NCBI GenBank assembly: GCA_904063045.1
Contig: CAJFCJ010000006.1
Coordinates: 4,046,408-4,110,407, forward strand
Source: Dimorphilus gyrociliatus
Taxonomy: Eukaryota > Animalia > Annelida
DNA: 64,000 bases
Reading direction: 5' to 3'
Below the pieces are notes generated by a model. It was not told the DNA's origin and made no database searches. It saw only the letters and a list, made by a program, of their open reading frames with translations. The position numbers were made by a program, and so were the translations under genes. Of the stretch, positions 1-64,000 are shown one piece after another (position 1 is the first letter of the stretch; each line of letters opens with the position of its first letter).

Positions 1-35
1 TGTTGATACATCAACGTATTCACTTTTAAGTTTAG

Positions 36-3000
36 GAGAATATTTTAAAGGAACTGCTGATAAAACCGAGCCAGAAACTTTAATACCTATGATCAACTCA
101 TCTAATCTTCCCCTAGTTTATATTGAAACATCAAATACTAGAATTTTCTTATTACCTAGCGATAAATCTATAAGAGATGATAAATCAGATTCTGGATTTT
201 GTGAGTCATCTACACCTATAGAATTAGATGCCTCTGTCATTGAAATAAGTAGTATTAAAGTTACCCCAAGAGCAACAAATCCCCTATCAAGAATAGTCGT
301 AAACGAAGAACTCTATAAGAGAGCTGTTAGAGCTTCAATAACTTTATATCCTGGAAGTGATATTGAGGATAGACAATATCAATTGGACTTTTCCGGCGTT
401 TCATTAATGTGCGGCCGTTGGGAAGAATTAATGAAATCGGAAAAGATTGATGATGATTCAACTATACAAAATCCAGCTTTTGAATGGAATAATTTATTTT
501 CATATAATAGGTTCATTATTTTAATTTGTTTGAGTAATTTCTATAGAAATAGTATTAATTATTTTATCAAATATTTCAGTTCAGACAATCCTAACTCCCT
601 TCAATCGATTGTCAATCAGATGGATATTAGACTTGTACTTGCTCCGTCAATTGTTTATTATCCTCCTGAAGGAGCTGCTCAACTGGTATGTGGTCATTCA
701 ATGGAAGGCTGCGCTCTTTCGGATGTTAACGTTAATTTGAATATTACTGAAATTAAACTGCTTTATTATATAGTATTTTCTAATTTACATTTTGTAAGTC
801 TACTACCATTTTTCTCCGATTTTTTTACGGAGAAACTTAAAGAAGAAAAATCTGTAGAGAAGATAGCTATTGCCAAAGAAGCGAATAATTATTCTATACC
901 AATTGGAGCGTTAATTACTGCTAATAGGATCAATTTGACAATATCTGATACACATTCTAAAATACTAACAAGTTTTATTCAACCTCACACACTTTTACTT
1001 AGCGGAAATGGCGAAGAAAAAGTTGAAATAAGTTGCTTTGACGCGTCACTTATAGTTCAACATTTTGGTTTGTATTATACATTTAATATGATGAAATAGT
1101 ATATATATATATATACAGTAATATATATATATTCAAATATTCAATAGACAATGAAAAAACAGTTGATTATGCACTGTTGGAGACGAAAACGGGCCGGCTA
1201 AATCCAAAAACTGGTATACCTCCAGCCTTATGTACATTGGTCTTTTTTAACTTTCTCTCTCCAACGGATTGTAAGTAGTTTTTGTATTTTTTGTTCTAAA
1301 TTGTTACAAGTTTATTAAACTAATTTCATTTCTAGCCCGATTTGAATTAAGAATAGAAAGACCAGTAAGATTTTCTCTATGCGATAAGAGATTAACCTGT
1401 CTATTAGAAACAATTGAAAAACTAAGACCAGTTTTTGAAGTAAACTTTAAACCAACAAAAGCGGAGAAAACGTCAAAAACTGTTAAAACTAAAGATTCTA
1501 GCTTAAAGATATTAGCTAAAGAATTTGAATTGAAAGCTACTGAATTAAATATAGCACTTTACGGAAGTGACTCAAATGATAATAAGATTGTTTTGACGAT
1601 ATTTGAACATTTTGGTCATTTTCATTTCGATATTAAAAGTCGAAAGAGTAATATTCAATACGATATTCTGGATATGAATATTAAATGTTTTAAGAATAGG
1701 AAAGAACAGCTCCTATTACTTCCCACATCAATTAGGATGGAATGTTCCATGTTTGAAACGGATATAGATATTGGTTTTCATATAGATGATATACTTATCA
1801 AGATGAGTGAAAATCAATATGAATGTTTATTAAATGTCTATACTCATTGGACAATGCAAATAAATGAATTTTTGAGTAAATTGTCCAACAATCCAACTGA
1901 AGATTTAGAAAATAAGGCAAATGTTAAGTACGATAGGTGCATATTCGCTTTTCAAACATCTTACGACGATCTGAGAAATGGTGAAATGGAATATTCGAAA
2001 GAGGAGATAGAAGATTTAAATTGCATACCTTTACCTAATAAAATTGTGTTTGCCAAACAACGTAACGAAGCGGCTCTTCTATGGTCATACGACGAACCGA
2101 GAACAATTTGCCAACTAACAATAAAACCTATACCTTTGTTAGTTGATGAATTAGAAGAAATGTATCGGGATGATATTTCAGTTTCTCTAATATTACAATA
2201 TTATAATGAGGCGAAAAGGGAATTTGAAGATTATTCAAAATTCGATGTTGGTGAGAATTTTACATGTCATGCAAGACTTTGGGCAGTTGAAGAGAGGAAC
2301 CTATCAAAATTACAATCAGCTAGGACGTGGAGAATTTATATTCCTCCTAGATACGAACACTACTCTATTAGTCAAAGGTTAGTTAGAAAGATAAATCTTT
2401 TCATTCTTTATTGTAATCTAATTAATCGTTTTAGGACGGTAAGAGATTCTCTTGTCGACGAGTGTCAAAATCCAGTTGTTGATCCAATGACCCTTGTAGC
2501 AGCTGCAAAATTAAATTCCTGTATTTGTAATCAAATTGATTCAAACCTGTCTGTCTTCTTTACTTGTCGTACATTCGGTTTTCAACTTGAACATGATTAC
2601 TCCTATTACCTTGAACGAATGGATGATAATGCTCCATTAAATTCTTGTCAGTTTTTCTAAATTATACATATATTTATATATATTATTTTAACACATAATG
2701 AAAAAAACGGAAACGATTAATTTACATATTTCTTTTTTAAATAGCTATTTTACAAAGTAACCAAATATTTCATATGGCGAAATTATGCAACATCTATCCA
2801 AGAACGTTAATGGTATTGAATATTAATGATTTCAAATCAACTTTTTCATCAATGAATGGAAATTTTAATAAATTATCGGCTAACTTAATGAAAATTGATT
2901 TAGAAGTTGTTGAATATAGAAGATTAAGAAAGAATAAAATTGCTACTTTCGAAGGAAATTGGGATTTTAATGTTGTATTTAAAAAAGCCGAAGTAATTAA

Positions 3001-6000
3001 TTATTTCTTGATATTTTAATAATTTATTAATTAAAATATTCATTCTTTATTATTTAATAGAAAATAGATATGACCGCTCAAATGAAGGGAAAGCACGAAA
3101 TAATATTTAACGATAGTATTTTGCATACTATCTACGCAACTGCAAATCTATGGAAAGAGTCTACCGTTAATCTAACAGCTCAAACTCTACCCGTTTTAGA
3201 ATGTCATTTAATATGTAATAACACTATTCACGATATATATTGTAAACAAGAAAATACCAATGAAACAATTCACATTGAAAGTCATCAAGCTTTCCCGTTC
3301 TCTTGGACAAATGATTGTAACGGATATCCTGTACGTATTATACCTATATAATGAACTATTGAAAGTTTTCATCCGTTCTCATAATATATTTCCATCCTTT
3401 AAATAGCTTATAAAACTCTCGTTGGATCGTCTCTATTGGAGTGAAGCTTTCTCCCTTGATTTTATTGATATAAACGACAAATCTAGAAGATACATGTCGA
3501 AATGTATAAAAATTGAGAAAGATTGCGTAATTGTCCGTATAATCAGATTAAGCTCTTATCAATCAAAAATTATCATCGATGGAAATGTTATATTTGCTAG
3601 TCGACTGGATATTCCAATATCAATTCGTTCCGATGTACAAGATGTTGAAAGAACAATGAAAATTGATTCATTTTCATCTGGATTTTCAACGATAAATGAT
3701 TCGGAAACGAAATATTTTAAAATCAGATTTCTAAGTCCAAATACACTGTGGTCTGAAAATTTTAAAATTCAAAGGGGAAGTAGCTGTCTACTTAAAGTTC
3801 CTTTGCAAGATCGAATTAATTTTATAACTGTTTGCTGCCACTTTATTGCTGAGAAAGTTTGCCAAAATGAAACTATTGACTTTGTTCTCTTTACACCTTT
3901 ATTCGTGATAAGGAATCATCTTGCAACTCCTTTATTGACAAACGTTTGTACGAAGAAATCGAAGGATCATCAAGAAATAACGTTATCAGGAAAGGGTCAA
4001 GATTATCAATTGCATTTAATGGCTGTTGATCAAGCAAATTTGCTTACGTTTAAAGCTGGGTTAGTATTCATGCATATACTGTTTTTTATCAAGTAAATGA
4101 TACTGATAAATGATATTTAGGCCATCTTTAACATCATCTTCGCCTGCTGTCAGTCTATCTTCCGATCTCTTGCCGACTTGTGACAGCTTAGCTAGTACTA
4201 ATACAATGGAACTAATTGACAACTGGTATAAAAATATGGCAAAGATATGGCCTTATAATGGGTATTTATTTGGAACTCTTTTAAAATGAATAATAATGAA
4301 TAATAAATGAGTTTTTGAATTTATTTTAGGAACAAAAGTGAGGAGGATTTAGACAAATTATCATTTTCCGATCCTCCTACGAATAATGATCCTAAATTTA
4401 ATTTTGGAATAAAATCAACGTTTACTATCCAACCTCCGTCACCGTGTCAATCTGATAAAACTGCAATGCTAAATCAGCCTGCAGTGAAACTTCAAGTAAG
4501 ATTATCGTCCATGTATCCAGGACTGAAAACTCTTCTGATTGATGTTAGTCCCGAGTATCTTTTGGTTAATGAATCATCATTTAATTTGGTGCTTTCGACG
4601 AACGATGAAGTTATGGAGATCTTAAGAGATAGTACCGTTGCACCTCCTATAGGGAATAGTTTCAAAATTGGTCTTCAACTTGAAAAGGATATTGCATGGA
4701 GTCAAGATATAAACATGTCCGATTACGATATTAGCTCAAGATTTCTACACAAAGTCGATAATACATTATACTTGAGCGATCAAATGAGAATCATTATCAA
4801 ATCGGATGAAGGGTTGTCTATATTAGTTTTAAGAGCTGTTGAAAGGAATGGAATAAGAGTTATTGATGTTAGAGATGCCTACGTACTTGAATCTGGTCTT
4901 GAAGATGCAGTTAATGTTCAATGTTTAGCTGTTGAACTAAAGGAGGAAAGGGGGCGTTCAATAGACATTCAAAATTTTATGTATACACTTAAGAAGGGTA
5001 AAAAATTCTCCATACCATTCTGGAAAGTTTTAGAAAAAGACACCATCAACGTTCCCGTTCTCTATTTGCGTTTCGCCACCGAGTCTAACGATTGGTCTTT
5101 ACCTTTACGCGTTCGAAATCCAGATACCGAAAGGATAATTAGCTTTGAATTGGTTAATAGTACTCCATCAATAATTCATATGCAACAAAGATACGGAGTA
5201 ACGTATTTGAACGTTGTTGAAAACAAATGCCCAATGATAGTTTTTCATAACTATTGTACTGTAAACATTTTAGTTGGAGAACATGTTGAAAAGGATGGTA
5301 CAATTGACGAAGAACAAGAACTCTTGTACAGTATCCCGTGTATTCTCAGACAAAGCTCATTAAATTATACACCATCATCAATTGATAGAAGTTATCCGTC
5401 CCTTACTTCGGCAACATTTAAAATTGTATTCGCCTTGTCAGCAGGTCAAGATCGTTCATGGAGTTCACCAATCTTATTAATAGGCGACAATGAACTCTCC
5501 ATAAAGTTTATTCATATACCTCATTACGGTGATGTAAAATTGCATATTGAAAAGCACGGATCAACGTCTTTCGTTTATTTAACTCAAGTAACAAGATTTG
5601 ACATAAGAGCTGGTAGAGTAAGAGAACGTTGCGGTAGTATTAAAAATGATGAAGATGAAGCTCTTACAAAGGATGAATCAGCAAAGCACATAACTATAAA
5701 AAAAGACGAGGCAAAGAGAATTTTAGAATGCAATTTTGAATTTCTCCTATCCGATTTTCAATTAAGATTAACGGAATATACTACGAGCGGAAATAGAGAT
5801 GATCTTATCTGTTTGACGAGTCAAGCTATTAATATGAACTTTAGGAGATTTCAAGAGAAGTCTAACGATGCCTATAAATGGCAAATTCGTAATTCGATTA
5901 TGTTGGATATTGAAGGAATTCAAATCGAAAATGATAGATTTGGTATTGAACCTTTCGATTTTGATATCGTTTTTAAAAGAATCAACGAGAGCGAACGATT

Positions 6001-7409
6001 GGCAACTATTAAATTAGATCTGATTGAATGCGAGCGGGCTATCTGCATTGAGAATGCTTCAATTGTCTGTCGGCCAATAATCGTTCAGTGTGAAGATACC
6101 CTTATATACAGACTATTAAAATATTTGAAAGACTCATTACCGGTTCAAAAATTCCGGAAACAGAAGGAAGAAGACGGAGGAACTAAATTCTCTTTTAGGC
6201 CTATTATTGTTAATTCTGTCAATATAGCTGAAATTGAAGTTCTTCTTAGTGTTCATGCACAAATTAAAGTTTTTGTTGCAGCTGATCAATCGGCATTGAA
6301 GTTATCACCTTATACTAAGCTGAATGTAAGGTCAACGGCAAATCATTTTATTCAAGATATTGGAGTTCATTACGCCTCGAGTGCTCTATTTAGGGCAGGA
6401 CACGTAATAGCATCGCTAGAACTTCTTGGTTCACCTTCAACTCTATTGAGGGGTATTGGTACTGGCGTATCAGATTTCATAAGATTGCCTGTAGAAGGCA
6501 TTGCAAAGTCAGGAGCCAAAGGTCTTATTTCAGGAGTCTCCCATGGAGTTGCCTCCTTAGCTTCTAACATCAGTTTCGCAACTTTAACCTCAATTACAAA
6601 TTTTGCATCGAGTGTATCAAAGAATATGGATAGATTGGCTATGGACGAGGAGCACGAAAGACGCCAGGCCAGCGATCGAACTGCATTACCAGATGGGGTA
6701 ACTAGTGCACTTGTTAGTGGACTGAGTAATTTGGGACTTAGTCTTTTAAGCGCCGTCGCTGGACTTGCCGATCAACCTTTAAGACCAATACAAGACGGAT
6801 CAAACTCTCCTGGTCGGGTTATAAGTGGAATTGGAAAAGGTTTAGTTGGTGTAATAGCGAAGCCATTAGGCGGAGCCGCCGAACTAGTTTCAAGATCGGG
6901 AAAGGGTCTTTTAAGAACAGCCGGTTTATCAAGAACTCGCGGAAGAATATTAGGAGAATTTAACAAAATTCATAACTACACAGAATATAGATTTTGTAGA
7001 ATTCTATTAGAGGAAGTTTTATTTCAAACTATAGCAAGAATAGAGAATTTTAACGATATCATTAATGTTATTTTAACGAGAAATAAGATAATAATACTAT
7101 CTGACGAATCTTTTCAAATTTTAACAGAATTTGGAAGAAAACAAGTAAGTTGAATTTTTAAAAAGTAACTTCCTATTTCAATATTAATTGTTTTTTCTTT
7201 AAAAAAAAAACTAGGTGGATATTTCATTAAGCGATAAAGGTATCGTACTAGAAAGTAAGAGGAAAGCTGAAGTAGAAGATCGTCTAGCAAGATTTATTGG
7301 TGCTAAAAACGATCAAGAAGAGGATAATTCAAGGAATAAACTGTTAATTAGTATAGAACATCCAAAAAGATTGTATACTCTATTAAGATCTTCTCAATCT
7401 GCTTTTTAA
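36..7409 (+). CDS. VPS13B: VPS13B (Cohen syndrome protein) lipid-transfer protein, 3' part; multi-exon, 5' end lies outside the window
   Basis: ORFs 89-1099, 1530-2660, 2774-3019, 3070-3351, 3422-4096, 4466-7153 and 7215-7409 join through short GT-AG introns (e.g. 511-579, 2378-2434). The C-terminal 'HYASSALFRAGHVIASLELLGSPSTLLRGIGTGVSDFIRLP...GVIAKPLGGAAELVS' is the VPS13 C-terminal region of the VPS13B type. Stop TAA at 7407-7409. Confidence 0.9.
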
Positions 7410-7478
7410 AACTATTGGGTAAATGGTATGAAGAAATGAAGAAATATATATATATATAGTATATGAATTATTCAACTC

Positions 7479-7512
7479 AATTAATTAATTAATTAACTAA
7501 TTAATTAATTAA
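7479..7512. repeat. (AATT)n microsatellite between convergent VPS13B and TMCO3 3' ends
   Basis: aattaattaattaattaactaattaattaatt. Confidence 0.8.
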
Positions 7513-7738
7513 AAGTTAATTATATACAAAAAAAAATAATTGAAATCAATTTATATTTACATTTGGTTGTGAAAACATTTATTTTTAGAATAATTATTAA
7601 TACAATTTCTCTTTTTTAAACTATTTTCAATCCAGAAACTTTACTGAGCGCTAGCAACCTGTCTGAAAACACTATATTAATATATCATAGTTTATGTAAT
7701 TATCTTCTTATCTTCTTGTTTTAATTTTAATTATTACA

Positions 7739-10074
7739 CTACCTCTGACTATTCGATCGTCTCTTTAAGCCTATTGTCATATTCCAATGAACAAATCTCC
7801 ATAGAGCTGGCCATAGTATTAAACTCAAACAAGTGATGGCAAGGATTAGTAAATATATCTCCCTTGAAATTAATTTAAGAATTCTTGCCCTACTGCCCAA
7901 AATGAATGAAAATTCACTTATTTGAGCTAAGCCAATTGACGCTTTGAATATAATTAACTTTGAACTTTTAGATAAACAATAAAGAACTCCGAAACTTATT
8001 ACAAACTGTTTTATAATGTACACAATATAATATAAACGTATAAAAAATCCACTTAACAAACCTTTGATAAAACTATAGCAATTGTAAATGTTAGTAACAT
8101 TGCTGATTCCCACAATAGAAAACTTGGGTAAACGTGTAGACCTATTTAAAGTAACATATTTGTTTCAATATAAACAATATGCTTATATAGAATTTAGTTA
8201 TAAATTGTATACCTATAGAGGCAAAAAACAATGCTGAAAATAGATCTTTGATAGGGCCAAATAAAGAATCGATAAAATGCTGAGTTTCTTCACCTTTTAA
8301 TAAACGATATTATTAGAATATTAGATAAGCTTTTAGCCTGTTTTCGATCTACCTTGAGAACTGATTAAAGCACCTGCAACAAAGCATCCAAGTTCCATTG
8401 ATAAATTTAGTAAATCCGTTAGCTGTAAATGAGTAAGATTATAATCAAATACTCTATTTTCTAATAAAAATAGAAACTTTAATATAATCAATAGCGATTA
8501 TCTTTAATCAGTCAATTATAAACTATTAGATTTTTAAGGACACTCACCAAAAAGAGGAAGAAGACAAAGATAAGAACGAATGCTAATAGTAATTCTTTGT
8601 TATTTCTTTTAAGATACCTTTGTAGGAGACGAGTAAGACAAACTTTATTTATAATCCATCCAACGAGAGCAGTTACAATAAAATCTAGAAATTATTAATA
8701 TTTTGTTATTTTTTAACTTGCCCCAAATTAAAAGATAATCTACTGTACTTACATCCCAACAATTTTAACGATGTTATAGAATAGGAACCTATCACATTCA
8801 TTACGCTACTAGTTTCGGAAACACCTTCAGCCAAGCTTGGTAAGAGAGCCACAAGAACGCATAACCAAACGTCCTGCATAACTAATATACCCAACAGTAG
8901 GACTGAATATTCGGTAGAAGCTCCTTAACAAAGAAAAAAAAAGGGAAAAATGTTCAATAAAGAAAGAAACAATGGAATAAAAAAAACATAAAAACATACT
9001 TCAAACTGTTTCTTTTATTAAATAATTATTGAATAGAGTAAATCTACATTTGTTTACTATTAAGATCACCCACCCGCTTTTATTTCATTCATACAACCAC
9101 TTTATAAGTACAATAATCGTAAGAAGAATGATTAATTATTAAGAAATGTTAGTAAAAATTCCTGAAAAATTTCAATTATCAACATCAATTTTAACTTTAT
9201 TATAAATTTTCAAGTGGACATTGCCCTTGATATAAACACTCGTATCAGCATTTAAAATTCATTCGAATACCGGCCGGATTGTTACAGCTTGTTTACATAT
9301 GATACATCCATATATTGTACATATACCGTATATTAAAAAAATCAAGGTAAATATTAATTCAATATAATAATCTTTAATCCTATCAAATAAACTGTTACCT
9401 TACGTGATAATTACAATCTACCATTAAATCTTATATATTAAGTATTTCAATATTATTATTTATTTATAGTAAATTAAAGTAAATGAATGAATGATTAAAA
9501 CAGGCGGAGAAAGAGGAATGACAAAAAAAAATTAAAGGAGTGAGAGTGTTAGGAAGAGAAAGACGGTAAGAAGTATACAGAATATATATATATATATATA
9601 TAGGCCTAAACATTTATAATTAATTAAAGAAAGAAAAATGAATAAGAGATTATAAATATATATATATATATATAAGTATTATACATAATATTTATATATA
9701 GAAATTCTATTGAATATTATAATTTTAAAGAGTAATTATAGGAGATTTTTACGTGTTTTGGGCGTTAATTACTGATTAAATGTTACGGTTTTATAAGCAT
9801 ATAGATTTTTATGTTTCTTTTTTAGATTTGTTACATTAAACGTAAAGAATATTTGTTGATATTTTTTTTTTATATCCTAGAAAAAAAAAATAGTTATAAT
9901 TAGAAATATTTTATTTAACGTATAGGTGACGCTCCCGTAAGCTTGGTTTATTATAAAAATAGCAGCAAAAGTATTGTTTAATTCATAGCGTCCACACTAG
10001 ACGTTTTTTGCTGTTTCCTTTTCAAATCGATTAGCGAGAGAGTTGTAAAAATAAAGCATTAAAACAAAAATATA

Positions 10075-10105
<31 letters not shown>

Positions 10106-13100
10106 AACAATATATGTAAATATTCCTAATCGTCTAGTTTCTCTTGTCCAGAAATCAGGATAAAGTTTTTGGTACGTTAATTTATACTTTTTTTTATGCA
10201 TCTATATCATCTATATACTCTGTTCTATAGGCAGTATAAATGCATGCATATTATATTTGTACTGTGCATACTGTATACCCAATAATCTATTATTTAGATT
10301 AAGCTAGACGATAGAGAAAAGAAAGAAAGAAATGAATGAATGAACGAATGAATGCAAAAGCTTGTACCTTTCCCTTTTCAATTGTAGTAAAAAAAATACG
10401 CTTAAAAAAAAAAAGGGGAAAAAGTAATTGAAATTTGTCTAGAAACGAGGTAGGAAATGCATCAGCAATAGTTTAATAGTAAATACTAAAGATTACTAAA
10501 AAGTAAATTGTTTAATTGAAAAGAATGGCTAAACTATTTCTCATTTATGAATAGAGGGAAGGGATTACTTGACAAAATTATTGATTATCAAAAGACTATG
10601 TTCAAAGAATTAAAAATTGATTTTCTATCGTAGCTTAAACGACATATTTAAAATCTATATCGAAAGAGAATAAAGTGTTGACATAAGCACCATTTCCAAA
10701 AAGACTTTAGTTAAAAATTGCCATAAATAATAATAAAAAATTGATAATTATCTTTTTTGTTACCTAGAAATTCATAAAACAAAAAATATGGGCAAAAATT
10801 CCGATGAAAGTGATATGAATAATTTAAAAACAAGCAAGATAAAGATGGTAGGCTCATACATGAAGCGTACAGATCATCATTTGGAAAGCGAAATAAAAGA
10901 TCTATCCAAGGAACTTAAACACAAATTAGGTAGAATTGACGGCGAAGCTGGTCAAGTTAGACTTAAAGCTAATCAGTTAGTTGATGAACAAGAGAATGCA
11001 GCTTCTAGTAGGAGATCTAGTTTGGAAGATTCAAAATCACTAACGCCAAAGAGATCAAGCGTTAGTGGTAGTGAAGGTCTACTCGTTCCCCAGTCAAAGA
11101 ATTCAAATAGAAGAGCTAGTATGACTACAGTTTCCACACCTAATTCTAATACTAATACGCCTAGATCTCCAGCAAAAAGAAATTCGATTGTTGATATTTC
11201 AAGTGGAAATAGAAGGCAATCAGTTCCAGCTATTCATTTAGCCAGAAGCAGAGAGCAACTAAAAAAGAGTCAAGACAGCTCCAAGAGTGCCGCTAATCAT
11301 TCATCAAGAAGAGTTTCTATAAGTAGCTCCCTTAATGAAGAAGAAGAGGAGGAAATTATTGGCCCAAATTCTCTAGATTATCTAAAGGAATGTAGATACC
11401 TCCGCATCCCAGGTCACGTTGAAAGAGAACTATCAATCGATGAAGTTTTCGGAGACAATTGATAACAATGAATTTTTAACAGAGAAAACAAAAAAAAGGA
11501 GACCTTTCCACTCCTTTCCCTTTCATTTAACAAAATATACCAGATGAATAATAAAATATCCCAATAGCCTATCCTATTGTTGTATCATTTCTTTTTATAT
11601 CTTAATACAGTATCTAGCTAAATACAATAATAAAAAAAAAACAAATCTATTCTCCAGGGTCACGCATCTCTTCTCTTAATGTAATTTAGACTATAGGTGA
11701 TAAATATGCATAATTTAGTATATAAAACTTATAATCTATACATATATCTCATTAAATATGACCTATATTTTTCTTTTAAAGATTAAATCTCTTTTTGATT
11801 ATTTACATTAAACCTGAATATATATCTAATTATTATAAATATTTAATAAAACCATAAAAAAATGGTATTTTATCTCTTGTTTAATAGTAATAATTCGAGT
11901 CAATATTGGATGAAAAGCTTAAAAAAGCTTATCTTTAAAATACATAATTTTGATCAAGTACTACACTTAACTATTGTTATCTTTTAAAAAAAGGTTATCA
12001 ATAACATTTCAAAGGGATAGATCTCTTTCGTTTCTTTAAAAAATTATATATTAATGAATTTTCTTTACCTTCCGCTTCCTGTTTCGATAGAAATTTTACC
12101 ACTAATGGAGTAGAAGATAAACCGAAACACGCAGCAACGAAACAACCTTCTTTAACTGATGTTTTAAATAGGAAACTATAACAAGCACCGCCCAAAATTA
12201 ACAATATCATCTGAGCACCACTTCCAAAACTTGCTAATTTCGCTACCTAAGCAATAAAATATAGATTAATAATTTTATTTTCTTGAAAAACAAACAAATC
12301 TAAATATAGATTACTTTTTTTATTTTGTCTGGTGAAAATTCAAGACCAACTGTAAATAGTATAAAAAATATTCCAAGTTGAGACAAAGTTTCCAATTGGA
12401 CTAGAGACTGAAATTTAATAACAACAATAATAATAACAAGATATTAAAGTAAATTTTATATTTACCGATATGGCGTTGAACCCTCCCGGACCTAAACATA
12501 CACCCGCCGCCATATGACCAAATAGAGTTGGTAAACCGCAAAGATGTGTTAGCCAACCGAAAATGCCACTTAACATTATTAAATAAGCTAAATCCTGTAA
12601 TTATCTTTGTATCATATTAAGTAATTTTTAACAAGTGACTAGTTACGTGAAGTAAATTATGATCTTCTCTTGGAATTGTTGTATCGGCTGGCCTTGACAA
12701 AACAAATTGATTGTCATAAGCGTCAACTAATCTTGGAAGGGAGTGGGCTTCTTCGTGATCTGCCATTGGTCCATTTTGTTTTTCAGCTAATCTTACAACC
12801 ATTTCCATAGCTGCTTGATTCTATATTTTTTCAAATATAACAAGAAATTCATAAGATATAATGGAATCCTACCTTCTGAGATTCAAAGAGAGCAATATCG
12901 AAAACGTGATCATCCAAATTCTTTTCCAATTTATCAGCCGCTTTCGATATCTCTTTGAGTATATTAACAATAACACCTTTAACCTTAGAGTGTCTTTGGT
13001 TCAAATCCTAAAAAGTGATTAAAGCTTTAATAATTTATATTATTACTATTAATTTGTTCAAACAGACTTTCATTCTATCAAATTTTTTTTCAGCTTGTAA

Positions 13101-13577
13101 TAATTGCTTATAAACAACTTCTTCTTTCAGTGCAGCCGAACGAAGATTATTTAATCGTTTCTCCGAAGATTTCTCAATATAAATAATATTCTCTATGTCG
13201 CCTTTTAGAACGTTATCCAACCATGCAATTGATTGAAATATCTGTTGTGTTGGCATCACATGGATTTTTTTTTAGTTATAAAGTATATTAACTAATTAAT
13301 TTTTCAATACCTCTATGCCAGAGTTATTCAACTCTCTGTGAAAAACTTGAAACACCTGAATTTGAAAATCTTTCATAGCTTTACCGAGATTTTTATTCTT
13401 TTCTATATTGGATATCTGCTTTTTTAAATTTTTCATTGCCATATCACGTTTACGCATTAGGACAGTAAGCTTTGAGCATGATTGCAGTGTCTTGTCCGAA
13501 CGTTTTTTCTTTTGAGCACAATTAATACAACTTATCACAATCATAAATGCAATTAAAGTTAAGTAAATTGGACGCAT
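7739..13577 (-). CDS. TMCO3: Transmembrane and coiled-coil domain protein 3 (CPA2/KefC-type cation/H+ antiporter)
   Basis: N-terminal signal peptide [21 protein letters not shown], coiled-coil exons, then exchanger motifs '[14 protein letters not shown]', '[12 protein letters not shown]' and '[44 protein letters not shown]'. One large intron at 8924-12068. Confidence 0.92.
9582..9602. repeat. (TA)n microsatellite
   Basis: About 10 TA units, read directly. Confidence 0.85.
10071..10104. repeat. (TA)n microsatellite, one interruption
   Basis: About 16 TA units, read directly. Confidence 0.85.
10788..11462 (+). CDS. Intronless 224-aa Ser/Arg-rich, probably disordered protein of unknown family, nested antisense in the TMCO3 intron
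   Basis: ATG-initiated 675-nt ORF in ~75% AT intronic DNA. It is preceded by an acceptor-like 'ttttgttacctag' and has coding-like composition, six [RK]RxS motifs and a C-terminal '[17 protein letters not shown]'. Confidence 0.75.
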   Translation: MGKNSDESDMNNLKTSKIKMVGSYMKRTDHHLESEIKDLSKELKHKLGRIDGEAGQVRLKANQLVDEQENAASSRRSSLEDSKSLTPKRSSVSGSEGLLVPQSKNSNRRASMTTVSTPNSNTNTPRSPAKRNSIVDISSGNRRQSVPAIHLARSREQLKKSQDSSKSAANHSSRRVSISSSLNEEEEEEIIGPNSLDYLKECRYLRIPGHVERELSIDEVFGDN

Positions 13578-13937
13578 CTTATTTAAATAATGTAATATCG
13601 TTCGTGTAAGCTGAGAGTTAATCGAAAATGTTAACTTTGTTCAAATTAACAGCCAATGAAGTTTGTCTAAAAGTTCAAAGTATTTTAATGAGTAGAATCT
13701 TGCAAACTGTTTAATACATTTTATTGAAGTGAAAATATGAAATTAAGCTTTTTACTGTTTCATTACATTACTCTCTCAGAGTAGTCACGCATAATATTTT
13801 TTATTACTCTTTACCAGTTTTCAAGTAAAAATCATGGGTACCCGTATATTCTACCAAAATATAGTATACTCAGCAAAGATTTTTGGACCACGCTGCTATA
13901 CTTTCATAGATCTAACACACATTTTAATGGTGTAACT

Positions 13938-15034
13938 ATGAACAAAATAAAAATTAGAAAACTAGACGAAAACTACATGGTTTGGAATGCATCAGGTTAA
14001 TTTAAACTTTTTACTTGTTTATATTACTATATATTTTAGAATATAATTTACAACAGATATTATAGAGTTGAGAAACAAACATAGAATAGTTGGCAGTCTA
14101 ATCGGATGTTTACCTCGCATACCTCGTCAAAATCAACAATTAGGAAGGCCTCTGTTGCTTCTAAGAGAGGAGGCTGCTTTACTAATAAAAAGAGATATTT
14201 GTCAAGTTCTGAAAGAAATTTCAGAACCAACCAATCCGGATGACAAAGAGATCGAAGAATTCAAGATCAAAAGGGATCAACTGTATCACGAGCAAGTACT
14301 ATTTTAAAAAGATAATTTACCAAAAAAGGAAGTTTATGTACTCTAATAGTGATGTATTTTCGTAGAATATTTTGGCAAAGGAAGATAGATTAAAGGAACT
14401 TGAAAAACTTAGACCAAGAATTTACGAGGGTATGAAAAGAAAGGCTAAAAAAGATTCAAACATTAGTTCGGAAAAATTAGAAGAGAATGTTAACGAAAAA
14501 ATGAAAAATTTAGAAAAACGGATTGACAATTTACCAGAATCAGCTCAAATGCTTCAAATTCCTACAGGTTACTTGACAAAATATATCAAAATGCTAAGAC
14601 TGTTCTTTTTCAATTATCACCTTTTTAAAAGCTTGTACAAGGTTAATTGAAGCTCCAGAAGAAATAAATACTGTTGCAATCACCGACAAACTGGATGAAA
14701 CTAAAATTAGGGTTTTCGAAGATCTTCACGATAGAGGATACTTCCTAACTAATGGTTCAAAGTTTGGCGGAGACTTCCTAGTTTATCCAGGTAAATAATT
14801 GATAAAGAATAATGATTCTATTATAGTTTTTTTTCTTTATTAATAGGCGATCCGTGTCGTTATCATTCACATTACGTTGTAATCTGTTTGGAAAATCATG
14901 CCAAAATATCACCTCAACAATTTTCAACCTATTCCCGTTTAGCAACTATCGTTAAAAAGACAATTTTATTATCCTACCTTAAAGACGACTATACAGTACA
15001 CTATATATCATTAAATTGGGCTGGAATAAGCTAA
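13938..15034 (+). CDS. TSEN34: tRNA-splicing endonuclease subunit Sen34
   Basis: Spliced: MNKIKIRKLDENYMVWNASD / 'LRNKHRIVGSLIGCLPRIPRQNQQLGRPLLLLREEAALL' / 'YFLTNGSKFGGDFLVYPG' / 'DPCRYHSHY...ISLKWAGIS*'. Contains the catalytic Tyr/His/Lys motifs of Sen34. Confidence 0.92.
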
Positions 15035-15140
15035 TAACATTTTTAGATATTAATATTTATTTGATAAATTGATTAAAAAACTTATTTTAATAAATTAAAC
15101 AACATATTTTAAAATTCCTAAAAAATAGGATTATCCAACT

Positions 15141-16172
15141 CTAAGGATTGTAGACAAGAGCTACCCTGGCTATTGAACTTCTACAAACTGGACAGAGTTT
15201 TGGCGAAGGTAACGCTTCATAGCATTCAACACATATACAAACATGTCCGCACTCTAAAATTATCAAATCTCTTGGATTGCTCAAACAAACAGTGCATGAA
15301 TTGTCAGCTGCAACACTTTGGTCTGGTCTTCTCTTTCTTAATTCAAATGCTTGTTTCCTGAGGTCTTCAGCTTCTCTGTGTTCCTTCCAGTACCTATAAT
15401 ATTTTTTTCCTGCAGAAATAGCAACGCCAGTTAATACTATTGCACTTATTACCATCGTTGCTTTCCAAAACCCCTTCCAAAATGAATATTCTTGCACTAT
15501 TTGCTCTTTGGATGATTGTGTAAAAATAAAAGGAAAATTATCCGGCGGCGAAAGTATAGCTTTCTTTCCATCCGGAGATAAACTAGCTTTACCTATTACC
15601 ACAAGAGCTGAATTGAGAGGTAGCATGGATTCGGTCTCCTGATAGCCTTTGCTAACTTCTCCGTGAAATCTAGAAAGAACCTTATCAAAAAATCCAGTGT
15701 CAGCAGGTCTAATAAAATTATCGTATGTTTGCCTTAAAACGCCTTTTAAATCGTCTACCCTAAAAGCATCTTCCACTACAATATGAGCTTCTGTACCACT
15801 CGATAAGCCGAATTTGCAGAATTCTGTTTTATCTTGAAGAGTAGATGTTCTATCACTCCAGTATCCTTGTATTTTCTGGGTCTTATGCTCCCTCTTGAGA
15901 GAATTTCTTATAACACCTTGAATTTCTGGGTGGTACAACGATTTCAGAGGTGGTTCAAGGGCGCGTACAGTTCCAGAAACTGACACAAGTTTGATCGTTG
16001 CATTATCAGTTTCTAATAATTTCTTCGTCAGAGATTCATCAGCGACGAAGTCTTCAGTTTCTTTTAATTGCGAATATTTTTTTTTACTTGACCAAAAACC
16101 CAATGAACTGCACAGAAAGACTAGACCATCGGCAAGAGCAATATACAGTTCAGCTTTACAGTCAGGTAACAT
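15141..16172 (-). CDS. MUL1: Mitochondrial E3 ubiquitin/SUMO ligase (GIDE domain, two TM segments, C-terminal C3HC4 RING); intronless CDS
   Basis: 343-aa ORF with GIDE-like 'FHGEVSKGYQETESMLPLNSALVVIG' and RING 'CTVCLSNPRDLIILECGHVCICVECYEALPSPKLCPVCR'. Confidence 0.93.
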   Translation of the reverse strand: MLPDCKAELYIALADGLVFLCSSLGFWSSKKKYSQLKETEDFVADESLTKKLLETDNATIKLVSVSGTVRALEPPLKSLYHPEIQGVIRNSLKREHKTQKIQGYWSDRTSTLQDKTEFCKFGLSSGTEAHIVVEDAFRVDDLKGVLRQTYDNFIRPADTGFFDKVLSRFHGEVSKGYQETESMLPLNSALVVIGKASLSPDGKKAILSPPDNFPFIFTQSSKEQIVQEYSFWKGFWKATMVISAIVLTGVAISAGKKYYRYWKEHREAEDLRKQAFELRKRRPDQSVAADNSCTVCLSNPRDLIILECGHVCICVECYEALPSPKLCPVCRSSIARVALVYNP

Positions 16173-16552
16173 CTTTTTGCTAATGAATGCTTTTCACTTG
16201 AAGTTTTTAATAAATCCTATCAAAACCCAATAACCTTCTACTTCTATTTCAAATTCATAATTTCAACAATTCTGTTTATATTTCATCAGTTGTTTCAAGC
16301 ATTGAAAAAGTCATGGCTCAGTTTAATATGGTTCTATGATCTTTTCTACTGTTAAAAAATTTCTCTAAATTTCATCATCCTTTGCTTCTTGGCACCTATC
16401 AATTTTATTAGATATTTTTTTTAAAACTTATTAGAGGAGAAAGCATAGGAATGATTATATGAGTTAATTCTGAAAACTTTTAAAATATTCAAAAAAAGTA
16501 CAGGTAACCTGTTTATAAATTCTCTCACCGAATCATCTTATATCGCTCACCA

Positions 16553-17110
16553 ATGTCACTAATAACTCGTCTGGCTATATCTCGTCCTTACTTAAATTCA
16601 CTAAGGATAAGCAGGCGGTCTCTATCTATTCTTTCCGTTCCTCCCCCTCAAACAGAAGATGGCAAACTAGTATATGAAGGCAAAATAACAGTTCAAGTAA
16701 AGTTAGTTAAAGGATTCTCAGTTACAACTAGTGCCCTAGGACTTGCTCTACAGCCTTTAGTGTTTAAAGGTTTGAGCACTTTACCTATTGTGCTACAAGT
16801 CATGATGGGAAGTGGAATAGGATTTTTTGTTCTGGCGACACCCCTCTTATTACATACTATAACCAAACGCTATGTAACTCATATGTATTATGATTCTGAG
16901 AAGGATACTTTTACAGCTACTACATTAAGTTTACTATTGAAAGAGAAACAACTAACATTTAAACCCGATGATGTAGAAGTTCCTGAAATTTCAGGAATAT
17001 TCTCGCATGTTAAAGCAAAAGGGAAACCTTTGTTCATAGATATTTCTGGTGTGTTGGACAAGGCTGCATATAAACGATTACTAAAGTACGATCAACCTAT
17101 AAAATTTTAA
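16553..17110 (+). CDS. TMEM70: TMEM70, mitochondrial ATP synthase assembly factor; intronless CDS
   Basis: Arg/Ser-rich mitochondrial presequence, then 'LVYEGKI...VKLVKGFSVTTS', 'TPLLLHTITKRYVTHMYYD' and 'FTATT', typical of the TMEM70 family. Confidence 0.9.
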   Translation: MSLITRLAISRPYLNSLRISRRSLSILSVPPPQTEDGKLVYEGKITVQVKLVKGFSVTTSALGLALQPLVFKGLSTLPIVLQVMMGSGIGFFVLATPLLLHTITKRYVTHMYYDSEKDTFTATTLSLLLKEKQLTFKPDDVEVPEISGIFSHVKAKGKPLFIDISGVLDKAAYKRLLKYDQPIKF

Positions 17111-17558
17111 TAAATTCCATAAAAAAAAAGGAAATTATTATTGACTTTGAAATGTTAATGAAATAAAAATGTTGAATTTAAAATTGTCTGCAACATAAAG
17201 TAACTTAGAAATCGCTCATTACGTCCAATATTAATTATAAGCTTCTTTGAGAAAAATTAAATAAAGTTTACAAAGAATTGAGACTTTTGCTGATTATTTA
17301 CATTTGAATCCACATTCAAGTTTCTATAATCGACGATATTTGTCAGTATTGAATGACATGTAGAAAGTTTATGCTTAATGGATGAGAAGAGGAAATCGTC
17401 CATTAAGTAAGATGTTCAAATTTTTTAACAATTTTTATACAAAAGACAGCAAATAAAGGGTGAATTTTATAGTACCGATTCTAAATAGTAACGTCTTTTT
17501 AAAAAAAAAACAAGCAAAAACGTAAACAATCCGTTTCTGTATGTACAACACAACTGAA

Positions 17559-19738
17559 TTATTTTGTGTCTGAACTCGGAGTAACTTCTCGGGTGCCACT
17601 AGGAGATTGTTGCCGATCAGACGAACGCTCCGAATCTTTTTCCTTTTTAGATTTTTTACTTGATTTTTTATGTTTTTTGTGCCTTGAGGATCGTTCCTCT
17701 TCCTCACTTAATCCTCGTCTACAATTACGAAGAAAAGTTATATTTTACGTAATTTAATTAATTTAGTACAGTGCTCTTACTTTCTGCGTTCCTTTTCCTT
17801 GTCTCTGTCTTTAGGTCGTTCTGGACTTCTTTTGTGACGATCTCTCTCACGATCTCTTTCTCTGTCTCGATCACGATCCCTGCTTCTTCTCCTTTCTCTG
17901 TCGTAATCCCTGTACCTATCTCTATATTCTCGATCGTGATAGTAGTATCTTCTCTCTTCGTGGTATCTTCTTTCTCTATCTCTATCTCTATCTCTTTCTC
18001 GTTCTCTGCTTCTTGTTCGAGACCGTCTGTATTCCCTGTCATATGGTTTAACTATAATGGGAGACGTGATTTCTTTAATTCCATGTTCAGGAGGAGACGG
18101 TGTCATATCGTGACGAGCGTTAGGAGATTTGTTGGCTTGTGGAACAACCTGTTGCCATTGATTAGGATTTGGGGGGCGAGCAAATGGCAAACCAAATGGG
18201 GGCCTATCTGGTGGAGGAATATTAGGATTGAAGGCAGCCATGTTGGCAAGATTTCCTAATAGTGCTGCAGCAGCTACAGCCCCTTGAGGTGCAAACCCAG
18301 GCATTGGTCCATGAGGTGGAGGAAAACCCGGAGGAGGTATACTAAAATCTGGTGTTGGAACGCCAATAGTAGGTATAGATGCTGATATTGTTGGCCTTAT
18401 TGCATTTACAACGAGAGGTTTTGAAGAAGGTTGTTGCATAGACGCTCCTATACTTGTTGTGGGTGGTGGTGGAGGAGTAGAGTCTCCGTCATCAGGAGAA
18501 GGTGAAAGCGGTGGTGTTTCATCTCTTGGAGTAGCCACTAAAGGAACTGTATTCTGACTTGGTTTCGTCATGCCAGCGATAACTGGAGTTGCTGTTACAG
18601 TAGTAACACCAGTCGACCCAGTAGACATCATCATAGGTTTTTGACCTACTATAGTTAAATTTGGATTAGGAGCTCGCAGTTGAGTAGCAAAGTTAACCAA
18701 ATTTGTCGCCAATTTACCAATCATCAAGTTATCATTTCTTAAACGCTTTTGTTTATCACAATAAGATCGCCACGTCTCTTCTGTGAAGCCATAATTGAAA
18801 TAATCTGTTATATCAGCACCGGGTTTTCTCCAAGGTTTGTCTTCGCTCGAGTCCAAATCATAATCCAGAACAGCGGAACCATTTATGTTACCTGGCGCTT
18901 CCAAATCGATAGTACCCTTTGGTCCTGTTGCTGTTGGATGAACGGTTGTAGGTGTTGGCCTAACACATTCGAGTTGAGGCTTATTTTGGATGTTGTCAAT
19001 TACAATTCGAACATCATCTTCCGAGTCATCGTCTTCGTCGTCCTGATCACCATCTTTTTCATCCTCTTTGTCGCTTTCTTCATTTTCGGTAGGAGTACCG
19101 TTCGGCCTTTCATGATCTTCTGAAGTTCCGTTAAATTCTGCTGCTTCGTTTGTAGCATTCTGTTCAATCTGACAAAATAATTTTTTAAATAAAATTTAAA
19201 AAAAAAAACAATGAAGCAAAAGGAAGTCATAAAGGACTTTAAAGAATGCATAGTGTTTACCTCTTGTTTCTCCTCAACTGCATTCATTGAAGAACCCGCT
19301 TCCGAAGATCCTGAGCTTTCTATGGGATTGCTTTGATTGCTGTTTGAGCATTAACAAAATGTTAGATTATCACCTGAAACACATAGGCATAAAGCATATA
19401 CCTTTGTTGAAGGGCATCTTCCGGGCCATCGTCAATATTTTTTTCTGTAGGTTTGCTGCCTGATTCTGATGTTTCATATCACACATTTATTTATGGGATA
19501 TTTAAAGACTATATTAAAGTTAATGTTCGAATTTGAGGAACGTAACCGGCATGAGAGACATATCACGCTAATTGTTATAATAATCGGCACTAAGGACATA
19601 CATACTCTCTTATACTGCCTCATACGACGCTAAAGTGCCTCTTGTACTAAAGCTTTGAAGTAAAGTTTATATTAACTTACCACCGTACAGCCAGGCATCA
19701 TCGTCCATCTCTTGCGCCTTTTCTGTTGCATCCGCCAT
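17559..19738 (-). CDS. FIP1L1: Pre-mRNA 3'-end processing factor FIP1
   Basis: Exon 1 [19 protein letters not shown], acidic '[13 protein letters not shown]', Fip1 motif '[31 protein letters not shown]', a Pro-rich region and an RD/RE-repeat tail. Stop at 17559-17561 after a final intron. Confidence 0.95.
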
Positions 19739-19792
19739 TTTGAATCCTCCTGCAGAATACAGAAATCTGCGATTCTTGTGTTTCCTGTCAAA

Positions 19793-19804
19793 GCACGCAT
19801 GCGC
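19793..19804. promoter_or_regulatory. NRF1/Erect-wing-like element in the 194-bp FIP1L1-ZNF330 bidirectional promoter
   Basis: GCACGCATGCGC between the two divergent ATGs; near the consensus YGCGCAYGCGCR. Confidence 0.45.
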
Positions 19805-19932
19805 TAAAACATGTCTACCAATTTTTGAAGGGTTTTTACAATTCGATAAGTGAATATCGTCTGCTCTAAACTCGCGGAAACTGTTATATGTGTTGAACAC
19901 GTTTTCGACGTTTCAAGTTAAAAAAAATCATC

Positions 19933-21087
<1,155 letters not shown>

Positions 21088-21589
21088 TCCGTTAATTCGA
21101 TATTTTATTATATATATATGACGATCGCAGTCATTAGCAAAAAATACAGTACAAAGTTGTTTACAATTAGTTCTAAATACCAGTACCGTATTTATACAAA
21201 TAAAAAACACTTGAACCAATATTAGGTAATATTTGAAAATCACGTATTCTTTTTACACTATTATCCGTATCATAAAATTTGTATAAAATCGTTACATTCT
21301 TGTGCATAAAGCAGGCAGGAATGTTGTTAGAACAAAACATAAAGCTGTTACTTTTTTGAAAGGAGCATAAAATTACAGAAATTAAAAAAATTAAACAATA
21401 TATTCTCTATACAATGCAGTTTGCGACTATTCCAAAAATTGTACATAAACCAGTTCGTATTCAGTCAATATGCACTTTCAAGAAAGAGCCACTTTTGATT
21501 TTTCATAAATACCAATGCAGAATATGTACATAATGCAGAAAATAACAGTTATTCAGAATAAAAATAGATGAATCTTCTTCAATTAATTT

Positions 21590-24500
21590 CTACAATTGAA
21601 GTTTGACTGCTCCTTCGTTTTCGTAACTAAAACTGCGTGAAAAATTAAAATTAAATTATATTAATAAATATTTAACTGCAATTGACAAACTTAATTTTTC
21701 TTGTTTTCAAATAGTTTAAGACAGCAGGTTTTATCTTGGCTCGACGGTCTTTACTATTGTTTCCTTGACCCGTTATGACTACAAGATGTCGCTTCCTTTT
21801 ATCTTGTCTTCTTTGAAGTTCTATATAAAAACAGTTAAATAGGTAATAATTTTTTATATATTGTTAATACCTTTTCGTCTTATATCTATGACATTACTGA
21901 GGATTTCGATTGCTTCATTGACGTGTAAATAATGCAAGTCCAGCTTTAGATAAGAATTTAATTGTCATATTCGAGCAGTTAAGTTGTTCATTTCTATTAT
22001 AGTAGAATACATACCTGATTAAATTGCTCCAATTCTTCTTTTCTATTATCAATTATCATATGACTAGCTCTAACATTGGCTTCTTTTAAATCTTGTGCCC
22101 ACTTCTCAGCAAGCTCAGAGTAGAATTGAGCAGTGTGATAATCGTTGCGTGCGTGAGCGTCACGCGCTTTCTGAAGACATTCTTTTCTTTTTTCGTTATA
22201 GTTTGCGGCTTCAGCTCGAAAATCTTTATATTGTGGTTCTTCTAAATTCTGATATAATAAATAGTCTTCACCTTCATCTTGTTGCATCAAAACGTAATTG
22301 TGCTTTTTCTTTTTTTCCTGAGCTACTTTGTATTCGTGTGTAAAGACATCTTCTGCTCCTTCCATATTCTCTAGAATTGCATTAATTTGTGATTCAGTTT
22401 TTGTAAGATCATATTTCATTTGTTCAAAAACATCATCAATCAATGTCTTGTCCAATACTGCGTATTTTTCGTACAGTTTATCTCTCTTTAATTGCGTGGC
22501 CATTAAATTCTCCAATCCTGCAGCCTCCTTTTGGTGCTTCATTCTCTGTTAAAATATATTTTTTATTCTGAATAACAATTTAATCAATTTCTTACCAGTT
22601 GTTTCTCCTGTTCTTCTCTGGCTGCATCCTCATCTTGTTTTTCTCTGAAACTAATATCAATACCTCCCACAGCACCTTCAAGTGATGGAGATGCTGGTCT
22701 TGGAGCATTAGTTTTTGTGTTTGTTTTGGGTAATAATTCATTAGATGGACTGCCATAAAATTTTTCTAATATGCTCTCATTCGGTTCTGCAAGTATATTT
22801 AACATATAATTACAATTTTAGCTGAAAACAATTAATTTTACCTTCTGTGAGCCCTTTAATGGATTGAAATTGGTCAAGGCCAATTTGCTCTCTTATGGAA
22901 GCACTCCAGCACCTATGGAGACATTTTCCTGCTTTCATATTTAATCTGACATGCATATCAGTGGCTGTCATACTATCCAAATCAATTTCGAACCCGACTG
23001 AGCCAAAATTTTCAAGCAATTGTGCAGCTAAATCTTTAGGTAAAACGAAAATCATATCACTCAGTTGAGACTCACTATTGGGTTGATTGGTTTTTGGGGG
23101 TTTCGACTTCTTTTGATCTGGACTAGGAGATATGACTACATTTTTTTCTTGCGGTTTTTTCGAGTTCACTTTAACGGCAGGTTTTCTTTTGGATCTACTC
23201 TGCTCAATTTCTAAAAGAAGATTAACCTTTTTATGATTAACTTCAACCACCTTTTCTTCAATTGCTCTTAGTTCTTCTTCCGTTTTTCGCTTTTTTATAT
23301 TTTCATGAATTAATTCAACCAAGGAAGGAATGTGATTTTTTTCACTTTCCTCACGTCTCTCCTTTTCTCTTCGTTTTTTGTCTAATAACACTTTGTCTCG
23401 AACCTTCTTGGAAACTTGGCTTTTACTTTCAGACAATATGTCACAGACTTCATCGACGTTCAAGTCACATTTCCTTAAAAGGTCTTCCAAAAATTCTTCT
23501 TGTAAATCTGGATAGCAAGAAATAAGAAAATTTGTTTTTTCTTTTAAATCACCAGTTTGAGTGAAATTATTCGATTGATTGTCCCGGTATTTCGGAAGTT
23601 TAGTTTCTTTAGTTATACAGCGTGGGTGAGCTTTCATGGTTTTATCAGCGAGTTCGTGTATTCCGAATTGAGATGTTTGGCAGGTTTTACTAGAATTTTC
23701 ATAATAAGGAGGGTACTCTGTTGGTAATAGGCCTTCTTTATGCCGCTTCGGCGGTGAATGAGCAGAGTTTACTTCAAGCCATTCGTCATGGGTAAATTCC
23801 TGTGGTTATGGTTTTAGCAAGATTTATTATTTTTATAATCATGAAGTATGTTTGCTGAACTTACGTTGGAGTACTTCCTTCCGGATTGTCTGCGTTCTCT
23901 TGTTTCAATAGCCTTGTCGTTTTCTTCTTCAAAACTACTGTCGCGATCCACAATTTTTAAATGCGCTGCTAGTTCGGTTAATTCTTCATCAGTGAATCCA
24001 GTTAAATTAAGTTTTCTCGACCTTTCATATTGAAAATTAGTACCAATTGGTGGAGCATTTTTCGTTATTTCTTCCACTTCCTCATTTATGAAATCTTCAA
24101 TAAGGCGATCAGTAACTGCATTTTCAACACTGGGACTTAAGATTGAAGCATCACAAGTAGAGCAAGACAAGCGATTAACATTTTGATTTGAGTCTTTTAT
24201 TTCTTCTTGTTCTAATTCATTTGGTGAGCTTTCATGAAAACCTGAGTCAGCTGGTCGTGGTGAGTCGGATGATTGATCCTCCATCAATTTAGATTTATCA
24301 CGACGAGATTTAGTCTTGCCTTTGTCTCTCTTATTTTCATTAGATAATTGATCTTTGATACTTTCCTTCTTTTTCGCTTTTCTGGAATAAAATATGTTTT
24401 TAATTATTTGTTAATGCTTTTAGGTTTAATAAACTTACTCTAAAGCGGCCTTTTGCTTCTCTAATATGTTATTCTGTATCCATTTTTTCCCCATGATGCT

Positions 24501-26985
24501 TTCCACGGTAACTCCATGTTGATAACGATCAACCATTTTTTGAATAGTGTCTTTGGATACACCATGTTTATTTCTAAGGACTAATTCCTTAACATTAAAT
24601 CTCCATGGCGTATCAGGTTCCATTAATTCAATATGATAATCGTACTTCATACCCTAGAATTTGACAAAATAACAAAAAAGTAACTTGAGGCGTGTTACTA
24701 AATGATGATCAAAACATACCATGGCAATATAGCTCCTCATTTCCCACGACATAGTATTGGTGTTATCTATTATAATCGGATTTTTCTTTTCGGTTATCGC
24801 CACTTTAGCTAAAAATGTAAAATTTTTAATATACTACTTACGATTTATATTTTTCTAAATAGTATACTTCTCGTCTGATTCCATTCGTGAGCTTCTCCTA
24901 ATTTATTATGATCAAATTCATAACGATTTCCTCTTTGAAAGTAGTCATCACTTGATAGAATGACACCAGAATCTCCTACAATTTGTTGAGCAAGCGTTGT
25001 TTTCCCCGAGCCAGGACATCCCCGTAGTATAACCATAACCAATAAGTTTTGAGTTTTATATTGAGCTACTATAACTTTTGCCACGTCTGGTGAACGCTCA
25101 TAACTAACAGTTAGAACTGGTTGGATAAGGTCTGGAAATGATCGAGTTGGCAGAAGTCTGTGATTTAGCTTGGGGGCGGTCGTTGACAGTGCATTCCAGG
25201 CGAATTGTGCGGGGGTAGCATGGAGCGAGTTGGTTGTTGTATTGGTGAACGATGGACGAGCATAGGAGGAGGCTGGGATATAGGGGGCGGGACGAATGGG
25301 TGCGGAAAAGGGGGCGGCAGGTGGGTAGGCGGTAAGCAGGGTGGCGGCGGCAAAATGCGATGATGCGTGTGGAGAGACGCGGCCGGCAATCGGCCCTGCC
25401 ACTGGTGAGAGTCTCGCATACTCGACGTGCGAGGCAGACATGCCGCGTTTTGTAGCAGGGCCCGCTGGAAAGGGCTGAGGGTGCAGAGTTGCCGGCGTAG
25501 CTACTCCTACTCCACCCACAATCGTTGAAGTACAAACTGGTGTTGCAGTTCTTGGAACAAATTCTGGTGCTGTTATGGAAAAAGTTGTCTTATCTTCAGC
25601 CATTGTAAAAGTAGTTTGTTCTTCATAGTCGTCATTCTGAGAGATGTGGGGTGAATTCGATCTCGAATTGCGCTCGCTATTTGGTAAAGATGACACTTTG
25701 TCACTTAATATATTCTGCAAGAGCGAAGCTGTAGAATTAGGTAAACGATCATCCGATTGATTTACCGTCATTCCCTCATCTAGAAATTGATCGATGCCAA
25801 CCAGGCGTTCTTTTCGTCTTTTTTCAAATTTCGATTTGTGAACAGTATTAGGAGATGATATATGTTGTGGAGGCGAATCATCCGATTTATCGGAAATTCG
25901 ACCACAAACATCTTTCATTCTTTCACCGTCGCTTTCAGGGCTATACTGCTTTGCTACTTCCAACTTTTTTACAAATCTTGGTGGCAAATTTTTCATATGC
26001 TTCATAGCTACCTTCATTTGAGACTGATACTGTTTAGCTAGTGCTGCTCCTTTATCTTTCTTACCAGAGCGCCTTTGGCCATCTTTTGAATCTGACCTAC
26101 CATCCTCATTTTCTCCGTCAGATGAGCTAGTGTTCCCAGCAGATATTACTTGATCACTTCCGAGAGTTATCACTTCCTCAATTAACTTTTCGAGGGACTC
26201 CCTTTCTTGTGGGTCTAAAGACACATTATGTTTCCTCCTCGACTTCTCTGACTTTGGAGGAGTTCGGTATCTGTCAGATGTTTCATTTTGTGCATTATGT
26301 ATGCTAGTAAATGAATCAGATTGTCCCTCAGCAAAGAGTTGCTTTCTAGAGCTAAAAGGAGTTGTTTCAGCACTACTACTTGTATTAAACTCGAATGTTT
26401 TTGGGACGTCAGCTGAAAATAATGATGAACCGGAAGGGAAGGCTGAAGGTTTACCGAAAGTGTTGAATGCTGCTAACGCATCACTATAATCCGTATTCAT
26501 ATGAGAGTTAAAATAAGAGGATGGATTTACAATAGTACTGGGAGTTTTTGGAGATAAGAAAGGTAACTCATCGTCATTCTGAGACCTATCCTTATTAGGT
26601 TTTAGTGGAAGGCGGGAAAATCCTTCAGGTGTTCTGGAAAGGTTTGATTCCGCCATTGTCTCTAATTGTTCAGTGGCTTTTTCCACTGTTCATAAAAAAC
26701 GAATTATTTTAGGTTCAAATGTCATATATATCACTCACCATTAAAATTACAGTTTTGCAGAACGTAATACACTACTTCCCCATCTACTTTATTTTTAAAT
26801 TTTTCTTGAAGATCATTAAATGATGCGTCACGACTAGCATCATATCCAGCTGCAATAGCATCATTTGTCCATATATTTGCAGTAACTTTCACTGAATCTT
26901 GATTTTCGCTTTTCCAATTCGCACCGATAAGATTTGGCTTATCCGGGCTTGGCACTCGTGTACCTTTATTTCGTTTCCGTGGCAT
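21590..26985 (-). CDS. N4BP2: NEDD4-binding protein 2-like (CUE, polynucleotide-kinase P-loop, further CUE domains, DUF1771, Smr endonuclease domain)
   Basis: Start MPRKRNKG. CUE 'KVDGEVVYYVLQNCNFN/VEKA', P-loop 'VMVILRGCPGSGKTTLA', DUF1771 'YKDFRAEAANYNEKRKECLQKA', Smr 'LDLHYLHVNEAIE...VITGQGNNS...KIKPAVLNYL'. Stop at 21590-21592. Confidence 0.92.
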
Positions 26986-27303
26986 AGTTATATATTCCTT
27001 AATATTTTTCAATGTTTCGGAAAAGGGCCTTATAGCTACCCTTGCAGCTCATAATTCGCTAAAAATTGCGATTAAATGTAAAAACTTGTATGGTGTGATA
27101 GCTAGCGACAGTTTGGGTTGTTTCATGAAACTATGTATTAGTTTACTTTCGAGCTAATAACTACTTCATTCAACAATTTTAAAGCCAAATTTTTCTATAA
27201 TTATAATGCTTACCTGGTTTTAAATTATGAGTAAAAAACTGGCTAAACATAGCTTCCTTAAAAAATAGTCAGAAAATAATTGATGATAAAGCATGGCATT
27301 TAA

Positions 27304-27314
27304 TGCGCATGCGC
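27304..27314. promoter_or_regulatory. NRF1/Ewg palindrome upstream of N4BP2, with a nearby CCAAT box
   Basis: TGCGCATGCGC; GATTGG about 35 nt away. Confidence 0.55.
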
Positions 27315-28230
27315 CGGACTCCATTTTTTTTCTAACAAGCGATATGATTGGCTCAAAATTAAAATTCGTCGAAAGTATAGCAGCATGTTCAAACTTTTAC
27401 CAAAATATTTTTACAAGGCTTTAAAATTTAAATAAAATAAATACTGTTATTGCCAAAAAGTTTTATGCTAACAAATATTTGATAATCTTTGAGGTACAAA
27501 TTTTATACTTTAGCCAATGAACGTTGAGATAACAAAAATTTTTGTGACTGGTATATCTAAACCAAGTCAGTAATAGTAATTTCCGCAATTCGAAATTCAA
27601 ATTTTAACGGGAGTAAGTTACCATATTTGTAAATGTTTCTTGATTAACTTTCATTATATAATTCATTTCAATTGCTAAAACAATTTTAACCCCAAAATGG
27701 ATCTAATTTGTATAATTGTTTACCTAGATGTTTAATATAATTTTTTTTCGAGGTTTTCTTACACTTTTAAGTATAAAAATAAGTTTTAACAGTAATTTAA
27801 AGATACTTTTGTTTAACTTTTCATGATTTTAAACTGACTAATAGAAATGTGCACTCGTTTTTATAAAACTTTTGCATATAGTTCTAGTATTACTCAAGGA
27901 TGACATTGAAAAAGTTTATTTAATAATCAGTATTAACTGTTTTACATAACAACTTAGAAGTTTCGTGTTTTATTTTTTTGCGATATTTTGCTTTCTTTTG
28001 AAAATCTAATTAAATGCGTAGTTAAGAAAAACGAGGAAATATCGTTTATTTCAATATACAGTCTGATATTTTACCTACTTAACAATTTTAGATACTTAAA
28101 AAATTCCTATTAATACTTAACTATAATTTAAAATATATGTACGAAACAAATATGTAAATAACAATATTTATGAAACTTCGGCAACCATTCATCAGTCCGT
28201 GTTCTAGCATTACCGCGGATAGCGTCAAGA

Positions 28231-28391
28231 AACTCGCGCCGTTGAATTTATTGAGTGATTATAGACGGAAATTCGCCTATATGCAGTCAATACGTAATGT
28301 AGTTTGAGTAAGTAAATTAACGGCAATTTTCATTCTTATTGCATCTCTATTAACGCGTGTAGTTGATAAAATATTTTCCAAATTTCGCGCC
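28231..28391 (+). promoter_or_regulatory. E2F-type sites in the PDS5 promoter
   Basis: TTTCGCGCC at 28383-28391 and ACTCGCGCC near 28232-28240, within 300 nt of the ATG; consistent with a cell-cycle gene. Confidence 0.5.
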
Positions 28392-28510
28392 ACGGAGAGC
28401 GATAAAGGCAATATGGCGTCTTACAGTTCGGTGCACTTTGTAATCAAGATTGATGCTTTAAAAGAGGTTATATTACACATTTTAGATGATAATAACTAAT
28501 TAAACGGAAG

Positions 28511-31500
28511 ATGAGTGCGACATTCTCGATAAAATATCCCGAAGGATGCAAAGAAATAAGTGATGATTTGAGCGAAGAAGAACTTCATCGAAGACTTAAA
28601 GTATTTAAGCAAATTTAGCATCTGTTTGTGTCGATGTATATAGTGAACATTTTGTTAGGTACTGGCGAAAGCCTTGCAAGATTTTGGAGAGCAAGAAGAC
28701 GAAAATGCACCCGCCGACGCACAAATGTTCGATGGCCTGGCTGAACATCTAGCTAGTGAATGTTTCCTGTCTCACCGGAGTAGAGATATACGTATATATG
28801 TTGCTTGTAGTGTTGCCGACATCCTAAGAATCAGTGCTCCAAATAATCCTCTAAAAGATGTCAGAGTTATAATGGTATGTAATTACATTTTTTTGGTAAT
28901 CAACAAGTAGACGTTCTATTTATTCTAAAGGATGTATTTAACTTCTTTGTGAGAGAATTGAAAGGTTTAGCTGATGTTAATGGACCGAATTACAAAAGAT
29001 ACTTTTATTTACTTGAAGTAAGAACAATAGTTTTAATGACTATCTATTTATTACTGATATTATAATTAAAGGAAATCACTTGGTCCGGTGCAATGAATAT
29101 TTTACATGAATACGATGGCTGTATACCAATTTTTTGTAATCTTCTGAAATTCGTTTTTCAGTGCATTTCGTAAGTTATTCACATTTGTATATTACAACGG
29201 AATCTCAGTGATATTAACACTTCAGAAGCCAACATAGTAAACAAATGACAACTCTATTTATTGAATTATGTGGTACAATACTAAATGAATTTGATACCAT
29301 TCCTCCTGAAATTATTGATATAATCCTTACACGATTGGTGGAACCCAATAAGGTTTTTCATCATCATTACAATATTTATTTTTTAGAAAGAAATTAATTT
29401 TGATATAATTTACAGAGTAATGCCCCTCTGTCATATAATATAGCAAAAAGTGTCGTAACTAAATGTGATGATATCTTATCAAGATCATTGGTTCAGGTAT
29501 TCTAATTTATTTTAATTTTTGTACGGCTTTAAAAAGTAAATTTATTACAGTATTATACGAATATCATTTTGTTGGGAAAGAAAGCGAATTTAGAACTTGG
29601 AGAGAAATATTACGAAGCATTCTACCAGTTATTTTCCATATCCCCTAACGTTGTTCAATTAGCCTTATCTCAGTTTGAATTTAAGCTAAAGGTAATCACG
29701 TTTGTTATATGAAAACAGATAAATTTATCGCATTATTACCTGTGTTTTGTTAGAGCACGGATGACTCAGACAGAAAAAAAGCTACTCAACTGTTACTTCG
29801 AATTTTTTCCTCGAATAGCTATGACGAGACTGAAAATCACAAAAATCTTTGGTTTACACTTCTAGGAAGGTAAAAACGGTTCTATCTAATTTTCTTGTTT
29901 ACTTATTAGAATATTGTCCTATGACGAAAAGTTATAGATCGAGAGACGGGGTTGCCTTTTTCTCAACTAGTATTCATCTCATATCATTTTCTTTTTTCAT
30001 TTTTCATTTCTAAGTATTAGTTGAGGATAACGGCAACTAGTGGTCTTTGTGAGTGTGAGATTATGAGATCTGAGGACAATTAAAAGTTTTAATCCTAATA
30101 TTTCTGTTTCTTTATAATCCCCACAACTTATCACCATGATAATAAATAAATCCATATATAGGTTTAACGACAAGGAAGTTGCTATTAGAAAACTATGCTC
30201 TCAATTTGCTCAAGAGTTCATCCTAAATAAACCAGATCTTATCGATGAAATAACTGATCATCTATCTCAGAGAGTCCTTGACACTGACGAAACAGTTAGA
30301 TATGAAACAGTGGCGGCGATCATATCAGCAGCCCGGAAAGATATTAAAAAAGTCAGCGACGAGCTCCTTGTTTTAGTTAAAGAGAGAACTCTAGACAAAA
30401 AAGTTTGTAAATACTTTTAATATAGTTCTGTTTATTTTTACAAATTAATTCACAGATGAAAATTAGACGAGAAGCGCTAATGGGTCTCGCACAATTATAT
30501 AAGGCATCATGGAATAGTAATGATTCTGAGTCTATTGAAAGATTATCATGGATAAAGCAGAGAGTTTTATACTCGTACTATCAGCAGCTAAACGACGACA
30601 AAATTTTAGTTGAAAGAGCTTTTCAAGGGCATTTAGTTCCCTACAACTTAGATGTGCCAGAGAAAGCTAGAAGATTATATATTCTTTATGCAACAGTTGA
30701 CGAAAGAGCTATTAAGTATGCAAAATAGATTTATTCTAAAAATTTTAAATAAACAAGTGTTACTTTGGCTACAGAGTTTTGAATGAAATTTTTCGAACCC
30801 AAAAGAAATTTCGAGATTTCACCAGTCAAATTCTAGACTTATTGAAGAATGGCTTAAAAACCGAAAGAATACAGCATGAAGTGAATTCCAGATTACAAAC
30901 TTTGAGTAGTGAGTACACTAAACCTTTATCTCTAGAAAAAAACTAGCTTTATTTTGCTATATTAGATCAACTCCCTGAACCGACCAAAACTTTAGATTAC
31001 TTGAAAAAATTAGTTAAAATGATTGAAGCTGACAACCGATTACGAAATTGCATAACCAAGCTGCTTGATGATGACTGCAGTTGCAAGAAGAGTGAAGAAT
31101 ATACGGTAAGAAAGCGTTATTTTAAACAGTTTAGTATTTACTTTTTCAATCAACAGAGAGAGATCCTGAAAAAAATGGGCAATGCTGTTCCAAATAATCA
31201 TTTATACAATTATATTAGGGTATGTTAAAAATAGGCATACTGATTTCGACTGTAACATGTTCTTAACATTAGAATTTCGTTGAACGAATTGCTTCGTTGA
31301 TGATCGATGCGACAGTTATGAAAGAATTATTCACTTTGGTGGACGATGCTATCAACGGCACTGGTGATGCTCTGGAGGGAGTTAAAGATGCTGCAAAATC
31401 GGGAATACAGTTACTTCAAGTAATTCAATTATCTAATATAAAAGCATTTTTACATCTTCTATTTCTTTTTTACAGACTTTAGCACCAGTTTTTCCTCATT

Positions 31501-34500
31501 GTTTCAAAAACGAAGAAGTTCTTGAGTTTCTCACAACTTTTGTAGAAAACGAAGATGATGATATAGGTTTGTTTATTCGTGTTTCATATTCATTATGCTG
31601 ATTTCTCAATTTTACTACAGCTTGCACGACTTTACAAATTTTCTGGGACATTGGTTCTGATTTGCAAAAGAAATTCCCAACTGTTTTTCGAGATCTCTTA
31701 CCCATATTGCAAAGATTTGCCAAGTGTGGAACTGCGAAACAAGCAAAATACGCCGTGAAGTGTATTGAAAAAATGGACAAAAATAATAAGTCAAAACTTT
31801 ACGCCCCAATATTCGATGTAAGTATTTTTTTCACTTTGAGCTTGAATTACTTAATTCACTATATACAAACACAATTTTTTTTATAGCACATCGAAAAACA
31901 TCTAGATGTTGAATCTTCATCATTTTTGGTGTCAATTGTTGTCATGGGACATGTAAGTCGCATTTGTCCAGAAGAATATTCAGGAAGAGCTAGAAAAGTA
32001 GTTGTTGATGTTATCGTTAAGGATCTTTTAATGGTTGATCGAGTAAGTTAGATATTTATTATACATTTTAGATATAAAAACTTCTTTTGTTTTTAGAGCA
32101 ATGGACGACATTCCAATGAAAATTGGTATAGCGATAATCTTGTGTCCTACGAGACATTGTGCAAGGTATAAAGAATTTTCTATCCGTATAAAACATTGTC
32201 CAATGATGAAAATTATTAAGCGAGAGACGGGGTTACCTATCAACAACTAATATTCACGTCATATCATCTACATATTTCATCTATCATTTCACAGTATTAG
32301 TTGTCTGATATGGTAGCTTGTGGTCTTTATGAGTTATGAGATTATGAGATCTGAGGACTTTTCTATGAAAATTTTTTTCTTTATCAAAATTGCCAAATAC
32401 TTCAATATCCTATTTAAACAGATGGAAGGGATGAAGATGATGGTAAGATGGCTGCAAGGAAAACAATCTGATAAGAGCAACATAGCCACAAGCACTCTAC
32501 GCTTATTATTCACTGTTATCAAACACGACGGAGACTTGATGGAGAAAAAGAAAATAAAGTGAGACACAGAAATATATATACAATTCTTCTTACTCAAACA
32601 TTAATGTCGCAAATTTTTCTTAGTAAACCGGAAATGGCTAGATTACGATTGCAAGCTGGCTGTTGTATACTAAAGATAGCAGAAGAGAGGAATTACTACG
32701 AATTAGTTAGCAACAGTTATTTCAACATGATTGCATTTCTATTGAACGTTTGTACACTCATATGATCATTTGTAGCAATTTTTTCTATCTTTTAATGCTT
32801 TCAGGATACTTGTCCAGAGGTGAGAAAAATATTTGCAGACAAACTTTTTAAAGGACTCTTTTCCTTGAAACTACCTTTGGCGTACATGGCGATTTTCTGT
32901 CTCGGAGCAAATGAACCAGATAAGGACATTAAGACACAAATTAAGACATATTTACACAATTGTATAATGAAACGACGAACCCTTATGAAAAGTAAAACAA
33001 CTGGAAGTCAAGCTATTGTTTTCCAATTGCTTCCGGATTATGTTTTGCCTTATGTTATACATCTTTTAGCTCACGATGGTGACCTATTAGACAATGAAGA
33101 TGTAGAAAGTTTAAAAAATACTAAAGAGTAACTATATAACATTCATATTTTTCTTATTAATAATATAATATCTTACAGATGTTTATGGTTTATAATGGAA
33201 CCATTGATTATGAAAAATGACCAGTATAGTTCTGCCTTCTATAGGCAAATGATTGAACAAATAAAAACATGTAAAGATGCAAATGACCCTGAGAACGAAA
33301 CTTTGAACAAAGTATGTTGAACTTGTGAATTCCACGCGAAAAACTGAAACTAATCGATCTATTTTCAGAAAATATACGCAGTGTGTGATTTGGCGATGAA
33401 TATAATTTTAACAAAACCCACAACGGTAGACATAAGAGAATTTCCTGCAGAACCTCTTCTCCCTTCAAAATTATTTCAAAAACCAGATGTCGTAAGTAAA
33501 ATTGTATAAATTATTCGTAAACGTTATAAACATTTCTTATCCAATTTTTCAGCCGACTACAAATACAACTATTTATCTACCAAAGGAGCTGCAGATCTCA
33601 TCTAAACAAATAAGCAGACGTCACAAAACTGAGGCTAAGGAAGAAGTTAAAGTAAATGGTGATAGTGAACCAAAGGCAAAGAAACGCTTGTCAGACGATA
33701 GTGCACCAGATGTCAAGAGACAAAAGAAGGATGACTGGAAACCAGTAGACTCTAGTTCAGAAGAGGTTGCTGAAGGGGAAGATGATGTAGAGCATTATAC
33801 TCCTCGACCCACAAGAAGTGGTAGGCAAAAATCAAAAGAAATAAAAACTCCTGCCTTGGGTAAAGATTATTCTGAAGAAGACAATGAAGAGGAGGAAGAG
33901 GAAGAGGAGGAGGAAGAGATAGAGGAAATAGAGGAGGAAAGCGTTATTGAAGAAAAACCCGCACCCAAACCTCGTAGAGGGCGAACAAGGAAAGCATCTG
34001 ATACACCTGTTAAAGGTCAGCGGGGGAAACGTCGGAAAAAAGAAGTTGTTAATGAACCAGAGAAAGAGGAAGATGATGATAAGGCAACCGATGGGGACAT
34101 TGATTCTGACGAAGACATTGACAAGAAGGCTTCAGATGAGGAAAACGATGCACGAGGCAGACGAGGCTCACGAGGGAGAGGACGAATAGCTAACGCCGCA
34201 AGAAAGAAGTCAACACCAGTTAAAAAGGATAAACAAACGAAAAGGTAAATATAATTCTTTGAGCTGTCTTACATAGTGTAACAACAATGTTTTTTAAAGG
34301 TCAAAAAGAGTACAAAGACAGAAATCTTCCTCCCAAGATCTTGATCAATCAACATCTGTTGAGTCTAGTCCTGAAAAACCAACTAGACACAGGAAAGTGG
34401 GAAGGCCAAAAAATCCACTTATTTCCAACTCAAAAACGACGCCATCTGAAAGAAACGCCGTGACTTCGCCAGTAAGGTAAAGAAAGAGATCAAATAATTA

Positions 34501-34923
34501 GCATTTCTATATTTAATTTTCAATGTAAAAATGTTTATAGTAGGAGCAGCCAAGAATCTCATGATTCTCTGCTGAGGCAATCATCTAGGCGACGGCAAGT
34601 GACAGAAAGAATGGATCAGTATATGAGGAAGAGAACACCATCTGCTTCACCTATAAAATCTAATGCGTCTCCAAGTCCAGTAAAAGGTTCAAGGATTACT
34701 AGGTAATTTATTTGGTAAAATAGACTAATTTCGAGAAAATAATGTAATATTGTTTTAGGTCATCTGTGAGTAATCAGACGCCGCCTAAAAAGAGAACAAG
34801 TGGTAGGCAAACGCAAGCAGAAACTGTAAGCTTAAACACTTTCCAATTTAATTAGCTTAAAAATTTCAACAAACTTCCCTTATTAAATAGAAACCGAAGG
34901 CTGCTGGAAAGAGAAAGCGATAG
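28511..34923 (+). CDS. PDS5: Sister chromatid cohesion protein PDS5 (HEAT repeats, acidic/basic tail with AT-hook-like RKVGRPK)
   Basis: MSATFSIKYPEGCKEISDDLSEEELHRRLK; 'VACSVADILRISAP'; 'KERTLDKK/MKIRREALMGLAQLYK'; 'LARLRLQAGCCILKIA'; 'LLPDYVLPYVIHLLAHD'. More than 20 short introns. Confidence 0.96.
29913..30080 (+). ncRNA. Box C/D guide RNA, SNORD97/SNORD133-like, predicted guide for tRNA-Met(CAU) Cm34; copy 1
   Basis: Lies in PDS5 intron 29870-30161. 7-bp terminal stem ATTGTCC/GGACAAT, C box ATGACGA (29921-27), D box CTGA (30070-73), 13-bp internal stem closing a pyrimidine-rich loop, guide AGATTATGAGAT (30058-69). Confidence 0.88.
32198..32358 (+). ncRNA. Box C/D guide RNA, SNORD97/SNORD133-like, predicted guide for tRNA-Met(CAU) Cm34; copy 2
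   Basis: Lies in PDS5 intron 32166-32421. Terminal stem GTCC/GGAC, perfect C box ATGATGA (32203-09), D box CTGA (32351-54), identical guide AGATTATGAGAT (32339-50), and the same hairpin with compensatory changes. Confidence 0.9.
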
Positions 34924-36227
34924 TCCCTTCAATCTGTAAATTTTCAAACATCCTACGAAACACCCAAAGAATTTATCCACCGAATCTCGCATTCCAAAAA
35001 AAGGGGACTTGGAGTGTTTGCTAAACTTTATAGTATAGATACACCATAACTTTGTGCTTCGTTTTCATATTCTGTATATTTAGCTGTATGATGCGTTATG
35101 TTTATGGAACGTCAGTGACATTTGTAAACTCTTGTAAGTAATCTAGTTCATGTATGATAAGATATACATTAGTGAACGTAAAGTGAAAGGTATTTTACTG
35201 ACAATTTTTTTCTTTAACTTTTACTATTTTTATGAGTGAATGAGTTTCATATGTATACAAGTTTTGTATTATAAATTGCATTTCATTACAACTATTACTA
35301 TCTCAACCAGATATTCAGTTGCAGTTGCATTTGCCAACAGTCAATTAATATTTTTGTAAACTATTCAAACAAACATTAACACTAATATCATAACGAAATT
35401 GTAAACAGCTTGTGTAACCATGAAGGAAATAGAAAGCAAAACCTTGAAAAAGCTATATGAAAGTCTTTGTTTTTATCACGTTAAAGCATTATAACCACAC
35501 AAAGCAAAGAAGGCACATAACGATAAAAAATAAACTTCTCTTTATATCGAAATACTTTACGTTCATTATAAATGAAATAATTAAAAATTTATGGTTCTTA
35601 GAACACTGTAGGATTATAAAAATTCCTCTATTTGAACGGAGTTCATCGCTTATCATAAAATTTCAAGTGATTAGTTGAAGAGAATCTAAAAAAAGCCTAT
35701 CTATTACCAAGACTTACAAAGTATGATAAAATTACTTAGATATTTCGACATAGGTACTAAATTTGTACTTTGTTATTCAATATTACATGTATAAGAAATT
35801 AATGGAATATTAAAAGATACTTTGAACCGTTTATCAATGAAATATTCAATTTCACAGGAAATAGTTCAAAGTAGGTGAAGTTTTAGTTCGATTAGAAACT
35901 ATACGGTAATAAGGAAAATAAGAGGGAGCGAAAAAAAGAGAGACAAATAAACAAACTAACTAGCTAGCAGCAGACGCCTTATTTTGATAATAAGATGAAG
36001 ACAAAGACTAGATGTTATATCAATAAAAAAAATAAACAAAGAAACAAATCATATCTATTCTTCCAATAGGTTTAAACAATCAAACGTAAATAGGACTAGA
36101 AGTAATAGGATTTCGGTATCATTTAAAAAAATGAAAAGAGGCTCTCGGTTAAAGGTTAAACAAGGAGTTAATTAGCGAAGAATTTCGAAATAAAGAGCAT
36201 GCTCATTTCATATAAATAACAATCCTG

Positions 36228-36250
36228 ATATATATATATATATATATATA
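36228..36250. repeat. (TA)n microsatellite in the 3' UTR region of the TMEM26-like gene
   Basis: About 11 TA units, read directly. Confidence 0.85.
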
Positions 36251-36314
36251 ATATAAAATGTAAATAAAAAACGTCTTTTGTTACCTTAATTTCTATAAAT
36301 AAAAAAAGAGTTTG

Positions 36315-37379
36315 TCACAATTTAAACGAAACTTTCTTTTTTGTAGATTTATTAACTTCTTTCTTTGTTTCATCCTCTAGTTTATCAGCACTATTTAAAT
36401 AAATAGTTTTTGTCAATTCTTGAGCTCTTTCTATATTTTCAATATCTTTATATGTATCATTTATTTTTCTTCTTATATAGACGTCTCGTTTTTCTGGTTC
36501 AAAATGATTCGTTCTACAAGTATAGCAGTCGGAAAATTTTCTCTTTATAATATCACTATCGATAATTACAACAAGTATCACCGTAATTGTAAAACCATCT
36601 TTTAAAAACCAACCATAAAACGATCCATTCATAGTACCGTTCGCCATTAGTAAACGAACCCTACAGACAATGAGAGGAACTTCTACAAAACATACAGCCG
36701 AAAAGGCGTTAACACCTTTAAAAAGTATATCGAAAGTTTCGTATGTATCCTTCGTCGTTGGGGTTAAATAAGAGCACAGAGTTACTATTGCATATGTATT
36801 TGTTAATATAGATGCTATAGCAACGATTGAACAAGTTGTTAAAACAGCATCCGAATAGGCGTAAGTCTGTTCGATTAAAGTGCATATTTCCACTTCTACA
36901 ACTAGCCAATAGCTGAAATCTAATAGAAAGGTAGATAACTCCATCTTTCGAGTTCTTCTACCCATAGCAAATAATAGTATAATAGGAAGAAGGACGGTTG
37001 CTTGTATTAGCATCAGTTTGTATCTAGAATCCATATTTGAAACGTCTGTTGCATTGAAACGAACGATATCCGATAGATTATGTAAGCGAACAACCACGTC
37101 GGGAAGGTCATTCAGGACAACAACAGGTGTAAGGGCTAAACATGCCAGAATAGGATCCGTAAGTACATATCCAGCTCTGAGTAGTCCTGCACCTTTTCTT
37201 CCTGACGAATTACTGTAGAAAGCAGTGAGAATTGGCAAAATGATGATACTGACGAAGGCGAATAGATAAAATGCCAAATGTCTTTTTATGTTTGAATATT
37301 GAGAAACGAAGCATAAAACCAAGGACCAAATCAGCATCTGCCATAAGCAGCGAGCTTTTGCGTCCGAGCTGGACAACAT
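36315..37379 (-). CDS. Multi-pass membrane protein, TMEM26/TMEM121-like; intronless CDS
   Basis: 354-aa ORF with about 7-8 hydrophobic segments. 'CFVEVPLIVCRVRLL...FLKDGF' resembles the TMEM26-family 'QDGPFLVVRL...KN' segment (recalled, not searched). Confidence 0.6.
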   Translation of the reverse strand: MLSSSDAKARCLWQMLIWSLVLCFVSQYSNIKRHLAFYLFAFVSIIILPILTAFYSNSSGRKGAGLLRAGYVLTDPILACLALTPVVVLNDLPDVVVRLHNLSDIVRFNATDVSNMDSRYKLMLIQATVLLPIILLFAMGRRTRKMELSTFLLDFSYWLVVEVEICTLIEQTYAYSDAVLTTCSIVAIASILTNTYAIVTLCSYLTPTTKDTYETFDILFKGVNAFSAVCFVEVPLIVCRVRLLMANGTMNGSFYGWFLKDGFTITVILVVIIDSDIIKRKFSDCYTCRTNHFEPEKRDVYIRRKINDTYKDIENIERAQELTKTIYLNSADKLEDETKKEVNKSTKKKVSFKL

Positions 37380-38943
37380 TTCCTTTCGAAATAGTTTTCT
37401 GTAAGTAAAAGAACGATCTATTGTCTAGGCCTATAAGGTGACTTCTACTTCAAATACTAACCTGTTTTCGAGGCACTATTTATTCTTCATATTTATAAAA
37501 ATCGCTCAATGATATACTCTCTTCGTAATCTGTCAGTTTTCAACGTGTTTTATGCGTACTTCATCAAAGATAACAGATAAAGAGAGAAATGTCAAATCGA
37601 GCAGAGTGGCTAAATTCTTTTAAAAAAAAGTTTACTTTCTGTAGCAATCTTTTTATGGAATGTTCTACGCTTGCTTGATTAGAATTAATACTAATAATGT
37701 TTCATAAGTGAAACTCGTGTGAAGTCCTGCGGTTGTTGAATATTCATTAGCAAACAATTCGTACGATACTAGCGTCATCTATAAAATTATAGTTTTTTTT
37801 AATTTGTTAATTATCTTATTGTCATTTATTTAGCTTATTCTAATAAATATTATAATTTGAGTGGTCAATTGTATTTTTTTCAATTGACTAATGACACCTG
37901 GCGGATGATTAATTCTACATCCGGTAGATACACACGGCAAAAGTTTTTAGCTGATTATTGTTAAAAATTCAGTTTTAAACGGCTCAATGTAAGTATTATT
38001 GATAATTATGTTATGTATGACAACTAGATTTATTTCATAATTTTATTAGAATTTGTAAAAAAGTTTGATCCTTAAAGTAGTTTCTAAAATCAAAGCGATT
38101 AAATAATTTATTAATTATGTAAACCGGCGCCTAAACGGTGGAAAATCGATAGATCCTAAATCATCACAATTACTCTGAAGTAGAACACTTCAAACGAGAA
38201 TGTTATTTTTATTATCAGAGTAATTTTTAACTGGAAAACATTTAAACAAAACACTTTTTCTCGTTACGTAATTAACAACAGCTTGAAAATGTTCTAACTC
38301 TATTCTGTTCTATTTTTCTTCAAGGCCTTCAATTTCTTCTTGATTTTTCTCTCAAAGAGGAACCTCATTTTCAATAGCTTTCTTCTATCTGTTTATTGTT
38401 CGGCTTTATGAACAAAGTTAGCTTTGTGCCTTTTTCTTTCAAATCAAGGGCCGCTGAGTTATAGAGGAGTGCTAGTTGTTATTCTACACGTTGTTGGCCT
38501 TTTTTTTAAAGAAAAATTTTATCTCTTTTTTAAGATCTATTTGTTAGTTGTCGGATTGACTACTCTAAATAGGTTTACTTCCAGATATTAATCTTTCCAC
38601 CGCTCTTTATGTTTATGGCTAATAATTCTAGATATAAAAAAAATTTAAATTTATTAAGAATACAGAATGCACAGCTGTTAGGCTATACTTTCCTCCGATT
38701 GTAAACTCGAGCACTGAGTAGGCGTGGTTTAGTTTATGTAAATCTATAACGATCCGTGCTGATCGGACCCTATTATTATTTATAATCGAGTAGACCGTCA
38801 GAGGGCGTGGTTGAAGTGTCGGATATCTATTTATCCATAGCAATTCATCTAGAACTTGGTGATTCGCATGAAAGCATCACTTGGAAACCTGCCAAAGAAG
38901 TTGGAATCTTTATAGGCCAATGTCGTTCGAAAAATAAACAGTA

Positions 38944-41838
38944 ATGAATAATGAAATAGATACGCGAGAGCTTGACAGAGTTCTAGAAGAGTTGAAAGCT
39001 TTCAGTGTGGGATTGGAAGAAAAACGTGTGCCTGTGTTGCAACAACAAGAAAGAGTAGTCTACGATGAACAAGACGACTCTCTTGACCTTAGGTTAGTTA
39101 TTCAATAGCGAAAAAGAGTTTTAATTATTAAACGTCCAGCGGCGAATTCGAGTACAGCTCGATAACTTCTTCACAAGAGAGTCTAGTCGCTAAAATGAAG
39201 AAACAGAAAGAGTTGAGGATTAAGGACGAAGAGATTCATGCTAAGGAAAAAAAGAGACTTGATGAGATTTTAAGTATGCTCGAAGATTATGGGGTAAATA
39301 TTTAATGCTCCCGTTAAAAATTTCATTAAAAGTTGGGTTAAGAATTTCCTTTCTTATGTTTTTCTTATTTAGGAAGAATAAATTCAAATTAATCCTTCAT
39401 ATAAATTTATATTTTTATTGTCAAAATATCTATCTATATACTCTTTTAATTCAATGTTGATATTTATGCTATATATATTCCTTTTACCCCTGCTAAGGTT
39501 CAACAATCGTCTCAAGTGGAGAAGAATGTTCCCAAGTTAAAGAACGATGCTACTCAACCGATAAAATCATACGCTACAGACGAAAATGACTATGACGAAC
39601 TACACGGTTACGATAATTTTACCGCCCCGGAAAATGGTCACAAATTGAATGGCAAAGAAAGCATAAAAATAGCTAACGGCTCTATTCACAATTCTACCGA
39701 CTCTAAAAGCGATTCGTTATCGGCTAGTTCGGCCGATACTTTCGATCGTTCTACGGTATTCGCTTTTTTTTCCTATTCTATGTTTCTTTTAAGTTATTTC
39801 CTTCTCTCTCCCTTACCACCCTATATTTCTTTCTATCTGAAAAATCCTCCCCTTTCCCTCCCTATCCGCTCTCTCTACAACCCCCTTTAAAACGATTTTT
39901 TTATTCCATTGTACGTTTTTACTAATCCGATTAGCTGTCTGGACATTTTTTTATGTTGGCTTTTTATCAAGGTCTCTTCTACGGATAACCAGGATAAAAT
40001 AAAAACTAAACGTAAGCATCTTGTTAATCGAATGAACAGCTTGAAGCAAAAAGTAGCAGATATCGACTCTCAACAGAGCGAATCGTTTCACGACGTGAGA
40101 ATTTTTTTTCTTTTTCTATTTAATAATTTTTAGTATACCGATACTTCCTAGAAATTTAAGCCTAGATGGGTCGCTTCTCTCTCAAGGGAGACGATTGCGA
40201 TTTGTAGGGGGCGTTGTTGCTTTAAGTAGGATTGTTGAATATTTTTAAGATTTTCGATAAGGTTCAATTGAGCTATTATTTGATAATTGTCTAAGATAAG
40301 AATACTATAATCTTTTTTAAATAGTTTGAAATGGAAAGAGCATTGTTGGAAGGCGAGCGCAATTCAGAAAGTGAAATATTACAAGCTTTGCGCAATCGCT
40401 GTGATGAAATAGAAAGGAAAGGATTGGAATCGATAAGAGGCAGTAGAATTGACAACGAACAAGTTAGATGATAATTGATTTAGTTTGTTTCTCTATCCGA
40501 TTATACTATCGCAGGTGGCCATTGAATTAGAACGAGAGCGATTTGAAATCGAACGATTAGAAGTAGAAATCACACAAACGCAAAAAGAAGCCAGTTTATG
40601 TCAAACTGGCGAAGAACTTGAAAATTATAAAGCTCTGGAAAAAAAGCAGAGGGAATCTTTAGAACATCATCAAAGGGTATTCGAAGAATGGGAATTTCAA
40701 TTATTAGAGGTACTCTGAATGTTATTAGCGTAATATTATTAGTAAATTAAGTTTATACTCAGATCGAAGCGCGTATCGAGGAACAAAGGGAACGAGTTAA
40801 TTCAGAAATCGATAGGGAAAGAAGCGAAATCAAGGCACTAGTTGAAGAACAAGAAGTACTCGACCCTTTTTTTTCCTTGTTCATTGTTCATATGTTATTT
40901 GATCGGACAGGCCAAAGTACAGAGAATCGACGGTGAGCTAAAGGGATTAATTTCGCTTTGCGAGAAGGATGTCAGGAATTTTGAGCAGGAAAGAAATCAA
41001 TTCGTTCTGGAATTCCAACAAACCGCTCAGGCGTTGGTGGAATGCGACGCTTTGGACCCGGTAGGCCTATAAAATTAGCCGTAATAATTCAGTGATTATG
41101 ATGCAAATAAAAATAATACAGAATTTGAATGGAAATATTGAACTCCCCTCTGAACCGCCAGCAAGTGGTTGGGTTCATATGTCAGATGCATTTTACCAAC
41201 TACATAGTGCAGTTGAGCAGAGATCGAAAAGAGCCTTTCCGCAAAGTCCCGCTGGCCCTTTGGCTGTTGAAGTAGGCCAAAAACTTACGCGTCAAGAATT
41301 TGGTGCAAAATATTTTTCATAAATGTTTTTTTTACAGTACGTCAACCATAACTCCGTCAAACTTGCTAAGTTTGAAAACAAACCCGAACGTCCACTCACG
41401 CGCTACTTGCCTGTACCCGATGACGCCACTTTTGACTTGAAACAGCACCTTGAATCTGCTGGTCATCATCTTGGTGATGTTACCGATGTATTTGTTACCA
41501 ACATATGCTGCCAAGGTTGGCTACAAAAATTAGGAGGAAGTCGCCCTAGACGATGGCAGAAACGATGGTTCGTTTTGGACCGAAGACGCCGTATACTCTC
41601 ATATTATTCTTCTAAGCCTCGTAATGACAGATCTTCACCTAGAAGTTCAATTGGCTTTGATGATATTTCGGAAGTATACGTTCAAAATAGTAATGGATCG
41701 CCTGGTAGCGCATTCTGCGTACTCACTAAGCAAAGGACTCTTACACTCTGCTCAGCGACTCCTCAATCTAGAGCCATTTGGATGGATGCTATATTTCTTG
41801 GTGGTGCTCATGGATATAAATTCAATGGCGTCGAATAA
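38944..41838 (+). CDS. PHLDB: Pleckstrin homology-like domain family B (LL5-like) coiled-coil + PH protein
   Basis: Probable start MNNEIDTRELDRVL. 'EKKRLDEILSMLEDY', 'FEMERALLEGER', 'RPLTRYLPV...FDLKQHLESAGH' and PH domain 'CQGWLQKLGG...WQKRWFVLDR...WMDAIF' match PHLDB1/2. The start codon is inferred. Confidence 0.85.
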
Positions 41839-42516
41839 AAACGCCGATAATTTTATTTTTATCGTAGATTTTAAAAACGTTCCTTACGAAGTCGCCGGTG
41901 CTACTTTTTTTTTGTAAGAAAATCGTTATTTTCAATTTATATTTCAAATTAATAAAGAGGAATTCGAACTGTTGATTTTAAAAACATTAGTGTATCTGTT
42001 ATGTTTTAAAGTTTTTCACAGAGCTGACGGAAGTTGTAGTCATAAAAGAGATAATCCTTCCTGTTTACCTTAGCTATTGGGCTTTAAGCCTTAAATTATT
42101 CTCTTACATTAGTTTGAACAATTTACAAGATTTACACTCGGATTGGTAATGATACAAAAAAAATAACAATATACTTTATTCAAATCTGTGCAATTTTGCT
42201 ACATATTTCAATCATTAGTGCCACTTCCTAATACTGGAGCAAGGAAAACAAAACATGAATTGAAAATAGAATATTAGATTATGTGATGTTTCATTTCTAT
42301 CGAATTGCATACTTTTACCTGTCAATAAACAGTAAAGCAGAGCTAATATCTCATTCCCAAATCTAAGAATATTTTACGTATAAAAGAGAAGCCTTAAAAT
42401 TAGGAAAACATTTGGCAGTAACAAGTTTTATACAAAAAATAAAAAGTTATTGCATACGATAGAGTACCTGAACAAAATTGTGGTATACACGTATAAGGGT
42501 ATACTGTTTTATAATA

Positions 42517-45500
42517 TCAGACGAAAGATGAAAAACCGGGTAAAGGGGCTCGGGATCCAGCCTTGTTACTCATAACAACATGGCCAGCATTCAGAGAAAT
42601 TGCGTAAGGAGATTCGGACGGTTCACTATCCGTGTAATTGTAAATTGAAGATGAGGACGCCGCTTGGTTAATATTATTTTGATTTAAGTTATTTCTCGGA
42701 TGATTTGGCGGTAACGGTGGCGGAATATTGGGCGGTGATTTGTATTTTTGAGCAGACCCATTCCAGCTTTTTCTATTCATATTGACTGCACTTGTAAAGG
42801 GAGGTGGAAATTCATCATCCACATTTTTCTCACTAAAATCGCTTAAGGTGGATGCTTTTCCACACGAATTTTCATCTGAACTAATTGAGCGTTTGGCTAA
42901 ACTACTACGATCATCTTCAATTTGTGATTTACGGCAGCTGTCGTCATCATCATCATAGTTTACAGCTGCCGGTGATGGTCTAGGCGGACTACGTATATAG
43001 CCTGGGTGGCCGTTGCGAGCCCCCTTTCTTGACCTCTCAGAATGTCTTGATCTTATCGATCGCCTAGAATTTATTGTACCGAAACCATCTTCATCTTCTC
43101 TGTCACAATTGGTCATAACGGTGGCCATAGACGTCATTGATGTTGGTGATATGACCGCTGTAGGCATCATGTCTGCGTGCTTCTTTTTCAATCGTCTACT
43201 CCTTCGACCGGTAAAGCAGAGAATAGTGACAATGAGTATAATCAGGATAAGAGCAACTAATGAGATAATAGCAGCAAACCACCATTGTTTATAGAATTCT
43301 TCGGTTTTAAAATCAGGAGTTTGCAAAATGGGAGATGCTTCACTAGCGGAAGATATTCCAATTTTGTTGAGAGCAAATACGCGAAATACATAATCGGTTT
43401 TCGGGTTGAGGCTGTAGAAAGGTATTTTTACAATCGGTTTAGCGATCATATCACTGTTTGTAATTGTTAGACGTTCAAACTGTTCCCATTTCTTGTTCCC
43501 ATATTCTTGTTTCTGGATTATATATCCAGAAAGGGTTCGTTCGGAACTCAATGGTACATTAAACCAACGAAGATTGGCATAGGTGTCAAATGTGTCCAAT
43601 TTTAATTGAAATGGAGGCTTAGGGCTTCCTGGTACGGGACCAATGGTAAAGTTTTTGGATCTTTTTTCTCCCCAACCAACTTTTGTCTTTGCTTGGACAC
43701 TGAAAATATAGTTAATATTTTCTTCAAGGTCCTTTGCTTCGTGACTTGTTTTCTTATAGTCAACATGGTTGATCACTTCTTTGCCATAGGCTAAAATTTA
43801 AAAAAGGTGGATTAGCGTTATAAAAAATATTCATTCAAAAGTAATTTCTATTATTTACCGAATAACCCAGTTTGCGAGTATTGTATTTTATATAATTCAA
43901 TAACTCCATTTGGTTTTTCTGGCGGAGTCCATGATAAGTTTAATGATGACAGAGAAGTTACTATAAAACTGAGTTCTCCAGGCTTCCCAGGAACTAGAAA
44001 ATTTTATTAAATGTTTATTATCATCAATGAAAGATTATTTTCTGACTTACGGCCTTGTTTAGTACGCTGTGTAACCGGAGGGGTTTGAGGTCCTTCGCCA
44101 GCAGCATTGAAAGCTAATACAGCTATATCATACAGAGTATACATCTCCAGATTTTTTAGAGAAGCCCTAAGAGTTGCTGATGGAACGTTAATTGCCAAAA
44201 CCGTACGATCTTTTTGGGCAGCTATCCAATAGAGAACCTTATAGCCCAAAATATTACCATGTTGTCCTCGTTTCGGAGGTGCTTTCCATGCTAGCTGAAT
44301 TTCAGTCGAGGAAATCGGCTCAGCTGTTAAATCCAAAGGACTTTCGCTCGGAATAGCTTCACCTACATAAATATCTATCGGCTGTGACCATGGGCCATCT
44401 CCCATAGAATTTCGAGCTCTGACTCTAATTTCGTAAAGTGTATGCTTTCTGAGATTTTGTAATTCAATAGTTTTTGCATTATCAACAACAGGTTGATTAT
44501 AGCCTGTAAAAATTTAATTAGGTAAATTTTTCATGTTTTTCTTTTTTAATTAGACCAAAATAAATACTTACCAGCTTCCGAAGTTGGCCACTGCAACGGA
44601 CCGTATTTAACTACGTAAGAGCTTATTCTGTTAGAGTTCCATTCGGTTTTTGGGGGATCAAGCCAAGAAACTCTTACTGAACTTTCAGTGAAAGGTTGAG
44701 CTATAATATTACTTGGAGGAGCAGTCGGTGGAGCTGGACTTGTTGTTTTTGCTTCAGTACTCTTACTAAAGACACTTCTCCCTACATCGTTGTTTGCGGC
44801 AATTCGAAATTTGTATTTGGTAACCGGTTTTAGGCCATTTATAACTGCCCTAGTGTCTGAGGGATTTATATCAATATTTTCTTCTTTCCATACACACTCA
44901 TTAAAGTTGTCAACGAGGCAGGATTGTACAGTGTAATTTCTTAGTTCATAATAGTCTACCATTTTAAAACTCCAGAATAGACTCAAACTATAAGCTCTTA
45001 TCTGAGAATCCTCAATTCTAAGATTTTGGGGAGCAACGGGTTTCAATCTATTTTCTCTAACCGTTACTTTCGCCGAAATTTCTTTACCAGTTCCATTTTC
45101 GTTTTTAGCCGAAAGGCGAAACTCGTAAATAACATTCCACGAATCAATTTCTTTCCTTGCCACATAAGATGTTCCTCTAATCTCATCCTCAGAAAATTCG
45201 ACACTATTCCCAGAATGCAATTTACGATATTTTAGACTATAGCTAATATCTTTGCCGTTCTTAAATTCAGGCGGACACCATTGGGCAGTTATACCGCCAA
45301 TGTCAACAGTTGGGAAATACAAACACTTTGGAATGCTCGGAACTGTCGAAAATCAACAAATAAGATAAAATCGTAACTATATTGTTACAAACCATCTGAA
45401 AAAGTTTCGACGGGAGAATTAGATTTCATATACACTCCGTCACCTAATCGAGTAAAAGCTGCTACAGCAACTTCGTAGGAGACGAATGGGTGAAGATTGT

Positions 45501-48500
45501 ATATGTAAGCAGATCTAGCATTTGGGTTATTAACTTTCAATATATCCAAATCGGTTCCTTTATTTACTGATCGTTTACGTCTTTCCCTCTCCTTGGTGTA
45601 TTTAATCTGATGAAGAATTTATAAATAATAAAATTTACAAGTTTATATATGAAAAAAAACTGTAGAACAAGATTAAATCTTATTGGCTATACTACTGACT
45701 TTTTCAAGATTTACGCTCCTATCGATATATAACCCTTTTAATCATAAAAAAAATACTCAAGAACTCACTTTAAAACCGAGTATTAAACCATTTTCTTCAC
45801 CCTTGGGTATATCACCCCATGAAACTATGATAGTTGTAGAATTTAAAACTACCACTTTAACATTGGATGGTCCCCTTCCCGGAACTGTATTATGTTAAAA
45901 ATTAATATATGCAATATTAAAGAGCTTATATGTCTATAAACAAACCCGATTCGAAGGTTCTTTCACTAGCTTGTGGGCTATATTTTCCATCGCCTTTAGC
46001 ATTAAAAGCAGCAATTCTCACGTCATATTCAGTCCAAGGTTTCAAATTGTGTATTGTGTACAAACTTGCGTTGTCGTTTTTAACTTCAATCTTTTCGTTG
46101 AAGGTGCGATTAATGCCGTATTGAATCTTATAACCCCTTTCATCTCCGTTCCATTGCTTTTCGTCAAGGGGCTGAAATGTTTAAATTAATTAAAACTTTA
46201 GTGAAATAGTCTTCGCCAATACTTACAGTCCATCTGATTGTGAGGGAGGTTTCATTAAATGCTCTTACTGTCACTTCAGTTGGAAACGACGAAGGAATAG
46301 ACTGATCAGTTGTGAACCACCGAGTAGGAAGTGAAGGGCTGCTGCTTCCTTTTATGTTTTCAGCCAAGAGTCTTAGGCGGTATTTTGTAAAAGGTAACAA
46401 ATTGAATACTGTAATGGCTTGAGAATTTGGACTCGATATCTTTTCAATAACGAAAAAGTCCATATCTTCTCGACCATCTATTTGACCCTCAACGATCCAA
46501 AAATTAATTGATGTGTAGCCATCAAAACCTGGGGTAAACTTTATTTGGACTGATCGGTCCTGTAAATCGCTGATTCCTAATATTGTAGGAGGCTTGGGTA
46601 GTTCTGGTGGTTCACCCGTTTTGGCTTCTATTATTCTCTTAATACCTAAGCCTTTTCTGGACTGGGCTTGTATAGATATTACATAACTTGTTAGGGATTG
46701 CAATTTGCTTATTTCATATGATCGAGTTGATGGAGGTAGCCTTTTTGACTCTTGACTTAAGTTGTAGTCTTTCCGTTGATAAGTAATAAAGTAGCCGATT
46801 AATATGCCATTTATGCGTTTAGGAGGACTCCACGTAATGTTTACCGAGGTATCCAACAAAGAGTTAAAGGATAAATTTTCAACTGCATCTGGTACTAAAA
46901 AATGATAAAAATTTTATTAAAATCCTGAAAATTGTAAATCAGCATTAACTTACTGTCTTCTTTGGTTCCTATAGTTTTATTAGCAGACGCCATGCCAATA
47001 CCTCCGCTTGTGAATGCGGCTATAGATATGTCATAAGAAGTAAATTTTGCCAAGTTGGCTACAGTATAAGATTGATTCCTATATCTAGATTCTAGTGGTA
47101 TCATGTATGTTTTGTTTAAAAATCTAGCATAATCTGAGGCTGGCTTCGGATATAGAGCAATATAATAGCCCAGAATGACACCGTGATGGTTTGGAACGGG
47201 CGGGGGATTCCATTCAAGGCGAATTGCTGTTGATGATATTGCTTTAGATGACTCCAAAATTGTTGGTGGTCTACTAGGAGTACCCTCTTTCGTTTTAGCA
47301 GATACACTCTTGCTATATACTCCAACGCCTCTTTCGTTGTAAGCAGCAATTTGAATGTTGTATGTAGAAAAGACAGTAAGGCCATCTAGAGAATAAAGAT
47401 TCCTCTGTTCGCTTACTTTTGTAATATTTTCTAGATTCCAGTCTTGATAGCCTTTTAGCTGATATTTTATAATATATCCTTTTAATTTGCCGTTCAATCC
47501 TTCCTTATTAGGCGCTTCCCAACCTACAATCAATTCTGTAGAAGTTCTGGGTTCAACGCTTACAGCCTGGGGTGGTTCTGATGGTGGCTGCTGAGGTAAC
47601 GTTATCGTCTTGCTCTCTCGGGAGCCTTCTCCTTCTCCGGCTCCATTCACTCCTCTTACTTGAAACTTGTAAGTAGTAGCTGGCTTCAAATTCCTTATTT
47701 GATACCAGCTAGGGGAGGGTGGAACATCTCGAACTAAGTGTTCCCATGGATAGTTTTCACCTACAAAATTTTTCTGATGAATTAAGAATACTATGAAGAA
47801 ATTAAAATTTCGCACCTCTATCAGATACTCGTTGAGCTTGAATTGAAACAGTTTGAACTTGACTATTTCCATCAAAAATGATCTTCCAAGAAATATTCAC
47901 AAATTTTTCCTGTAAAAGTTCGATTTTTTCTATTGATAATGTTGGAGTTTCGATAACTATCAGCTCTGCCATCCTACTTTCATTTCCTGAAATGCTGGTA
48001 ACTTCACATTTGTAACTGTAAAAGGCAAAATTGGTAAATAACTTGGCATTTTTGTAATATACTTTTATTTCCTACCTCCCGACATGCTTTGTGTCAACAT
48101 GCTTTATAATCAATGATCCTTCTGTACTAATTGTAAATACGCCTTTTATGTCAACCCTCTCAAATGGATCGGTGCTCAATGTTCGAAAGTACCAAGTCCA
48201 CCTCGGCTTTGGGATATTATCATCATAGCTAGCACCACATTGGAAATTTGCTTCATTTCCTTTAATTACTCTATTAGTTGTGGGTGGCTTGATAATGATA
48301 GTACGTTCTAAACACATTAAGAATTTTAATAATAATTTTTATTAAAAAATAGTTTGTCCTTACTAAACACTATCAAATAGGTACTCTTTGTATCCCATCC
48401 TTTGGAGTTGGAGGCGTTGCAAATATAGGTACCCATATCATCTAAAGCAGTATCTCTCAACTTGATAGTATTTCCCAAAACCTCGATTCGTTCTGAAGTG

Positions 48501-51500
48501 GAAGTCAACTCCTCTGTCGCTGGTGCAGTTTTGCGTTCTAAAGTAGAAAAATCAGTTCACAACAATAAAGAGATGCACTTGTGAACTTTACTTACTTCTA
48601 AACCATCTAATTTTTGGTATAGGAGCTCCATATGCTTCGCAATAAAAGGAAATTGATTCCTTTTCTGTGACAGTTTTATTAGTTGGTGGGGTAACAATTC
48701 TTGCCGGTTCACCTTTGTGAATACGAATGTTTTAGTTAATAATATATTGAATTAAATATAGTACTTTTAACATCCAAATAAACTGCACTGTAGGCATAAC
48801 CTAAAACGTTATGACCAACGCATTGATACACTCCTTTATCTTGTGGTGATACGGTAGAAATCTTTAAGAAAAATCCCTCCTCAATAATTTGATATCTAAA
48901 ATTTAGAAAAATTTCACAGAATGGTGATAAAAGAAATAACTAAATCTAACCGCTGATTAGTTTTTGGTATTATAACAGCATCTTTGTACCAGTTGATCAC
49001 AGGTTTTGGATTGGCATTTCTTTCGAGATGGCATGTTATTTGCTTGTCACCGCCATCATATGCTTCATCACGCCACGGATGGAAAATCTCGGATACTTCA
49101 TCTAGCAAATATTAAGCTTTGAAGGAATAGTATAAAATATTCGAAAGATTCATACTTAATATGGTCAGCCAAGCAGTGTGTCTGACCGATGGATAATCAA
49201 TACCACCTCCTTCGTAACTGATTTCACAACCGTATTCACCCGCTTTACTACTATCAACCTTTGTGACTTGTAGCAGTCTCTTAAAATTATTAAATCCACT
49301 GTGTATATCTCTTTCCCTTCCATTTACCACACGAAACCAACGATATTTCAACCGGTTAAGAGGTCTAGAAAGGTAAGGGTCAGTTTTGGTTTGCAAACAT
49401 GCTTAGATACCATACCTTGCACTTCCAACGCACTCAAAAAAAACGGTTTCGAGTACTTTGGCCGATACATTCTTGGGTTTTACCAACATTTCAGGTTTCA
49501 ATGTTGGACTCAAATTTTCATTATCTATTTTCCAAAAATACAACAGCTCATAAGTGTGAACAAAATAAGATTAGTTAAGCATACCTTCTACAATGAGAGT
49601 AAAAGTGTTACTTCGAGTAGTTGTTTTTTCGTTCTTGTATTCGTTGACAGCTGATGCCATATATTCTACTCCAGTGTGGTTCAGAGGTATATTTAAGAGA
49701 ATTAAATCGCCATGTAAGGTCACATATGTATCTGGACGTTCAAATACGAGAGTTTGACGGGTCGACTTATAGATACCAGATGGAATTCGATACCATGAAA
49801 ATTCCCAGTGTTTCAGAAATTCATGATCCTTCATTGGACGTTTAATGATTCTGTATTCTCCTTCTTTTGTTCTGACTTGCCTACGATCATTAGACATGAA
49901 AATGAGGGCTGAAACAAAATAAGTCAATACCAGTGGTTCTCCATAATAAAAAGACTTACGAGCTATTCTAATAGTAGCAGGAGGCGACAGTAAAGATCCT
50001 AATCTGTTTGTGGCTTTACAAACATAGGATCTGACCTGATAATTTTGTAGGGAAAATTTATAGGTTATTTTGCCACTATCTCCCGAAATATCTTGAATTA
50101 ACGAATTGTTGACAAACAGTTCCATTTTACTCGGAGGACTGCTTTCAACTTCACATTCAATGACTATGCTAGCATCTTGATAATACCATTCATCTGTCTT
50201 GGGCAAAGACTTGAAAGTCGTAGGCGCAACATCTGTAAAAAATAATTTAAGTCAGTAATTATAATTTTAAGTAAAACATTGAATTATCTGTAAGATGAGT
50301 TTACAGTAAATAAATATCAATATTTTAAAAGTTATTAAACACCTGATTAAGTTTTTTTTAAATATCAAGTAAAGCATGATGTTTTTATGAAAAACAGGTT
50401 AGAGCCTATTATAATTTATAGGTTTTTCAAGGTCTACCTCTAAACAAAAAAGGGGTATGTTACCTAGTATTGAAAGAAAACAGATGGTCGTCGTATGTTT
50501 ACTGATACGTTTGAAAAGGTTACCTTTCTTTTACTTGAGAACTAACTGTAAGCGTGAAAGTTTGCACCGGGTATCAATCAATCAAATTAAGCCAATCGAT
50601 TTATCCAGGTACAGACTACGAGTCCTTCAATGAAACCTTATTTCTTGTATTGACCATTATCTGATTTTGCACAGTCCATTTGATTGTTTAAATAAGGGAA
50701 AATTTCTATTACAGAAAGCATGTTTTAATTACAATAAAACGAGCATTAGACTTAAGATTCTACGGCTTTGAGTATTAAAGCGATACTTATTTAACAAATA
50801 AAAGAATACTTGAAGAAAACTATGGCAAGTCAGAGCATGCATGTTTTCTGAATGTGAAATTTAATATCATACTTTCAACAACATTAACCGAAAATAAACA
50901 AGATTTGTCAAGGAATAGTCAAGAGTATTGTTTATTATCTCGCTCGTAAAATCATTTTTTTTGTCAAGACAAAGACTTGAAATATACCGTGTCACAACAA
51001 TAGCACGCTAAAGTAACCTTTATTTATGACTCAGTAAAAAAATTTTTTGTTTCGAAAGATTTTTTCGTTATGTGAAATTAATCGTTTCCATTCTTTAACT
51101 TTGGTAACATCATAAAAAAGAAGATATCTTTAATAGAAGTGGTCTTTATCAGTCAGAAAATCAGACCAAAACTACGTCATTAATTGTTTTTGTATACGCA
51201 CTGTTAGATACAAGATTAATTATAGATTTCTATCTGGTAAAATACTGCTGATATTTTCTTGATTTAAGATAAATTGAGTCATACTCTTGTGGGAAAGCTC
51301 CAACAACCTAAATCTAAAACTATTGATGTAAAGAGGAGAGAATGATGTATTGATACAAGTTTGCTTTAATGCATACATATGTATCTACGTAAATATAAAA
51401 CAGGGTACGCTGTACATCAACGAAAGAATTTTCTCAGCGATGGTCTTTAATCATCCGGCTTAAGGTTTTAAGTGTAATTTAAAGGCATTTTTCACAGCAA

Positions 51501-54500
51501 ATGACAAGTGTAAGATAAAACCCAGGGGAAGTTACAACAAGTATTGTCACATTTGTATCAAAAATTTAGAATAGATGAGAACGATTAAACAATAAAACGT
51601 TTATCTTACTCTTGTAAATGTCAATTGTTTTGGATGCGTTTGCACATAAATTTTAAGGCTTTGTATACGAAGGGAAGGAAGGGGGTGATCAAACAATTAT
51701 AATGGCAAAAAAATATTTGAGAATAGTAACAATTGACATAAGAGCTGTTTGTTTTTGTTTAACTACTATTATTACTCGTATCTGCCTTCAGTCATATCTA
51801 ATAAATTCATATATGATTAATGAACTATAACCAGTATTTACTATGCTTAATAATATGATATTAGAGACTTACACCTAAGGTCATACTAAAGTTAGAACCC
51901 TTTGTAAATAGCTATTAGCATATTAAAGCTATGATGAGGTAAGCTAACAATCATATCCCTATTATATCATTAAATATTAATAAAACCTTTTTAAAGAATA
52001 GTAAAGCAATATTTCATTTTTATGAATCTGTTTGTTCAATTTGCAAGCCATAAAGCTGCTTAACAGTGCAAAACATACAAAATAAAGTTTTCAATAACAA
52101 CAAGAGAATTTTAAGTTTATGCACTGTATATTACATGAATATTTGAAAGGCCTAACAATGCTAATTAAATTGACGTTTTGATAGTTTTAAAAGTCGCTAG
52201 TTTCAAATTCTTTCTATTGTTAAAAGCGAAAAAAGAAATAAGACAATCCTTAAGTTACAAATTAAGATCTTACGGTATTAGATTTTCACTTAAAAATAGT
52301 CCATAAATCATATAAATTAAATTGTCTACTTTTATCAATAGATAGATAATTTCATTTCGTATTTAAACTTACAACAAGTCAGAATTTAGATTTGATCTTG
52401 CGAAATGGAAAAATTAAATGGAAAATGGCAAATGGTCAAAGTTAGTAACAACTATAATGATGTCTTAAAAGAAGCTAGTTAGTTTATTTTTAGTTAATTA
52501 TTACTAATCTATATAATATGTAATTTCAATCTTACTATTCTAATAATCTGTTATCTATAATCAGAATTTACTGTGGAAATGGTTGATAAAACTGAAAAGA
52601 ACATAGTAACCTACAACTACAATCCAACTGTTTGTAAAGAGAAAATCACAAAAGTTTAATTTAATTTTGTTTTTTTTTTCTAAAGGAAAACACAATGGAA
52701 ATTTCCATTGAGGCGAACGGAGAAGAGCTTTGTCTCATAAACGGTAAAATTGGAGGCGAAAGTTTTGACGGAAATATGGTGGATGGAAGACCAGCTATTG
52801 TTAAGTTCTTTTTCTTCAAGTTCCACTAATTAATTATGTAAATTCACTTTTGGCTACAGAGAACAATGAAATATGTGGACGGAAAACTGATTCTGAAAGA
52901 AATCAGTGGTGAGATTGAAATCGTCACGGAGATGTTCACCGCTGAAGAGAAACTAATTATGGTTAGTTTAGCATTGTAACTTTATACGTTATTTCATTCG
53001 ACTAATACCAAATAATCTTTTCGCACAGGTAGTAAAGGTTAACGGGAAAGAAGCAGTTCGAGAATATACCAAAGTTGCACAATTCTTGACCGCCATTTAA
53101 ATAAAGTTATTAAGTTCCAAAATATTTAATAAATACTAGTAAAAATAACATCCAGCTGTTTTCTATCTATAAAGATAGTTCATGTGTAACCGGCCGTTTC
53201 GGCGGCAAGTATTGAAAGGGTGTTATGGGTCAAGAAAGAAAGTGCCCCTTACGGAGCCTCACAAGCACCCGTAATAACTTTCTAGATCAAGATTTCGACC
53301 GTATTCGACAATGCAATATCACACCCTAAGTAAAAGTGTAAGATCCGCATATTTGTCTAGGCATACAACTGATTGGAACGTGCTAAAAACGCGTTTCCGT
53401 GTATTGTTTAAATTCTGTCAAAATATAAGATTTTAAACAACAAATGTTTATCATAATCATAAAACGTTTGAGAAACTTGAAATTTAAATAAGACAGGTGA
53501 GAATTAATTGATTGTATATCGAGTTAATTACGAGTAGTGGCTAGTAGTCCAGCTATATCAGTAAGTCTGGTCAAGAAATATTTGCAAATTAGGAACTTCA
53601 ATGATGAAAGAGTGGGATTAATCTACACAGTGGTAAAGTAGTTAACAAGGTTAAATTGGGAGGCACTGCCGGAAAAGCAATAAAGATATAGAGTGCCCTA
53701 AGAGAAAATGCCCGAGATAAGAGCTATTTGAAGAATATGGAAGTTTTCCGCTATCTCAAAAGAACAGCCTTAGTTTTATACAAATCTATATTACGAAATA
53801 ATATAGATTATTACGTGAAATTTGATGACAAAACGTGAGAATAGAGAGAAGTTGGCTCGTAAAAACTCTTTCGTACAAACTTGAAAGTGAGAAAAGTAGA
53901 GATAAAAAAACTCAGGACGTAAAGTCCTGAGGAAATCAGAGTCCTTAGAACAATATTTCTTCCTAAGAAGAGTAAATAAAGATCTCTAGACAGGCGAATA
54001 TCCGACACTTTGGGTTAGAAAAGTTCAGCTTTTGAGCCTTAAACAAAGCTCTCAAAGGCTTGAGATACAAATAAAATATCATCTCTTTATCTTCAAGACG
54101 ATGTACTTAAAACTGATCTATTCGCTAAACACACAAGGTTATCAAGAGTAAATATTAATCCTTTCTAACTAAACATTTCGTTTTTTTTTTCAAAAAAAGT
54201 AATACAATATGAAATAACCTTTTAAAAATATAAAAATATAGCATAGAATGTCCTGCGAATTATATGAAAACCTTTTGTTGCATCTTGTACGAAAATTCCT
54301 TTACAGTATATAATTAAATTTGACATTATAAAGGATTTTGTACCGAATTGAAATTACAAAACTGAAAAAAAGCTTTAAAACTAATCGTTATTAACGGCTC
54401 AAATTAGTACAGACTTTCAATAAGATTATAAAATAAGTTTGTTTAATTTAGAGCCAACGCCTCCTGATTACAAATGTATAAAGTTCGTAAATTTGAATTA

Positions 54501-56422
54501 TACGTTGATGGAACTGACAGTTGAGAAGCGTTCTGCTTTCCCAATTATCTTCTATCTATTGTTAATAAGAATATTTCTTTTTTGTACTCCAGATATATAG
54601 AAAAAGTAATTTACATTCTCACTTGCCCAATTAGGCATCTTAAAAGTGACTATCGTTAAGTAAACAAATATACAAAATATATTTTTCAATAGCAATGTTT
54701 TCATTGCCTTTTGGCTAAGATGAAAAGTTGATCATGAAAATAATCTTAAACTCCCGAAAGCAAATATATACAAGCTATGGAATCAGAAGCGAGCAGCTGA
54801 AGAAACCTTTTCTTCTCTTATCGCATAGGGTCAATTTGAACTCTAAATGACACTCTCCCACAAAGTCAGTAATGTTATAAGGAGAGGTATGTCCTTATTG
54901 ACATTATTTATCTAAATTCTAGTTTTTACACTTTACCGTTGGACTCCAAATGGACACACAGGCTGGCTCTATATTATATCGACAAACACACGCTGTAGAA
55001 ACTTAAAATAGGTCAGTTATTGTTCGAAAAAGGGGCGAAGAACTGAATCCATTAAGAGAATATCAAAACATAAAGTACATATATATGAGATATTACGGTA
55101 ATAAACCCTTAGGGTCTAATTACTATCGTCTATTTTGTTATAGGAGATAGTTTTTATAACTTGCTAAAATAAGTATTATAAAAAAGATCAAACAATATTT
55201 AAGGTGTATAAAACAGCTGCACAACACTTGCTTTGGATTTTAAAAGCAGAGATTATAAAAAATTATACCATTACCTTTAATGAAAAGGTAATTATTGTAA
55301 GTAGTAAGTATTATGATAGGAAATTTAATAAATCTAGATTACTTAAAGTCGTCACTTGGGATTGTATAAGTATTGAAAAACTTGACCAAGGAATATTGAA
55401 CTATAAATTCCAGTACTTTTTTCTATTGAAAAGAATTGCTCAAGTTTGATAAGTATCTAAAATCTCTAAAACTTTTATTACATATTTGCAATTCTAAACT
55501 ACAAGATATTTTTAAAGGGTAAAAGTTTTTTTCCCTTTAAACTGATAATTTGCTTGCGAACATAAGTAGAAAATGATAATTAAGATATAAATACATATTT
55601 AACTGACTATTAACAGCTTTGATGGAATACACTATTAAAAGATAAATGGTAATTATTTCAATGATGAAGCGTATAGCGTTTTATCTACTAATAGCTTGTA
55701 AATTTTAAACGACAAATTGTTTAAAACCGGAACAAATCGATAACCAATTCACCTATGTAAAAACCTAAAGAACGATAATGAATAATAGTAGTAGTAGAAA
55801 TAGGCTATAAGGAGAAATATAGAAAAAATAAATACTGCCTACATATACCATTTTATTTTGAGTGACTATAATGGAATGTATTTCTCTGCAATCTTGCGTG
55901 GTTCTTAGTCGACAGCTATGAATACCGTATTACTCATGACATATTGAAGAAACGAAAACAGAATGAAGAAACTTTATAGCTGGACATATTATTGTTATAA
56001 AATCCCCAAAGTATTACATTCTTCTCCGCAAAATGTTATCAAATATGAGCGTAAACATGAATCAGATGTTTGATTATCATTGTCAGAAAAGGGGAAATTT
56101 CCCTCAGAATATTTCTGTCGGAACCGTTTAATCTGTCTAACCTCAATATGATTGATAATACAAAGTGAAACGACAGCTGTTGCATTAATCATATTAAGTT
56201 TTCTTTAATTAGTTTACCTTAAAAATGCACAGAACACAAATAAACCGTGTAGTAGTATTTTCTCATTAGTAATTTAGGAAAATAAATAGAAACTTGTCAA
56301 AATAACCCGGTCCTAATTAATAAACCTGACCGTTGAAAATAATGTAAGTACTAACCATCTGAAGATATCCTTGTAAAGAGGACGAAAGTGACAATACACA
56401 ACCAACAAAAGCTTTTAAACAT
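42517..56422 (-). CDS. SDK: Sidekick cell-adhesion molecule (signal peptide, 6 Ig, 13 FN3, TM, PDZ-binding tail)
   Basis: Exon 1 (56356-56422) encodes signal peptide MFKSFCWLCIVTFVLFTRISSD. Its phase-1 GTTAGT donor joins the phase-1 acceptor at 50232 (DVAPTTFK...). I counted 6 Ig (the second lacks Cys, as in Sidekick) and 13 FN3 domains. TM 'WWFAAIISLVALILIILIVTILC'; C-terminus 'PLPGFSSFV', the Sidekick hallmark. Confidence 0.93.
52405..53100 (+). CDS. Divergent fatty-acid-binding protein (FABP/iLBP)-like, paralog A, ~141 aa, 5 exons, nested in Sidekick intron 1
   Basis: Exon 1 (52405-52477, 73 nt, phase 1) MEKLNGKWQMVKVSNNYNDVLKEA. Later exons 'ENTMEISIEANGEE...MVDGRPAI', 'RTMKYVDGKLILKE...KLIM', 'VVKVNGKEAVREYTKV'. 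Not in the ORF track. Confidence 0.82.
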
Positions 56423-56790
56423 TTTTCTCCTGTTAAGCTTCAAAATTCCATCAATAAGTAGTCTGTAGACTTCAAATCGACGTACAATTGTTTATCTTAT
56501 CTCTTTTAGCTTCCGTGATTTTAAGAATTGAGATACTTTTGCCAGAAAAATCACAATTTAATTAACACACCTGTCCCAAACTTTTTCTCACGGTGGCCAT
56601 TTTTCAACTGTTCATATATTCGTGACAAAGAATGTAGCCGTATAAGAGAGTTCAATGTAACTTTTCCTTGGATGAGGATATAAAAAGTTCTCAACAGAAA
56701 AACAATCCGTAAAAATTTGCATAAAACCAAAAAAATACAATAATTCTTCTATTTCTGAAGAATTAAATTGATTGTTTTGCACGCTTTTAT

Positions 56791-56828
56791 GTGACGTCTC
56801 ACGTGACCGCTCAATTGCTTATGATTGG
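56791..56828. promoter_or_regulatory. CRE/ATF + E-box + CCAAT cluster, putative Sidekick / FABP-B divergent promoter
   Basis: GTGACGT (56791), TCACGTGA (56799-56806) and ATTGG (56824-28) packed into 40 nt. Confidence 0.5.
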
Positions 56829-57267
56829 TTCGTCTCTGGACACCCTACTCTATCCGAAATAGAACAGAATCGTATTCACTTGTTCTGGAACACAAAAGTT
56901 TACCCTTTGGGAAAGTCTCGAGAAAGTTTTAATATTTGTATAGAAATCTTTTTTTCTATGGTTTATTAATTTACGTATTGAAAATTTAATTGCGTAATTC
57001 CCCCCTTAACTTTCCAAATCTAACGGTTTTTCAAATAAGCTAGAACATTTAAAGTTGATTTTATCCAGAGATAACTTGCGTATTTGAATTCTAAGAAATA
57101 TAACTTTGAATAAAAAATTTTTATTGGTTAAGACCTATAAATAAGATAACCTATCGTTGTCAGTATTATTAATTACTTTTTATATTGTGTTCTACGTCAT
57201 TCCACATTCAAATATAAAATCAACAAATTTACTATTCGATAGAAACATAACGTACAAGAAACAACAG

Positions 57268-57918
57268 ATGGAGAATTTTAACGGTGTTTGGAAAACTGTG
57301 AAAGTTTGCGATAATTATGATAATGTTCTTAGAGAATCGGGTAAAAGTGCTATACTGTTATCTTAATCCTATTGTACATCTATATTTTATACAGGCTTTA
57401 CTGATGAATTCTTGGATGGACTAAAAAAAAGATTTGGCGAATCATTTCTAATTGGTAGTTATGATGCCCAGGTTTTATTCTTTTTATAACTTTTATGATA
57501 TGTTTATATACCAACGTTCTTATCCAGACCCAAAAAGTTGACTTGAAAGTAGATAGCAATGGCGAGATTATTCATCAGTTTTCTTGCGTTGTAGATGGTG
57601 AGATGTGTACTGGAAAACTCATAAATGATTTACCAGTTAAGGTAGGCCACCTTCCAACATTGGAGACCTTTTTCTAAATAAAGAGCACTTCTTTCCCAAC
57701 AGCGTTGTATGAAAAAGCAAAACAATTCAATTCATATGGTGGAAATCTTGGATACCGGTGTGGAACTTCACACTGATTTTATGCCGAATGGTGACGATTT
57801 CAATATAGTAAGTTAATTTTGGTTCAGATATTAATTAAGAGCATAACTGAATTCTCTTCTTCAGAAAGTAGTCTGTAACGGCAAAGAAGGATTCAGAGAA
57901 TTGAAGAAAATGAAATAA
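57268..57918 (+). CDS. Divergent FABP/iLBP-like, paralog B, ~140 aa, 5 exons
   Basis: Exon 1 (57268-57340, 73 nt) MENFNGVWKTVKVCDNYDNVLRES(G). Exon 3 is 114 nt as in paralog A; last exon KVVCNGKEGFRELKKMK*. TATAAA at 57136. Confidence 0.8.
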
Positions 57919-58336
57919 TCCGAATAGAAGACATTATAAACGTGCTTGCATAGATTACAAACAATAAAAACTTTTTGATTTAGATTGTTGTCTGAAATTC
58001 ACTATAGGCTATATTCGATTTTTATAGTAATCTGACACAACTTTTATACATAGATAAGTTAATAAGTGTATACGCTCCTTAAAATTTGTACCATATGTAT
58101 CGAGGAGAGATACTCTTTGTTTAAAAATACTACTCTTGTTGCACGAAAACTTTATAAAATAAAATCCTGGAGGTCATGTGACTTTATTACAATTTGCTAT
58201 TGGTTGACATATGGGCACCATTCTAGTTTAATTCGATCCGTTTTCGAACTGAGTGAAATTGACATTAAGTGTAGCAGACGATATCACAAATTTATAATTT
58301 TTTAGTATCTATAACTCAATCCCAACTTTAATTGAT

Positions 58337-59288
58337 ATGCCAACAAATTGTGCTTTATGTAAATGGCGATATGACAAAAATAAGGGATTGAGAATGCATA
58401 GATTTCCGCTTGATTCAACTCTGTAAGTAAATTTGTTTCCCTTTCATTTCTTTGTCCATAATTAATTATTAAAGCAAGTAATCAAAACTTTTTATTCATA
58501 CCTGGTATCACTACTCCTTATAAAGTGATCAAATAATTTTGTAAGAATGAATTTTACTTAGTTTATTACTACTTTGAAACTCATGAGCTCTAAACCAACA
58601 TTCGAATCAAACATTTCTAAATGTTTAATTTCATTTTCAGACGTGATAAATGGAAAGAAATATGTCATCTGCCTAAAGAAACAGACGTTATTCTGAAAAG
58701 GAAATTACTTTGTTCACGACATTTTGAGAAACGAATGTACAACAATCCATCGGACAGTTCAACGTCATCTCTACTTCCAACAGCAATACCTACTCTCCAT
58801 TTAAATGGGGAAGATAAAATGAAAGACGATCCGGTATTGTTTTGTTTTATTCATGTTAGTATTGAGGTAATATTCCAGGAATTATTTAACAGGAGAAAGA
58901 TTCACAATCAGGGATTGTTGAAATAGTCGTTTTCCCTCAGAGAAGTCCACCTTCGAAAAAGAAAAACTTTAAATTTATAGACCAATTTGGAGTAATATCA
59001 TCATTAGAGGAGATGAATGCTAACGGTGGATTAACTTTGAAACGGTTATTTGATTTTTCCCTTTAATGGTATAATCTATTCATTGCCATGTATAGGAAGA
59101 AAATTTGTCATAACTGCCAAGTATATCGCCGACGTATAAGAATTTTAAAAGCCTTGCTAGCAAAGGAAAGGAGTAAAAATTTTCGATTTGAACGTTTGAA
59201 TTGTAAAAGAAACAAATCGTTAGTAATATTTCTCTTACCGTATTTAAAGTTTGTTAATATTCTTATCTCATCACAGCTACGCAAATAG
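58337..59288 (+). CDS. THAP (C2CH) zinc-finger protein with basic coiled-coil tail; no transposase core seen; exact 3' end uncertain
   Basis: Spliced MPTNCALCKWRYDKNKGLRMHRFPLDST/LRDKWKEIC...LLCSRHFE...AIPTL, i.e. CxxC, HRFP, W, CSxHF and A[VI]PT, the THAP signature. Confidence 0.88.
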
Positions 59289-59628
59289 TAACAAACAGTC
59301 TTTGGTAGGTAATTATACATCAGGACTACATAATTGCTATAAAACTCCTTGTTGAAATTGAATTTGATGCTGTTTAATTTTAAATATATTGAATTTTATA
59401 TTATTTTACAGAACTTGCTTTGTAATTAACGTTGATTACAGCAATAGTTAAGTTAGTTGAGATCAGATGTTCTTTAAATTATTTATAGTAGATATCAAAG
59501 GCACTTGCAATAAAAAGCATCATAAAATTTTTGTAAATATTTATTATTCGCAAATAGAATTCATTCAACTTTATAATAATTATAAATTATGTACAAACAA
59601 AGAAGAGTTAATATACTAAGCAAAAATT

Positions 59629-62600
59629 CTAATTCCAGTCATCCATATCATCGGTAATAGCCTGTAAATAAAATTTGATGTTATATTATTCAACTAGGAC
59701 TTATGTTAAATTCTACTTAAGAAAAGTAACCTTGTACCAATAGATTTACAGTTTAGTTACAGAATGTATTAGTCTAAATTCTTAATAAATATTAATGTGT
59801 GAAGAAATTCAATTGACCTCAGAACCAATATTTTCATCCTGCAAGTCCAAATCTCCCATATCTAACTCAAGCTCCTTTTCTAGTTCCTCGATACTTTGTT
59901 GAGCAGTTTGAGGTTCAGACACGGCTATAGGTTTAGGTTCAGGTTCGGGAACGGATTCTGGCTCCGGTTTGCTTTCTTGTGCGCATGCTGACTGTGGTTC
60001 AGGTTCCGGTTCTTCGAGCTTCTTTGTTTCTAAAGTATCAAGACTGATTTTGCCGCTATTTAAACTTTCCATCATTTCTTCAACAGGTTTTCTTTCCCAA
60101 TTAGGAGGAATATGAAGAGCAGCTGCAGCCGGTATTTTAGTTTGATACTGTAATTTTAAATATTTTTCAGTTTTCAAATGTTCGCTCATCTCTGGGAAGA
60201 GATTCTCATAATCAGCCGGATCAGCCAGAGATTGGGCAACTTTTTTGCTTTGACTGGCAGCAAATTCCTTCCATTTTTGTACAGTGTCTGATACTTTCGA
60301 TGGTAAATATGTTCTTGCAAAGAAAGCAGCTTCTGTTAGACGTTGTGATTCAATGAGAATTTCTAAACATTCATCCAACTTTCCCCGTATAAAATATGCC
60401 ATAAACGAAATATTGTTCTGTTTTGCCTCTCTACTTGCTTCTGCTACTCTGTCAACCATTGCTACGTTGCCTGCGCTACTTGCCAGCATTAAAAGACTAG
60501 CAAAATCTTGAGCATGATGCATGCATTCTTGGGCTAAACCAAATTCAGATTGTTTAACAGCCAAATCAGCTAATTGCATCCACTTTTGTCTAGCGTCAGA
60601 TTCTGTTCATTTTTTAAATAGATTAAAGCATTTTAAAGTAATACAAAAAAACTAACCTAATGCGAGGTCATAGGCGATTTTTAATTCATTTAATTGTAAA
60701 GCTAAATCAAATTTATGTTCTGGATCACACGTAACTGCAAGAGCTTGGGGTTTAAATCCTTGTTTTTCCAAAAAGTGAGCTACTCTCGTCCTCTGTTCTC
60801 TGGGTATGGTTGGTAGCACTTTGTCAGCCGTATCAAAATCTTTACGCATAACTGCTGTTTGATACTCTAGCACAGATAATAATATACCGAATGAAATGAC
60901 ATTCAATTCTTTGTCTCCTAAATAAATTCTGTTGTCTCTTGGTGAATATCCTAATAAGTACATAACTCTATCAAGATGGGCCACTGTTACAATTTCTCCC
61001 CCAACGTAATAATTTAATCGATTAACAGCGTTAGTGTAAATGAAGCAATCGCCCACCCAACAGCCAGTTTTAACAACTTCGTCAACTTCTCCAATTAACT
61101 GGAAAGCTTCTTCAACTCCTTAAAAAAAATATTCAGATAAATTAAAGCTTAAAGACTTAAAGTGGTCCAATAAAAGCAACTTACCATCATCCGTTGGCTC
61201 TGCGCCATTCTCTAGTGCTTCAGTGCAGAATTTCAAAATATAAAAGCTTTCTTCAGTTGCAATACAGACTAATTCGCCGCCTTCATTCCAGATTACATGT
61301 TTTGGCATGATTTCGATTCTTCTTACCAAATTAGTGGAATCCCAATCGTAGAACGAAAGGCTGGAGACGGTTTTAACTCCTAATAATTGACCTCCAAATA
61401 TTGCTTCAGCTCCAAAATCAGGTTTGAAGTTTTTCGTTTCTTTAAAGTTTTTAAAAATTTTTACCATACTGGAACTTTCTCTAATAGCATAAACAGTGGA
61501 ATCATTTGACCATACGAAATCCAAAGCTTGTCCAAAAGTTTTATTACGTAAAGCCATTGCAGTATAAACTATATATTCTCCATCACCACATACAACAACA
61601 AATCTGCCATTTGGATTGTGAGCGATAGTTTGGGGATAGATTTCGCTTGGTCCCATATCTTTTATGGTTAAGGGAATGCGTTCTCCATCTTTCATGTCAC
61701 TTCCTTGGACACTCTTAATGTTAGCTTGTTGAATTTCAGCATGTTTCGCCCAGATGATTTTACCGTTTGCATCCATGCTCATTGCTGGTTCTTCACGTCC
61801 TAATTTAATCATTATTGAACCTTCATCATAACCGATAACAACTGCATTAGATCCCCTTTGACAAGCCATCGTCCAAACTCGCTCCATTGCGTAGTTTAGT
61901 GTCGATTCCAGCCTAAATCAAAGATTTTTATTTTATTAAGAAATAACTTAAAGTCCAAACTTAAAATTACCTATAGGTATTAGCGTGCCAAACTCTAACA
62001 GTTCCATCTTCGCTTCCTGTCATTATCACTGGGAGTTCAGGGTGAAAAACAACTGCTGATATGTTCTGAGCATGACCTTCTAAAGTCTGAACGCATGTTT
62101 TATTTTGATAATCCCATATTTTAACCTGTCGATCGTCAGCTCCAGAAATGATATATGGCTTGTCACCACCGTGGTAGTAGTCGACGCAGTTTACACCTTT
62201 TTCATGGCCCTCTAATGTAAAGTTGGGTGTTGAAGATCCTAGTTGCCAAACTTTTAATGTTCTATCTAATGATGCCGAAGCAAAAGTATTATTATCCTTT
62301 GGATTGATGACTATTTGCATGACATAATGTGTATGGCCTTCAAAAACTTGAGTACAAGTCCATTTTTTATCCCAATCCCACAATTTTATTAACATATCAT
62401 CACTTGAAGTTAAAACATACGATTGAGTTGGGTGAACAGCTATTGATCTAAGATAATCAGAATGAGCGTCCACTTGTTGAATTGCTTCCAATGTGTTGTA
62501 ATTATAAACTCTTAGAGTCATGTCATCACTTCCTGTAACAATCCAATTCTTTCTGGCAACGAATTTGGCTGCCCTGACAGGAAGATCGCAAACTTCGAAG

Positions 62601-63110
62601 GTTTTGATGAGGGTCTATGTGTTGAAAGTAAATGTTTATATCAGTATATTGACTAAAGCAGGTGGACAACTAATAAAAATCTTTTTTTGTGCAACATATC
62701 CTTAATTTATAATTGTTAAATAAATTTGAATATTATTAGATGATCTTCATTAAGGCTTAGTACTGGTTTATTAAAAATTCGTGAGTTAATCAAGTAGAAA
62801 GATGAAAATTATACGGTGTCAGAGCTCAACTTAAATTTTACTTTTAAGATATGTTTCATTAAGTCAGTATAAAAAATCTAAAGAATACCTGTGTTTCATG
62901 GTTCCAAATGTGGACATGTCCATTATAAAGGCTGACTAACATCCATGGCTCCGTTGGATGAAGATCGGAGCATTTGACCCGATCAGAACGAGCTGAGACT
63001 TTGCGTTTTATGTCCAGACGAAGAGGCTACATGAAATTTTGTTCAAAAAATTAGTCCATTGATTGATGGTATAAAGGAGAGTAATCAACATCATCTAAAG
63101 AACTTACCAT
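59629..63110 (-). CDS. COPB2: Coatomer subunit beta' (WD40)
   Basis: ATG-only first coding exon (63108-63110), then [18 protein letters not shown]..., '[32 protein letters not shown]' and '[25 protein letters not shown]'. Last exon [10 protein letters not shown]. Confidence 0.97.
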
Positions 63111-63165
63111 GTTTTTATCAGAAATGCCAACTTTCTTCTTCGACGTGGATTCGTGTAAATGCCCG

Positions 63166-63463
63166 TGCGCACGCGCAGACCGGAAGATTTTACTGTAAAC
63201 GGGCTCATACTACTTTATCAATTTTTAAGTCGAAGCAGTTATGGCGTATAAGATTTTTGTTGAGAATTCGCCATTTTGAAAGTGTTTAGTAGCATTTGTT
63301 AGTATGATTCACAAAAATTTATTGCAAATTAGGAGTTGTCACTTCAGATACTTTTATAAGCGAATTGTGCTTTAAAAAAATTTTCTATTTAGCCTCTTTG
63401 TTTCTAAGCTGCATTAAAAAAAAATTAATCTTTTCTGTATTTTATCCAATCACATTATCGATA
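63166..63463. promoter_or_regulatory. COPB2-TMEM107 bidirectional promoter with NRF1-like and DRE motifs
   Basis: TGCGCACGCGCA at 63166-63177 and TATCGATA at 63456-63463. Confidence 0.45.
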
Positions 63464-63773
63464 ACAAATAATATTGTTAGAATACGAAGTGACATTGACA
63501 CATAATATAGAAATCACAATGGCTGTTAAGAAATACAAATTCTACCATTTTGAAAATCTTTCTGTAGTGTTCTAGAATTTTTGTTGTTAGGAGGCGCGCT
63601 CGAACTTGTTTTAAAATATCTTATATTAAATAAATTAATCTTGAAATTTCACTTTAAACGAATGCGTAACTAAACCGGAATTTATCACATCATTATCGAA
63701 TAATAAAATTTTTTTAAATTTGGCTTTAAGAGAGGAGTTTCAAATTCAAATAGTCCAATAGAAGATATTTCAA

Positions 63774-63996
63774 ATGGGTATATCTAGTGTCGTTCCAGCA
63801 AGATTCTTAACGATAGTTGCTCATCTAGTAATTTTAATAGTTCTCTTCTGGGCTAAGGTAAGTTATTCATTAAGAAAAATTAAATACAAAAGTTTTATAT
63901 AGTTAATTAAAAAAGAAAATTTTAACAGGACATAAATATTAAGTCTTGTTTGCCTGATGATTATACAACAAGTGAATATGATACCAAAGAGAAAAA
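63774..63996 (+). CDS. TMEM107: TMEM107 ciliary transition-zone protein, exons 1-2 (continues beyond the window)
   Basis: Exon 1 (63774-63857) MGISSVVPARFLTIVAHLVILIVLFWAK; exon 2 (63929-63996) DINIKSCLPDDYTTSEYDTKEK. Matches TMEM107 'LVPSRFLTLLAHLV...DSNIQACLP'. Not in the ORF track. Confidence 0.9.
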
Positions 63997-64000
63997 GTAA

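Follow-up and report, generated by a model that had tools for sequence, protein, structure and literature searches.

Two putative SNORD97-like box C/D snoRNAs in introns of an annelid PDS5 gene, predicted to guide Cm34 in elongator tRNA-Met

Results

The window analysed here, a 64 kb stretch of the Dimorphilus gyrociliatus genome (GCA_904063045.1), contains the gene for the cohesin regulator PDS5, with an approximate coding span of 28529..34248 on the + strand; all features given below lie on the same strand. This identity had been proposed in a preliminary description of the DNA, and was borne out both by tblastn, in which Patella PDS5 as query matched across 28529-33602, and by Pfam, as the exon open reading frames of a close relative matched PF20168. 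The C-terminal low-complexity open reading frame ends at 34248. RNA data consisted of assembled contigs of one metatranscriptome run, containing spliced mRNA only and reaching part of PDS5 (30239-32675).

Two long introns had been described among otherwise short ones, and both were found at their expected positions. They are the sole long introns in PDS5. Intron A (292 nt, 29870..30161) begins with GT at 29870 and ends with AG at 30160-30161. It lies outside the contig coverage, and its borders follow the GT/AG dinucleotides, the frame of the coding sequence and PDS5 protein matches in tblastn; the exons on either side correspond to Patella PDS5 residues ~317/318. For intron B (256 nt, 32166..32421), splicing was observed directly: exactly 256 nt, bounded by GT..AG, are absent from an RNA contig, and the same set of contigs shows GT..AG splicing of ten neighbouring introns of 51-69 nt. 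The position of intron B is common to Patella and Tubulanus PDS5.

Each long intron carries one of two paralogous elements of ~165 nt, in sense orientation relative to PDS5 and with one common architecture. Copy A, in intron A, spans 29914..30080 (Rfam RF01291 match, 29914-30079), and copy B, in intron B, spans 32196..32358 (match, 32196-32360). The terminal stem, C box, long hairpin, 12-mer and CTGA D box ascribed to both were all located. In copy A, a terminal stem UUGUCC/GGACAA is predicted between 29914-29919 and 30074-30079. It is followed by a C box AUGACGA (29921..29927), in which C replaces the consensus U at position 5 of RUGAUGA, and by an internal hairpin (29943..30047). Pyrimidines make up 82% of its apical loop (29975-30012), in which UCAU repeats occur. 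A motif scan placed a C'-like box at 30048..30054, made up of a UGU bulge, GA and GU, which pairs in K-turn geometry with GA 29941-29942 immediately 5' of the hairpin. The guide, AGAUUAUGAGAU, occupies 30058..30069, with G30065 as the fifth base before box D (CUGA, 30070..30073). Copy B has a predicted terminal stem GUCC/GGAC (32198-32201 with 32355-32358), a canonical C box AUGAUGA (32203..32209), an internal hairpin (32224..32327) with a 68% pyrimidine apical loop (32255-32292), a C'-like box (32328..32334; UAU bulge, GA, GU) opposite GA 32222-32223, the same guide at 32339..32350 and D box CUGA at 32351..32354.

The 12-mer AGATTATGAGAT is found on the + strand at 30058 and 32339 and nowhere else in the window. 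The fold of copy A gave a z-score of -3.3; for copy B alone, fold stability was not significant (z = -1.1). Sequencing runs were also searched with copy A as sole query, and none was listed. The D boxes end 88 nt (A) and 67 nt (B) upstream of the 3' splice sites, in agreement with the preliminary description, and the distances in the two copies of a close relative are 65 and 70 nt. Such distances are typical of C/D snoRNAs whose processing is coupled to splicing.

Comparison with related species, suggested in the preliminary description as a check on the PDS5 introns, showed that the close relative retains both copies in the same two introns (Logan assemblies L001-L003). The sequence GAGAUUAUGAGAUCUGA is identical in all four copies from the two species. 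Between-species identity was about 68-70% for the elements, 36-45% for the remaining sequence of these introns and 78% for a neighbouring exon. The GA dinucleotides of the C and D boxes are intact in 4/4 copies, as is the UGA of the C'-like box. The C box of the relative's copy A is canonical (GUGAUGA). Its copy B has a UUGAUGA C box and an all-A-U terminal stem, in which CC/GG has become UU/AA, so that the terminal stem covaries. Individual copies may work less well because of AUGACGA in copy A, and of UUGAUGA together with the all-A-U stem in the relative's copy B.

Covariation was also seen in the internal hairpin. Both-sided, compensatory changes occur in 13 of 29 stem pairs, and 96.6% of cells are paired. 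In controls with a slid partner, 31-50% were paired with 0-4 both-sided pairs, and shuffles matched the observed values in 0/1000 cases. At the base of the hairpin, each of the four copies shows the K-turn pattern GA-stem...stem-NNN-GA; the K-turn GA is followed by a G-C pair in three and by an A-U pair in the fourth. The hairpin base reads as an internal C'/D' K-turn. Apical loops are 38-40 nt long and 68-82% pyrimidine, with 89.5% identity between D. gyrociliatus copy A and the relative's copy B. The loop of copy A includes the anticodon-loop-like AUCUCAUA, which was considered as a pseudo-target for the guide and rejected: the fractions obtained when duplex energies were set against those of 500 shuffled loops were 0.07-0.42 across the four copies, which is not significant. 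A second guide was sought upstream of the D'-like GA and none was found, this stretch not being conserved across the four copies. Copy-specific conservation, looked for as a mark of divided labour between A and B, was not seen; the D. gyrociliatus copies are 78.8% alike, as compared with about 69-70% for orthologs.

A default Rfam scan at gathering thresholds gave no match in the window, and SNORD97 appears only in E-value mode. In the comparison with SNORD97 that had been proposed, this family (RF01291) ranked first for copies A and B alike and was matched along the whole model, but with 24.3 bits (A) and 18.8 bits (B) neither reaches the gathering threshold of 45 bits. We read this threshold as an operational rather than a biological criterion, because the printed consensus is the vertebrate form, with an AUGA D box and a centre for which no structure is modelled. 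The 3' end of that consensus contains the identical 12-mer, then the D box, then a GG(G/A)CAA stem. Features typical of this snoRNA family are present in the annelid elements, namely a pyrimidine-rich internal region, a sense intronic location, and C/D boxes with a terminal stem.

The target of the guide was compared across tRNA-Met(CAT) genes of 13 species, human to Brassica (Vitali & Kiss 2019, Suppl. Fig. S4). The sequence GTCTCATAATCT is invariant among the published genes, human to Arabidopsis. Against published tRNA-Met, the guide forms 11 Watson-Crick pairs and one G-U, extending up to 14 pairs with a Drosophila-type arm, and the guide base that faces C34 of published elongator tRNA-Met(CAU) is the fifth before box D. 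The pairing claimed earlier thus holds against these genes. The predicted free energy of the duplex is -15.7 to -17.6 kcal/mol. A tRNA search of the window and of 14 fetched loci found no tRNA genes.

Other lineages were searched for related elements. Neither GATTATGAGAT nor an Rfam match was found in the PDS5 loci of a nemertean (Tubulanus), a mollusc (Patella) and Drosophila setifemur, and PDS5 was therefore rejected as an ancestral host. A pattern scan of metagenomes gave 49 matches, most of them chance-like or coding-like with ATGA, TTGA or GTGA; four distinct RNAs at seven loci were accepted. These C/D RNAs share the guide and likewise have a long internal hairpin; one adjoins a SNORD79-like snoRNA, and the RF01291 score of a metagenomic relative was 26.2 bits.

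Discussion

Both elements are likely to be box C/D snoRNAs that are encoded in introns and belong to the SNORD97/SCARNA97 type, predicted as guides for Cm34 of tRNA-Met. Both RNAs are probably real guides for methylation of the wobble base of the elongator tRNA. After splicing, exonucleolytic trimming of the PDS5 intron to the terminal C/D K-turn would release the RNA. Snu13, Nop56, Nop58 and fibrillarin would then assemble on two K-turns, terminal C/D and internal C'/D', with the long hairpin serving as the stem of the internal motif. The 12-nt element before box D would pair with positions 30-41 of elongator tRNA-Met(CAU), GUCUCAUAAUCU. As C34 would face the fifth guide base, fibrillarin is proposed to make Cm34. 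We infer that the RNAs accumulate and assemble into RNPs, that the target sequence is the same in this genome, and that it is methylated. The two copies probably arose by duplication within the dinophilid lineage, with the RNA placed into PDS5 introns of which intron B, at least, was pre-existing.

Other readings of the same elements were weighed. It is rather unlikely that one copy is functional and the other a slowly decaying duplicate, without a joint function such as that of SNORD97 and SCARNA97. The variant C box of copy A would fit such decay, as would the UUGAUGA and weak A-U terminal stem of the relative's copy B, and copy-specific features are not conserved between species. The weak features fall in different copies in the two species, however, and neither species has lost a copy, the guide, D box and K-turn motifs being intact and the stems compensated. 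A still less probable reading is that these are stable box C/D RNAs with another main role (an rRNA, snRNA or mRNA target, a chaperone function, or protein binding by the pyrimidine-rich loop), the pairing with tRNA-Met being incidental or secondary. The apical loop with its UCAU repeats is conserved between copy A and the relative's copy B and has no assigned function, and Cm34 is here a prediction. Moreover, the selective value of Cm34 is unclear, since human double-knockout cells have no detectable growth or proliferation defect (Vitali & Kiss 2019). Against this, the tRNA-Met antisense element with box D is the only fully invariant long block across the four copies, vertebrate SNORD97 and the metagenomic relatives. 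A conserved second guide is missing upstream of the D'-like position, and when stable human RNAs were searched, tRNA-Met was the sole target found (Vitali & Kiss 2019).

It is most improbable that the elements are cis-acting intron structures rather than stable RNAs, with C/D-like motifs left as relics of a decayed snoRNA. The hairpin might, for example, bring together the splice sites of long introns where splicing is tuned to ~60 nt. Splicing in D. gyrociliatus shows adaptation to short introns according to the genome paper, the elements occupy the only two long introns of PDS5, and a stable RNA was not observed in contigs that represent spliced mRNA. Yet a relic would not hold a 17-nt guide and D box invariant in two paralogs and two species, nor would both K-turn motifs and compensated terminal stems be kept while the rest of the intron falls to 36-45% identity. 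Introns A and B are long because each contains the element, not the reverse.

The guide RNA interpretation would make these elements the first annelid, and spiralian, member found of the only eukaryotic snoRNA family experimentally shown to modify tRNA, and would indicate that the family was duplicated independently outside vertebrates. The host gene is not fixed: the annelid copies lie in PDS5, the human RNAs in EIF4G2 and LARP4, and one metagenomic relative in a snoRNA cluster. The novelty claimed in the preliminary description was overrated, as non-vertebrate SNORD97/SCARNA97-like candidates have already been reported (Vitali & Kiss 2019). What the present data add is an annelid member, a single host gene that carries two copies, the lineage-specific use of PDS5 as that host, and a hairpin that covaries. 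Existing knowledge of Cm34 is unchanged. It is speculation that E2F-type expression of PDS5 is linked to tRNA-Met modification, and beyond simple co-transcription the finding gives no support for a connection in regulation between tRNA modification and cohesin biology. Angiogenin is a vertebrate enzyme, and protection of tRNA-Met from its cleavage, as described in human, is therefore not directly transferable to an annelid.

We judge the structural result to be more useful. A hairpin with a C'/D' K-turn-like base and a pyrimidine-rich loop at its tip, defined by covariation, provides a model, which can be tested, for the pyrimidine-rich centre that SNORD97 and SCARNA97 have and that is so far unexplained. 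Tentatively, the stem-presented loop and K-turn hairpin could be an ancestral module of the entire family rather than something peculiar to annelids, with the loop binding a protein and the copies gene-converted for dosage, although we think this less likely to hold than to fail. The suggestion draws on the annelid copies and on several unlabelled eukaryotic same-guide RNAs with a long internal hairpin; the vertebrate SNORD97 consensus has complementary GACGC/GCGUC blocks on either side of its pyrimidine tract. If true, the partner of the loop would be a pyrimidine-tract or YCAY-type protein that determines localization or gives the RNP access to tRNA. Human SCARNA97 would then have derived its Cajal-body signal by elaborating an ancient element, and gene conversion would maintain the similarity of the two annelid copies for the sake of dosage.

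Comparison with known systems

As cited in Vitali & Kiss (2019), archaeal box C/D sRNAs direct the same Cm34 of elongator tRNA-Met through a C/D RNP. Unlike the annelid copies they are ~60 nt long, symmetric double guides, and not intronic in protein-coding genes; common descent of archaeal and eukaryotic Cm34 guides is not established. Candidates resembling SNORD97/SCARNA97 with the invariant antisense element have been reported, one copy per genome, in insects, Ciona and flowering plants (Vitali & Kiss 2019, Suppl. Fig. S3C), a set that includes no annelid or other spiralian. By their published description, these share with the annelid copies a D-box antisense element against tRNA-Met, and differ in number from the two found here.

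In human cells, SNORD97 and SCARNA97 have been shown by experiment to direct Cm34, single deletions each reduce Cm34 only partly, and the host genes are still spliced normally after deletion of the element (Vitali & Kiss 2019; Suppl. Fig. S5 legend for splicing). The account of these two RNAs in the preliminary description was accurate against that paper. SNORD97 (EIF4G2 intron, nucleolar) shares several features with the annelid copies: a 12-nt antisense element that is identical and immediately precedes box D, a terminal stem of similar sequence (UUGYCC...GGRCAA), a motif of the UAUGAG type a short way upstream of the guide, a pyrimidine-rich centre, a sense intronic location and a single guide. 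The annelid copies differ in their host, PDS5, in a canonical CUGA D box as against AUGA in the Rfam SNORD97 consensus, in length (~165 versus 142 nt), and in a centre formed by a long covarying hairpin with a 38-40 nt loop, whereas the vertebrate centre is described as unable to fold (Suppl. Fig. S2 legend). SCARNA97 (SNORD133; LARP4 intron, Cajal body) has the same guide and the same predicted target, is likewise a second paralog beside SNORD97, and also has an internal pyrimidine-rich region, which in human is needed for Cajal-body localization (Vitali & Kiss 2019). Its length is 216 nt, of which 93 nt form an unstructured pyrimidine tract, while the annelid tract is under half as long and held by a stem. 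The human paralogs occupy two host genes and are of early-vertebrate origin; the annelid paralogs point to an independent duplication inside one gene.

The host gene PDS5 and its two long introns

The window's MUL1-like ORF is encoded on scaffold CAJFCJ010000006.1 of assembly GCA_904063045.1, which published work assigns to D. gyrociliatus (PMC10735302). PDS5 is on the forward strand, where tblastn hits to the Patella PDS5 protein span window positions 28529-33602; Pfam domain PF20168 was found in the exon ORFs of a close relative's PDS5. The D. gyrociliatus genome paper puts the median intron length at 66 bp; snoRNAs and tRNAs are not mentioned in it. Region 29800-32500 was inspected directly in sequence. 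Eleven GT..AG introns within 30402-32624 were spliced out in metatranscriptome contigs; ten were 51-69 nt long and one was 256 nt. The latter, intron B (32166-32421, +), matched exactly an intron skipped by a metatranscriptome contig. Intron A (29870-30161, +; 292 nt) lies outside this coverage, and its borders were set from GT/AG, reading frame and protein alignment.

The RNA run that carries the PDS5 locus at ≥99% identity bears the label coral metatranscriptome. Spliced D. gyrociliatus PDS5 mRNA was present in it over window positions 30239-32675, also at ≥99% identity; evidently, D. gyrociliatus lived with the coral sample behind the run.

Several other genes were observed in the window. 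Just upstream of PDS5, on the opposite strand, a 613-aa ORF (24845-26686, -) contains the start of a C-terminal P-loop kinase domain (AAA_33) and resembles an N4BP2-type gene; this neighbour is kept in the relative (L001:4385-6241), with a DUF1771 ORF further on. An intron-less ORF for a MUL1-type mitochondrial E3 ligase with GIDE and RING domains (15141-16172, -) shares only 32-34% identity with its best named relatives, from Lingula and Paralvinella, and its neighbours, according to public gene calls, are TMEM70 and the tRNA-splicing endonuclease subunit TSEN34. Fibronectin type III and DSCAM C-terminal domains are encoded by several large ORFs at 42517-47875 (-), which probably represent exons of a DSCAM-like gene for cell adhesion.

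Two SNORD97-like elements with a predicted tRNA-Met guide

Each long intron contains one box C/D element in sense orientation: copy A at 29914-30080 (+) and copy B at 32196-32358 (+). The introns share a mean identity of 80%, and nearly all of their alignment falls within the element. Both copies have the order terminal stem, C box (AUGACGA at 29921 in copy A, AUGAUGA at 32203 in copy B), long hairpin, 12-mer guide and CUGA D box. The guide, AGAUUAUGAGAU, starts at 30058 and 32339, its sole exact occurrences in the 64 kb, and the D boxes end 88 nt (copy A) and 67 nt (copy B) before the 3′ splice site.

An Rfam scan of the window at gathering thresholds gave no match. In E-value mode, SNORD97 (RF01291) was the best family for both copies, scoring 24.3 bits for copy A and 18.8 bits for copy B where the gathering score is 45; each hit covered the model end to end. 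The 3′ end of the Rfam consensus is printed as AGAUUAUGAGAU, then AUGA, then GGGCAA; the annelid copies thus carry exactly this guide, and their terminal stem resembles that of the consensus. The alignment further extends to a UAUGAG motif upstream of the guide and to a U/C-rich centre. In the vertebrate consensus, complementary GACGC and GCGUC blocks flank the pyrimidine-rich centre and are unpaired in the Rfam structure line; the base of the annelid hairpin may be their counterpart.

In human, SNORD97 and SCARNA97 jointly direct 2′-O-methylation of the wobble C34 (Cm34) of elongator tRNA-Met(CAT) (Vitali & Kiss 2019, PMC6601510). The predicted target of the annelid guide is GUCUCAUAAUCU, at positions 30-41 of this tRNA. 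The sequence GTCTCATAATCT was invariant across all tRNA-Met genes shown in Supplementary Figure S4 of that paper, which come from human, dog, chicken, lizard, turtle, Xenopus, zebrafish, Ciona, Drosophila, Bombyx, Arabidopsis and Brassica. When the annelid guide is paired with GTCTCATAATCT of these published genes, 11 Watson-Crick pairs and one G-U pair result, placing C34 opposite the fifth guide base before box D; two further pairs are possible with a Drosophila-type anticodon arm. The predicted duplex energy is -15.7 to -17.6 kcal/mol. Copies A and B very probably function as guide RNAs of the SNORD97 type, directing Cm34 in elongator tRNA-Met.

Conservation in a close relative

One PDS5 exon, used as a phmmer query, returned an exon-sized ORF at 93% identity, as against about 50% or less for all other PDS5 proteins. 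This ORF sits on three Logan contigs (L001-L003) with gene order as in the window. Both snoRNA copies were found in the matching two introns, with guides at L001 positions 9628 and 11829; from the ends of their D boxes to the 3′ splice sites it is 65 and 70 nt. The two species were 68-70% identical inside the elements, 36-45% in the remainder of the same introns and 78% in the adjacent exon. In an alignment of all four copies (A2), GAGAUUAUGAGAUCUGA was invariant, as were the UGA/GA cores of every box motif.

A conserved internal hairpin

RNAalifold predicted the terminal stem and long hairpin on A2. After exclusion of a predicted self-hairpin inside the invariant guide, 29 pairs were left for counting. 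Of their cells, 96.6% were paired, with both-side changes in 13 of the 29 pairs; when the 3′ partner was slid by 1-3 columns as a control, 31-50% were paired and 0-4 pairs changed on both sides. None of 1000 column shuffles reached the observed pairing values. Between copies A and B alone, six pairs show compensated differences, five within the internal hairpin, and none is broken.

At the base of the hairpin, each of the four copies has GA immediately 5′ of the stem and, 3′ of it, three unpaired bases, GA, and then two bases able to pair back; for the pair after GA, three copies have G-C and one has A-U. This arrangement has K-turn geometry, with the hairpin as the canonical stem. Judged by the general K-turn consensus, it fits the form expected of a C′/D′ motif. 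The stretch from box C to the D′-like GA was unconserved in A2, and therefore a second guide is absent. The apical loop is 38-40 nt long and 68-82% pyrimidine, with repeated UCAU.

Origin and novelty of the PDS5 copies

In Tubulanus, Patella and Drosophila setifemur, the PDS5 locus lacks the guide. PDS5 of both Patella and Tubulanus has an intron at the position of intron B, whereas intron A is absent in Tubulanus and ambiguous in Patella. The guide-free loci and the shared intron B position indicate that the RNA entered PDS5 within the dinophilid lineage and that one or both of the introns were there beforehand. Copies A and B are 78.8% identical, exceeding the 69-70% between orthologous copies across species (window against L001:9484-9650 and L001:11684-11846), and this greater likeness within the species is a hint of gene conversion between introns A and B, a point that four 165-nt sequences cannot settle. 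The relative's own copies are 61.5% identical to each other, and the best match to the loop of window copy A is that of the relative's copy B (89.5%).

Angiogenin is a vertebrate enzyme, so protection of tRNA-Met from it is not transferable as such to the annelid. The preliminary description had also proposed a tie of tRNA-Met modification to E2F-type PDS5 expression, a link for which no support was found past co-transcription. The kind of RNA is already known: one candidate each, carrying the invariant antisense element, was described in insects, Ciona and plants (Vitali & Kiss 2019, PMC6601510). The novel aspects are that an annelid has a member, that a single host gene carries two copies, that this host is PDS5, and that covariation backs a structural model of the RNA's centre.

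Metagenomic relatives

Metagenome contigs were scanned for a C box followed, after 100-130 nt, by the guide and then NTGA; this pattern matched at 49 loci. Most of these matches probably arose by chance or in coding sequence. The ones that look genuine represent four distinct RNAs, all with a CUGA D box (L010/L018, L012/L054, L038/L057 and L044). All four have a long internal hairpin from box C to the guide, so such a hairpin is probably general among non-vertebrate members. Judged by eye, the GA-stem...NNN-GA arrangement recurs in each, and the D′ box of L012 is a canonical CUGA. The SNORD97 score of L038/L057 was 26.2 bits. Directly upstream of this RNA lies a SNORD79-like C/D snoRNA (33.6 bits, below threshold), the two forming a snoRNA cluster on a eukaryotic metagenome contig (L057:2692-2956, +; L038:1218-1482, -).

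L010:1441-1587 (-) and L018:1523-1669 (-) are related C/D RNAs sharing the tRNA-Met guide. Over 48 predicted pairs they differ by three compensated and 10 one-sided changes, with none broken. G-U pairs are unusually many in their hairpins (22 of 55 in L010, 16 of 53 in L018), recalling the G.U/U.G wobble stems of vertebrate box C/D scaRNAs that have been described as their Cajal-body signals. L044:453-623 (+) is a C/D RNA with the same guide and a hairpin loop of about 48 nt that is almost purely pyrimidine; its architecture is the nearest parallel to the annelid copies.
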